A stretch of 59,623 nt of DNA, counting the filler, from Dimargaris cristalligena (Eukaryota): the NCBI GenBank assembly GCA_003614675.1. It is 5 parts of 5 records of this genome, joined end to end, with 100 filler letters (N's around TTAATTAATTAA, not from the genome) between each part and the next. Parts side by side here need not be neighbours in the genome. Positions count along the whole stretch, not along the records: positions 23,923 to 35,764 come from ML003079.1; 4 more parts are not named here. One strand, given 5' to 3'. The position numbers and the translations under genes were made by a program. The number at the start of each line of letters is the position of its first letter. Position 1 is the first letter of the stretch. This document shows, piece after piece, positions 1 to 59,623 of this stretch. The notes under the pieces are model-generated. The model did not search any database. It saw nothing but the letters and a program-made list of their open reading frames with translations, and had not been told where the DNA came from.

Positions 1-679
1 GAGTGATTAGTGCGAACTCCGGGAGGCCTGGCCGGTTAAGGGGCTATCAATGATGTTCGGCCTGGTTAGGGCCGGGGGGTACACTATGGCGCTATACGGC
101 CTGATATGATGGCGGTCATATCGGTTGGATTAGGACGGATTAGGAGGGGCGACATGTAAGTAAAACCTGTAAATCACTAAATAGTAATGTCACCTAGTAG
201 AGTTAATTAATTAGCACTGTAATAATTTTAACTACCGAATGTCCGCCAAGGGTTTTTTTGAGTTGGTACTGGGAGATGTAGTAACATAGGTCATATGCCC
301 CCCCTCTAAAAAAAATCAGCATTGACGAAATATAAAATACGCTTTTTTTTAATAAATTGAGGGCCTTTACAGCTGTGGGGCACCTGGGTATAACATATAG
401 TAATTATTAACGAGACTAGATTCTGCATTTTAATAATCGTGTTGGGAATGGACTATTTAATTAATGAGAAAAGACCGACGGATTGTCCGATAAACAAGCC
501 ATGGGCAATGGAACTGCCGAGTGTGGCTATAAAAATATAAAGAAATGCCCCAATGAAGTTAAAAATGGTAATGGTATAAAATATGAAAGTAGAAGGACTA
601 AGTCGGCTGGTGCAGATTTGCCAACTTTTAGATGGATAGTGGGATATGTAAGTGATAGAGTAGGTAATGAAAGGGTTCC

Positions 680-3177
680 CTAATATTGCGGTCGTTGGAC
701 ATGGCATACCCAGTGGCGATGGTACATGTCGAGTCTCCGCCGGGATAGTAAGACTTTAGGATGTAGGTGGAGCAAGGCGACGTTCCTTTTGGGTTGATCG
801 GGGAGAGTAAATAGGGTACTAAGTGATTGGCTAATGGTGATATCGGGCATATTCATTTGGGCCGAATAGGGTGAACGAAGAGTCGCCCCAGGAAATGATA
901 CAGGGGGACTTTGGATAAAGCCCGCCAAGAAATTCTTATTCAAGACATTGGCGCCCACCCAGTGTTTCCTCTTGAGCTGATGTGGATTGCCGAAACTGGA
1001 AATAGCATGATGAAGCCGGTTCAGGGGCCCCACGATTAGGTGCGCCTCTCCCAGAGTGTTTCGACTCTGTTCTTCGTCCGTCAACAATAGTTGCCAGGGT
1101 AATATGGCCTCAAATAATCGATATTCATCAAAAAATGGCGGCAGTCCCACGGCCTTCTGGCGTAACTCGTTGTTCGATAACACTAGTCTCGCGTTTGTGG
1201 GGTAATACTCGAGGATGGGAGACTGGCTGTCAACCATCAGGTTCGCAAATGCCTCCGGTAGACACGACAAACAGCCGGCGGGAAAGATTGTCATTAACTG
1301 CTCAAAGGGCTTGAGGGGCTGTCCCTCCAGAAACTGTATTTTCATACTAGCGACTTCCTTGATATCAGCAGCCAACGGGGAGTGATCGTAGGGGTAGAAC
1401 CATGTCCACGAAGGACAGCCCTTGTAATAATAACGAAGGAGCCAGCACATGCCCTCAATGTAGGCTTTTGCCAGACGGCCCCGTAATTCGGACTGGCCAG
1501 CTGGCTCGACATCAAATACTTTCGAATAGTACGTTTTGTATAAGTTATCCAAACTAGGCATCGCCAAGTTTGGTTTGGCGATATTTTTCGGGGATATTTC
1601 AAGGCAGGGAGCGGACACTGATAACGTACCTTTCGGGGCAAGAATGACATTTGCGCAGGAGAAATCCGGCTTATTTTTGCGATGACCCAGGTACCTCCAC
1701 TTGATGGGCTTCACTGGTTTGTTAGTCAATGATTTCTCGCGCATGGCAGCTTTAAAACGCTTCATGTTCATATCAAATTCTTTCGCTTGGTTTTTGCTTA
1801 GGCTTTTCGGTCGGAACTCCACGGAAGCATCGTCACAAATACCGATAATATGGCAGCACTCACTTTCGGCTAGGTTGCATAACATCATTTGCAAAAACCC
1901 AAGATCAAGATTACAACCGTGTGTCAAATAAGTTCCCCGTTGGGCAAAAATATCCTGCCAGATTTCGATTAAGTCCCCGAATCCTCCTGCTTGTCGTTTT
2001 AGATGAGGCAATGCAGGCAGAAACGGGCAGTTCGCCATGAAATAGAGAAAGACCCAATCATCTATAGTCGCCTCCAAGTGATTCCCGTTCAAAGGTTGTT
2101 TGCTGCCACTGAGTTCGACCTGAAGGTACTCCCGTAGGACATCGATTTGCACCAAACAGAATTCACTGCCCACCGGATTCACCCAGCCATCAAAATGTTC
2201 CCGCAAAATGGCGAAGTGCGGCTCGTGGGTGATAAGGGCCAACATGATCAAATCGGCGTCGGGGCCATAGAGAACGTGGCGGGTGTTGGCCTTGTAACAG
2301 TAGGATGTTCGCTGGGCCCGAATAAAGTCCATGACTTTGTGCCTGGCCTCTCCCGGAACGGCGGAGTCAGAGATGATTACCTTGATGGTCTGCCAGGCCG
2401 ACTCCCTATTAATGCACTTGGCTACGTGGTAATGGAGGCAACTGGTCAGGTGGGCCATGAACGAAGTTCCTGGCGCAATCAGAATCGGCTCCGTTTGAGT
2501 TGTAGAATTATGGTCTACCATGCCAGACTTTTGTTCCACTTCCGAAAAGATCCACTCCGTCGGCCTGGCTGGGGGGCCTGGCTGGAAATGTTGAAACTGT
2601 CGGTGGCGCATTACAGCCCGGGGCACCACGCCATCCACCGCAATGTAGAGCAGATTTCGCGGTCGAATAAGTGCGAACAGATGGTCGATGTACTCGCAAA
2701 TGGCGACCATTACGTGCTCCTCAGTCGGTGGGGCAGGCTAGGGTAAAAAAATAAGCGGATTGGTATTAACGTATCGATAGATGAATACGGTTGGTTAACA
2801 AGCAAAACCTGACTGTTTACGTATTGGGTATAATCAATTTCTAGGGTTGGGGAACACTCATTGCTAGGTCATTACAACCCGGTTTTGCTATCTTATTGAT
2901 TGTCGATACTGGCCTGATTTTCGGGAGCTTTCCATACCGGTTGTTGGGCAGTGATAAAATATTTGCTACTTACTTTGTGTTTCGGGTGACAGCACGCACT
3001 GATGATACCCGTCAGGTCAAGATACAAATTGTCGACGATACGGCCGGTTGGGGGCGGGAGGCTTAAATCAAGCGGCGCTCTGACCCCATTGTAATCTTGG
3101 GCGAAGTTTTCTGTAATTGGTAGTATGGCCAACGGAAATTTTTGAGTAATCCATTTGTAAAAGTCCGGGGTTTTCAT
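680..3177 (-). CDS. XRN2/Rat1-like 5'-3' exoribonuclease paralog with degenerate active site (exons 3177-2974 and 2737-680, ~753 aa)
   Basis: N-terminus MKTPDFYKWITQKFP...PPPTGRIVDNLYLD matches the XRN2 start. The intron GTAAGT(2973)...TAG(2738) joins HPKHK|PAPPTEEHVM in frame. XRN motifs AVDGVVPRA, PGE-RHK, YGPDADLIML, YYYKGCPSWTWFYPY and PFEQLM are present. A possible extra donor (GTATGC, ~709) makes the C-terminus uncertain. Confidence 0.9.
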
Positions 3178-4679
3178 ATCTATGAGTAAAATAATGGTTC
3201 CGGAAAAGTCCGACCCGTCAATAAAAGACAATATAATAACTACTAGGGTGGAGTAAACTCCCATAAAGCCGGCTCGATATTAGTTAAAACCGAGTAACAG
3301 AATAATCAAATGCACTGTTCGGCCGAAGAGGACTACGCTTGATGTATATTAACGATAGTTGAACGCCCTCCACTTTCTTAATAACGTATTTTGGCGGGTG
3401 GGGTGGGGAGGATACTAGTTTGTTGGTAGGGCGGCGTAATCACACTGCATACTCTTGCGTGCCACTTCTTTCATGTAATATATAATGTAGCTATATGGTG
3501 AAACAGTGGTGGGAAGCATGGGTCACACCAATGGGGGAAGTGGATTGGCTAAGAAAACAAAAGGCTATGTTAGATTGCAGCTTTCTTGACTGGGCGATGG
3601 TAAGGTGGATTTGCTATACTGAAAGTCAATCTCGAATGCCTGTAGAGCATAATGACATTAACATCGCGAGGTATATAGATTGTGCAACCAACATGCAATC
3701 AATCAAAAAACCGTAAATCTGGTTTTAAGCGGATGTTTCCTTGGGAGCTATTCTAGGCAGGCCAGATTGTTCATCAGGCCGGCAGAATATTTATGGAACC
3801 AGTGATTAATGTGATCTATTATGATGGATAATCTACGACCAGGCTATTGCCCTGGTCGTCACTCGAATCTGACTTTTTTTACCTCAGCCTCTTTACCATG
3901 GCAATATCCAATGTGCCTTCGTGATCAGTCACTTAGCCCACCCATTCCTTTAAGCAATCATCTACCATACTCTCACTGTTGGTCCAACTGTCCTCCCGGT
4001 TTCCACTAGAGTCTTCCTGCTAACAGCGGATATATTAAAGGCACCTGTATAGATATTGGATCATTTTCTTACATTGTTCCCTTGTATAAATATGCCGCTA
4101 CTAAAATCCGTTGTTACTCGGCGTATTCATCACCACAACACGGCCCATCGCAGGAGACAGAGTAATAATCATCAATATTGTGCATTGTGATCATGTTAAT
4201 GGTAGCTTATCAGGAGTACCCAGCAACGGCCAAGCAGTACATGGGGCCGAGACCACAACGGAGGTGGAGCTTCCCGCCGTCGGGCAGCACCCCGATGGTA
4301 GAGAACCCGACTACACTTCCAGGGGCAACCTTGAGATACCTGCGCCAACTCCGATTCCCAGGGCTAAACACCCCGGACCATGACAGTGAGATGGCTAACT
4401 CCACTCCCAATTCGGACTGAGGTGAAGGTTCTCAACACGGGTATCAGGGGCGATTGCTTGTGCTCATCCTTTGCTTGAACCAATAATCCTCCAATTTAAA
4501 ATTAATGCCCGACCGACCACAATAACAACCCTCAGATGATCATTGGCCCAAGCTGACCATAATTTATTTAAAATATCTCAGTAGGCCATGTTCATCTCAT
4601 GAGCGGTTGTTCTGAGCATTTGGTAGAGGCCCACTGCTGAGACAGGCTAGCTTTGGCCGCTGAGTAACACTCCGGAGGG

Positions 4680-6590
4680 TTAGTTGTTAGACATGCTGTT
4701 AAACCGATTAATGAGGGAGCCAACGCGTCCGCTACTGATACTCGGCATAATATCAGGGGTGGGCCGACTACTTGGCACTGTTGGGCGAGAGTTCATTCGG
4801 ATTCTCTCGGCCCGATTTCTTTGGAGTCGAATTAGCCACTCAGGCCTTGGCGCGAATGGCCGTAGGGTGTCCGAGGTGGCGGTGGCGGTGGCGGTGCTGG
4901 TGCCAGTGTCGGTGTCGGTAGTATCAGTACGATTCGTTAGCGGGCTTGAATCTACAAGATCCGACAGTGGTACTCTGCTAGCTTGGTCTGATAACCGTGG
5001 CGTCGAGGCTGGTCTCAGTCGAGCTCGGGCCTCCACCAGATCCACCTCGGGCTCGTGTCCCCCCAGGGCGCTGGCCTTAAGTTTAGAGAAAGGTGACGGG
5101 TCAATCACCGTATAGTAAAGGTCCCTATGCTGGGACCTTTCACTCAATTCGTAGTCGGCGGGCAGGCCCAAGAGGTGCTTCGGAAAGTTGGAGAGGAGCT
5201 CCGGAAAGTTCAGGGGGGTAGATAGTTTAGGGCATCCCATATGGTCGAACCAATGAATGGCCTGCTCAGCGACATTCAAATAGGCGGGTTCTAATGGATA
5301 ATTCATAGATACACAGCATCGAAGCAGCCGGGCGGCTTCGTAGTGTCTCCATTGGAGACACATGAGAAAGAATCCCAAATATTCCATGAAATCAAAATAC
5401 CGTGTCTGGCCCGACCCCGTTACCCCGTCATCTGTTGCGACTTCGTTGACCTGCAGGAATTGCCTTAGGGAATCCACGTCGTTAACGAGAATAGCAGCAC
5501 GGATGCAATCGGTCAAGATCATGACTCCGGTCATCTCAGTGAGATGCCCTTCCTGGTGACCGATATTAAAGCCATCATTTAGTAGGCGCAATCGAGTATT
5601 GGCAATATCCACGGCTAATCCGCCCCGCCCTTCGTAAACCAGAAAGGAGGATAGAAATTGCATACGGATGCCGTCGTCGTCGAAATTGTTGATTTTAATG
5701 ATGGCTTTGTCCATTGGATTGTCTAGGGTGGTCGGCACGAAGTACTGGGAGTCAAAGTCGTAAATCAGCTGTATAATCTTGTCCCCTGGTCCGGTTTGAA
5801 TAAGCTTCCGAATGCCCTCGTAGATTTGGATATCCTTGACACGGCTTACATAAGGTCCAAAAACTGCCACCGACTGGGTTTTACGATTAACGATGGTGTG
5901 GGAGTGGTGAGGGGAAGTTGGTATAAAGTTGCATCAGTAAAATTCTGAAAAGGAGGTGTAAAGCAATTCATAATGCAAGCGGTAGATATCCAAATAATAA
6001 TATCTAATAGTGAAAGTCAATACACCCTCCCTATGGCCAGCTATAGTGGAGGGCCGTGGGGTAGCATCACCCATGGCACATGTGTTTTAAAATTATATTG
6101 CGGAAATGCAGTCACGCATGCTCCGTCCTTGCGAATCGAATGCTTTTCCAAAGTAAAATTACCTCTATTCCCTAACTATACGCAACATAGGTTCTATGAA
6201 ATATTCTACGGTACTTACCCTTTCAATCAGTTGATTTATTTCGACTGTGCGCGCATCGCGGTCGAGGCTTATATCCTCCGAAATCGACAGGAAATGTTTG
6301 ACTGGCTCGAGAATGTCAGGGAGTCCAATTATTTCTAGAGGAAACACATACTGGTCGCCATACTCCGGTAACCCAACCGGGTCCTCTTGGTCAGCGTATA
6401 GTACTCGAAGGGGAAATTGGGATCCCCCCGGCTGCGCCAATGAATCTTTATAGGATGGCACCGGTCTCTCTTCACTGTAGCCCGGGGGTTTTTCCGAGTG
6501 AGTATAGTCGGTATAAGTGACCGGACCCACGTCGGTACCCCTGACCTTGCTTTGGTCCTGGTCCGTTGCTGTATGGGTATCTGCGGGCAT
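4680..6590 (-). CDS. Orphan protein (~520 aa) with N-terminal PY motifs and a low-complexity C-terminus (exons 6590-6219 and 5873-4680; start may lie further upstream)
   Basis: The 141-aa and 396-aa ORFs join in phase 0 via donor GTAAGT (6218) and acceptor CCCAG before TCG GTG (5873). No family recognised. Confidence 0.65.
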
Positions 6591-8412
6591 GGATATGTTC
6601 AGCTGCGTGGTGACCCAGTGGGCTACTTAGGATGTATATAATATAAGTCGGTATGTGCCACAAGGATGTTTAACGGTAATGGCTAGTTTAGCTGTTGTAG
6701 ACTTGAAAATAGGGAATATTGAATATGAAATACCGAGCAGAGCATTAGGTACAGCTATGCGTGAATATACAGCTCGAAAATACAGTTAGGGGCAAGGTAG
6801 ATGTATTAGAAATACAGGTTGTTAAGATTGGCCTAAGCAGCGGGCACTGCTGCTATTAGTCAAACTAGTGCTTTGGCAGTACACCGGGTGTTTTACCAAG
6901 ATGGTGCAGAGGGTTATATGGGCAGTATATGAAGTACTACGCAGGTATTAAGCACAGAAAAAAGACTGCTTGGACAATACCAATAGATAGCTAAATGGTA
7001 GAAAAGAGAAATATGATAGTAAGTAAAGGAAAGGAGGAGAGGAGGAGAGGCTAAGGCGGGGGAGACTGTATTTTTTAGAATGGATATCAGGCAGACCCAA
7101 GCGACCCTCTCTCCATTAGTATAGCCAATTGGCCAGGGAGGGTCTTCATTGTCGCCTGCTCATTGTTGAGCCTAGGCGGAGCCCTCTGTTCCCATCTCAT
7201 CCCTTTAAATACGATCGCCAAGCACCGTGATCAAATACCCTTGTTGAACATTTAATCTATGCTATAGTACTCCGTAGTAGTCTAAGAAAAGACAAATACT
7301 GCCCTTCTTTCCCCGCCAACTGGTTATTCTCTGATATTTTCCGTCGATGCCGGCTAGGCTAAACGTAGACCCCTATTTCTCAATATACATAACCGTAAGC
7401 TGGTGTAGGCTGGGAGGGGTTATGCGTAATCTAATTCGATTTTTCAATTTGGCCACCTACTCTTCACCCTCGCCCCGACTTCCTCCTTATTCTCGTCTTT
7501 TGACTAACGGATGGGTCCCAGACTTGTTCCCTACCCCTCCCCCTTCTTTGGTTCAATTCCATTAGGCTCGATTGTTCGAGACTTATTGAGAATGCCGCAG
7601 TTCTTGTTGTAGGCTTTAGCTTGGCACAAATGGACGCTTGGTTGAACTCGCCGGCATTAGCCGTACCCTCCATCTTCTCCGCCTCGTTCTCCATTATCTC
7701 TTTCAGTAAAGGGCTGCTAGACTGGGGTATCAACCAAACTACCTGTTCATTCTAATTCACAGCAAATTAAGGGAATGGAGAGAGTAGGCACTTGCCTTTG
7801 TTGTTCCCAACTAGCCAACTGACCAACACTCCGAAGGGAGAATCGGAACCATTATTAGTTGAGCCGAGAAACTCCATGGACCTCTGCTGTGCCGTCCGAC
7901 GTGCCATTATGGATTATTAAAAATATAGGCAGATATGTGTATATAGACACCTAAACCTACAACCTTCAATCTAATTCTGACACATACTGCAGAGCTGATG
8001 TCTAGACCAACCCATTGAAATTGTCTCCAAACAAATGATATAAATAATAAGATTTTAATGCGAAGGTCAATTGAATACCGATGTACGCCGTCTAAGTTCA
8101 CTATTTTGGTTGAAACCCCTCCCCTCAGTCTGTAAAGGACCTAAATAGCGCCTACAATGTTAGTGAGGGGAAGTTGTCTGGGTTCCCACTACGCCTATCG
8201 GTGGCTGGGCTGCCTATTCCAAGGCCTGTGAAACGCTTCCTTGAGTCCACAGCCCAGCTATTACACAATGAGGATATTCCGCTTAAAACCACATTCTATT
8301 TTATCCTGCACCATTAACCCCAGCAGGCTTCCCCACCTGCTAAAGCACTACTTAATACTTATATCCCACTATGGGATATATAAATCGTATGCTTTACTGC
8401 TGTTAGACTCAT

Positions 8413-8548
8413 GGGAAAAGTTCAACCAGGCTGCAAAATGATAAATCCGTTGGATGAGGCAAAAATCACTGGTTAAAAACGATTCTCCTACATATTTCCC
8501 CATACGTGCATCATTCAAAACCTTATACAGCTGCACCGAATTCCACCC
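8413..8548 (+). mobile_element. ~136-bp MITE copy (diverged)
   Basis: GGGAAAAGTTCAACCAGGCTG...CAGCTGCACCGAATTCCACCC aligns along its length with the copies at 41185, 41325, 43556 and 46785. Confidence 0.8.
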
Positions 8549-8744
8549 ATATTGACACTACCACCCTTCCTCTCTACTTTGCCCAGTATCTAGTACTTCC
8601 TTCCCTTTGTCATTCCGACTAGTGCCCCATTGCTTGAAATTTTCGCTGACTTTGTATCCCCCTTGTCCACCACTACTCCCTTCCCCAGTCCCAGACCTCT
8701 CTTCTCTCCGAAACTCCATACCCCGCCAGTCCCAACCAACGGTT

Positions 8745-11372
8745 ATGAATATGGTTCCGTTTTCCGCAAATGACGGGTTTCCTACTGCCACATCCGTGCA
8801 ACAGGTAGGTTCCCTGTATCCATGCACCGAGCCCCACTGTTAAGTCCGCCCATGAGGGAGTGCAACTTCTTGTTGGAGACATGGGCCCGTTGGATGTGTA
8901 GGTTATATATCAAGAAAGAAAGATGTGTGTAGGCTTCGTAGCCGTTGACTAACGGAAAAAGCCCATGCCAACGTTCGTATATGCTCATTATGTAGCACGC
9001 CGTGGAGGAAGATATATACCGCCAATATACATTTCACCTTGCGGGTGATATGGAACCAGACAATGCCACCGTAGCAGAATCCACGGAGCGACCCCGGCGT
9101 TCTTCTAACACGTAGGTTCCCCATACTTCACAAGCCAAAATCAGCGAATTTTATTTTCTCAATTCACCTAAAAAACTCCAGCTAATCTCATACTAATCTA
9201 TGTGCATTAAAATCGATTATTTGATGAACGGGGGGGGGTGATTTAACTGTAACACGAACTTGTTCGCTAACTTTAGTTTGACTCTTAACCGCCAAAGCCA
9301 TATCGATTATCTGAACCGGCTTTTGAAAGGGGTTGGACCGTCGATGCAGTCACTCGACTCGGGCAAACCGTGGTTCAGCTACTGGTCCCTTAATTCGCTC
9401 GCCATGCTTTCAGTCGACATTTCTCCGAGCCTGCGCAGTCGGTGAGTGCTTCTTAATTTGAATCATTGATATACCTACCGGCATTGGCTGTTTCCGAATA
9501 TCATGTCGGTATTTGAGCACCGTTCAGAAAATAGCATTAGATAAACGAGTCCCTAAGTGAAGTCAGGAATGGGTAGACACCTTCCGCGGGACTGACATTT
9601 CATCGTAGAAGCCACTAAAACCTACATGTATGTCGCCACCACACATTCATCTTTTTAGTACCATTGCCACACTTGCTCCGTTACAGCTGTCCGGAGGAGG
9701 GTTCGGCGGCCCCAGTCAACTAGCTCATTTGGCCGCAACCTATGCCGCCGTTTTGGCCCTGGCCATTGTGGGCACTGAGGAGGCCTTTACTTTAATCGAC
9801 CGGTAAGTATCCCTAATCATACCAACTTTATTGTCGCCGCCCCTTGTACTTCTAAATCATAATGTTGTGCCGTATGGCATTTACCCAAACTGGATTATAA
9901 TAACGCCTAACTAATAATTTTGGAAAAAATAATACTAATTGTACATTTTGATTAGAGATAATTTATACCAATTCCTCACGAGTATGAAGCAACCGGATGG
10001 CTCCTTTACCGCCCACGTGGGCGGGGAAATTGATGTGCGGGGCTCCTACTGTGCTATGGTTATAGCGGCTATGACCAATCTCCTCACCGACGAGCTATGT
10101 CACAATGTGGCCGAGTTTATTGTGAATTGCCAAACATACGAGGGGGGTATCGGAAGTCATCCCGGCGTGGAAGCCCACGGCGGGTACACCTATTGTGGCC
10201 TAGCGGCCCTTGAAATCTTGGGGCAATCCCATTTACTGAATCTCCCCGCTCTTATCGTAAGTATATTTTTACCACTATGGATGCCAAATAGACGTGCCTT
10301 TGTGGAATTCCAAGGATTTTTTCTTGAATAATGGCCTTTCCCTAACATATGGCTACAGCCATTAAGTCACAATATACTTTACTAACTATGCCTTAATCTG
10401 TCCTCTGAGATAATAGAAGTGGTCAGCGGCGCGGCAGATGAGTGTAGAGGGTGGCTTTAACGGGCGCACCAATAAATTGGTGGATGGTTGCTACTCCTTC
10501 TGGGTGGGCGGTACATTTCCCATTATTGAAGCCAACATTCGCCGGCAGTTCTTAAGGGCAAAGTCCAACAACTTGGACAAGGAACACGCAGAAAGCGAAC
10601 AGCAGCTTTTAGGTAATTATCTGCAGTTATTGTTTTTTCGCAACATCGGTCCTACAGACAATATGGCCGTTATAAGCACCTAATATTATATTGATATAGT
10701 GTCCTATAACCCACCTTACTAATGAGCCCCCGTTATTCCCTTTTATTAAAACAGAGCAACTGGATTATCTTTACGACCGAGGTAAGTCACACGAATGTGC
10801 TTTTGATTTTGCAAATCGTCACCATTGCATCGAATACAGCCATTAACCACGAGTTATGTGATACAAGCCCGCCTCTTTACTAGATCCTCTAACCATACCC
10901 AATGCATTGTGCAATTCTCCCGTCACTTATTAAAATGTTACTAGAGGCTCTTCAAAGGTATATATTAGCCTGCTGTCAGGGCTCCCAAGGTGGCTTGCGA
11001 GATAAACCCGAGAAATACGTTGACCCCTACCATACTTGCTACGTCTTAGCCGGGCTATCGCTCTGTCAGCACCATGTGATTGACGATTCGCTGGGTCAGC
11101 TCCTTGAACCAACCCCCGCTCCTAAGGCCCAGGAGGACGGATCCCAGTCGCCACCCTCGGTGTCGTCGTCAACCACCGGACCAAACCCTCGACCATTTGC
11201 CTTGTCCGCCCTTCAGACGCTCAAATGGACAGTCGACGTCGTCGACCAGTGCGTCGTAGGCCCCCCTACCAATTTGCTGCGGGCCGTACATCCCGTATAT
11301 AACATCCCCCTCAGCAAAGTATCCGGAATTTTCAAGCACTTTTACGGCTCTGAAGTGGTCTCGGCATTATAG
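8745..11372 (+). CDS. RAM1: Protein farnesyltransferase beta subunit; 8 exons: 8745-8804, 8996-9111, 9277-9441, 9659-9802, 9956-10256, 10417-10612, 10755-10781, 10945-11372
   Basis: Prenyltransferase repeats (GGFGGPSQLAHLAATY, GEIDVRGSYCA, EAHGGYTYCG, GRTNKLVDGCYSFW, GGLRDKP..D.YHTCY). All junctions are GT-AG and keep the frame. Confidence 0.95.
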
Positions 11373-11878
11373 ACCCATAAATTATCGTAACTGATTATCT
11401 TTAGATACCATCATCATGCAATCGTATTTGAGTATATATTCATAATATTAATATAAATATATAACAGTGCCTCGACTTCTGGGGATTCAATAAACCCTGC
11501 CTGGCTAGGCCAAATGACCTGATGGCTATTGGAATATCAATACCATAGTGAAGCATCCGCTCCAAAACCAAATCGGGCATAAAAAAATGATATTAAAATG
11601 TGACAAGTCACAAGGAGAGGGACGTTGTTACTGCGGATGGAATGATAATGGAATTGGGAAGGAATAGTGCGAATATACACCGACTTCTATTCATAGAATC
11701 AAAAAGGTTATAGCATCAACTATTCCCAAATGGTCTCCCACCTAAGTACTAAATCGACTGACAGCTGCTTAAGTACGCAGATCTAATGGGATACGCTGCT
11801 GAAAGCTGCATATGGCCATAACCGAAAATTCGCGTTTAGCTATTATTATACATAAAGTCGAGCATGGAAAAGGGAGTG

Positions 11879-11978
11879 NNNNNNNNNNNNNNNNNNNNNN
11901 NNNNNNNNNNNNNNNNNNNNNNTTAATTAATTAANNNNNNNNNNNNNNNNNNNNNNNNNNNNNNNNNNNNNNNNNNNN
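11879..11978. other. Artificial contig spacer (44N-TTAATTAATTAA-44N)
   Basis: Identical 100-bp structure occurs four times, with a palindromic TAA-rich stop linker in the centre. Confidence 0.97.
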
Positions 11979-12953
11979 AAAATACTAATAATTACTAAAT
12001 TTCTTCCCTCAAAATACATCAACACTTAACACTCTCTCTTCAATGTCACGCCTCCCCATTCGTTCCTCTGGACCTAGCGTCCCACCTTCGTCCGGCCCGG
12101 GTACACCGCCATCCACGCCCCAGCGTTCTGCACTCGAGCAAGGTACGCCAGTCTGTAATCCGAATCCTAGCGGTGTATTAGATGATCCCGACGCCAACAC
12201 ATAATCAGGTAGCATCGAGTAGGTCGCTAGGAAGATATACAATGTGACAGTGGCTGTACTGATAATTGACTTATTAGCCTTAAGCTACCTGCCCTTGGTG
12301 CTTATTGCGGCCTCTTTGTAAATCGCTTAACAATCCTCAAATAGAATGCACAGACATTATCCCAATCGGGTGCCTGAGTCCTAGGTTGTAGAGAATTTAC
12401 ATAAAGGCCTTACTGGAAACCGTAACAGTGGTCCTCGTAGTGAATTATACACTAGTCGCTCTGATCCCATCATCTGATTATTCGATAATCTGAAAAGTAG
12501 CTTGGGAGATCACTTATTAATTAAGCGCGGGCCCAATGAGAGGCTGGAAGTCAAGTCGTTTATACAAGATACGGGGAAAACAGTAGCTGGGTAAAGGGAC
12601 AGCTGTAGACGAAAAAAAAAGCGTCAAAGACATTAAAGAAGGGGGCTTCAAAAGATCATTCTATGAGTAGAGCAGTATAGGAAAAGTAAAAGCAAATGCA
12701 TTCAAAAGATTCATCAGGCGTGCTTGGTTAATAAAGCATCACGCCAATGGTGTTGGCCAAGCACTTGCGAACGGGAAGTGGCGATAAATAAAACGGTGCG
12801 AACAGCGAGGGGCCAAACGTTATTTCAATCCATTAAATCCAAAAAAAAAAGGAGGGATTGGGGTGTACAAAAATTGCATTAAAATAAGAGGGGTCCGATA
12901 GCTAAGAGAGGATCCCGCTGGGCAAAAGAACATCGTAAAAACAAGGTGACAGG

Positions 12954-14324
12954 CTATACTAGTTCCTCGGGGGCTTTAAGATGACTGCTCAATAGCTTGT
13001 TCATTTGAAACATACTCACTCGCGGCACTTTGAACACGTTGGTCAATTTCTCGTCGCAGAGAATATACCGGCGGTCTGCTTCGTCCTGCAGGTTATTTGC
13101 CTTAATATGGGCCCAGATACCCTTGACAATTTCCGGACGGGAAGCCTAAAGAGTAAGAATAAGTAGAGGTACGGGAGCACGAGAGAAAAGAGTGTTAGAA
13201 AGCACGGGATGAATACCGGTATTATAAGTAGAAACTAAGCAGTTAGACATTTTGGAAGACATAGACGCGAGAAAGGCAACGCCTTCCCAAGCAATGACCA
13301 GATGGTTTCAATTCAAACCAGCTGCACCGACTATATATATATATATATATTCACAAATAGTCATAGACCGGCTCTGTGGATAAGAATACATACCTTTTCG
13401 GTGCCCACGACTTCCGACAGCTCTGATGATACGAGCAGCGGACGGTTGAAGTTGTTATTAGGAGCCGCCCGCTTGGGTTTAGTTTCGCCGTCCTTGGTTT
13501 CTTTCTTAGCCTTCTTCTTGGTTTTATCGGTAGCTTTCCGCTTGGTTCCCCGGGTGGCTTTAGTTTCGGTCTTGCGCCCCCTCCGAGCTGGGGCTTCGTC
13601 CTCCAGTTCACTGTAGTCATCTTCATCCTCAGCTTTAACAGATGTGGCACTGGATTCAACATTGGGGGCAGTCGAATTAGAGGCCGACGGGGAAAGATCT
13701 TCATCGAAGAGGGACTCTAGTCTTTGGGAGGTGGATTTCGGAATGAAAATATCCGTATCAGTCACCTTAGGCTTCTTAGCCATCGGTGTAGGCAGGGCCA
13801 AGTCGGGAAGCGATGGAGAAGGGGGAGAAGGGACGGGGGCCGGTGCCGAAGCTAGCTGGGCTTCGTAGCACTGGATTATAAGTGCATCGAGGTCAGCTTT
13901 AAGGGAAGAGAAATCAAGTCCCTGCTCCTTCTCCAGCTGTTTGCGGACTTTACGGGCAGTTATGGAATTGAGATCGGAGGCCTGGAGAATGGCTAGTGGT
14001 GGTCATGGTTGAATAAGCCGGCGAATCAATGGCGACATGGGTTGGTAATGGGAAGGAGAGGGGGTAAGAAGCCGAAGAATAAGAAGAAAAAAACGCCACT
14101 CACCCATAGTCAGAGGCATGTGGAAAAAAACACAGGTTAATATATTTCCACAGTCCGTTTTTAAAGCAATTCAATCACATTGTGCATTGGTGAATTGAAT
14201 ACGAGCCAGAGGAGGCCCCCTAAGAGGGTCTGGGGGAATACAGACTACAGGCAATTGGCGAAGCAAGTTGCAGGAGCGACTTACCATTGATTCGGGGTTT
14301 CAATTGGGCGAGGTCGAAAGACAT
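12954..14324 (-). CDS. DEK_C + SWIB/MDM2 domain protein (Uaf30/Tri1/Spp27-like); exons 14324-14285, 13992-13394, 13145-12954
   Basis: Spliced N-terminus MSFDLAQLKPRINAILQASDLNSITARKVRKQLEKEQGLD (DEK_C), a Lys-rich linker, then the SWIB domain FNRPLLVSSELSEVVG...SRPEIVKGIWAHIKANNLQD...ILCDEKL...SMFQMNKLLSSHL. Confidence 0.9.
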
Positions 14325-14720
14325 GGTAGGCAACTGTTGAGGTGGTTCGTAGGAGGATAGCACAATATTAATAATAGAAGGATAGTTGGAGTCAAGGTTA
14401 AAGACGGAGAAAGGAGAGGAGAGAAAAGGAAAATATTATAAAAGGAATGGAGTTGAGTGACTGGGCGACTGCTCTGGAACAAAGGAGGTTTTGGCCATTC
14501 CATAGTGGCGACCAACCCTCTTCCTTGATTCCAAGGAAGCAGTGGGAAGCGAATTCGTTAGGAGCGCACTACTGTAGGTCAGCCTGGCCCAGTCGCCAAC
14601 AGAGCCCCACCGCCCAAGCCCTTACCCGTGTGTTTAGTATATTGCACTTTATCTTTTCTCTTCTCTTCTCTTCTCTCCATTCCCATTTCCCTTTCGCCCA
14701 TCTCGTTTCATCCCCCACCC

Positions 14721-16163
14721 ATGACCCTTCGTTGCTCACTCACCGTAGCCCTGGTGGCCCTGCTCTCCTTGGCCGGGAACCCCCTCCAGCCTCACCTAGC
14801 CGAGGCCGCCATGTATGGCAAGTCATCCAAGGTCATCCAGCTCAATACCAACAACTTCCGCCAGGAAGTTATCGAGGCCCCCTACCCCGTGCTCGTGGAA
14901 TTCTACGCCCCCTGGTGCGGCCATTGTCAGAGCCTCGCCCCCAAGTACGACAAGGCCGCCAAGGAACTATATGGCCTAGCCAAGGTCGGCGCCGTGGACT
15001 GTGACGAGGATGCCAACCGGCCACTGTGTGCCCAGTACAAAGTCGAAGGCTTCCCGACCATCAAAGCGTTCCCTTGGAAGGCTCGCATTGATAAGAAGAA
15101 TCCCAAAAAGAAGACCAAAACCCCCCAGGATTATAACCAGGCCCGCACCGCTAAAGCCCTCTACGATTTCGCCATGGCCCAAGTACCCACCTTGACCGTC
15201 ACCGTCAAGGATAAGCCACCCTCTTCCGGCAACGTCATGTCCAAGGGTGGCCAGCTCATGTTAAGCGACTTGGCCGGCTTTTTAGAACACCGCCCCGGTA
15301 CCCCCAAGGTGCTTCTTTTCACCCAGAAGGATGAAGTAGCCCCCCTATACCGGGGACTCGCCATGGCCTACCACGACCGCTTAATGCTGGGCTGGGTTTC
15401 ATCCAAGAATACGGACGTCCAGAAACAGTTTGGTATCACTAAATTCCCCACTCTGCTGGTGCTCCCCGACGGCCAAATCGACAACACCGTGGTATACGAC
15501 GGCAAAATTAGTCTAGACAACCTCAAGGCCTTTTTAAAGCCCTATGCTAGCAAATCCGGTAAAAGCAAGCGCTCCGATGACGAGGCAAGTAAGAAGGAGA
15601 AGAGCCCCGAGAACGACGAAGCCAGCCCCGCCGAATCCCCGATGGAGGAGGGCTCACCCGTCCCCGAATTCGACCCCCAGGTGCCCGAGCTGCGCAACCA
15701 AGAGGACCTCGAGAAATACTGTCTCCAGCGTACCAATGGCATTTGCCTGATGGCTCTCTTGTCGTACGAGCCAGACGTAACTTCCAGCCAAACCCATCAG
15801 ACCGAAAACATCGCCATTCTCGAAACTGTCAACCGGGCCCTCAACCAACCATCGTCGACTGACCCCGATGCCCTACCTGCTATCCGCTCCCATATTAGCT
15901 GGGTCAATGCGGCCACTTCTGCTGCCGGCCAGCTTAAAATGGACTGCCGACTGTCCGACAGCTACCCCGGACTGGTACTCCTCCATCCGCACAAAAAGCG
16001 CTACCGCCCCTATATTGGCGCCTTTGATACCGCCGATATTGTGGCGTTTGTCAAGGAGACCCTTAGCGGTCGTGGTGGCGTCCTCAAGATGGATTTTGAA
16101 CCAACTATTGTAGAGCCCCGGAAGCAGGTTAAGAAGCAACCAGGCACCCACGAAGAACTGTAA
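14721..16163 (+). CDS. ER protein disulfide isomerase family member (Mpd1/PrpA/PDIA6-like, single active thioredoxin domain)
   Basis: Signal peptide MTLRCSLTVALVALLSLAG, active site EFYAPWCGHC, and C-terminal ER-retention signal HEEL. The ORF-track start at 14628 is a GTG and unlikely. Confidence 0.9.
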   Translation: MTLRCSLTVALVALLSLAGNPLQPHLAEAAMYGKSSKVIQLNTNNFRQEVIEAPYPVLVEFYAPWCGHCQSLAPKYDKAAKELYGLAKVGAVDCDEDANRPLCAQYKVEGFPTIKAFPWKARIDKKNPKKKTKTPQDYNQARTAKALYDFAMAQVPTLTVTVKDKPPSSGNVMSKGGQLMLSDLAGFLEHRPGTPKVLLFTQKDEVAPLYRGLAMAYHDRLMLGWVSSKNTDVQKQFGITKFPTLLVLPDGQIDNTVVYDGKISLDNLKAFLKPYASKSGKSKRSDDEASKKEKSPENDEASPAESPMEEGSPVPEFDPQVPELRNQEDLEKYCLQRTNGICLMALLSYEPDVTSSQTHQTENIAILETVNRALNQPSSTDPDALPAIRSHISWVNAATSAAGQLKMDCRLSDSYPGLVLLHPHKKRYRPYIGAFDTADIVAFVKETLSGRGGVLKMDFEPTIVEPRKQVKKQPGTHEEL

Positions 16164-17071
16164 AAATGGGTAGGTTGCCCAAATACAGCTAAAAATGGAG
16201 TCTCTGGCATCACCCCTTGACCGCAATCACCTGTCCAGCCATCGTAAATAAATGATCGAAATTGACATGATCGGTATTGTAAATTGAGCTTTGAAGGGGT
16301 ATTTGATTGGCTGTTGGACAATACGTTTAATGCATTTACACGTATGAGCCATACCAGCCATTGCGTATAAATTTTTAAGCTGGCAAGAGTTGATTGGCTA
16401 CATGGATTTGAAGGTAATCATAGATATCCATGATGAGTACCCTCAATAGTGAATAATTTTGGCAGGATCTATGTAGCCGATGGGGTGGAACAATCTTAAA
16501 TGGAAAGGTATTGCCTGTTAAACGGTTAACGCAAGGGTGTCAGATCTCACAATCGAAGTGAGACATAGTGGTAGCAGTGTTCTGGATGAGCTACTCGCTG
16601 ATGGTGATCGCAGGCAGCTCTAGGTCCATTTCGGCTACTAACGGAGTCTTTTAAACCGACCATAATATTTCCGACCCTGGGCACTACGAAGCAGTTGGCC
16701 AAGGCTGAATCACTCTCAAATGCTTTAATACTAATATAGACCAATTTGTTCCCCGGCTCCTTTATTTTTCTACCATATGATTTACACCAGCGATTAAATT
16801 TCAAGAATCTTCGGAAAAGTTGACAGCTGCTATATAGTGGGTATGAGTTTATCACAAGACATTAGTTGTATTTACACTGGGCGTATTGTCTTTACGAGTG
16901 CAGTTCTAATACCATTACAGTTTTATTTCATAAAAATATTAAAAATAGGGAGGAGAGCGTATCTTCCCAGCCGAGAAGGGGGAATTTAAGAGAGGGGAGT
17001 AGGGGTACATTGTGTGGAGCCCAGTCGGAAATTGCCATACCCCTCTCTCTACTGGTGAATGGTATAGTATA

Positions 17072-17924
17072 TTAGATTTCATGTTCGGCCAACAGCATGT
17101 TTGGTATGCCATCCTTGATGGGGTAGCTATGTCCACAGCCTCGGCAGACCATTTTGCCCTGAGCTACATTGGTCTATGACCGAAAAATAAGATTAGGTGC
17201 CCATAAATAATTATCAAGAAATAAAATAGTTAATAAAACGATCCAGTGATGGAAGTAGACTAGGCACTCAAATATTCGCACATACTATTGACCAGGCCAG
17301 GGCTGTCTATATAGCCATACCCATGCCACGATACTATATTATGTCCAACAATTTACCTCAAGCAAGATTTCATGCAAGCGCTTCATCAAAGCGGGGTCGT
17401 TTTTAACGACATCGGGCTTAGTAGGGGGAAGGCCGGTTATACCCAACTAGTAATTGTCAGAAACAAATTCAGTGAGCGGCGCAGGGATGGATAAATCGGC
17501 GGCGAATAAATACATCGGGCAGTGGGGGGGGGGCAACATAATAAGAAAGGTCAGTTATTCAAGGTTGCGAGTAGTGCTGAGATCGGTTTAGACGGTTATC
17601 TTATTATCCCGCCCGCTACTGCAATCCCCTGCTAATAAAATTTGGACTTGATTAGCCAAGCTAGTGTATTTATTTTACCGACAGAACCGATGAAAACATG
17701 GGGAGATGGGGAGCCAATTTTCCGCATGATACACTTACCTCGGAAGTCGTTTGGACCAGAGCGGGCCAATCGATTTTACCCACTAGGTTAAGAAGGAGTG
17801 CCTCATTTTCTTCGGCTTCGATTTGTTCGAGTTCAACCTCCTGGAACTGGAGGGGGAAGTTAAGTGCTGGATCGTTGCAGCTCTTGACGTGGCATTGTAA
17901 CATGTTATGGGTGAGAAGACGCAT
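17072..17924 (-). CDS. TRM112: Methyltransferase activator subunit Trm112; exons 17924-17739, 17446-17357, 17173-17072
   Basis: MRLLTHNMLQCHVKSC...FPL...IDWPALV|LGITGLP...LHEILLE|TNVAQGKMVCRGCGHSYPIKDGIPNMLLAEHEI*, with canonical introns. Confidence 0.95.
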
Positions 17925-19099
17925 GATTGAAATGAGGCCTAGGAAGGGAATGCCACGATACAGTTGACTAATAAATATGGTTTAATGAATCAAAACAAAA
18001 CAGGAAATGTAATGTAAAAGGGCGAAATATAAAAAATATAATAAAGCGCTTCAGGTCATTGGAAGACTATGGCGTGTATTGGCGACCATTCTTCGTTTGT
18101 CGAAGCCCAACACACCGATATTATTTTGGCGCCAAATTATCCTTTCGAAAACCCAACCAATATCAATAATTCACCACTTTTATTGCTAGAGGCTATTGTG
18201 TAACCTAATATTTAGGGGGGTATTCATGATTTTTGATAGCTCGATTAATGTCACGTGTTCGATACGATAGTGCGGCTATAGGTGGAGGTCGTTTCAATAT
18301 TTGTCCACTTGTTGGTGACAGGTAAAATCTACCAAACATTAAGAGTTTTACTTCAGTAAACTAATGCCGTCAAGGTGGTTAACCTCGAGTGCAATCCCGA
18401 ATTAACCTGACAATAGTTAACAAATGAAAAAATACACTACAATAACCATAAAATATTTAAGAGAGGTTCAGTCTTGTTGAAAAACGAAAAATCCAATTGA
18501 CGAGACAAGCATTACTGGCCAAACCATATACTGCACGTCTTTATTAATGTATACATACTTATTAAAGTGTTATAAGGTGGGGTCGGATTTCGCCCAAATA
18601 ATATTTTCGTGGTTAATAATGCAAGTAACCACTAGAGTATCTACATCTAGAATGAGTCACAGGAATTAACATTCGGGCAGATGATGCGAAGGGCGCTTAG
18701 TAGATCACAAATAAGGCAGCTATTGATGGATTGGGTTAACTAATAAAAGAGGGTGTAGAATAAACACAAATTAACTAACAAATCAACTATAGGAATTGGC
18801 TCGGCTTTATATAGCCTTGCGAACTAATGATAAAGACGTTGAACCAGCGCAGAACATGCTAGAAGACGCTAGTCGAAGGTATAATGAATATGGAATGTAG
18901 AATATATGAATCAGGCGGCGGGAATGGTTGAAGTAATGTGGCGCTTTAACAAGGTGGAATTCCAGTACCTAGTCCTCAAAGCCCAGTCGGTTGGTAATAC
19001 TGCTGATCGCTAAGTACGAAAATGTGGCCAAGGAAAGTAAGGAGTTGGGAGTGAGGACATACCGTATTCGGGACGGGTTCAAAACATCACATTAAAGAG

Positions 19100-19782
19100 T
19101 TAGCGTTTCCATTTCCAAATCATATTACTATTTGCCCGACCGACAACCATCAGTTCGAGACCCATTCTCTTCCACAGAGTTTGGTGGCGACCAAAGTCTA
19201 AGTAGCCCTGGAACAAACTGACGTCCTCTGGGGGAATAACGAACAAATCTGCTTTTGAATTAAGTTGGCAGACAAGAACCAGAAGGGCTTGTAGTTGAAA
19301 GGCAAAATCTAGTTCATCGATAACCAATTGCTGTGATTGACCCAATTTAAGGCAGATGAGATGGGTGACGCAATCATGGGGATATATTACATCTTGTATA
19401 TTAAGGAGTCCGACCGTACCAGGTCGGAAATCGCAGTAGCCCGTGAAACCCCCGGTGATATTTTTGTAAATCGCGGGATTGTAGGACGTTCCCAACCAAC
19501 AGCATTTCAAGGCATCGGTTGTCTTGTCCTTGCCATAGAGGGCATCTTCGGGTATTCAGTCGAAATTATGACAGGAAATATAGATCAGAAGAGGCATACA
19601 AGTTTGAACACAATTAAATAATTATGTTACATCCGTACTACGTAGCGGCAAAATGTACAATATCTAAAACACATCAATGAAAATGACGGCTGGGTATATG
19701 GCCAATACCAATAAGTAGCTTACTTACCTGAGTCATCCTCTGGCGCCTGGGGGTTGGTATGCTCAAACCAACAACCGCTCAT
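19100..19782 (-). CDS. Hypothetical small protein (putative exons 19782-19728, 19545-19420, 19308-19100)
   Basis: A strong CAG|GTAAGT donor at 19727 and frame-compatible acceptors give MSGCWFEHTNPQAPEDDSDALYGKDKTTDALKCCWLG.... No family recognised; 3' structure uncertain. Confidence 0.35.
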
Positions 19783-20149
19783 TTGGATTGACCTGGTGGT
19801 TGCTTGTACTGAAAGCGGCCGAAAATACTATACTGAAACACTGGTGAAATGTCACTAAAATGTAACTGGCGAGACTGTAGATCAATAAATTCGGATCCGA
19901 AGGTATGGGGAGAATATAAAGTAGCTGAAATACAAAAAACAGATAAGGTAAAGAGTCGGCATTCGAAAGAAGCGGTGTGGGGAGAATGAGCTTAGCATAG
20001 TGTACACTGGAGCAGGGCTAGCTGGATACGGCGCCATATTTATACCAGCATATTATGGCGGGTCAAGTTATATTTCAGTGTTCTTTTTATTTTTTAGTAT
20101 CACTACATTTCCCATGTAACCAGGGTGTTCACAGGATCCTTCCAAGGTA

Positions 20150-21830
20150 TCCTTGTGGTGGACACCTAGTTTAATGGCAAACTAGAAAAACTAATAATGG
20201 GTTTAGCCTATTTAGGAAGTGTATAGTTATATGCCTTTGTTAGGCATCCCCACGCAAGGACTTCTACGTGTGATAGTCAAGAGCACCTGCCAATGGGTGT
20301 GGAATATTGGACCAGATATGTTTTCCATAATCTCCTTCAGAAGTCTCTTTGCTTCAAACTATTGTTTAGTCACAATATTCGAAGTTTTTTAGAACTCCTT
20401 GAATTGGATCAGGAGTTCAGCGATTAAAGCATCCTACTCGGTGAGAATGTACATCTTTCATTCAGCAATGTGATTTACGGGGTATTCCTGACTAGGTACT
20501 GGTGGGTAAAAGTGGCAATATTATATCAACATGACTGCCTCCGAGGGTTTGATTTAGCTGTGCACCTGATACAAATAAACCCTACAGTACAATGAAACTG
20601 ACCAGTGTTGGCATAATTTGTGTAATTTGATTCAACAATGCCAGACTAGGGGCTACAAATAGTGTTTTGGGATATTTCACAGACACTGGTCCATTGCTAC
20701 AGGAGATTGTGTCATTTAGATAGCAAAAGATCCACTACAGTTGGACGAGCCAGTACCCGCATGCAATTTGGCCTAGTTATTTAATTTGGCCTAGTCATTT
20801 AGTTTACCACACCTATTTCGAGGGTTCTGGGGTCTTCCAATGGAATGACATGACCCATATCTTAAGGCATGGCCCAAATAGGCCTTCAAGTTCTATTATG
20901 TCTAGAAAAAGTATGCAAAGGAGGTACTTTCATCATGGGATATATGGTATGTTATAAGCTCATGGTCAGAACAGTAGGGGTTAATAATATATAGCAGGCC
21001 GGAAAAGTTTAAAATGAAAATAATAGGGCTGGTTTGTGAATAGTGAAGAAATATTGAGCAGTGTGTTGCCTTACCTATCTAACCTTAATACAACCCGGTT
21101 TGATTCATAGCTATATTAGGCCTTATTTTGCCATATTAGCTTTATGGTAGCTACCTCCAATACGACTGGGTCATCATATATTCTTATATAACCTTTTCTA
21201 CCTAGACCACCCTTACTACTAATCACTCATGTACTAATCTATAGTCTCTTCCAGCTACTATCAGATTCTTCTGGATTCCATTAGCTATCTATACAGTCTA
21301 TCTACCTATCCCCTTAGTCAATTGTATTTCCTTTATGGCATTTCTATTGGAGGTATCCCTATGTATATATAAGAGGACCCCATTAGGATGTATTAGTAGT
21401 ACCTTAGCTTATTTGTACCCTTTGTTTTTATAATAACTATTATATATGCTTACCCCCTTATATGGACCAGTAGGTATGTACTGCCACATGTTCCTTTCAT
21501 ATCTCCTATGTTATTTCTTTATTAGGCAGTCTCCCTCCTTCATGCCTAATGCCAGTATCATCCTGGCTGAGCCTAAGCCAGCCCTACTATTAGAGGCCTG
21601 TCCTTAGGAAACTTGGTAAATGAAGAGTGGTTAATCTGTTTGACAGTGGGGGGGTCTATCCCCTGGAAATGTCATATTGAAGGTGCAGACAGTAGAAAAG
21701 GGGGATATTGCTTGCTAGATAGTATTTGGATAGTTCTATTTGAAGACAGATATATAGCTAGACTGAATTACAATCTTAATGGTCACATACAGCTTGAAAT
21801 AATATGTATATAAGATATTAGGCAGGGTAT
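20150..21830 (-). mobile_element. Highly degenerate transposon relic(s), possibly Mutator/MULE-like in the 20150-21000 part
   Basis: A stop-riddled minus frame contains CSGSF...(S)CSN...IPKHY...LCQHW...GMPNKG, reminiscent of the SWIM finger and C-terminus of fungal MULE transposases. The 21165-21830 part is TpA-rich and CpG-free. Confidence 0.35.
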
Positions 21831-22847
21831 TCGTTTTCAATCAGTAACATTTGCCTTGTCCAATCGGTTTTGCATTATACAGCGTAGTGGAACCTCGCCC
21901 ATTTATTCCAACAGGTATGGTAACTAATAGGCTCGTGGGGGAGGTAAAATAACCACTCAGCCAACCCCAGTCAATGGCGACCAATAATGGGTTATTATGG
22001 CGTGCTTATTCTCCATCTATAGTGGCTAATGGATATATCAGCAACTTAAGGCGCGGCGATCCCACTTTATTGACATTAATCGGAATCTTGAAGCCAATGT
22101 ATCTGGCGGCCATTGAGTCTGAGGCTTGAATCCTTTTATCACGCCTGCAGCCCAGCGACATGTGGCCCCGCTTATCGGCATCATTTAGGATCGAACTTTA
22201 ACAATTCGGCATTATTATATGGCACTGGTTTCACCTGGTCTTTCCCGGCCAATTTTAGTTATCCCTATATGTCACACACCTACCTACCTACTATTAGTCT
22301 ACGCTGACAGACAACACCCCTGCCTTTTTATTACTACGTCCCATTAATGAGTATTTTTGCTCGTCCTCTCGAGGACAATCCCCTCAGTGTGTACTGCTGA
22401 TACCATTAGGGTCTTTCATTGCGTACCTGCCCCGCCTTAATCTTAATGAGCGAACCACGACACTGATTGAGTAAGCCGCGCCAGTCACGCGGGGCCCCCT
22501 TCCCTGCGCCTGCCTTATATTTGGCAGTCCCCCGCCCCCTCCTTTCTTCCTATTTCTTCTGGTTCGTCTAAATTATCCTGGCCCTTATTTATTCTATCCT
22601 TAAACATTTTCTCAGTCCCCCAGCCCGCCCCATCTCCTGCTTCCAAAGCATTTGCCCAATTCCATCTACCTCTCTTACTTGTACTTCACTCTATTCAAAA
22701 ACCCCTGATAACACGCCCAACTGCCCTTGACACCCACTACTACCCCACATCGCCTCGTTTCCTCATTTCGAGCCGCGTTACCCCCACCCCAAAACTCCCG
22801 CGGTCTGGCCTATACCACCCACTCACCCGTGCCTACTACTACCTACC

Positions 22848-23822
22848 ATGACTATTTTCAATCGCACCAACCCGGAAATCGCCCGTTTCCTGGAGGCCAA
22901 GCGCATCAACGACCTATTGACTGCCCAGTCCAACCGGCCGCCCGTGGTCGACGCCCAAGATAAGACCCCCATCGAAGAGGTGCTGCAATTACTTAACCAG
23001 CATGACTACCAGGCGCTCCCCGTGTACCGCCTGACCGCCGCTGGCGCTAAAGAGTACATTGGTATTGTGAGCACCCGCGACCTTCTGAACCTGCTTATAT
23101 TCGAGGTAAGCTTACTGACCTTTAGTCGCACATATCCGTCCATCACCTCTCCCTATATAACCGCAGACATCATACAACGTTGGGCCCATTTCGATTCCCT
23201 TTGAATTCACCGAATCCTTTACCCCCCTTGTTATACCAAACTGAGGGGGTTTTTTTTTGCTTAATGCTCACACTGACTGAATATGCCTTACGGTTTCTCC
23301 TATGAATCGATACCGCTATAATTATTTTTTATGAATAGACGGATAAAGTGCCCAGCGACTCGCAAATCCGAACCCCCTCCTCGTCCCCTACCCACTCCAG
23401 CCCCGACTACGAACGGCAGCTGCGGTGGAAACACTTGCTTCAACTTCCCATAGCCGACGCACTTATCCGCGAACCCCAGGCCTGCCAGGTGTTTAAATCG
23501 ACGGACCCCTTGGCCTTTTTACTCCGGTACTTCGCCCAGGGTGGGCACTACCGGGCCATTGTCCACGTGCATAATAATACCCCGAAAGGAGCAACGTCCT
23601 CCTTCCCTTCTGACGAAGCCGCCGGTTCCCCCCCATCATCGGCTGACCACTCTTCGTTGCCTCCGGGCGAGACCCAGTTCGTGTCTCAGTCGGACCTGGT
23701 GCGCTACCTCTGGCACGACCATGCCGAATTCCCCACCCTGATGGACCAGCCCTTGCCCAAAGTGATTAACCAGCTCAAAGGGGGTCCGGCGGCCCAGCTG
23801 TGCACCGTGCCCATGACCATGA
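22848..23822 (+). CDS. CBS-domain protein (Sds23/AMPK-gamma-like fold), 3' truncated by contig end; exons 22848-23105 and 23339-23822
   Basis: CBS motifs TPIEEVLQLLNQHDYQALPV...YIGIVSTRDLL and FVSQSDLVRYL. The GAG|GTAAGC...TAG|ACG junction is in frame. Confidence 0.8.
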
Positions 23823-23922
23823 NNNNNNNNNNNNNNNNNNNNNNNNNNNNNNNNNNNNNNNNNNNNTTAATTAATTAANNNNNNNNNNNNNNNNNNNNNN
23901 NNNNNNNNNNNNNNNNNNNNNN
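23823..23922. other. Artificial contig spacer
   Basis: 44N-TTAATTAATTAA-44N. Confidence 0.97.
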
Positions 23923-24184
23923 CGGATGACGAGCCCGGCTGGAAACCCCAGTGCCCGGTCGCTAAGAGAGCGAGTGGATCACTCACGGCCAATTCGATGG
24001 GCTGAGGTAGGGCCGCCTCTTGCATATCCAACGCGTCCGGTCTATGGGACCTTCCCCCGCGACCTCGTTGGGAATTACCGCGACCACGGCCTCGACCTCG
24101 ACCACGAGCCTGGCCCCGGCCTCGTCCCCGACCGCGGGGATTCGGTTCACTTTCAGCTGCCTTGGAAAAAGAGGGGTTTGCCAT
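23923..24184 (-). CDS. N-terminal fragment of an RG/RGG-rich (probably RNA-binding or nucleolar) protein, truncated by contig end
   Basis: MANPSFSK...RGRGRGRGQARGRGRGRGRGNSQRGRGG follows a pyrimidine-rich leader; the frame is open to the gap. Confidence 0.55.
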
Positions 24185-24597
24185 GTGACCGAAGGGATAA
24201 AGGAAGTGGAGAAGTAGGAATTAGAAGAAAAGAATGCAGCAATGAAAGAAGGGCAAGGGAAGACACGGTCAAAGAGGATAATAGAAGAAAAAAGAGGTAG
24301 TTTAATCTATGAACGCTTTTCAAGCTACAATTGGAACCTTGCGAGAAAAGGTCATCGGATTTACTATAGTTTTGTTGCGGCCGAATGTAGAGCATTTTAA
24401 CTCCTATGCATCTCCCTTTATATGTTCACTTCAGCTTGTGCCCTAAACTTAGGTCCACTCCTCTCGTTTAATATACACTCTTATTTATTATAAACACTAG
24501 TTGGTAGGCATTTTCAGCCAAGTAGAATGCTAACAAATGTACTCGACTGCCGCCCTTTAGTGGCTAATTATTGCGACAAAGAAAGTTTATTGATATA

Positions 24598-25308
24598 TCA
24601 TTCGGCAGTAGTGGAGTCTTGGGGATGTATTGTATTTATATGGCGCTTAAGGATATCTTTGCGATTGAACGCTCGCGCACAATTTGTACAGGCAAAGGGC
24701 CTCTCCTTGGTAAAACTTTTTAAGTGGCGGTTAAGTTCTTGTTTGCGGGAATAACTTCGGTTACATGATGCACAAGAAAAAGTAATTTTGGGACGACGCT
24801 TCCTGCAGACGTATTTTGTGAAATGGACATTGCGTCTGGCAGAGAACCTGAATTGTCTACGACAAATGGGGCACTTTAAGGGATATTTCTTCATAAAGTC
24901 CGACATCTGCTGATGGTATGGGCTTCCCTCTTCCTGCCACAGGTCCGGGTTGGTCGGGTCTCAAGGAACATCAGGGTGTTCAAAGAACGCATGGTCAGAG
25001 GGAGTGCCATGGGTACTATTGTCATCACGGTCCCTGTCGCTCGATTGGGAGCCGTTATCCGCCACCGAGGGAACGGGCTCGTCCGACGGGTACTTTAGTA
25101 TAAACTGGCCAAAAAGGGGTGATTGGCCCATTAAATCGGCCTCGGCAACTTCCTCGGGGGACATGCTGAGTTTGAGCCTCTCAATGTTCTGAGACAGCTG
25201 GTCATCAGTGAATTCACCAAAGTTGGGGGTTGTAAAACCCTGCTCAGAGGCACAACTGAGGGCTAAAGAACTTAGGATAAGTAGACCAATACAGTTTAAA
25301 ATATTCAT
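24598..25308 (-). pseudogene. Signal peptide + acidic linker + three C2H2-type zinc fingers, interrupted by one in-frame TGA (24963-24961)
   Basis: ORFs 25308-24961 and 24906-24598 share a frame (402 nt between starts) and the gap reads *DPTNPDLWQEEGSPYHQQ. Signal peptide MNILNCIGLLILSSLALSCA; fingers joined by a TKERPF linker. Confidence 0.75.
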
Positions 25309-28300
25309 GTTTGAGATTAACGTGTGAAAAGTGGTATGTTAAATAGACACAAAACTATGGTGACCAGTTGAGTATAAATAAATACTAGAAAATACTTTCC
25401 CGTTACAGTTGATTAATATAAACCAAACAAAATGAAGGGGGGATTGGGGAAACCGCCGCAATGAACTGGCTGAAAAGGGTATTAGAGTAAAGGAAGCTAA
25501 ATTTGATATGTGGGTGCACGGCCAGCTTAATTTATAATACCCGCTTGACAAACCGACCGGGCTGCATAACCTTAGCAAAAAATAACATCGGTAAGTATGT
25601 ATAAAATGACATTCACCCTTTGTTTTTATTTATATAGCAGAACTGGTTTAGTTAGGATTAGGCAGGTAATCCTTTGTGTACCCATGTTCCCTCCCTAATG
25701 CTCTTTGGGTTCACCACAGATTAGAGGGTACTACACCGAGCCGATTTAGTTATTCTTCATTTGTGCCGGCGTGGTACATAGGGACACTAGCCACTGCCCT
25801 TGTGAGTTATCGTTTCATAGTTGAATGTGCCCTCTTTATAGTATTGCACCGCCTATGATTAAAGTCACTTCGGGGTCATCAGCCTAGGCCTATTGGGGAG
25901 TGGTTCACTTCTTCACTGTGGCCACCACACGGAGAAGGTTCAGTGTCACTATAGAGTTAATCCCTTCATATATTTTTTTGGACTAGGCTCTTCCCCAGTT
26001 AGACTTAAATGGACCTCCTACCCAGCCTAGTATTGGCGTTGTACCGGAAAATCAAGACCATTGAAATGGACCTCTCTCATGAATATGGTGGGTTGGGTTA
26101 AAAAACTGACATATTCAACCTTTTATTCGGGGGGGAGGTGCTCTTTGCCTTGAAAACGGTCGAAAAGCGCCAAAAGCCCAATCTGGGAAACCAACTAAGG
26201 GGGACTATTCACTAAGTCCATTCAGATGAGGATTATATGAGTGCCGCAGACAGCCCCCCTCCCGTCGATAAACGGGGACAACCGCTACATGGACAAGAGT
26301 GGCCATTTCTAGTGCACTCAGGTATGCCTTGGTTGTTCAATAGTGATAAATATCGATTTCCGCTAATGATTAATTTGACACCCGTGTTTAGCTTGCATGT
26401 ATCCTGTCCCCGTCTATTGTCGTCAAAGTATTTCCATCAAACTCTGCTGAAAAATATGCCCCGACAGGCATAGTAGTATCTCCAGTTTCTAACTATTTAT
26501 GTTAGTTTATTTAGTTGCTCTACACCATTTCATTTTAACCACTTATAATGCCCCCTACCAACTACACTATTCATTAAGACTAACCATCCAGAGGCGCCTA
26601 TTGTCTTCTCACTACTGTCACCCTTTCTATACAGTTATATTGATATTCCTTTAGTATTCCCAATATCTATCCAGAACCCATTCCTGCATGTATTAACATT
26701 CTTGGCGGGCTAAATAGTGGCTATAGGTGCAAAATATACCTGTTCGGCCTATCGACTTCCCGCAATAAACGCTACTATATTTTTCAATTGCACCAACAAG
26801 CTGGCTCAGTTTGTCACCCCCAACCTAGTATATCTCCACTTCACGCAGCCTTAATTACCATTGTATCCGGGTGGCACTATTGCTTATACTCGCAATTACA
26901 CCTAACTATGGCTATGGTACATGTATACACTCTGCTCAACTTTTCAAGGACATCCGAACCGCATCTTCAAATGAGTCCGCTGTAATAGAGTGGTTGGGGA
27001 GTAAGGGGAAAGTGGTATGTGCTCTTGATACCCCGATATATCAAAATGTGGCACCCTTTATTGGGTGATATTGTGCTCCAATCAACATATGGAAGCCAAA
27101 GTAGCCTTTCACTCAAAAGGACAGCAGGTTGATATTTCCAACAACGATGCGCGGATGTCTTGGGTCATACAATTAGGGGTGGGGGTGGTGGTACGACAGT
27201 CTGTTGATACTACTTCCACCCCCATCCACTGGCTCTATGAGTTCCATTTATCCTATGCGGACGACCCATTTCAGTCTTGGGCGGAACCAATTGTCTGGGG
27301 GAAATTGGACTATCTGAAAGGGATGGTATGTCATAGTTAATTGCCAGCCCCCAGGTGTTATTACCATCCCAAGACAAGTGCCTGTACGGGTAGTTAATTA
27401 ATGACGAAGCAGTGGGGCCACTATTCAACTGGGGCCCAATGCCCTCTTTTGTTTTTTTGCCATTTTTAAAACACGTTGCCAGTGTCCATGGGCAGTGTGG
27501 CTTGCCCCAAAATTCACTTTGACAATGTATATGCAGTCTGGCTGAATATTTCACATATCTTTATTTGCGTGGGTAGTATCATCTGGTAGGTAATTAGGTG
27601 ACCTTTCTCCGACACTACTGGTAGTTTGATACTAATCAAATTATATTTTGGTACCCGAAGGGCCCCTCTATGTTTTACGTTAGTTCGATTGGATTTTAGT
27701 ATGCCATGCTAAATATTACAGTTACGAACTAGGGATATACCAGTACCACTTATGTATATAAATAACCCCAAGGAAACGTTTAGCGGGCACTTCTCTATTG
27801 GATTCTTTTGTAGCCCATTATTAATTGCAAAGAATAATACCGCATTTAATTCTGAATTGATTAAAAGAAAAAGGGGGAGGGTATGCAAGTTGACCCCCGA
27901 TCAAAATTAGCGGTTTACAGTCCTCCCCCTTCTTACCGGCCGATCGACGCAAAAGACTCGGAATAAAGGGTATTTCAAAAGCCGCTAATGCCATCCCATC
28001 TCTAGTTTGCTTTGCGAATAACGTATTAGGGACTCCCTTGTACATCAAACTACCCAATTTCCCTCCATTGGGCAGCCTAATAAAGCGCAAATAATCAGAG
28101 GCGTCTGGGGACAAGACTCGCAATCCACATTTGGACGCTTGTGCGACGGCTTTTCATGAAGGAGTATACGCAGTTGAGGTGCCATATTCAGTCAGCCACC
28201 ACGAAAAAATGAATATATAAAGGCAGGTGGTTAAAGTAACAATGCCCCCCACTGGCACCCTCTCCCCAGTAACACGTTCACGGCGGGATATCTCGTGATC

Positions 28301-28501
28301 ATTTGTATATAAATACCAACCTACACCCACTCCCTCATTTCGATCAATTCCACCCATCCTGCCTACTTTCAACTAGACCTCGTTTGAAATTTTTACTACC
28401 CCACTTAAGACTCTGCCCGCCTCCACCCCAATCCCGACGCTCGATCCCTTCTTTCTCGTCCGAATAGGCTCACACCAAGTCACACGATTGTAACTCGCCC
28501 A

Positions 28502-30112
28502 ATGAAGTTCATATTCAATTATGTCACTCTGGTAGGTATGATGTTTGCCCACTGTGCCATTGCTCACCCACATTCTGGCAATGAGGTGCCCTGGCAGGGG
28601 TTGGGTGGACTGATATCGAAAATAAAGTCTCTCTATAATAATTTAGGGTACCCAACTGGTTGCAGTGATACGGTGGTACTTCGCGACACCATGCCCGGCG
28701 GATTCGACAATGAGTGCGACAACGCGCACCTAGCTAATCCCACCGAGAGGCCCGTATGTGCCGACCAAGCCAAGTCGAGAAAGCCTTTCAAGATGTTAGC
28801 TGAGGGCTCGCCGCAGGAAATACTCGGGCTAGTGGGTCAGCAGCTCAGCCCACTTGATTTGGCCCAGGTTGCCCAAGTATCTAAAACGACTCGACTAGTG
28901 GCACTCAGTAACATGGGCTACCGCGACGCGGTCAATGTAAGTCTAAACGTATGGTTTTCATGAGTGTAACCAACCATTGAGGATTGACATGAGACTTATT
29001 AGCCATCAAGGAAGAACATGGGATGTTTCCGTTCCGAAGCATCACCTCCCTGCGCGATCGCTACATGACTGCAAACTCACCGTGCGCATTACCAAGCCAT
29101 TTTTATATCGAATATTACTAAACTACCACTATAATTTGATACGGAAAACCCAGGCCGGGAAATACACCAACCCACAAATTACCGAATTACTCACTCACGG
29201 ATTTAGGGACCACGAAGAAGCCATAATCCGAGGACTTATGCATGTAGAGTTTGCCAACACTATGTTCCAGGAGCTCTATGATAAGGTCTCCTACTACGGG
29301 GTCACACCTCGTGGGAGTCCCTCTCCTCTTAACAATCAATCTGATATTGATGATCGGGGTAAAATTTTGGCTCTACCCGGACTGGTGTCGGGGCTACAAA
29401 AGGTCTACGCCGATTGGTGTTATGTGCGTTTGGACCAACTGTCCCGGCAGCAGCTTTCCCATGTATTTCCACTAGTTGAATTTGCACTCCATAACGATAT
29501 TACGCAACTCTGGAACGTCACCAAAAGCTAGTAGCACTATTCGGTGGTATGGTTACTTCCGAGGGGGAGCTCCTCTCCAATTACTTTAAATTAGATATGG
29601 CTACTTCCCGTATTTCTATAGTATACCATTCCGTCGTATCGGAAATCGTTAGCGCCCTGGCGGCCGATAGGCAATTCGACAAACTGGGCACCTATATCGC
29701 CAAAATTATGCGCTCAAGAAACCGGGCAGCTAACATGGATAATTTTTTGAGACTGATGATCTTGGAATTCAACCTAGATGGTCTAGTGGCCGAGGCGTTG
29801 GGCGCCTTTGATTTTAATGCATCCTATGTAATCAGGTGTGCCCAGCATCTGGGTTTCCACCAGGCTTACCAGAGGCTCATTAACAAATATGGCCAGCCAC
29901 AGTCGGACTTTCGGACTAATCGCAACCTTTGCACGGCCTTGTATGGTGCATATGGCATGATCCACCTAAGCCCCCGTCCCCCCGGTTCGAATGGTGGTGA
30001 CACGCGTCCCTCGGTATCTTTTCGGGCCCTCCGTTCCGCCCTGCCTAAATATCTCGAATTACCCGAATCGGCCTTCGAGGACCAAATTGTGGTTGAAAAG
30101 CTGATCAAATAA
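28502..30112 (+). pseudogene. Signal peptide + F-box-like motif protein with a 1-nt frameshift near 29523-29527 (exons 28502-28936 and 29154-30112)
   Basis: Signal peptide MKFIFNYVTLVGMMFAHCAIA; F-box-like LAEGSPQEILGLVGQQLSPLDLAQVAQVSKTTR; AAT|GTAAGT...CAG|GCC junction in phase 0. Adding one A in ACCAAAAG links to the 29549-30112 frame (..TKKLVALFGGMVTS..). Confidence 0.7.
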
Positions 30113-31913
30113 AGACCCATTTGGTTTTCGTCGGTTCGAACCTTGAAACCAGTTAGCGTGATCCTAGCACCTCCCCTTCCTTAAGAAACCTATTTTAAGA
30201 GCACACTTGTGACTCCGTCTATCGCCGGTTCTTTTTCTCCAATGTGGTCATTGCTAGTTAGGTAGTCCATCCAGTCGGCCACCCTTTTTAGCCCTATGAT
30301 TTCCCAATCCCGATTATTTTCCAAGTGCCCCTCGAGTAATCATGATGGTTAGTGTTCTAGGGCTGCCTAGTTCCTACTTAATGGCCCTTTTTTTAATTTG
30401 AACGCTGGCTTGACCTATTGGTAATTTTATTGAAATATATAGCCTACAGCTGTAATCCTGTAAACAAATAAAATATTATGTCTGGCTGTTGTAAGAACCG
30501 TATAACTTGCGAGTGGGCTATACTTATGGGCCACTTTGATTAAAATGGCTTCTAAGTCGGCATGGCATCGACCTTGACGTAGCCATCATTAAACAGATAC
30601 AGTATACTTTAATTGGCTATGAAATATTTTATTCGAATATACAAGAGCCACTGGGTCCAGATACAAAGTTCGGGATAGTATGCGCCTATCAAGTGATGTC
30701 CTACTTTATGAACTGGGCTAGCGTGGCGGTTCACCACGCTATTACTACTGTGCCCTCCAATATCCCGAGGATTATAATAGGAACCGTACGGGGTTTCAGG
30801 TCAATGACGAAAATATCAGAAACGTAACATGAACGATGGAAAGTGAATAGAGTGGGCAATTTTGATAGAAAAATGTAGCGAAGAGTATGTAGACGAAGAA
30901 AGGCAGTAGCGACAGCAGCGCTAGTGAAACACAGAGTTACTAACATGTTAGCCGATCACCTTTTACGTTCAGTAGGTTCAGGTTCTACCATGTGGGGGCT
31001 GGCATTGCATGGCAAGTGCAACATCCGTCCCTTTTGGATATAAAAGTCTCCTTGTAGCAGCCCCTTGTAAAACAATGAGATGCCCACATGCTTGGTATAC
31101 CTAGCTGGAGTTGACAAGGACTTCAGAAGTTGGTGCCGCTGTCGTTACAAAGGGCTAATTATTTGGCAATGACTCGAAATCCTGGATGGCGTGGCTGAGG
31201 CTATAGCCCCAGCAATGTCGATATTGTTGGAATTGGGCCCAGCTGCAGGGATTCAAGTATCGGAAACACCCACTGTCCAATTTTCGGAACACCATTGGAT
31301 ATCCTTCGAGTATTGTGGTCTTATTATGAGAGGGCCACCAAGGCCATTCACACAATCTATTTGAAGATATATTTGATTAAACCTCTTACCAACCTGGGTT
31401 TATCAAATTACTTTTGCTGTATATCTGGTATCATTTATAAATAAAGAATAGTTCCCTCTGGGGAACATTAGATTCTCTGGAAATAATGTAAATTCGAACC
31501 AGGTTTTGGTACATGTTTGTTGGTTTTCACTCCGTCCCGGTCTATGGTGAGTTTTACTCCCGATTATGTATTTTGAACTAGGTAAGATTCGTTTCATAAT
31601 ATTAGGTAGCATGGTCCAAATTAAAGTATTATACAATATTTTATCATAACTATATACAAAAGCCTACACTACTGCCAAAATTTTTTACGGAACACTCTGT
31701 CTGATTGCCGCTACGTACTCCAGATTCCCAGCCGCAGGCCCTCGAATGAGCCAGATGAATAGACTACTTATTCTACATTATCATTATATCGTAATATTCA
31801 TTAAATTAATCGTTAACCGTCTAAAAAATTCCTTAAAGTCGTGTTATAATTAACCTGGTGAGGGTAGTCTTGAACACATTTCATGTGTATATATTACGAG
31901 ACCTTCGTAAAAA

Positions 31914-33514
31914 TTAGTAAGGGGAGGACTTCTTGTGGCGACAGATGATCCGCCGAGTTCGTAAAGAGGAATAAACAAAGTTTAGAAATCCAAATGCTTC
32001 ACACAAATCCCGACGGAAAATATGAAAACTGAAATAGAAACAGAAATCTGCCGGTATTGGAAGGGTCAAATAATCGGGGTTGAAAACATATCGCAAGCCT
32101 GTGCGGATCAGGGTACTTTCGATTAGCTGGACCATCGTATCCCGCGACAAACCGTATTTCTCCATGGCCTGTACAATGGGGTCGTAGTGAATCAAAGGAT
32201 CATCAAATGAGAGTGAACCAGTCAACTCGGCCGCCGAGCAGGTGTAGGCCACCGGATAGGGCACTTGGATGTCGGGACCAGAGAGGTTCACCCAGGACGA
32301 CCAGTCAAGGTCATGATGGCCATGGTCATGGACACTCAACGGCGAACAGTCCATGTTGTACTTGGCCATGTGTTCGTCGAGAAAGTCCATATATCTAACC
32401 AAATGGAGGCTTTCCGAGTCGGCGGGTATCGAGAGTGTTCCGGATTGGGCAAGAGTCGGCGCCCGGTCTTTTCCCTTGTCGAAAAGGGCCGTCATTAATG
32501 ACTGGCAATGCATCCGCAAGGTGCGGAGTTGGTCGGGGTCGATCGGGTGGTTCCAAAAGTCGGTCAAGTTCCCCATATCGAGTGACTTTACCATGGCTAC
32601 TTTCATTGTTGTCGTACCGTCGGGCTGTTGGATGATTTGGTATGGTAAGCCAGAGCTGCGGCCACGGAGTCGATCGGTAAAGTGTGCGTGGCCACCTGCC
32701 TCGATGGAGGTACAGTGGTCCAGTTTGTTCGTGGAGATTGGCGTGAGTTCCGGCGAAGAACTGCCTGAGGATACGCTAGTGGGTGGTGTCACAATACCCT
32801 GCAGAGCCTTCCGGAGCTCAGCCACGGTCATGCGGGCGGGTGGGGAACTGGAGATGATAGTGGGTCGGGTTACAGGCGATCCAGCCCGATCTATTGGTCC
32901 TCGGGCCGGATCCATGCTGGCGGGCAAGGTTATGATCTTGTCACACATCCCAATTACGGCTTCCCCGACTTGTCGACCATTTTGAGTTTGGTCCATGACC
33001 GCCCCAGCGGGCGAGTTCTTGGTAGTCGGTTGGCTGCGAGGACGAATAACGGCACCGTGCGCTGCCTTTTGGGGGCCTACTTTGGCCAAGGGTACGGACC
33101 GGGTGCCAGTGAGTTTGGGAGCCGAGACCTCGGGATTCAGCTTCGGCTTCGGTGCGTTGGCTTGTGATTTTTCGATGATACGGGAGTGGCGTTTTTCAAG
33201 ACAATTGGCCTGACTACGGGTCGCCGGCTTGCTGAGAATGGCAACTGCTGCCCCACGCTTTCCTGGCTGGCTCTGACCGGCGGTAGCTTGAGCAGGCTAA
33301 AATTGGGATCGAGTTTAAAACAGACAATTGCAACAATTTAATTAGTCAATAATAAATGAATAGTCGAATGTGAAGGTTAGCAGAATATAGCCAAGAATAA
33401 TATTGGTTGCAGGCTGTCTACAATTACCTTTGCAGCAATCGGTTTGGACGAGGCGGCCCGCCGAGCACGGGAAGAAGCGGTGGAGTTCATGTAGTTTGGG
33501 ATGCGGGTCGACAT
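31914..33514 (-). CDS. Hypothetical protein (~490 aa) with a basic Ser/Pro-rich N-terminus; exons 33514-33428 and 33296-31914
   Basis: MSTRIPNYMNSTASSRARRAASSKPIAAK|PAQATAG... splices in phase 0 (GTAATT...TTTAG) into the 391-aa ORF frame. Confidence 0.75.
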
Positions 33515-35764
33515 GGTTCCTTTAAAATATTGGTATATTAATTGGGGAAAAATGCAACAGGCTGGTGAGTTAGATTCAGCTGATATGTAAGAGAGTGCCG
33601 GGTATCTGAAGGAAACACCATTATTGCTGGCGTATTAACGTGGCTGAAGCCGGATTACTTACTGAAGGTTAATTGGAAGGAGGAGGAGACTGGCGAGTAT
33701 GAGAATCAATAGAGAAGTTAAAAGGGCTGGTGGATTTACGATTTGGTGGAAACTGTATCTAACTAGGGATAGGTTACTAACGTTGACAAGTAGGAAAGTG
33801 GGTGGTAAGGTGAGGCCTAAAATAAAGGCCCGATTCCGAAATATTTATACTGCTCTGGACAATACGGGTAAAGTTCAAAAATAGGGAATTGAAGCACCGG
33901 TGAGTAGGCCGAGTTTATGAATGCGATGGCAACGGTAATTGCACCGAGAGTAAACAAGGGATGGTGCATCTACTGTATGGTGTGGTTATGCATTGGATGC
34001 AGCTCACTTTCCGTCTTTACTTGCGCTCTGAAACAGCTATGCATGCTATTTATTTTTCAATACGCTCGTTGAGGGCAGAAAAAGAGGGACTGGGTGAGCG
34101 TCGCATCCAATGATGTATCACATCCCTCACCAGGGAGAAGGGGTATCGACAGGCAATAGCTATAATAATGGCACCCTATTGCTCCAGTATTTGGCACCGA
34201 ATTAAGAAAGTGAGCCATTGGTGGAGATTCGGAGATGCTCGGATGTAAAAAGAATGGCGCAAAGTCCAGTTGCTCAATGGAGCAAATGCTCTATGAAGCA
34301 TTTCAGTGTTTACACGAGCAATGGTTAATATGCCAATAAAAATATTACCACCGTCAGTGCCCGCTGTATAGCTTTAGGAAATTGCTTTCCCGATGGAGCA
34401 AGTTAAACAGTTTACATATAACGCAATAGAGGGGAGTATTCTGCCCGAGGTTCCTCATCTTACCTATAATATAATACCCAATTGACGATGACTTCGAAAC
34501 TGGCAATATATTCAAGATTTATGACTTCCCTCTGGAAACCCCGACCGACTATGCGCTGGTTTGTCTAGGTAGTAGGAACCTATTGTAACACTGTAACATC
34601 TTTACATTTTAGTATAAAATGCACGTCGATAAAATGATAATGCCTACTACTAACGATGCCTTAAAATAGCCTGTCACGCATCGATAACCCGTTGGTAAGG
34701 CGTCGTCTGGAGTGCCCAACTAGGCCGTTAGTCTCTGTGCTGTAGTATAGAATAGACTGTACTTGTCCCCTTCTCTTTCCTCAATGCATTCCAACATATT
34801 TTTTTGGTTAAGGCATGTACATATTAACCAGTTGTCACTAGCTTGTTTACGTAGGCATATTCTTATTTCAACTAATGTATTTGTCCAGCCTTGTAGGGGA
34901 GGGTAGGTCTAGTTTGCCCGTGTAAAGTTGGTTCTGCTAACCGACAACGGGTCGGTGTAACTTGTATTGTTTTTGAAGATGCCTTTAACAGGGTGCGTTG
35001 TATTGTAAACATTGGGTGGGTTTTTATTTGAATACGACGCGGCAGAATATATCCCACCAGCGACATTACTTTGATGCAACTGGCTGGGCGCCAATTGTAT
35101 GTTTATTGCATATCTATCGCATACATGCCAACACATGCTTAAGAAGCAATACGATGCACCCGTGTTTATATCCTAAAGGAATGCATACCTATACTCCATC
35201 CATACGATTTATTCCAACATTCCCCGATAGAACCATGCTTATCGATAATATGGAAGGCATTCCATTTAGCCCAAACATCCTGCTCCAGCAGCAGTTATGC
35301 CCATAGATTCTAATATAGCCCTTTCGAATTACATGGTTTATAGCAAAATATAAACTAATAATATAATATAGCACCATTTCAAAATACTCATAAATATACA
35401 TGCCCTAAATGTATACAGGATATCACTGACCCTCCAGAGCGGAGACTCGACAAACATAATCCTAAAGCAATCGATATCATTTGGTCTGAACTGATGGCCA
35501 AACAAAGCATCCTTCGCACCTCCGTGTATTTAAAACCACATATCGACTTTGTCGTGCTTAATAATCTATAGGATTAAAGCCGACTAACTATGAAGAACTA
35601 GGCACTATCATCGCCTAGTTCTATCAATGAGGCGCGGGAATTTGGCCTTGTTGAAGGATCAGTGTCCTTCAGCCATTCCCGCCACTCGATTCACATATTC
35701 CACATATCACCTTCATTATATACCCGTCTATTATTAGTTATCATTTATATTACTATCTAGTAGC

Positions 35765-35864
35765 NNNNNNNNNNNNNNNNNNNNNNNNNNNNNNNNNNNN
35801 NNNNNNNNTTAATTAATTAANNNNNNNNNNNNNNNNNNNNNNNNNNNNNNNNNNNNNNNNNNNN
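35765..35864. other. Artificial contig spacer
   Basis: 44N-TTAATTAATTAA-44N. Confidence 0.97.
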
Positions 35865-37921
35865 CGGAGAGCCTTTTCGTTGTAGTGGCCGCCACCAGCC
35901 AATTCAATGTGGTAGCCGGAGTTGAGCACGGCCGCGACGAATTTGGAGCTCACGGTGGAAGGAGTCATACCAGCAACCATAAGCGGGGGTTTACCGAGAA
36001 GGCGGCTCATTCGGGTCTCGATATGGAGCTGGTCATCGCACGTGGTGCGCACCAACTGAGGGCGGAAGTCGCGGGACCAGTCGGGGGAGTATTGCACCGA
36101 CTCTGGGCGGCTGTCGAAGAGAGCGGGCTTGTACGAAATGTTCTTACGGGTCCCGGTCAGGGCGCCCGCAAACACGATCCGCACACCGGTGCCTTCCTTG
36201 TTGCGGTTGGTCAGACTACCGATGCCAGACACGCCACCGGGGCCAAAATCCAGAATGTGGGTCACATCGGGCACAGCGGTGGACTTGACCCAGTAAGCGG
36301 TCCGGTTACAAGTTTGGGCAATCATCTCCAAGCTGATGTTACTGTGGTCGCGCAGGTCGGCGCCAGTATCAGTGGCCAGCAGGGGAATGGCCAAGTCCAT
36401 GCCATCAAAGCGCAGCTGGTATTTCTCAATATCCTGGGCAATGAGATCAGTCGCAGCCTTTAGGTAGACGGAGTGGAAGGGTACGGTGACAGGGAGGAAG
36501 CGGGTGCTAATCTTAAGGTGGCGCTTGGAGAAGGGAATACGAGACTGGTCAGCGCCCGAGGGGGCCTTTAGTTTGCGTAGGCGCAGGTTGAGCCCGTACA
36601 GACTCTGAGGGGGGCCGGTGCAGACGCAAGAGCGGGGCCCGTTAACCAGCGCAATGCTAATGCGGCGGTCCTCGGGCAAATGGGAGTTGGTCAGTTCCAC
36701 GTGTTGCACCACGTCGGCGTAGCGCAGGTGGGTGATGGCCAACATGGGGGAAGGAGTGCCTTCGTTGTGGTTCAGGGAGTCCTGTAGGATGACCGGGTTC
36801 AGGGTGGTGGCGGGGTACACCTGTTGGGCCCGGGTACCAAGCCAAAACAGAAGACCAAGGCCGCGTTCGGCATTCTGGTAGAAAGATTCCCAGGAGCTGG
36901 AGGCGGCAATCACGGCGGCGGAAATAATACCCTGGCTGTGGCCCGTGGCAGCCACGAAATGGCTCCGGACTTGGCCGGGGGTCAAGTCCAGAGTACGGCA
37001 CATGACCACATAGTGCATCAGCTGGGTCAGTCCGATCAGGGCGGGACTAACGGGGGCCGAAACCAGGTACTCATCGTCGGGCTGGGTGGAAGGGCGTTCG
37101 AGCCAACCCAGCACATCGAGGCCCTTGGAGTGGATGGTGCTAGTGTCCGGGTTGGCCGCGTAGCGACGTAATACCTCGGACATACGCTCAACAAAAGGGC
37201 GAACTAGGGGTTCGTAAGTGTTGAATAGATCGTGGGTCTCGTTGAAAAAATCAACTGACGTACCCTGACCTCCGAAAATAGCGAACAGGCGGGCGCGTTC
37301 TTCTTGGGAGGCCACAAATAGAGCGGAGGGCTGGGCGGCAAGGGAGGTGTCCTCTTCGTCGGCATCAGAGGCGTCGACCTCGAAGGACACGGTAGGGGCC
37401 TCGACGACGTCGGCCTCGAGAAGATTAGCTCGGGACCCGTGGCGCGAGTTAGGCCGGGTAGTGGCACGGGCACGAAGGGCGGTCAAGGCAACCAGATATG
37501 CATTGATCACGGTCTTGACTGCGGCCTCGGATGGAAGCTGAGCATCTGCCACGACATGAATATCATTGCCCTTGAGGAAGCGCTGGTGGATGTAGGAGAA
37601 CACCAGGCGAACCACCTCCATGAAAGCAGCAGCGGCCTCCGACAGACTCTTGGCGGCCTGTTGCACGCCAAATTTGAGGAGACGAGCGGAGAGTTCCAGC
37701 TCGGTCAGCTCGTCAGTTTGCTCGGACGGAGGGGCCTCCCCAGCCAGAGAGAGAAGGAATTGTTCACGGAGGTGTTCCGCAGTGGCCCACAAGGCACCGG
37801 GTATTAAAATAGAGATCTCCACGTTGCCGCGTTTAATCGACAGCGGGCGGGCTGCCTGGGAAAGCAGCTCAGTCGGGGCCCGGACGCTGACATATCCGTT
37901 GGAGAGCAGGGACGAAGCCAT
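35865..37921 (-). CDS. FAS1: Fungal type I fatty acid synthase beta-chain N-terminus (acetyltransferase + start of enoyl reductase), truncated by contig end
   Basis: RPLSIKRGNVEISILIP start motif, LFAIFGGQG, AT active site TGHSQG, LVNGPRSCVCTGPPQSLYGL, PFHS, ILDFGPGG, and ER start LGKPPLMVAGMTP...GYHIELAGGG. Likely ATG at 37921. Confidence 0.95.
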
Positions 37922-40900
37922 GGCTGACGGTCTAGGTATAAGAAACAAATGATGAGTGAAGGGAAGGCGAACACAAACCAGAGTTAGAATATAAAAATAG
38001 GACCAGTAGTCCGGTATCACAGTTGATCAAATTAATAAACGGGCCCCTCTAGGGTTTTGAGCCCGGTGGCCGAGGGGAAGCTTCAAAGCAGCAAGCCGCA
38101 GGAAACAATAGCAAGTTTGCCTTGTAGCCAGGTAACCTAATGGCACACCCAGAAAGGCGGATTACCGCGCCACTGCCCACTCGTGGTTGCCGAAGGGGGC
38201 TTAGAAAAGCCGTAGAGGTACTTACGATATCGATATTAGGGAGGGTGGGCTATGTAGCTAATTGCAAAGTGGGACAAGGATGGTTGGAATGAATGGATAT
38301 GCGGGTCGGTCAATTAAGAAACGCAGATACCAAGGGAGGGAGATATCTGTTTGGAATCCTTTTAAAAAAGAAGTGGGGCGAAGCCGATGAGTCCGATGCG
38401 GGTCGGAACGGATAAAAGGCGGCGCTAGGCAAATTAGAAGTGGATGGTCTAAGCGGTCAGCTCAACTCTCGGTGGCTATGTGTTTAGAGCAGAGAAAGGG
38501 TACAAAGGAGAAAAAAGGGCGGGGAAGCTCCAGGTGATAGGCAGAGGGGGTTAATAAGAAAGCCGAGGGAGCGGGAGAGAAAGAGAAGAGTGGGGGGAGA
38601 AGGGAGGGAGGGTGACAAAACGACCAGGATGGCGGCCAGAATCGAAGGGAGCACTTTCCTAAATTGGCAATGGTATTAAGTGAGGTGAGTGGAGTTGAAC
38701 CAGAAACATTAGTGGGCTGATGTGTGGGATGGGAAGAGAAAAATAGAACTGATGGCAGGCAGGAGTGTACTTAAAACGCTGGCCTTTATCGGATGATTTG
38801 GTCAACCCAGGACACAGAATATATCCGTTGATCAATAATACTCTTCGGTGGTGTTTTGACACCCTCTCCCCCTTCTTCCATCCGCGTGGGGAATTGCGGA
38901 TTAGTTGGCAAGCCACTATTGCCCTGTTTGAATGGTAATGACAGTAAGCAGGGTGAAGGGGGGGATGTCTTGTTGTGCTACTCAGCAATGGCCCTCTCTC
39001 CTTCTCTGGCCCTCCTACATTCGCCACAAGTCACACTACGCACAGGGCAGACTGGAATAGGAGCGAATCGAATCAAAGGGCTTGAGACCTTCCATTGGGG
39101 GAGGGGGGGTTCTGGGCACTGATAAACATCAGAGGCACGTTATATTTTGTAAATTACGAGTTTACTTACTGATAAATGGAGTATAGCAAAATGGATCAAA
39201 GCCGCGATTGAGACGTTGTCAAGGGCGTGTTTAGATATGGTTGGTAGTACCTACTTCAAAGACCCAGGCGTGGATAGGGGTGGTTATAGACAATACCTGG
39301 GCAGGTGCCAAACGCGCATAAATTGGGGGAAATGGTACAGTAACTGAAGCTCGGCAGTGTTGATCTGCTCTAGTGGGGTGTGGTTAACCCAGGGAAAATC
39401 CAAAGAAAAAGGTGGGGTTATAAGGAGGAGGCCAATTGGAGGTTAGATAGAGGCAATATTGGGACAGTTCACAAAACTAAGTACAGCTGCTGGGTTTGCT
39501 AAACCAACGAATAATGGCAGTGGCAAGGGGAAAAGAGGGCTTCCTTCTGAATTGGTCCTCTAATGTGCGATGCGCTGAAAGCTGGTAGCAGCGATTTTAG
39601 GATGTGTAGCTAAGGTGATATATTACACAGGTGGCACCAAATGCACTACGTCTAGCGCATATGCTACTCTATAGGGTTGTCCCCACACCAGGTGAAGGAT
39701 GGGATCAGGAATAGGCAGGATGGTCTAGGAGGACGTACTTTAAGCAGTTTAACTGGGGGGCGGATATACACAGCTGGGATGCTTATCGATTTGAGGGGAT
39801 TGTGTAGCTAGCTGCTATTCGACGAATAGAACACAGGCAGCAATAATAGGGGGGATATGCCAGAAGACTGCACAGTGGGTGTAGTAAATAGCAAAGTCAA
39901 AAAAAGGAAGGAAAGCTGTATTGAAGGGGGGGAGGCCGGTCACTAATATATATATATATATACTTGCCTATATTATTACTTATCCGTGCATATACCCTAG
40001 GGTGGGTTTGGTGTGTTGGCTATTATATGCATTTGGTTGCGCATGTATACACACCGTAGTATAGACTCTCTTGGTCTACAGGGATGGAAAGGGGAGAGAG
40101 GGTCTCTTGGAACTGGCTGGGACTGTGTATGTACTGGACTAGATTGGCCGACATCATTGGCCCCATCCAACAATACAATGCTTCCCTCCCCATTCATTAA
40201 ACGTCAGGATTCCTTTTCCCCTTTATTACACTATGCTTCGGCAACAAATCGGTAAACATGGGCGATTGGATGTGGGATATGGTAGGCGGGTTATCGCCGG
40301 GGGTTGTGGTGGTGGTTGCATATCTATGGATGGGACCATCCATCTATCACGCCAGTTGGCCAGCATGGCCGGCCATTGGTCTGCTAGGCCAGTCACTCGA
40401 ATCGGATGATAGTTGACAAGTGCGTGGCCTCCCTTGTCTCGCCACGTATATTGGTAAGAAAATATATCGCACCATCCATATACCATTACTTTGGACCATA
40501 TGGGAAAGGGGACTGCGTTTTGAAGCAGAGAATATTTAATCAATGGTGCCATTTCATTTAAAGAAGGGCTAGGAAACTGGAGGATGCTGGCTGGTTTGGT
40601 GAAACAAGTGGGGTCAGGGCAAGGGGAATAATGCTGTGTGTGGGTGTCGTGCTCTATATTATCCGCCCCCCCCCTTCTGAACCAATCACCTAGCTAAATG
40701 GAGGGTGGACTGATTATTTGATTCAGCATCATCGAGAGTGCCCCACTCTATCGCTCCTCGTTTATTCGCTACTTGGAAAATGGCCTGTTCGCGGGTTGAC
40801 GTGGCCCAGATAAGAACTTCTAACCCAAGTACTAATCATTTGATGCCTATTGCTTAGCCTTGGCAGAGTTATTATCATATCCCCCTTCCTTCCCTGGTAC

Positions 40901-41184
40901 AGATTGGATTGATTGCAATAGATATAGATACGCTCGGAATAGAAGAGAGTGGTAAATAAATACTGCTGCTTATCTTTCTCAGTACCCTTATTGATTTGAC
41001 TTAAAAATAATACTGGCCAGTACTATAGGAGGCACTATAGATGCAAGTAATTCGTGTACTATATTAGCGACCATGCTGGGGGACCGTGGTGGTGTGATTC
41101 GGCTACTAATGTATACAAGGCAGAGTGCTACAGGCGGGATTCTTGGCAGGTACGGTCACGTATAATGCGTTTATTTATGTATAT

Positions 41185-41320
41185 GGATGAAATTCAAACC
41201 AGCTGTATAAGGTTTTACAATATACGTGTATGGGCGAATATATGTGAGAATAGCTTTTAACCAGTAATATTGGCCTCATCCGATGGATTTTTCATTATAC
41301 AGCCTGAATGAACTTCTCCC
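41185..41320 (-). mobile_element. 136-bp MITE copy, ATAT on both sides
   Basis: GGATGAAATTCAAACCAGCTGTATAA...TTATACAGCCTGAATGAACTTCTCCC. Confidence 0.85.
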
Positions 41321-41324
41321 ATAT

Positions 41325-41460
41325 GGGTGAAATTCAGCCCAGCTATATAAGGGCTTACATTATATGTATATGGGAGAATATATGGGAATCTTATTTTTAA
41401 CTAGTAATATTGGCCGAATCTAATGGATTTTTCGTTATACAGCTTAGATGAACTTCTCCC
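41325..41460 (-). mobile_element. 136-bp MITE copy (second subfamily), in tandem with the previous copy and sharing the ATAT target
   Basis: GGGTGAAATTCAGCCCAGCTATATAA...TTATACAGCTTAGATGAACTTCTCCC followed by ATAT. Confidence 0.85.
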
Positions 41461-41818
41461 ATATTAATCATTGCTTGCCTGGGAAGGACTATTATCAGGA
41501 AAACACCTTCTCCGTATATGCACATAGTAAAGTGAACCTCGAATGGGCCTTCAGGTCGAAAATATAGGCCACCAAACAAAAACCCTTAACTGGCCCTCGT
41601 GTAAGTAACAGCGAGTCGGGCTAGAATGAACTTAGGGTTAGAAAAATCGCTATTAGTAAATATTTATGGGGGTATGGTAGATTATAGCCAATAAAAAAAG
41701 GTAATAATATTTCCACTTGGGGTGATTCGGAGCGAGGTCCGGGCTTAATAACCTAAACACGGGGTTACATACGTGACTTAAGGGCCGGTAGGGGCAGGGG
41801 GGAGGTGGATATTAATTG

Positions 41819-43156
41819 CTATGCGACCGATTTAGGCTGGAACCCGGCCTCGACCAGAGAAGTCCGTAGGGCATTTTGAGTCTTATCCATATAGTGGCGC
41901 TCAGGCTCCAGCGCCGACAGGCCCATGTGGCCCACCCGGAAGTAACGGGGCGCCAGGTCGGGGTGGACCCCACCGGCGACGACGATGCCGTGTTGACCCA
42001 GTCGGGGCAGCAAGTCTGTGGCCTTGACCCCCTCGGGGTAATACATGGCACTCATGCTGTGGGCGGCCACGGATTTCGAGACAGGCAGCTGGGCCAGGCC
42101 GAGAGACGTCACGAAGTTTTTGAATTGGTCGCTGGTCTGCTTATGGGCTTCAAAGACTTGGTCCATGCCGCGGGCCAAAAGCTGCTTCACGCCCACGTGG
42201 AGGGCCATGACGAGCTGCACGGCTGGTGTGGCGAAGTAGAGGGCCTTGCGGGCCTCGTAGGCCTGCATCACGGGCAGCCACTTGGACCAGGCCGCGTAGT
42301 AACTGGACACTTTGGTCCGGCGGTTGCGCCAGGCGGCCAGAGTACGCTGACTCGCGACCACGATGGCCAGACCAGGGGGGCAGCCCAGGGCCTTTTGGCT
42401 AGCGGTCATGATAATATCGATACCCCACGCATCCATGCGAAGTTCCTCAGCGGCTACGGAGCACACACCATCAACAGCGACCAGGGTGGAAGGTGAAATT
42501 TGCTGGACTAGACGGGCCATGGCCTGGACGTCCACCAGGACCCCCGTGCTGGTGTCCACATGGGTGATGGTAAGGATTTTATAGGGCCGGCCGGCCTGGA
42601 CGGCGTCCTGAAGGGCCGTGCGAATGGCAGCCTCGTCGGGTACGTTGCCCAAACAGTCGGGACGGAGGGTATCAACCTGGGCACCGTACACCTCAAGGCA
42701 TTCAACCATACGATCGCCGAAGAGACCGGTGCTGAGCACCAGGCCCCGGTCACCCGTCTCAATGACGTTACACAAGACCAAGTCCCAGCTCAAAGTACCG
42801 GAGCCCGACACGACGAAAGGCTGGCCAGTCTTGGTCTCCACAATCTGGCGGAGGCCTTCCAGAGTTTCGCCAAAGGTATTCACAAAGCCGGGGTCAATGT
42901 GGGAGGTGGCGGGGGTGCTCATGGCGGTTAGCACGTCCTCGTGGAACTCAATGGGCCCAGGGATCATGCATAGCTTGTGGTTGGGAGGGAGCGACATGGC
43001 GGAGTGGAAACGGGCAGATAAAGGGGGAAAGGCGGAAAGAGAACCGAATGACGAGAGTCTAAGGCGGGTGGGAAGGGAAAGAGCGGCGGGGAATAGGGAA
43101 GATACAGGGCGGAAGACACCACCCACAGTACAACAACGGAAAACCAAGTCACGCAT
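41819..43156 (-). CDS. AGX1: Alanine-glyoxylate aminotransferase (class V PLP enzyme); second in-frame ATG at 42997
   Basis: LCMIPGPIEF, VSGSGTLSWD, THVDTSTGVL, VDGVCSVAAEE, PLP lysine in TASQKALGCPPGL, YFATPAVQL, YFRVGHMG. Confidence 0.93.
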   Translation of the reverse strand: MRDLVFRCCTVGGVFRPVSSLFPAALSLPTRLRLSSFGSLSAFPPLSARFHSAMSLPPNHKLCMIPGPIEFHEDVLTAMSTPATSHIDPGFVNTFGETLEGLRQIVETKTGQPFVVSGSGTLSWDLVLCNVIETGDRGLVLSTGLFGDRMVECLEVYGAQVDTLRPDCLGNVPDEAAIRTALQDAVQAGRPYKILTITHVDTSTGVLVDVQAMARLVQQISPSTLVAVDGVCSVAAEELRMDAWGIDIIMTASQKALGCPPGLAIVVASQRTLAAWRNRRTKVSSYYAAWSKWLPVMQAYEARKALYFATPAVQLVMALHVGVKQLLARGMDQVFEAHKQTSDQFKNFVTSLGLAQLPVSKSVAAHSMSAMYYPEGVKATDLLPRLGQHGIVVAGGVHPDLAPRYFRVGHMGLSALEPERHYMDKTQNALRTSLVEAGFQPKSVA

Positions 43157-43555
43157 ACAGCGAGCGACGGTGATTGATGATTACAGGGGCTAGAATGAGA
43201 CCCTTTTCTTCGGTGGATGGCTCAATAGCACTATTTTTTACACTGATGGGCGCAGGGGAAAAAGAGAGGATCGGGCGGAAAAGGTTAAAGACATAACGGG
43301 GCTGTAGGTAGAGAGTCAAGGCGAACGGGAGAAGGGCCCTCTCATTATAAATAAACTAGCCTCGTCGTCGTGACGGGGTTATGAATAGCCATGGCATGTG
43401 ACCTGGCTCATATACCACCAGTCAGACAGGAAGCTCTCTATTATCTATCTCTATCTATTCCTGAAGGAGGGAGGGGGTCTATAGCAGCGGCTAGACATGG
43501 GTGGAGAAGGCGGGCCTACTTACTCTATACTGGGACTAGGAAGAGCAGATGATTT

Positions 43556-43688
43556 GGGAGTTCATTCAGGCTGTATAATGAAAAATCCATTGGATGAGGC
43601 CAATATTACTGGTTAAAAGTTATTCTCATATATATTCGTCCATACACGTATTGTGTAAAACCTTATACAGCTGGTTTGAATTTCTCCC
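43556..43688 (+). mobile_element. MITE copy with ATTT target-site duplication
   Basis: ATTT|GGGAGTTCATTCAGGCTGTATAA...TTATACAGCTGGTTTGAATTTCTCCC|ATTT. Confidence 0.85.
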
Positions 43689-45915
43689 ATTTGTTATCTA
43701 AAGCGGGTATTTATTAGTAGGCCTATCCATTTTCACCGCAGAACTAAGGGCAGTCACATGTCAGACCAGCATCCCCTCTAAAAGTCCACCCTATGGTAAC
43801 TCCCCACTAAAGGTATGCTATGTGTATGGGAAACTATGTAGCCCTGGGGGTTTTTGATCGAGATCCTATTATTATGTTCGCTGTGGATGACAAATTATAA
43901 CCAAAAGGTTGTCTGCCTTGGATTTACTATAAATAAAACTCTACTTCACCTGTATGGAACACTAGGTGGGATATTCATTTTTTCAACCAGAGGAGTATTT
44001 GCCTCATCAAACGGATTTTCCATTCATTCGATAGCCTGCTTGAACCCATTGCCCTAATTTACTCCGTCATATACCAGTGATGCTATTTGGTGTATTTATA
44101 TAATATGCTATTTTCGGGTTGGACTCGATATAATATGGCTGTATTAACATTTATTAAATACTCAAGTATAAAATCAGTATTACAAGCATAATAATAACCA
44201 AGGGTTTATTTAATCAAAACGAGGTCAAGGAATATTCTCCTGAGGAGGTCGAGGTCCGTTGACTTTAATCGAGGTCCAGGGAATAATAATACCATGGGTA
44301 TAAACTACGTACCACCGGCTGTATCTTAGAGACCCGGCATCGGCGACAGGCTCGAGGGCCAGGATTGGGTGATGTTAGAGGCGCCGGGAATGATTTCATA
44401 ACATATTTTGTGGTTGAATGCCTCTCCAATAAATTGAACCCGGAGTACCCTCAGCGAGACAGGAACTAGCAACCCCACATTAAGACGCCAAGCCCAATTA
44501 TTCGAACTGATCGATGCGAGACCCTATCGAGTGGAAGTATTATGCCAAGACATAGACCTCATTTGTACTTCCAGCTGTAAGCGCAGCTAGTTGCTGGTCC
44601 CCTTTAGCTCTGGTGTTGTTGTTAGTCTAGGACCGTTGTTTGAGGGCCGGACTAGCCCGTAATGTACAATCGTGTAGCCATTGCCCTAGTTGAGCAACAC
44701 AGGTGACTCCCGTACAATAGAGCCGCTCCAACACCTTAACCATGCTACTCTAGTTAATGAGCTTTATTCGGCGACTTGGCATGAATGCCAAGGCCGTACA
44801 AGCCACCACTAGTGACCAAGCTTCCTCTTATTCGCGGTATTTTCCACAGAAAGTTCCAATATTAGGGTTGGCCATAGTAAATAAGGGTTAGTTACGAAGA
44901 AACCTATTGGTGCCTTCGGGGACAGCTACGAGAAGAAAAAAATGGAAGGGGCGTGAGGGCGGCGTACAACGAGTAAATCAGAACGATTTGGTGCTAGGTC
45001 AAGTTCTCCCCTTTTCCTTTGGCCCGTATTGGGTGCTAGGGCTGTACAGAGTAACAGAAATGTAAATCCCGCTATGAGGAGCCTTAACCCAGCCCTTTCT
45101 TGCCTTCCAAAAAATTGGCCAGTCGAATTATTCCCCCTAACCAGGCCAGCCCTTTAGCTAACCCTCACGGTTTCCTTTTACCCAACAGCGTGCTATACCA
45201 ATGTATTGCTGGGCAAAGGGCTGTGCATGTGAATCATTCAAATTTCATATATATATATATATATATGAAAATTCTTAATAAGAGCCATACTCGAGCAATG
45301 TCAGTTGGCCCTGTTAAACAACTCATCAATAATAGAGTGTTCGAATAGCCAAGACTCCGCTAACCCCTCCACTAATAGTCTTCAACACGCGGATAATATG
45401 GCGCGACGCTGCTGACCTCGAGGTGGTAGCACCACGACGCAATTGTTGGATACAAACGCTACCAGATTGGTGATACACCGAGTTTGGATGGCTGGTTCGC
45501 AATGGGTCCACCAATAGGTCAAGCAACAGCTTTGATCTGAAGATGGCCCTTTTATTGGCGGCTTGTTTGAGTCCTTCTAGGTGGGTGCCAACTTGACAAT
45601 AAGAAGGGCCTCCTTTTCAAGGGTCGTAACTGAGGGCCCAGCACTGAATTTTTGCCAACATCCCAAACTTACTACTCAGTATATATACCCAAAGACCCGG
45701 TTCCTCAATTTCAACAAATCATTCAATAACCCATTCCGCTATTACATCGCACTTCTCACTACTTTATCGACCCCAATTCACGCCTATCACTTTTCTCTAC
45801 ACCCGCATATATAATTCAGCTTTTGAACCGCTGCACTCAACCTTCCATTTTTTTTTGTATAACTTCCCTTCCATACCATCCCACGAAAGCATCCACTCCG
45901 ATATCCCCTTCCAAC

Positions 45916-46428
45916 ATGAAGTGCATCATTGCCGCCGCTCTTTTCACTGCCGCTATTGTCATGGCCGAGAATGACTTTAAGATGGTGAAGCCCGGTTCCC
46001 GCGGCTTCAACGACGATTCCGACAAGGTGGGTCCTTGCGGTGGTTTCAATGACGAAATGGACCCCATTAAAATTAAGGCCAAGCAGGAGTTCAAGTTCGG
46101 TGTGCCCAAGTCCAAGGGTTTCGTTGGCCTGTTCTACTTGTCCGAGGGAAACGACGTCAAGGAGTGGAAGCCTCTGCTCAACATTACCTCCGACGGTGGT
46201 CATGACGAGGTTGAGGGAGAAGTCGAATTCAAAGACATCGCCAAGACGAATACCAAAGGTACCGTGGCCGCTCACTGGTACTATGAAGAAGGGTCTGACA
46301 ATAATGCCGTCTACTACCAGTGCGTTGATGTGGCCCATGGCGACGATCTCAAGAACTCTGCCACCATAGTCCAGGCTACGTTCATGACTCTGGCCGTGAC
46401 TACCGTGACCCTCCTCGCCCGCCTGTAA
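45916..46428 (+). CDS. Secreted, probably GPI-anchored BIM1/X325 (LPMO-like) family protein lacking the N-terminal His
   Basis: Signal peptide MKCIIAAALFTAAIVMA; family motifs F...P.SRGF.DD....PCGG and YYQCVDV; hydrophobic C-terminal tail after KNSA. Confidence 0.75.
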   Translation: MKCIIAAALFTAAIVMAENDFKMVKPGSRGFNDDSDKVGPCGGFNDEMDPIKIKAKQEFKFGVPKSKGFVGLFYLSEGNDVKEWKPLLNITSDGGHDEVEGEVEFKDIAKTNTKGTVAAHWYYEEGSDNNAVYYQCVDVAHGDDLKNSATIVQATFMTLAVTTVTLLARL

Positions 46429-46784
46429 AATGGCTCGTTCAGCCACATTGAAGATGTTGGACATGTGTCCCACCAACTTCTTTGTTTAGTTGGCGTAGTA
46501 TGGTCCAACCTCTCGGATTCGTTTTCGTTCGAATGTCTAGACCTATATCCGCCGACACCTAAGACTGTTTTCAACCTTACATGTGTATTCTTTTATTATA
46601 GCCTTAAATATATCATACCATAAAATATTCTATAATCCCATATTCGGTGCGGTATAATGTGGAGTAATACTACAGTAGGCAAGTGGGTGGATTATGAAAG
46701 CCTTTCAAATTTAATGATGAATATCCAGATGCCGTGGGCTACTATGAGAGTGACTCTAGTGACCGGGTGGTGGTGGATATATCT

Positions 46785-46919
46785 GGGAGAAATTTGAACC
46801 AGCTGTAATAATGCTTTACATGATATGTCCGTGGGATAATGAGGGAGATTCGTTTGCAACCAGTGGCATTGGTATCATCTAACGGATTGCTCGCTCTACA
46901 GTCCAATTGAACCTCCCCC
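46785..46919 (-). mobile_element. Diverged MITE copy with ATCT target-site duplication
   Basis: ATCT|GGGAGAAATTTGAACCAGCTGTAAT...TACAGTCCAATTGAACCTCCCCC|ATCT. Confidence 0.75.
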
Positions 46920-47704
46920 ATCTTTTTATTCCACCATGTTGGTTGATTGAGGTGGTTCGTAAAAAGTAGAGACTAGCACCAATTGACACTATTGTATCGC
47001 ACCTATAGCCCAGGTCAACCGCCAGTTTTATTCATAAATGCCAATTTACAAATACAAATACCGATTTTATAGGGATTAATAGTTAAAGCCGGCTGGTAGG
47101 TGGCTAAGGTATAAGACCTGGTAGAAAGGCTAGTAAAAGGAAGCAGTAGATTTGTACTATGTTTTACTGTTTAGAGCATTATATCTGAAGTATTAGCCCC
47201 ATGCGATATTGGCCGAGATCGTCAGTGAATACCCAGACATAAGAAACCAGTAATATAATGGCCATTGAGTCGAATATCTATGCGGTAAAATGAGTAAGGT
47301 GGACGGATAGGTTGAAATATACTGTAGATACGCTGAGCAATGCCCCATTTCCCAATAAATAATTACACCTCATATAGACATGGGTCAGTAGTCAATTAAG
47401 TATGCTTTGTCTAGTAAAAAGGTACCCCTGGAGAGACTGGGACCGTTTTTCATATGGGATTACCATGCGTATATGTCCCCCCGCCCAATATTATTGAAAC
47501 AAGGATTCCACCTCAAAGTGGCTCCTCAAAAAATCACCTCAAATATGAAGCACTTTTCATTCGCCAGCCACACTATATGCCCTCCAACGCATTTGTACTG
47601 CTGCATAGTGCAGTCTTGAAGGAAGCTTATTTTTATCAATTTCTTTATTGGTTTTATCAAGACCGGATCATTACTATATATATTTCTTTTAATCCGAAAC
47701 GGGC

Positions 47705-47804
47705 NNNNNNNNNNNNNNNNNNNNNNNNNNNNNNNNNNNNNNNNNNNNTTAATTAATTAANNNNNNNNNNNNNNNNNNNNNNNNNNNNNNNNNNNNNNNN
47801 NNNN
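47705..47804. other. Artificial contig spacer
   Basis: 44N-TTAATTAATTAA-44N. Confidence 0.97.
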
Positions 47805-47853
47805 CCATACACGTATAATGTAAACCCTTATATAGCTGGGCCGAATTTCACCC
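47805..47853 (+). mobile_element. Partial MITE (3' end) at contig start
   Basis: CCATACACGTATAATGTAAACCCTTATATAGCTGGGCCGAATTTCACCC|ATAT is nearly identical to the reverse complement of the start of the 41325 copy. Confidence 0.8.
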
Positions 47854-49667
47854 ATATCCACCGCTAAAACCTTCCAATGAACGGTTTAATTGCCATTAAA
47901 CCTGCCTTACCAGTAACCCATGTTTCGGGGGTGGGACATGTTTATTAGAATAAGGTTTACCAGTATTCCACAAGTACCTCTACAGATATCTATTCCCAGC
48001 TAATATGGGCAGGGTTTAGGCCAGTTGTATAGTGAGTGATACGTGCGATAAAGCATGGCTAACTAATTACTACTAAAAATAATTTTATGGATTACATTTT
48101 ATTCTAAACCGGACGTACTTGCATTGAATTTCGCCCTTTTAGCTATACGGACTGTTTCCAAGGTTGTTTCAGCTATAGGGGTAGACGCCATGTCTTGGAT
48201 TGTTTTTGTACGCAACCTCATTTTTCGGTCATTAAAATCGCACTGCTCTCTATTTTTTTCTTGGGGAAAGCCTGTCTAATAAAACCTCAGTGTTCGGGCG
48301 CACCCCAATGGCATTGGGCTCAAGTAGTCGGCTGTTGGCCATCTAGGATATGCTATCATTCGCCGCTTCAAATAAAGCTTTGCTACATTTTAAAGATATA
48401 CGTTGGTAAGTTTTGCCTTCATCTTGCACGATTTCCAAATTGCCCAAGATGCTGCATTTCCAAAGCCATGGTACATCCAATTGTGGCGGACTGTGTGACC
48501 TCAAGCATGTTATTGAATAATATGCCAGGCAAATCCGCCATCCTAGCATGCAGTTGTCAAGTCTGTTTGCATGGAGTCATTTATTGCTATTGCTGTACTG
48601 CATCCCCCCTTGTTGTTGTTTTTTTGCAAATTAAACTGCGCGAACGGCTCTATTATAAAGGGTATGTTCTAGGGAGGGTATGGCTAGGTTGGCAATCTGC
48701 TGACTGGTACCCGATAGAGCTGGAGACTAGGCCCGGGAATGGTAGGCCAGCATGTGCATGGGGCAGGGTTTCGTATCAGGTGATGTATTAATGTGTTAGG
48801 AAGACTTGGTTTTTGCAGCAGGCTAGGTTTGGCCCATAGACGAGGCAATATAGTATTTAGGGAGCCATATTCGAGCGGCGCAGGAGGGCGGGGGAACGGA
48901 TGGTGTGGTTGTCGTGCATGGCAATTAGAAGGGCCTAGAAGCCGGTGACCGGCCGAACTTAGCAAGGTCAGCCGATCTGGCGTAAGAGTGCACCACGGAA
49001 TCCACCGCAACCACGGGGCTGGCGTATGGGTTAGGCGACCACGGGGGGATTCCGTTGGGCCTGACTAGGTGAGGGCCGTATAGCATAAGAGCCGGGACGA
49101 CCTGGCCTGCCTACCGGGGGTTCTTCCAAGGTGGAAGGACCATGAGCCGTGGAAGGTCGTCTCGTCGCTAACTAATCAGCGAAGGTTGCTGGGACCGTCA
49201 GTGATAAGCGAAGGAAGGAGTATTCCACATAGATCACATACCGTCACTTCCCAGGCTAACCAATCAGGGAAGGGCACAGCCCCAGTGATGAGGAAGGAGG
49301 GGGGAGAGATAGATGGAACGCGTGCTCCGCCTGGGGAGGTTCACCCGTCTGTGTCTCTCTCTATATGCGTATGCGTATGCCTATGCCTATATGCCTCTAC
49401 TGGTGGCCTTTCTTTATCTTTTGATTTCTATGGCTGGCTTTCCAAACCCCTCTTTCCGCCACTGTGTTCCTTTTCCTTTTTCCATTCTTCCATTTCATTC
49501 CGGTGGTTGCTTGCTTTGATTGATCCCAAACCTACATCCCTTGCTTTTGCGTCCTTCCACGTGTTTCATCCCCCTGCCCCCCTCTCTCGTGCGCGTCGAC
49601 TATAACTTCCCTTCCTCCACTGGCTTTGCTCGTCAACTAGTCTTGTTAAGCTAATTCGTCTATAACC

Positions 49668-52600
49668 ATGGATGGCTCCGGCTATGGTCATTCACATCCC
49701 CACAGCGGACACCCGTACAACCACCCTCCCCCTCCTCATAATCGCCCCCACCATGCCAGTTACCCGTCTCCGGCAACCGCTCCGCCACCTCCACATCCCA
49801 CCGTCACCCATGGTCACCCTCCCTACCCCCCCACCGGCCCCAGCGCTTCCTCCGGTTCGTACGCTATGCCTAGGCCCTACGCCGCTTCCTCAGGCGGCCA
49901 TGGTCCCTCCTCCTCCGCTATGCAGGCTCCCAATCCCGCCCACCCTGCCCCTCCCGTGACTCCCCCCGTTCCCCCACCAGTCGCTTCGCCATCCACTCCC
50001 AGTGCGCCGGCCCAGGGACCCCACCCCCAACCCTCTCGTCCCCTCAACGTGCGCGATGCCCTGTCCTACCTAGACCAAGTGAAGTACCAGTTCCAGAACC
50101 AACCCGAAATCTACAACCAGTTCTTGGACATCATGAAGGACTTCAAGAGCCAGGCCATCGACACTCCGGGCGTCATTAACCGAGTCTCCGATCTCTTCCG
50201 GGGCCACGCTAGGCTGATCCAGGGCTTCAACACTTTCCTCCCTCCCGGCTACTACATTGACTGTGGGGTCAATCCCCACGAGGGTAACTATATCCGGGTT
50301 ACAACCCCCAGTGGACACAGCACTTGCACCAGCGATCTCCACCACCCCCCGGCTAACCCTCCTCCCCACCACAATCGGCCCGAGGGTGCCTCCGTCGAGC
50401 TATCCTCGGCCTACAGCTCATCCGCCTATTACGGGTCGGCTGCCCCTCACTACGCGCGTAATCCCCCGCCGGAGGGTACTCACCATGCTCCTCCGCCCCA
50501 TTCCGCTGCCCACGGCATCATGCCGCCGCCCGGGCCTGGTTCCCAACCGCCCCCTTCGGTGTCCCCCACCTCTGCCTACCGGCCACCACAGCCCCCTACC
50601 GCACCCCCAACCTTTTCGCCCTCCGCTCCCACGGAATCTCACCCTCTGCCTCCCAGCGACTACCCCGCCGCCCCGCCTGCCCAGGCCTCCCCGGCGCCGG
50701 CTCCGCTTAACAACAATCTGACCGCCCAGGGCCCACACTATTTGACCAACCGCCGTGCACCCCTCGAATTTAACCATGCCATCAACTATGTCAACAAGAT
50801 TAAGACCCGCTTTGCTAACCAGCCCGACCTTTACAAACAGTTCCTGGAAATCCTCCAGACCTACCAACGGGAGTCCAAGCCTATCCAGGACGTGTACACC
50901 CAGGTCCAGGGCCTGTTCCAGAATTCACCCGATCTATTGGAGGAGTTTAAGCAGTTTCTCCCCGATATATCCGGCCCTTCCGCCGAGGCCCATCTGGCGG
51001 ACGACTCGCTCACCAGCAACGTCGCCGCTCCCCCCGCCGCCATCGCCCCGGTCGGTACTCCTGGATCCGTTTCCCGGCTACCTCCAGTGGGCGATTTTGG
51101 CCCCGGCAGTGCGACCACTTCCCATGAGCCCTACGGATCGCCCGCCGCTGGTGCCCCTAGCGAGCACGGCACCCCCAGCAAAGCTCCCGGAAGTGTCGGC
51201 CCTCCGGATGCTCCGTTGTCGGGCCAGAACCGCAAGAAGCGCGGTAATCCGGCCCCACCGCCTCCCACCGTTGTCGGAAGCAAAAAACGACCTCGCACCC
51301 AACCCCAGACCAAAGGCGACTCAGTGGCCCCTGCCGAACCGACCACCGTCCCCAGTTCCTACGCCCCGGCCGCCGGTCCACCGGTGGCGGCCCCCCCTGC
51401 CAGTACTGAGCCCAAACTGGCTACCCGCGCGCCCTTCTCAGAGGAGGAGCTGGAGTTTTTTGCCGTGGTACGCAACTACCTCGGTCACAAATCAACTTAC
51501 ACCGAGTTCCTCAAGCTCCTTAATTTATACAACGAGGAGATCATTGACGACCGGGTTCTGGTAGAGCGGGCATCCAGTTTCATTGGGAACCACGAGGGGC
51601 TATTTAATCGGTTCAAGAATCTAATCGGCTACAAGCCGCCCGAGGCTCCCATTGATTATATGGTTGCTCCCCGGACTAAACTGGACCTGTCGACTCTCAA
51701 GGCCAGGGGCAGCTACCGCCGGCTACCTCTTAACGAAACCAAGGCCCGCTGTTCCGGCCGCGACGACTTGTGCCGCGAGGTTCTCAACGATCTATGGGCC
51801 TCCCACCCGACATGGGCCAGCGAAGAGACAGGCTTCACAAGCCATAAGAAGAATATCGCCGAAGAGAACCTGCACAAATGCGAGGAAGAGCGCTACGACT
51901 TCGACCTCAACATCGACTCCAACTTGTCGACCATCGCCCTGCTGGAACCCATTGCTCGCCAGATTGAGCAACTCAGTCCCGAGGAGCGCGCTAAATACCG
52001 GGTACCAGTCAGCATGTTCGGCGAATCCCATGCCATTTACCGGCGTATGCTCAAGAAGGTGTACGGGGCCGAGCGGGGCCTGGAGGTGATTGATCTACTC
52101 CACACTACCCCAGTCACAGCGGTTCCGGTGGTACTACGCCGCCTCAAGCAGAAGGACGAGGAGTGGCGTAAACTGCGCCGCCAACAAAACCGAGTCTGGC
52201 GTGAGGTGGACAACAAGAATTTCTTCCGCTCCCTGGATTACCAAACCCCCCAGATCCGTCTGACCGAGCGAAAGCAAATGTCTACCAAATTCTACGTGAC
52301 GGAAATCGAGAAGATCCGCAAGGATGCTTTGGAGGGCCTCCCCGGGCCCGCGAGCTGGAACCCAGCCGCGCGCGACCACCGAAACCGCAATATCGATTTG
52401 GACCCCGCTCTCCGTGCCATCGCCCATGCCTACCCACCATCATATCATATGGAATTCAGTTTTGCTGACGCCGAACTAGTGCGGGAAGCCATTCAGATGA
52501 TTCTGAGTTATTTTGATAAGACCCAGTCGTCCAACAACCCAACCCGGGCCCAGATTGACGATTTTTTTGCGTTTGTTGAAGCCTTTTTGGGGGCCACCAT

Positions 52601-53873
52601 TCGCCAATCGACCACCAACCATACTGACACGTCGATGAATACCTCGACTGGGAGCCAGACGACTTCGCCAACCCAAGTCCAACACACCTGGATCCACACC
52701 CAGCATACCGATTCAGCGATTTCACCCGGAAACGGCAATAGTACTGTCCCAGCCTCCGAGAACGAGGTGACGGACCGGTCAGTCCCCGAAAACCCGGCGG
52801 AGAAGCACGGGGATATCAAATGGAATACCTTCTACGGCAATACCCCCATGTACGTGTTCTTCCGGCATTTCCAGATTCTATATGCTCGGTTAGAACAGGT
52901 CAAACAATCGGCCGAGAAGTGTGCGCGGACCACTGTCCACGACCCTCATGACCAAACCCCGGCCGGGAAGCTCGACCTATTGTATAAACCCGAGATATTT
53001 AGCGATGTTGACCTCCAAGAGACGGACTACTTCCAGCTCTTTTTGAACCTAGCGGATCGGCATTTTGACGGGGAAATGGAAACCCAGGTGTTCGAAGACG
53101 CCATGCGCTTCCTATTCCGTACCCAGGCCCACAACGTGGTTACTATAGGGAAACTCATTCAGCTACTTCTTAAACACCTGGCCACGGTGGTGACGGACAC
53201 CAAATGCCAGGATCTGCTAGGGATCTACGACGAACTCAAGGGCCAGCCTATGGCCAGTGTACGGCAACAGATTCTGTACCGGATGAAAGTGGAGTCGATT
53301 ATCGGAACCGAAGAGCATCTCTACCGGATCGAATTTCTCCCCGAACCCCTGCAACGGGTATGTACTATCCAGCTCCTATTAAAGGACGACTTTACCCTAT
53401 CCCATGCGGTGACGTCGGAGGAGAAATGGGCGTACTACGTGGATAGTTTTGTGCTTATGGCGCCCACCGAAGGGGTTTCGTTCCACGGACAGTATCCGTT
53501 CCTGCGGCGTAACCTACCCCGGGAGGCACCCTCACCCGATTCGGCACCCCGGGTCATTTCCCACAGTGGCCTGGAGGTTAAGATTTCATTGAATACATAC
53601 CGTATTTGTTTTGTAACCCATAGCGAAGACTTTTTTATGCGGGTCTCCCGCCCTACCTCTGTACCAGCCTCGCCCCGACCGGCCAAGTCCGAGGCGGAGT
53701 CTTCCACCACCATGGATGTAGATGGTGCGGACCCAGAGCCCAAACCCAAGGCCGTCACTAAGCCAAGCCCCACCGACCCCGCGTTGGCCTCTATGCAGCG
53801 AGCGAACCGGGACCGGGTTAGTAAATGGCATAGTTGGTTGGAGGCTAACCAGACTACGGATAGCTCGACATGA
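49668..53873 (+). CDS. SIN3: SIN3 transcriptional co-repressor (PAH1-3, HDAC-interaction domain, Sin3_C), intronless, 1401 aa
   Basis: LNVRDALSYLDQVK...YNQFLDIMKDFKSQAIDTPGVI (PAH1); EFNHAINYVNKIKTRF (PAH2); YTEFLKLLNLY (PAH3); SYRRLP...CSGRD.LC.EVLND.W.SHPTWASE (HID). Confidence 0.97.
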   Translation: MDGSGYGHSHPHSGHPYNHPPPPHNRPHHASYPSPATAPPPPHPTVTHGHPPYPPTGPSASSGSYAMPRPYAASSGGHGPSSSAMQAPNPAHPAPPVTPPVPPPVASPSTPSAPAQGPHPQPSRPLNVRDALSYLDQVKYQFQNQPEIYNQFLDIMKDFKSQAIDTPGVINRVSDLFRGHARLIQGFNTFLPPGYYIDCGVNPHEGNYIRVTTPSGHSTCTSDLHHPPANPPPHHNRPEGASVELSSAYSSSAYYGSAAPHYARNPPPEGTHHAPPPHSAAHGIMPPPGPGSQPPPSVSPTSAYRPPQPPTAPPTFSPSAPTESHPLPPSDYPAAPPAQASPAPAPLNNNLTAQGPHYLTNRRAPLEFNHAINYVNKIKTRFANQPDLYKQFLEILQTYQRESKPIQDVYTQVQGLFQNSPDLLEEFKQFLPDISGPSAEAHLADDSLTSNVAAPPAAIAPVGTPGSVSRLPPVGDFGPGSATTSHEPYGSPAAGAPSEHGTPSKAPGSVGPPDAPLSGQNRKKRGNPAPPPPTVVGSKKRPRTQPQTKGDSVAPAEPTTVPSSYAPAAGPPVAAPPASTEPKLATRAPFSEEELEFFAVVRNYLGHKSTYTEFLKLLNLYNEEIIDDRVLVERASSFIGNHEGLFNRFKNLIGYKPPEAPIDYMVAPRTKLDLSTLKARGSYRRLPLNETKARCSGRDDLCREVLNDLWASHPTWASEETGFTSHKKNIAEENLHKCEEERYDFDLNIDSNLSTIALLEPIARQIEQLSPEERAKYRVPVSMFGESHAIYRRMLKKVYGAERGLEVIDLLHTTPVTAVPVVLRRLKQKDEEWRKLRRQQNRVWREVDNKNFFRSLDYQTPQIRLTERKQMSTKFYVTEIEKIRKDALEGLPGPASWNPAARDHRNRNIDLDPALRAIAHAYPPSYHMEFSFADAELVREAIQMILSYFDKTQSSNNPTRAQIDDFFAFVEAFLGATIRQSTTNHTDTSMNTSTGSQTTSPTQVQHTWIHTQHTDSAISPGNGNSTVPASENEVTDRSVPENPAEKHGDIKWNTFYGNTPMYVFFRHFQILYARLEQVKQSAEKCARTTVHDPHDQTPAGKLDLLYKPEIFSDVDLQETDYFQLFLNLADRHFDGEMETQVFEDAMRFLFRTQAHNVVTIGKLIQLLLKHLATVVTDTKCQDLLGIYDELKGQPMASVRQQILYRMKVESIIGTEEHLYRIEFLPEPLQRVCTIQLLLKDDFTLSHAVTSEEKWAYYVDSFVLMAPTEGVSFHGQYPFLRRNLPREAPSPDSAPRVISHSGLEVKISLNTYRICFVTHSEDFFMRVSRPTSVPASPRPAKSEAESSTTMDVDGADPEPKPKAVTKPSPTDPALASMQRANRDRVSKWHSWLEANQTTDSST

Positions 53874-55074
53874 TAGCCTCTGTCCAGGCGACCTCTTAAT
53901 CTTTATAAGCAGTTTATTTTCACGGCCTAGCTTCCGTTTCTTCCACCCAATCTTTCTACACCCACTCCGTATTAGTTTAGTGATTGAACCTTAATAATGC
54001 AGTAATTATAAATACACATACCCATGCCTTTTTTCTTTCTTTTTGGTGACTGTCCAATCCCAGACACCTTACATATGCACTTCTTGTACACTTCAATGAC
54101 TTGACATCCGCCTAGGTGAGAGATGCTGTTGAGCCCTGGCCCGGGTTTATGATTCATACCTTTTTTTTTGCTAACATTTTACAGTAGGGCAGGAGAGGGG
54201 GATATTTAGCCCATGCATCTCTGCAACAGCGGTGGATTAAAACAGTTCAATAGCCGGTCCGGTCCCTACGATCATCTCTTTTGCTGAGCTGACTGGTTCT
54301 TTTACAGGGCTATTTAGCAATTAAATCGGAGGCAATTTTGTCGGAATATAGTCTCGGCTGCATTTGTCTGTGCATGCGAGCCAGCCAGGTTTCTAAGTAA
54401 ACCACTTTGGGGAAATCGAGCCCCCGGCTAGATGATGTAACCGGTGGGATATCGGATAGGGTAGGAGGGGGTTGAGCCAGTACCACAAACTTGGCTAATG
54501 TATAGACGATGACAGGTCTTCAGGAGAGCCTTTGGTATATTGATTAGGTTTTGCAGGTGGCTGAAGTAGCGGGAGTGCTGTTTGAGTCGAACAACTTATT
54601 GACCTTCCCAGTGGCTAGTGGCATCCATGGAGGTCTAAGGTTAGCTGAATCTTCTGGGCCTTAGGGGTAGGATATAATAATATATAGAGACGACTCTATC
54701 TTTATTATGGCACTCAAAAGTGAAGCAGGCCCCAACGGAGGAAGTTCATCACGACTATCCAAGGGCTTCAAGGAATTGGCGCCATGGGAAAATAGATGGG
54801 AAATGAATTTTGGTTTGGCCGACTATGCTCAATGCAGCCAACGGAAATACGGCTTCGCTGTATCGCTGGGGAAGTGGGTCTTTTAGAGGGGCAATAGACT
54901 CTTATCTTAAGCTACGCCTTCTCGACCTGGTAACTGTAACCGGCTTCTTTCATCCTAGAGTCAATTCAATTCACTTCACTTCACTTCCAGTTATTTTGGT
55001 TTACTAGTTCTAGCTCATTTCTCGCTACTTTTCCCTCTTCCCGGCCCACTACACTAGTGCAATACTTCGACAAT

Positions 55075-56119
55075 ATGCTCATTAAAGTGAAGGTGGGTTG
55101 CCCGTCCAGGTTGTCTGTTGCCTACTACCAGCAAATGCGCGGGGCTTCTATACCCCGCTTAGTGCGGCACCTGTTATGCTACTTCCCGAGCCAGGCCTCC
55201 CTTGACTAACCCCGTTTATTATTACTCCTCGATTCTCCCCCCTGGACCCTCCCCTTCGTTGAACAGACTCTAACCGGCAAGGAGGTAGGCCCTTTTCCCC
55301 CCGGACCTGTAGTATACTATTATGAAGGGGTGGACCAGCAGTAATATATATATATATATATATATTCATGCGGAGCCCCTTCACCAATGCGATTCCGCGG
55401 CTTTGGCTACCAATGCAACGTAACTCAAACCAAGGGCCATTATGCTAATGCCTTTACTTCGGCCTAATTTTCTTAATATATGCATTATGCCCCACCCTAC
55501 TCTCCAATTTTAGATTGAAATTGATATTGAGCCGACCGACAAGGTAACGTAGCGGTGGGAAGCCCATTGGGCCAGGTCCCCTACCTTTGATTTTGCCGAG
55601 TACACCGTATCTTTTTTGCTATTATTGGTATTATTATTATTATTAGCCACTAGTGTAAAAGTGCCAGCTCTAAGACGCTTGACTACACTTTGACCGGTTG
55701 TTATGCCCGAACTTACCGCCGACTGTACCTACTAGGTGACCAATATCAAGGAACGCATCGAAGAGAAGGAGGGAATTCCCCCAACCCAACAAAGGTACTA
55801 CTGAATCCTACGGAGGGTTGCTAGAGAATGATGCGACAGTGTCCAATAGAAGCTACACCTGGTGGTGCCGCTGTGTATTGTCCAGCTAGACTGGGCGTGA
55901 GCTGTGGTGGCGGAGTTTTGTTAGTAATATAGGCATACTAATCTAGATTATATCACCCGTCTCCCCTTGCAAATACTCCGCCGAACCAGGCTAATTTTCG
56001 GTGGTAAACAAATGCCGGATGAGAAAACGGCCACGCAGTTGTCGATAGAGGGCGGATCGGTGCTGCATCTAGTCCTGGCTCTCCGTGGAGGAGAAGCTGC
56101 CCTGGTACAAAGGGCCTAG
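55075..56119 (+). CDS. NEDD8: Ubiquitin-like modifier NEDD8/Rub1; exons 55075-55092, 55267-55284, 55514-55543, 55736-55794, 55990-56119
   Basis: Spliced product [84 protein letters not shown]. Ala72 (LALRGG) is NEDD8-diagnostic; all introns are GT-AG. Confidence 0.95.
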
Positions 56120-56455
56120 ATAGATGATGGCGAACGAGGGCACAGCGGTCCCTCCCTCCGCATCCCCCCACTGGCGAAGGCGCCCGTGAGCCGATTAGAT
56201 GGCGATAGTTTCTCCCAAATTCAGGTTGAGCCTTGCCGGTGCTTGGGTGATATATATATTGGTTTAAGGCCCATATTGAACCACCGACTACTACCAACTG
56301 GCAACCTTGACCTGGCACCGCCGGAGGTCCTCGTTGCCTGGACATTCGCCTTTGGCCTAATGTTCAATTGATTTTCTCTCGCTCGAGCTGGCATCCCACT
56401 TTGGGTGGGCCCTGTGCCAATGTAATAAATGGAATTAATGGTATTAGGAAGAGTT

Positions 56456-56478
56456 ATATATATATATATATATATATA
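56456..56478. repeat. (TA)n microsatellite (similar runs near 13332, 39946, 45247, 55343)
   Basis: Direct reading of the sequence. Confidence 0.9.
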
Positions 56479-56797
56479 ACGAGGGTTGGTCCGATTGGTT
56501 AAATATCAAAGGAGGCATAGGCAGGAGTGGTTGAGGAGGTGTAGCAAGTAGGACAGTTGTTAGAGCTATTCGTCTATCTCTACCCTCGTTAACCAATGGC
56601 GAGACAGGCTAGGGATGTAGAGCTGAGTAGGAAAAAGTCCCAAGGTCCTGGTTGATTTTCCCCGATGACGGTTACTTTACTACCACCACGACTTGGAGTG
56701 TTGTTGTTATTGTTGTTTACTCTGAGTGCGAAGAGTAGAGGGCCCAACTACTCGGGGCCCTGGTGTGGTGTGAGGGAGGGGATTAGAGGGGTGTCTC

Positions 56798-56865
56798 TTC
56801 CTTCACCTTCACCTTCTTCACCACCACCACCACCTCCTCCTCCTCCTTCTCCTCCTCCTCCTCCT
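56798..56865 (+). repeat. (CCA/CCT)n trinucleotide tract upstream of CDK1
   Basis: TTCCTTCACCTTCACCTTCTTCACCACCACCACCACCTCCTCCTCCTCC... Confidence 0.85.
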
Positions 56866-56991
56866 TTAACCCTCCCTACTTCCCTGAATCTCCACCCTCT
56901 TCCACTCCACTCCACTCCATTTCCTTATTTCCTTAATTTCCTTCGTACAATACAATACATTCCAATATCATACCATACATTCCCTGTTACC

Positions 56992-58167
56992 ATGAGCGAT
57001 AACTACATCAAGGTCGAAAAGGTGGGCGAGGGTACCTACGGTGTGGTCTACAAGGCCCGCCAGCGGAACACCGGACGCATCGTGGCCATGAAGAAGATCC
57101 GCCTCGAGTCGGAAGACGAGGGTGTGCCCTCCACCGCTATCCGTGAAATATCCCTGCTCAAGGAGCTCGACCACGATAATATTGTGCGTTTATTGGACAT
57201 TGTCCACAGCGAAGCCAAGCTGTACCTGGTGTTTGAGTTTTTGGACCTGGATCTCAAGCGATACATGGAAACCACAGCCCCGCTCGGGTTGTCCGCCGAG
57301 CACGTCAAGAGCTACATGCACCAGCTGGTCAAAGGCATCGCCTTCTGCCACTCCCACCGGGTGCTCCACCGGGACCTGAAGCCCCAGAACCTGCTGATCG
57401 ACCAGCACGGGATGCTCAAACTGGCTGACTTTGGTCTGGCCCGGGCTTTTGGGGTCCCCCTGCGCTCTTATACCCACGAGGTTGTGACCCTGTGGTACCG
57501 GTCCCCCGAGATTCTGCTAGGCTCCCGCCATTATTCCACCGGCGTGGACATGTGGAGCGCCGGCTGTATCTTTGCCGAAATGGCTATGCTCAACCCATTA
57601 TTTCCAGGTCGGTAGTATTCTTTCATGGCGTGGGGTGTATATTTGCCCTGTATCCTCCCCTCCGCTTCTCGCGTAGTGAATTCCCTCCTATATATATATC
57701 TATCTATCGAGTTACTCGTGATTCCAAGCTAAGGAGCCCCGACGGAAATGCTGACCCTGAGGGAACACCATCATTAATCCTCGGAGCAGTAGGCTGTGAC
57801 TGTTCTTGGCTCTTTCCGCTTCACCTGGTCCTACGCATGTTATTTACCCGCTCTATCCGTAAACAACTCCCCTAAATCTATATATCTATTAATACCACCA
57901 CTACTCATAGGCGACTCGGAGATTGACGAAATCTTCAAGATTTTCCGGATGCTGGGCACTCCGTCCGACGCCACCTGGCCGGGGTTCACGAGCCTGCCCG
58001 ACTATAAGCCCACGTTCCCGACCTGGGAGCCCCAGTCCCTGGCCAAGCAAATTCCCAAGCTGGACGCCAACGGCATTGATCTCCTGGCCAAGCTGCTCCA
58101 CTATGACCCGGCGCACCGTATCTCGGCCAAGCAGGCTCTGCTCCACCCGTATTTCGATGATTTGTAA
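56992..58167 (+). CDS. CDK1: Cyclin-dependent kinase 1 (Cdc2/Cdc28); exons 56992-57607 and 57911-58167
   Basis: [43 protein letters not shown]. The junction PLFP-G|DSEID restores the GDSEID motif. Confidence 0.96.
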
Positions 58168-59209
58168 CTCGGCCCTTCGCTGTCCGAGACCCTCTATGCC
58201 ACCCTAAGATACGCAGGGCGGTGGTGCTAGTTGGTGGAATTAGTTATCTGACTGCTTTCCATCCCTCGGACCCTTACTATCCCCTTTATACCCCTCCCTG
58301 CACACACTTACTCATCTCATTGATCTCTGCCCTATTTGCGCCTATTGACCTGGTGGGCTTTTATTCATCCGTCGACCCGTCGGACCGAACCCCGCCTTAA
58401 TCTATATCTATATTTATATCCATACCTATATCCATATCTATATATACCCCCCCCCATACACCCACACACGCTCTCTCTCTTACTCCCTCACTCTCACCCC
58501 CCCCCCCCCCCCATCTAAAACTATACTACCGCTTGATCAGCCCCCGCTTATTTACTATTTGTAATACAAAACTATACTTTGCGCCAACCCCAGCTGGGTA
58601 ATTCGACTATTCCGCCACTCATATTACCCTCGTGGCTTCGCCCTTGAAGCCCAGTGGAGGATATATATATAGACAGATAGATAGGTATATAGACCACCAT
58701 CTCCCCATAATCTACCAAACATATGCCTACAATAGAAGACGGGCCTTGTCAGCCAATTGTAGGACCCGCCACTAGTAGTCATCCGACCCACTGGGGCTAG
58801 TGAGCGAGTGAGGATGATGATGTGTGCAGGTTAGGTTGGGAGGGGAGAAGGAACCAACGGTAGCTAGTAGTAGTAATGGTTATAGTAATAGTTAGTAGAG
58901 CGAGGCCTTTATGTTATATGGTTGGCCGGTTGTGACTTATACAGTAGGGGAGGCTGGTCCACTTACAAGCCCAGGTGTTGTGTTGTTCTCTCCCTCTCTC
59001 TCATTACTATTCCACTCTGCCAGGGCGTTCCTTTAATATTACTCTAACTCATTTATACATATATTTATATATTAATAGTATCCTATTTATTACACTCCTG
59101 TCCTCGACTCTCCCGCCTGACCGACCCCCATTCGGAGCCATTCTACTGCTGCCATCTTAGCCATCTATCTACCTTCAGGGACTTTCGTTTGTCGTCGTCA
59201 CCAGCAGCC

Positions 59210-59570
59210 ATGGCGACCGAACAGTGCCTCCAGCTGCCGCACAACTCCTCCGACATTTATCTCGGCCTGTTTCTCTGTGTCGGCACTTTCTTCTCCTACC
59301 TGCCCCAGGTAAGTAAAGCTCTTCCCTCCGAAAACCGGTCAGCCTAGCCCTGTTAGATAACCCTCCCTCTCTCCCAACTCTACTGACCCTCCCCCCCTTA
59401 CTTTGGCCCCCACTGCTCCCCCTCCTTCCTAGCACATCAAAATCATCACCCACCGGTCCAGCGAGGGCTTCAGTCCCTTTTTCCTCCTCCTCGGCACCGT
59501 TTCCGCCTTTTGTAACGTCTCCAACATCTTCCTCCTCCAGCTGAATTCCATTATTTGCTGCAAGATCTGG
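59210..59570 (+). CDS. PQ-loop repeat membrane transporter, first two exons (59210-59308, 59433-59570), runs off the window
   Basis: ...LGLFLCVGTFFSYLPQ|HIKIITHRSSEGFSPFFLLLGTVSAF..., a classic PQ-loop helix pair, with GTAAGT donors at 59309 and 59571. Confidence 0.85.
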
Positions 59571-59623
59571 GTAAGTCCGGCCCGGGCTGCATTTCTCTGG
59601 CATCTGGACTAAGAAGGCTCATG

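Follow-up and report, generated by a model that had tools for sequence, protein, structure and literature searches.

On the minus strand of the Dimargaris cristalligena window (the whole stretch of DNA analysed here, 59,623 nucleotides), one reading frame of 236 codons runs from 25308 down to 24598 and combines a signal-peptide-like start, an acidic region and three zinc fingers of the C2H2 type, with a single in-frame TGA ahead of the fingers. In a second isolate this codon encodes tryptophan, and a different codon of the same frame has become a stop. We place about an even chance on the frame being the remnant of one lineage-specific D. cristalligena gene that is now a polymorphic pseudogene, and a decaying gene is most likely what we see here, rather than a working secreted regulator. 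Three rival explanations are weighed below with the evidence that bears on them; to everything outside these and the preferred reading we assign very little weight.

Under the preferred reading, the product of an intact ancestral gene would have begun with a signal peptide, followed by an acidic, aromatic-rich region and, after it, the three C2H2-type fingers. In its present state, each isolate would make at most a short secreted acidic peptide (115 or 80 residues), and the finger part would be left untranslated, or would be poorly translated from an internal AUG at codon 134.

Parts of the interrupted frame

The window is fungal nuclear DNA, with Xrn1, PDI, the N-terminus of a fungal FAS-beta, Sin3 and a CDK-like kinase. 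The nearest named relatives of its PDI are from Dimargaris verticillata and D. xerosporica, at 45-46% identity. The parts of the frame, and the motif that follows it, are these:

24961..25308 (-): 5' ORF, 115 codons and its own TGA; a signal-peptide-like start, then an acidic, probably disordered stretch
25249..25308 (-): signal-peptide-like segment, codons 1-20, MNILNCIGLLILSSLALSCA; S-C-A before S21 gives small residues at -3 and -1
25066..25068 (-): codon 81, TCG (Ser) here and TAG in the second isolate (G>T at 25067, plus strand, run X5)
24961..24963 (-): codon 116, the in-frame TGA; TGG in the second isolate (T>C at 24961, plus strand, run X5)
24907..24960 (-): 18-codon spacer, DPTNPDLWQEEGSPYHQQ; codons 117-133 are in frame and open
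24598..24906 (-): 3' ORF with three C2H2-type fingers, codons 134-236; 102 codons and TGA (24600-24598), ATG at 24906
24805..24873 (-): finger 1, C146-X2-C149-X12-H162-X5-C168
24787..24804 (-): basic cluster RKRRPK, residues 169-174, between fingers 1 and 2; NLS-like by eye
24712..24774 (-): finger 2, C179-X2-C182-X12-H195-X3-F199; Phe in place of the fourth zinc ligand
Residues 200-205 (-): TKERPF linker between fingers 2 and 3; TGEKP-like
24625..24690 (-): finger 3, C207-X2-C210-X12-H223-X4-H228, canonical
24586..24591 (-): AATAAA, six bases past the final stop

The first-pass annotation had described the same succession of parts, without stating the strand, and all of them are present. The ATG of the 5' ORF lies in a good start context (A at -3), and the Kyte-Doolittle hydropathy of residues 6-20 averages 2.25. 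The N-terminus may work as a signal peptide. Residues 21-115 are acidic and contain much Ser, Pro and Phe; of these 95 residues, 19 are Asp or Glu and 5 are Arg or Lys, which gives a net charge of -14 and a composition that is strongly non-random. The ESM Atlas model of the 115-residue ORF is disordered (pLDDT 0.48). This composition is continuous across the TGA into the spacer, which has a net charge of -4 and is acidic and proline- and aromatic-rich like the upstream side. We take the AATAAA beyond the final stop to be the likely polyadenylation signal of a transcript ending there.

Our crude signal-peptide rule asks for a hydrophobic core without charges close to the N-terminus and, after it, for small residues at -3 and -1. 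Seven of the 113 ATG ORFs of at least 60 codons in the window satisfy it, this one included; among these seven, PDI and a BIM1-like protein are truly secretory, and about 4 of the roughly 110 presumably spurious window ORFs satisfy it as well. The BIM1-like protein is encoded by an ORF at 45916-46428 (+); its 170 residues begin with a segment that clearly resembles a signal peptide and include a domain of the BIM1-like copper acquisition factor type (Pfam E 2.2e-07). As a genuine secretory protein it is a positive control for the rule.

The 3' ORF matched the Pfam family zf-C2H2 (PF00096) in two stretches at 40.6 bits (cut-off 25.2, E 2.6e-10) and zf-C2H2_4 at 39.8 (cut-off 27). Alignments to PDB entries paired the three fingers with consecutive classical fingers of ZFP568, CTCF and Zif268, and ADR1 (2adr) aligned to fingers 2-3 with an E-value of 1.3e-12. 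The full ligand set C-X2-4-C-X12-H-X3-5-H is found in one of the three fingers (finger 3). In finger 1, Tyr166 occupies the canonical second-His position and Cys168, two residues on, is a possible substitute ligand; in the PDB alignments both Tyr166 and Phe199 fall on canonical last histidines. Every detail that the first-pass annotation had listed for the fingers, RKRRPK and TKERPF was correct, including the replacement of the last His of finger 2, which is Phe199. AlphaFold2, given the single sequence of the 120-residue finger part, returned a poor model (mean pLDDT 57).

The frame resembles the classical tandem C2H2 factors (ADR1, Zif268/EGR1, ZFP568, CTCF) in its consecutive fingers with the TGEKP-like TKERPF linker and, on our own reading, in an acidic aromatic-rich upstream region that is activation-domain-like. 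Unlike them, it has F199 in finger 2, Tyr166 and Cys168 in finger 1, and a basic insert as the linker between fingers 1 and 2. Its signal-peptide-like N-terminus sets it apart from ordinary nuclear factors.

Different stop codons in two isolates

Contigs from runs X1, X2 and X4, which probably derive from the source sample, are identical to the window over 24300-25600, and the TGA is present in all three. Contig depth was 49.5 for X1, 7.97 for X4 and 9.93 for the X2 contig over the stop. They are not independent of the window, yet they are separate assemblies, which makes an assembly error an unlikely source of the TGA.

Run X5 belongs to a different study, with its own sample of the same organism, and yielded one contig over the whole stretch at a depth of 206. 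Compared with the window over 1301 bases, it has 19 single-letter differences and no indel. At codon 116 the third letter of the stop is changed (TGA to TGG, Trp), leaving no stop there, and at codon 81 TCG (Ser81) has become TAG. The remaining in-frame differences are S18S, C19Y, G24G, L71P, P80L, N85S, S89T and S181P, the last within the Cys knuckle of finger 2. The same early stop is seen in the NCBI protein KAJ1985574.1 (H4R33_003935, hypothetical, D. cristalligena), whose 80 residues are 97% identical to residues 1-80; it carries Y19, P71 and L80, the three missense changes of X5 before codon 81, and ends exactly at the codon 81 stop. As X5 and this record may come from one isolate, we count two haplotypes, not three.

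The stop of each isolate is a sense codon in the other, one of the features expected of a unitary (polymorphic) pseudogene. The first-pass annotation had suggested a recent pseudogene, and the polymorphic stop (TGG116 in X5) and the different stop of the other isolate both support this. Owing to TGA116 here and TAG81 in X5, neither isolate encodes a chain that carries both signal peptide and fingers. No intact allele was found among the two isolates compared, which counts against the one-gene reading. With two isolates and no outgroup, all four combinations of ancestral states at codons 81 and 116 need two changes, so that the ancestral state at these codons is not inferable.

The differences between the isolates also bear on constraint. 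Codons 1-115 contain eight of them (2 synonymous, 5 missense, 1 nonsense), and with 76 synonymous and 269 non-synonymous sites this gives a pN/pS of ~0.85, on 8 differences only. The probability of at least 6 non-synonymous changes among 8 is 0.005 under an omega of 0.1 and 0.06 under an omega of 0.2; the former is rejected and the latter not quite. On these few differences, the 5' part evolves without visible constraint. Its density of differences (9 in 348 bases) is that of the 5' flank (7 in 292).

In the finger part, 1 position in 363 bases differs. We do not take this low density as a sign of purifying selection, since differences are just as scarce in the non-coding 3' flank (2 in 298); the contrast is regional and says nothing on selection. 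The shift in density falls near 24961-25044: 640 bases 5' of it hold 16 differences, and 661 bases 3' of it hold 3 (Fisher P 0.002). This shift could be a recombination or coalescence boundary rather than a trace of selection.

One gene, two genes or a live fusion

Codons 1-133 contain one in-frame stop, against 2-12 in the other five frames. In 5000 dinucleotide shuffles of this stretch the mean was 5.8 stops and the probability of at most one was 0.015, falling to 0.004 when the shuffles took their composition from the upstream flank. Such openness is more than chance would give. Codon usage was scored against a reference of 4074 codons from six conserved window genes. The 5' ORF scored +0.10 to +0.17, the best of the six frames and in line with the values of Xrn1 and the kinase; the spacer scored +0.29 to +0.35, again the best of six, with a GC3 of 0.78. 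The score of the finger ORF was poor (-0.19 to -0.25; GC3 0.44), which counts against the one-gene reading.

These measures bear on the possibility that only the finger ORF is a gene, for an ordinary small nuclear zinc-finger protein, and that the upstream 115 codons are a non-coding leader or a chance ORF whose hydrophobic start merely looks like a signal peptide. We find this improbable. By either kind of shuffle, non-coding DNA is unlikely to run for 133 codons with a single stop, the coding-like codon usage of the 5' part is specific to its frame, and its acidic composition is far from random; moreover, on any transcript starting upstream the well-placed first ATG would precede the finger ATG. 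In favour of this explanation are the flank-like evolution of the 5' part, with its high pN/pS and its one nonsense change, the lack of any homolog or predicted fold for it, and the handful of presumably spurious window ORFs that share a signal-peptide-like start.

The public annotation has separate models of 115 and 53 residues, and this too counts against the one-gene reading. The exact 115-residue ORF is on record in NCBI, UniRef and EukProt as a separate protein; the finger part is on public record for this genome only as a 53-residue piece (T176-H228, NCBI), and the 102-residue finger ORF itself is absent from the protein collection. Taken at face value, the annotation describes two genes that share a frame by coincidence, one for an orphan small secreted protein (115 residues here, 80 in the other isolate) and one for a small nuclear three-finger protein starting at ATG 24906. 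We consider this rather unlikely. Both versions of the 5' ORF are annotated proteins, and the ORF has its good start context, its signal-peptide-like start and its coding-like codon usage. The finger ORF, for its part, opens with an ATG of its own, is followed by AATAAA and shows only the one difference between isolates. Small secreted proteins of zygomycetes are reported in PMC9391592 to diverge rapidly among relatives.

The spacer speaks against two genes. From the TGA to the next in-frame ATG (24906) there are only 54 bases, which is too little for a terminator and a promoter where neighbouring gaps measure 0.4 to 3 kb, and out-of-frame ATGs are present upstream of 24906; because of this gap and these ATGs, an independent downstream gene would be poorly placed. 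The spacer is also open and coding-like, with the acidic composition of the 5' ORF. Yet if the 5' ORF were a gene of its own, a shared frame together with an open spacer would by our estimate have a chance of about 1 in 7 (1/3 x ~0.42), which counts against the one-gene reading. The missing record of the 102-residue ORF weighs against two genes as well, and the low density of differences in the fingers is common to the non-coding 3' flank.

A single gene could, in principle, still be expressed whole if, in each isolate, an unrecognised intron removed the stop or recoding bypassed it; the product would then be a functional secreted zinc-finger effector. This we hold to be highly improbable. We calibrated the search for an intron on two introns read by eye in the window, one in Xrn1 (2973-2738, minus strand, 236 nt; GTAAGT, a pyrimidine tract and TAG) and one in the CDK-like kinase (57608-57910, plus strand, 303 nt; GTCGGT...TAG). 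Both junctions restore what we take to be conserved motifs of the two families. The GTCGGT donor of the kinase is unusual, and the introns of this genome seem long for a fungus.

Among the 73 frame-keeping GT/GC-AG pairs that would remove the TGA, none joins a donor like that of Xrn1 or the kinase to a pyrimidine-rich acceptor, and no GTNNGT donor exists in the locus. The least bad candidate intron, 25087-24923, also covers codon 81. Its donor GTCGGA matches the kinase donor GTCGGT at 5 of 6 letters, and five of the six differences clustered at 24961-25097 lie inside it, both of which favour a live fusion; its end is purine-rich (GGGAAG), as opposed to the pyrimidine-rich ends with TAG of both window introns. 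We rejected intron rescue for lack of donor and acceptor signals. We also rejected TGA as a Trp codon, since it is absent from long conserved ORFs (up to 1401 codons, in Sin3) and is therefore not a usual sense codon. TGA followed by G is not known to be leaky as a stop context. Finally, the same event would be needed over two different stops in the two isolates.

Homologues, secreted nuclear effectors and surroundings

Our searches for homologs of 30-413 residues were made in a collection of 5.8 billion proteins, and statements on homologs hold for annotated proteins. The read-through frame, with X at the stop, had no match among proteins of 129-413 residues, and among those of 30-128 residues it matched only two records, both of this locus. 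None of 99 pattern matches in metagenome contigs was confirmed. The best score of the 115-residue ORF in the ESM Atlas (0.81) was at chance level, and no look-alike was found there. Searches of the window with the locus (tblastn and blastn) gave only self-matches at E below 1, and the locus is single-copy there. The first-pass annotation had assigned this copy to a family with intact members, a claim that these results do not support: the second isolate is broken at codon 81, and there is no paralog in the window and no homolog among the proteins or metagenome contigs searched.

An exhaustive representative search with the whole frame gave 68657 matches at E <= 0.001. Each of the 150 matches listed was a long multi-finger protein whose best stretch ended at query residues 220-234; none of these 150 aligned with the signal peptide or residues 1-59, and the best stretch started upstream of the stop (query residues 60-96) in 4 of them. 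As this search was swamped by multi-finger proteins, it is uninformative on the N-terminal part.

The first-pass annotation had called a secretion signal on a C2H2 domain anomalous. This view has to be revised for fungi, since MoHTR1-3 of Magnaporthe oryzae are already known as demonstrated secreted nuclear effectors. MoHTR1 and MoHTR2 are secreted proteins that reach the nuclei of rice cells and bind to promoter elements (PMC7672089); MoHTR3 combines a signal peptide with an NLS in its centre and a C2H2 domain at its C-terminus (PMC10189765). The D. cristalligena read-through frame has the same order of parts (signal-peptide-like start, disordered region, basic NLS-like cluster, C-terminal C2H2) and would likewise represent a small lineage-specific protein of a biotrophic fungal parasite. 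D. cristalligena itself is described in PMC6784888 as an obligate, biotrophic parasite of other fungi. It is no pathogen of humans, animals or crop plants.

The differences from MoHTR1-3 are equally plain. In both isolates a stop lies between the signal peptide and the fingers, whereas in MoHTR-type effectors the two are on one polypeptide. The host would be a fungus for D. cristalligena and is a plant for MoHTR1-3. There are three fingers here, two of them non-canonical, and the authors of the MoHTR1/2 work likened those proteins to the single-finger GAGA. The intact protein may have resembled the MoHTR-type effectors and could have acted in the nucleus of a fungal host.

Two papers on the secretomes of mycoparasites and zygomycetes make no mention of 'zinc finger' in their main text (0 occurrences), and our search of the literature, which was not exhaustive, found no report of secreted C2H2 effectors in mycoparasites. 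We know of almost no effectors described from obligate mycoparasites among the early-diverging fungi. An intact protein with a signal peptide and zinc fingers would be a concrete candidate for a fungus reprogramming the nucleus of another fungus.

Polymorphic loss-of-function alleles are known in effector and avirulence genes of plant-pathogenic fungi. The locus is like them in that different disabling changes are found in each isolate in a small, lineage-specific gene with a signal peptide. Relaxed constraint explains the D. cristalligena data equally well, and both an effector role and selected loss are conjectural here. Along these lines, an intact allele, with sense codons at 81 and 116, might persist in natural Dimargaris populations and encode a haustorium-secreted zinc-finger mimic of a transcription factor that enters the nucleus of a Mucorales host; the two independent nonsense alleles might then reflect selection for loss, in the manner of avirulence genes, or long propagation on one laboratory host. 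We regard this scenario as quite improbable. If it were true, the protein would be the first effector of transcription-factor type in fungus-on-fungus parasitism and in early-diverging fungi.

The locus is better read as an example of the fast birth and loss of orphan genes, with two isolates that differ by ~1.5% carrying different stop codons. It also calls for caution with secretome lists, as the 115- and 80-residue fragments are recorded as separate hypothetical proteins.

The locus follows ~3 kb without a recognisable gene. Seven open frames inside this region have no Pfam family, and an eighth, tested at the far edge (28.4-29.0 kb), shows no more than a weak F-box-like match. We found no tandem repeats at 22-30 kb. 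About 0.4 kb downstream of the locus there is an RGG-rich ORF, followed by a CBS-domain gene at about 22.8-23.9 kb. The RGG-rich ORF, at 23923-24184 (-), has a long Arg-Gly repeat (GRGRGRGQARGRGRGRGRG...), is partly masked and has as its sole Pfam match a weak low-complexity one; it may encode an RGG-box protein or be antisense to the region of the neighbouring CBS-domain gene.

Farther along the window, an ORF at 35813-38020 (-) has a FAS-beta N-terminal domain and a SAT/acyltransferase domain and runs into mask. No further long FAS-like open frame was found downstream on the minus strand to 33.3 kb, and the ORF could be part of a truncated or an intron-rich FAS gene in an obligate parasite. 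The public protein records of the window are from contigs of 11842-11844 bases, which correspond to the intervals between masked runs. There are eight such runs, each of exactly 44 N, and they form pairs (12 bases between the two members) that recur every ~11.94 kb:

11879-11922, 11935-11978, 23823-23866, 23879-23922: 44-N runs
35765-35808, 35821-35864, 47705-47748, 47761-47804: 44-N runs (continued)

Their regular spacing looks like masking rather than assembly gaps.

Follow-up and report, generated by a model that had tools for sequence, protein, structure and literature searches.

The window analysed, a stretch of 59,623 nucleotides (filler included) joined from five parts of the Dimargaris cristalligena assembly GCA_003614675.1, carries on its plus strand a two-exon gene (28502-28936 and 29154 onward), for which the public catalogue entry is BJ085DRAFT_33201, with the UniProt name "F-box domain-containing protein". 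The source organism is a haustorial mycoparasite, and the Dimargaritales are described as parasites of Mucoromycota and Ascomycota that employ an appressorium and haustorium (PMC9866270). The gene neighbours in the window are housekeeping genes, with no effector cluster around the gene and no Skp1 gene among them, and no second copy was found by tblastn within the window. An earlier note on this DNA had reported a signal peptide, a cysteine-containing spacer, an F-box-like motif, an intron and a helical C-terminal part, all of which are present in that arrangement (Table 1). The single intron after the F-box-like motif was likewise borne out by its GT..AG ends and phase 0, and its exon junction (AVN/TGKY) is identical in the annotated NCBI protein P0004 (H4R33_003936), which is 100 % identical to the C-terminal 194 amino acids encoded in the window; the paralogs also align across this junction. 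Two other gene structures were rejected. A small alternative exon within intron 1 (frame-1 ORF 28993-29121) has no phase-compatible splice sites by eye, and the contig of run X5, which derives from a different study, has a 2-base insertion at 28988 and six base differences in the interval, the same tally as for intron 1 as a whole. The in-frame intron of the JGI model (28536-28646) was judged to be an artefact, as it would remove the hydrophobic core of the signal and is coding in all paralog models.

Table 1. Coordinates of the gene features along the window
Feature	Position	Strand	Remarks
TATA-like box TATATAAATA	28306..28315	+	~190 bases 5' of the ATG; direct sequence reading, putative role
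Codons 1-21, signal-peptide-like N-terminus	28502..28564	+	MK, hydrophobic core, predicted AIA/HP site
Codons 22-97, spacer (76 aa)	28565..28792	+	Cys54, Cys72, Cys86
Codons 98-145, F-box-like motif	28793..28936	+	Pfam-aligned core: codons 104-136, 28811-28909
Intron 1 (217 bases, phase 0)	28937..29153	+	GTAAGT...CCCAG; GT..AG splice sites
Exon 2 as readable here	29154..29531	+	125 C-domain codons, then premature TAG 29529-29531
Deletion junction, one CCAAAA copy	29521..29526	+	Comparison with run X5 contig
Remaining C-domain frame	29528..30112	+	194 codons and TAA (30110-12), in a different frame from the 5' portion

From the ATG at 28502 the protein reads MKFIFNYVTLVGMMFAHCAIA and then HPH, with Lys as the second residue, a hydrophobic core, a small-x-small site between residues 21 and 22 and Pro at +2. 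By inspection, the basic n-region, hydrophobic h-region and small-x-small site of a predicted signal peptide are all present, in agreement with the earlier note, and the segment is kept in nine paralogs of the window copy. All ten family sequences that reach the N-terminus begin with M(AM)K/R and continue into a hydrophobic core, with K or R among the first four residues in 10/10 (inspection and hydropathy script) and a maximum 12-residue Kyte-Doolittle mean of 1.8 to 2.3, while A-x-A/x-P occurs at residues 21 and 22 in 6/10 sequences and other small-x-small sites in the remaining four. Among the N-terminal segments, conservation is highest in the signal (mean pairwise identity 0.61; spacer 0.24, F-box 0.25). 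A spacer motif, GYPTG...TMPGG (codons 49-67, 28646-28702; shared pattern GYPxG..DP..L..TM.GG), is common to the closer paralogs, and the mature protein is not cysteine-rich, its cysteines not being conserved. The N-termini of a PDI-like and a BIM1-like ORF elsewhere in the window are similar in design to that of this gene. Between the window and run X5, 4/5 differences in codons 1-97 are synonymous, against 22 % expected (P = 0.009), as are 7/9 in the whole of exon 1 (P 0.0008), with four synonymous and no non-synonymous differences in the spacer. Read in the other two frames, the same differences are mostly replacements or stops. The divergence between the two sequence versions changes sharply near 29154. 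The recurrence of the N-terminal signal in nine paralogs and the mostly synonymous differences in codons 1-97 thus place the gene features beyond chance.

Thirteen relatives were recovered at E<=0.001 among 1.84 billion representatives, to which a profile search added two, and all sixteen relatives that were looked up belong to D. cristalligena. The paralogs are 25-55 % identical to P0004, ten family sequences (the window copy and nine paralogs) carry the same N-terminal signal, and the UniProt name "F-box domain-containing protein" is attached to six family clusters. Judged from these sequences, the gene is part of a family of about a dozen genes, private to D. cristalligena, with an architecture of signal and F-box-like motif. 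This lineage-restricted and diversified family also includes an intact/broken polymorphism, which is described below. The architecture is stronger than on first reading, since it marks out a set of paralogs restricted to one species, itself a haustorial mycoparasite.

The exon-1 protein matches the F-box model PF12937 with E 0.0031 (17.7 bits; curated cut-off 24.3) and PF00646 with E 0.064. When taken as an isolated 52-aa segment, the window motif scores 20.5 bits against PF12937 (E 4e-4). Isolated segments are matched by PF12937 in 5/6 cases (best E 1.1e-6) and by PF00646 in 4/6, and the matches fall on the same aligned position in five of the six. Among fifteen family proteins or pieces scanned whole, six have any F-box-like match (12.0-23.6 bits) and none reaches the curated PF12937 cut-off of 24.3 bits, with the best paralog, P0021, at 23.6 bits (E 4.5e-5). 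P0017 and P0007, which are F-box proteins by UniProt name, have no Pfam match at E<1. The motif put forward in the earlier note is thus matched with significant E-values, but below the curated cut-off. In alignment A3, the LPxE...L core keeps its P, E and L in every sequence (6/6), while the residue before the core P is Leu in 4/6 and Ser in 2/6. The window copy is among the latter, with Ser in place of the leading Leu and Thr in place of the usual aromatic residue after (S/C)K. The motif has the LPxE(I/L)L core and the spaced hydrophobic residues over about 40-48 amino acids by which an F-box is recognised. A profile of the family F-box retrieved from the PDB FBXW7 in first place (E 0.0027), FBXW8 (E 0.0085) and FBXL5. 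In six of the nine matches the aligned region is the F-box of an F-box protein, and the HMMER alignments to FBXW7 and FBXW8 cover the core. The second-best match, CHR35 (E 0.0062), is not an F-box protein. The whole-family profile A2 had no matches among PDB sequences at E<=10. In the ESM Atlas, the top feature match is to a cluster of an unnamed family that bears the label F-box with a value of 0.89, which is a lead only, being under the 0.9 bar. Across the family, conservation is lower in the F-box than in either the signal or the C-domain, and the F-box is degenerate or largely missing in 4/10 signal-bearing sequences (P0011, P0012, P0014 and P0015). The identity of the motif as an F-box is thus considered probable, although unproven.

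The AF2 model of the whole protein has a pLDDT of 76 and a pTM of 0.76. In a structure search independent of Foldseek, six F-box chains were among the 50 matches listed for this model, all aligned to residues 1-51 (Z 4.1-5.1, rmsd 2.3-4.1 Å), a region modelled with pLDDT 59-69 only. The first 48 residues of the model superpose on Skp1-bound F-boxes with Z 4.1-5.1, although a Z under 8 can represent a common helical arrangement. First among the F-box matches listed for these residues, and again on a second inspection, is AnkB of Legionella pneumophila in complex with Skp1 (5k35_A; Z 5.1, rmsd 2.3 Å, 47 aligned amino acids, 17 % identity), and others include Fbw7 (5ibk_E; Z 5.0, 44/48 amino acids, 30 % identity), Skp2 (1fs1_C; Z 4.3, 41/41 amino acids), FBXL5, FBXL2 and FBXO3, which complete the six. 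Foldseek gave no match to the whole model at E<=0.001, and in all ESM Atlas structure rows, which serve as leads only, TM is below 0.3. The isolated 52-aa F-box segment was modelled with one long helix (pLDDT 82.6), with no F-box chain among the 50 matches listed in the Foldseek-independent search and no Foldseek matches. The model evidence for an F-box fold is thus modest and weak in absolute terms, and modelling of the segment by itself did not reproduce it. The C-terminal part, a domain of ~330 amino acids in the family, is helical in the model and has neither a Pfam family nor a clear PDB match, which agrees with its earlier description as a novel helical sequence. The best of its listed matches is the OspC3 ankyrin domain (61 residues, Z 5.5), with helical-repeat matches at Z ~5. 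The best-modelled part of the fold (pLDDT 88-95) comprises P0004 residues 221-310, inside the 29528..30112 frame.

The signal/F-box-like architecture in a species-restricted family of a haustorial mycoparasite makes a host-SCF-hijacking effector a reasonable interpretation. We assign a probability of roughly 45 % to the family representing secreted F-box effectors which would hijack the SCF of the host, in this case another fungus. The earlier proposal of a secreted F-box effector that redirects host ubiquitination is thus supported in part, in that architecture, family and lifestyle favour it, but the Pfam scores lie below the cut-off, the fold evidence is modest and the F-box is degenerate or missing in four of the ten signal-bearing sequences. 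We infer from the sequences that intact members, with a cleavable Sec signal peptide, variable spacer, F-box and ~330-aa helical domain, would be secreted, probably at the haustorium, and would then enter the cytoplasm of the host fungus. Here the F-box may dock on host Skp1, and the helical domain may pick a host protein for SCF-dependent ubiquitination, so that any effect on the host would follow the same logic as that of the F-box effectors of bacteria and the Hessian fly. Delivery of a Sec-secreted F-box family from haustoria into host hyphae, with host proteins marked for destruction by way of the highly conserved host Skp1-Cul1 ligase and a novel helical substrate-binding domain, is a tentative version of this proposal, for which the odds are somewhat short of even. 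The conserved signal and the shared spacer motif might then act as an export or uptake address.

Several known systems share parts of this design. The SSGP-71 proteins of the Hessian fly, Mayetiola destructor, are described as combining an F-box with leucine-rich repeats and interacting with wheat Skp1-like proteins, with one member lacking the F-box (PMC7330099, PMC4617103). As far as these sources describe them, they resemble the Dimargaris family in being the product of a eukaryotic parasite, in the order of an N-terminal secretion signal, an F-box and a target-binding domain (putative in Dimargaris), and in forming a large, diversified, lineage-specific family in which some members have no F-box (PMC7330099, PMC4617103). 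However, the target-binding part of SSGP-71 consists of leucine-rich repeats, while that of Dimargaris would be the helical domain. Furthermore, SSGP-71 is produced by an insect in a plant host rather than by a fungus parasitising fungi, and its binding to Skp1 has been shown, whereas that of the Dimargaris family is putative. The Agrobacterium protein VirF is an F-box protein injected into host cells. The same is described for Ralstonia RipG/GALA, of which RipG binds host SKP1-like proteins (PMC4617103). Both are bacterial, with type III or IV delivery and an LRR or other target-binding domain, and have no sequence similarity to the Dimargaris family beyond the F-box motif. AnkB, whose structure with human Skp1 (PDB 5K35) comes closest to the first 48 residues of the model among the matches listed, is described as a pathogen protein acting in the host and has an N-terminal F-box as in Dimargaris (PMC2790608). 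It differs in being a bacterial F-box and ankyrin protein secreted by the Dot/Icm type IV system, as opposed to a Sec-type signal and helical C-terminal part, and the Z value of the match is low in absolute terms. The LPxE(I/L)L...L...DL...V(S)K pattern of the family is also shared by FBXW7/Cdc4, FBXW8, FBXL5 and Skp2. These, in contrast, lack a signal peptide, and their substrate domains are of the WD40 or LRR type.

Alternatively, the proteins may be secreted or reside at the cell surface without ever encountering Skp1, the "F-box" being just an N-terminal helical stretch in a novel protein of the extracellular space or haustorial interface. The signal and the helical C-domain would then together define the family, and both are indeed kept in every full-length member, while the F-box is degenerate or missing in 4/10, all Pfam F-box scores are under the cut-off and the isolated segment was modelled without an F-box fold. 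We also know of no F-box partner outside the cytosol or nucleus. Against this, the F-box matches occupy the same aligned position in 5/6 segments, with the best E of 1.1e-6 and an invariant P/E/L core, the family profile retrieves FBXW7, FBXW8 and FBXL5 from the PDB, and the whole model retrieves six Skp1-bound F-box chains among the matches listed. The cysteine content also gives no hint of a stabilised extracellular protein, and an extracellular family of this kind is considered rather unlikely.

The usual site of action of F-box proteins is the cytosol of their producer, and lineage-specific F-box expansions are common among eukaryotes. The family could accordingly comprise ordinary substrate receptors for the parasite's own SCF, with the F-box kept in the cytosol through an internal Met start or an organelle-membrane anchor. 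In P0004, the NCBI model of the intact allele, translation begins at Met98, and hence without the signal, and the housekeeping nature of the genomic neighbours is also in keeping with such a role. However, Met98 is not conserved among the paralogs, and the N-terminal extension is kept in ten sequences and evolves as coding sequence. Lys or Arg lies ahead of the hydrophobic core, whereas basic residues are absent after it. With a length of about 14-17 residues the core is short, and its A-x-A end leads into Pro-rich sequence. Under the positive-inside rule for orientation and the -3/-1 rule for cleavage, such an N-terminus is predicted to be cleaved and to leave the C-terminus on the non-cytosolic side. 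We regard an endogenous role as unlikely.

The effector reading concerns intact members of the family, whereas the window copy is interrupted. Its frame breaks at 29521-29531, where the frame-0 reading ends in NVTKS and the TAG at 29529-31, with the remainder running in another frame to the TAA at 30110-12. The run X5 contig contains 40 more bases at this point, comprising 34 letters and a second CCAAAA copy, and has an intact frame. Translated in frame by eye, the additional letters encode 13 residues, KLSRLNIHEGSIQ, which are present at the same place in P0004, and residues occupy the deleted place in 7/7 other sequences covering it in alignment A1. The contigs of runs X1-X3 (two samples; depths 16-50) match the window at every position of the site, although these runs are possibly the source of the assembly and hence not independent of it. 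The earlier note had ascribed the break to a single lost A in the A-run, as real decay or a homopolymer sequencing error. The frame break itself is real and recurs in the X1-X3 contigs, but while one added A would restore the frame arithmetically, a single lost A or homopolymer miscall is ruled out, since the difference from X5 amounts to 40 bases and three runs agree with the window. The window copy would thus have lost 40 bases between two CCAAAA repeats, leading to a stop after 270 amino acids. On account of this deletion relative to X5, the copy in this genome, as read from the sequence, encodes a truncated product or is a pseudogene, and is probably a recently inactivated allele. The predicted 270-aa product would retain the signal, spacer, F-box and first 125 amino acids of the helical domain. 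Bridging of the break in the mRNA to yield a near full-length protein, through the 263-base intron 29359-29621 with which the public JGI model P0005 was built or the interval 29463-29527, is highly improbable, for while both have GT..AG ends and restore the frame, each would delete blocks conserved as protein in the paralogs (in the JGI intron, YADWCYVRLDQL...FPLVEFAL), the intact allele and paralogs read straight through the 29359-29621 region, and introns of this kind are commonly introduced by gene callers to get past a frameshift. Under the reading of the family as delivered effectors, the strain difference would represent an effector knock-out polymorphism.

F-box mimicry of a host ligase is established for bacteria and one insect, and to our knowledge the effectors of biotrophic mycoparasites are almost unknown. 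In the literature searched on D. cristalligena no F-box paper was found, nor any on such effectors by title or abstract, and the word "F-box" is absent from the main text of the 2018 genome paper, a zygomycete secretome paper and a 2026 mycoparasite-effector paper. Delivery of the family into host hyphae, if true, would make it the first set of F-box effectors from a fungus, and no earlier SCF hijack would precede it where one fungus parasitises another. A Sec-secreted fungal F-box family would extend host-ligase mimicry to fungus-fungus parasitism. As Skp1 is so conserved, host Skp1 would provide a directly testable handle. The family furthermore offers a novel helical domain and a natural pair of intact and broken alleles for strain comparison.

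Reading of the window sequence recovered all the elements that an earlier note had described for the Dimargaris cristalligena gene BJ085DRAFT_33201, namely a signal peptide, a cysteine-containing spacer, an F-box-like motif, one intron and a helical C-terminal part, in the places assigned to them. The first exon product opens with MKFIFNYVTLVGMMFAHCAIA, continues through a 76-residue spacer which begins with HPH and holds three cysteines, and ends in LAEGSPQEILGLVGQQLSPLDLAQVAQVSKTTRLVALSNMGYRDAVN. The second exon reads AGKYTNPQ... and its frame ends after NVTKS, with the last 194 codons open in another frame. These C-terminal 194 residues share 100 % identity with the intact form of the gene, NCBI H4R33_003936 (P0004; 380 aa, D. 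cristalligena). The best match to P0004 in an exhaustive search was P0005 (BJ085DRAFT_33201; 99 % identity), the public model of the window gene itself, named "F-box domain-containing protein" in UniProt; neither the gene nor its automatically assigned F-box label is new to public databases. P0004, P0005 and the present reading represent three differing gene models. P0004 begins at Met98, immediately ahead of the F-box, uses the same intron (DAVN/TGKY at the junction) and reads without interruption to the gene end. P0005 retains the first 11 codons, then removes an in-frame 111-base "intron" whose coordinates on the window sequence enclose the hydrophobic core of the signal, and spans the break in the reading frame with a second intron, 263 bases long. 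Because paralogs keep the sequence removed by either intron as protein, both are taken to be gene-caller artefacts, in the case of the 111-base intron probably so; were the latter real, an isoform without the export signal would result.

Coordinates of features in and around the F-box-like gene
Feature	Position	Strand	Detail
Exon 1	ATG at 28502	+	145 codons; read from window sequence
Intron	28937-29153	+	GTAAGT...CAG, phase 0; splice sites read from window sequence
Exon 2	from 29154
Stop after NVTKS	29529-31		TAG
Stop of last 194 codons	30110-12		TAA
First P0005 intron	28536-28646		GT..AG
Second P0005 intron	29359-29621
Spacer motif	28646-28702		codons 49-67
BIM1-like copper-acquisition-factor ORF	45912-46428	+	PF20238, E 5e-7
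ORF	31914-33296	-	460 aa
ORF	4680-5933	-	417 aa

On the evidence of family conservation and of the pattern of differences against X5, a public sequencing run of a second study, the N-terminal extension is real coding sequence. Similar starts occur in nine paralog proteins (for example MKSVGYSFTLVGMMVAHCAVA before YP and MKSICFSTSLVGMLLAHYAMA before FP), and all ten sequences combine K or R within the first four residues with a hydrophobic core. An A-x-A/x-P site lies at 21/22 in six of the ten, and small-x-small sites other than this occur in the remaining four. Averaged over pairs, identity reaches 0.61 for residues 1-21, compared with 0.24 for the spacer and 0.25 for the F-box; Met98, where P0004 starts, is not kept among the paralogs. 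Against X5, synonymous third-position changes account for 4/5 differences in codons 1-97 (22 % expected; binomial P 0.009), and 7/9 are synonymous over the whole of exon 1 (P 0.0008), while in either of the other frames the same changes would mostly replace a residue or introduce a stop. The sole replacement in the signal, A21T, falls at the predicted -1 position. N-termini of the same design are found on the PDI-like and BIM1-like ORFs of the window, both members of classically secretory families. The term signal peptide is used here as a reading of sequence features, for a putative function. The motif GYPxG..DP..L..TM.GG, within the otherwise poorly conserved spacer, is common to the window gene and the paralogs P0006, P0007, P0020 and P0021, with a looser version in P0011, and might act as a signal for processing, export or uptake.

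In the subfamily of the window gene, the region that follows the spacer is very probably a divergent F-box. Isolated segments from six members, in which the core P, E and L are invariant, were matched by PF12937 (5/6; best E 1.1e-6), PF00646 (4/6) and PF15966 (3/6). Searched against the PDB at E<=10, a profile of these segments gave nine matches, of which six are to F-box proteins, with the F-box itself as the aligned part: four FBXW7 sequences (best E 0.0027), FBXW8 (0.0085) and FBXL5 (1.5). The second-ranked match, CHR35 (E 0.0062), is not an F-box protein, and two weak matches are talin. P0004 was modelled with AlphaFold2 from 17 family sequences (pLDDT 76, pTM 0.76; pLDDT only 59-69 in the F-box part). 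With this model, a structure search other than Foldseek placed F-box chains in 6 of the 50 matches listed, all on model residues 1-51. The six are AnkB with Skp1 (Z 5.1, rmsd 2.3 Å, 47 aa), an Fbw7 F-box with Skp1 (Z 5.0, 44/48 aa, 30 % identity), Skp2 (Z 4.3, 41/41 aa), FBXL5, FBXL2 and FBXO3, with Z near 5 being in the range flagged by the search tool as common for helical models. AnkB also ranked first in a second look at the structure matches. Foldseek returned no match to the P0004 model at E<=0.001. The isolated 52-aa segment was modelled (pLDDT 82.6) as a single long helix at the place of the F-box's two, with no F-box chain among the 50 matches listed and no Foldseek match. No whole protein reaches the Pfam cut-off of 24.3 bits (window copy 17.7; best paralog 23.6), and P0007 and P0017 have no Pfam match at E<1. 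Furthermore, four sequences among the ten with the signal (P0011, P0012, P0014 and P0015) have a degenerate motif or retain just a short stretch of it, PxE(I)L. Skp1 binding, the defining property of an F-box, is putative for the window gene.

The part after the F-box (C-domain; about 330 residues) is predicted from the P0004 model to consist largely of helices, with some short strands. Among its strongly conserved blocks are Y.DWCYVRLDQL, FPLVEFAL, LEFNL, RCAQ.LGF..AY and the tail LPESAFEDQ.VVEKLIK. It has no Pfam family and no PDB match by sequence; for this part, the whole-protein model gave structural matches of at best Z 5.5 over 61 residues, along with generic helical repeats. No fold is recognised for the C-domain within that model, and a new fold is not claimed.

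To our knowledge, the F-box has no partner outside the cytosol or nucleus, and a family in which a well-kept export signal is joined to an F-box is therefore best accounted for by export and then action in the cytoplasm of another cell. Intact family members would be exported by the parasite via the signal and act in the cytoplasm of the host cell, where a conserved host Skp1 would accept the parasite F-box. We give this host-directed effector model a probability of roughly 0.45, and infer all steps beyond the sequence features. A like mode of action, as exported F-box proteins in the host, has been proposed for the SSGP-71 family of the Hessian fly. Its members carry an F-box and LRRs and interact with wheat Skp1-like proteins, one member being without an F-box (PMC7330099, PMC4617103), and bacterial AnkB and RipG act in the same manner (PMC4617103; PMC2790608). 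The Dimargaritales live as biotrophs on Mucoromycota and on some Ascomycota, which they parasitise by means of an appressorium and a haustorium (PMC9866270). A secreted protein whose F-box-like piece never meets Skp1 is an unlikely but still considerable alternative, to be weighed with the remnant motifs and single-helix segment model on one side and the F-box profile matches on the other. An endogenous F-box receptor, cytosolic or membrane-anchored, would accord with the signal-free P0004 model and is rather improbable beside the conservation of the signal.

The window copy itself is broken. Contigs of four public runs were compared with the window over 28000-30400. Three runs (one study, two samples) have zero differences at depths of 16-50; the assembly may have been made from these runs, which are therefore not independent. 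X5 (depth 206) has 24 single-base differences, all within 28203-29154, a 2-base insertion after 28988 in the intron and, at the break, 34 additional letters plus a second copy of CCAAAA (29521-29526), giving 40 bases in total. By eye, the additional letters encode, in frame, the 13 residues KLSRLNIHEGSIQ that P0004 has there, and residues also occupy the site in 7/7 other sequences covering it in the family protein alignment. Since P0004 and all seven have residues there, sequence comparison identifies the longer form as ancestral and the window as carrying a 40-base deletion between short direct repeats. The earlier note had proposed the loss of a single A, possibly a homopolymer miscall; one added A mends the frame arithmetically, but the actual difference is 40 bases, which excludes the miscall. 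The predicted product of the window copy is 270 aa, running from the signal through the spacer and F-box into the first 125 aa of the C-domain, and its rescue by splicing, such as the second P0005 intron would provide, is highly improbable, that sequence being protein in the paralogs. Divergence between window and X5 is ~2 % in 28000-29154 (24 base differences and the 2-base indel), and 29155-30400 has no differences besides the 40-base indel. Because divergence drops abruptly to zero past 29154, the start of exon 2 may mark a boundary of recombination or conversion, and the deletion may be very recent.

Host-ligase mimicry by F-box effectors is of a known kind, and the window carries a broken copy of a candidate family. 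A literature search found nothing combining 'Dimargaris cristalligena' with 'F-box', and papers pairing the species name with 'effector' included none on such proteins, as judged by title or abstract. Three papers do not use the term 'F-box' in their main text: the 2018 genome paper, one of 2022 on zygomycete secretomes and one of 2026 on mycoparasite effectors. A 2013 study describes Ascomycota proteins with no secretion signal in which an LPxE motif is remotely similar to the F-box (PMC3914424). The literature searched describes neither the joining of an F-box to a conserved signal peptide nor the family, nor the deletion specific to one strain.

In the exhaustive search of 1.84 billion representatives, 13 proteins matched the P0004 query at E<=0.001; with P0004 and two proteins from a profile search these form a family of 16, all bearing D. 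cristalligena names and collapsing to roughly 12-14 loci. The signal is present in ten sequences, the window gene included, and several of the remaining ones are contig-end fragments or shorter models. A second contig, found in all four runs, matches gene pieces at 28835-28895, 29942-29970 and 30088-30114, and its upstream letters read ALPYELLEMV, corresponding to paralog P0020. This motif start of P0020/P0009, which lies outside the window, is the most canonical among the paralogs; the locus has a truncated, oddly ending 330-aa model in one annotation and a partial contig-end model in the other, and may be another damaged or mis-modelled copy. The window holds no family copy besides the gene itself, and the neighbours are housekeeping genes (Xrn1, prenyltransferase, PDI, FAS-beta, Sin3, kinase). 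The two minus-strand ORFs in the table have no Pfam family at E<=0.001, the 460-aa one being the nearest long ORF (at least 130 aa) downstream of the F-box gene. The BIM1-like ORF begins with a sequence resembling a signal, MKCIIAAALFTAAIVMA, and its hydrophobic C-terminal tail would fit a GPI anchor.
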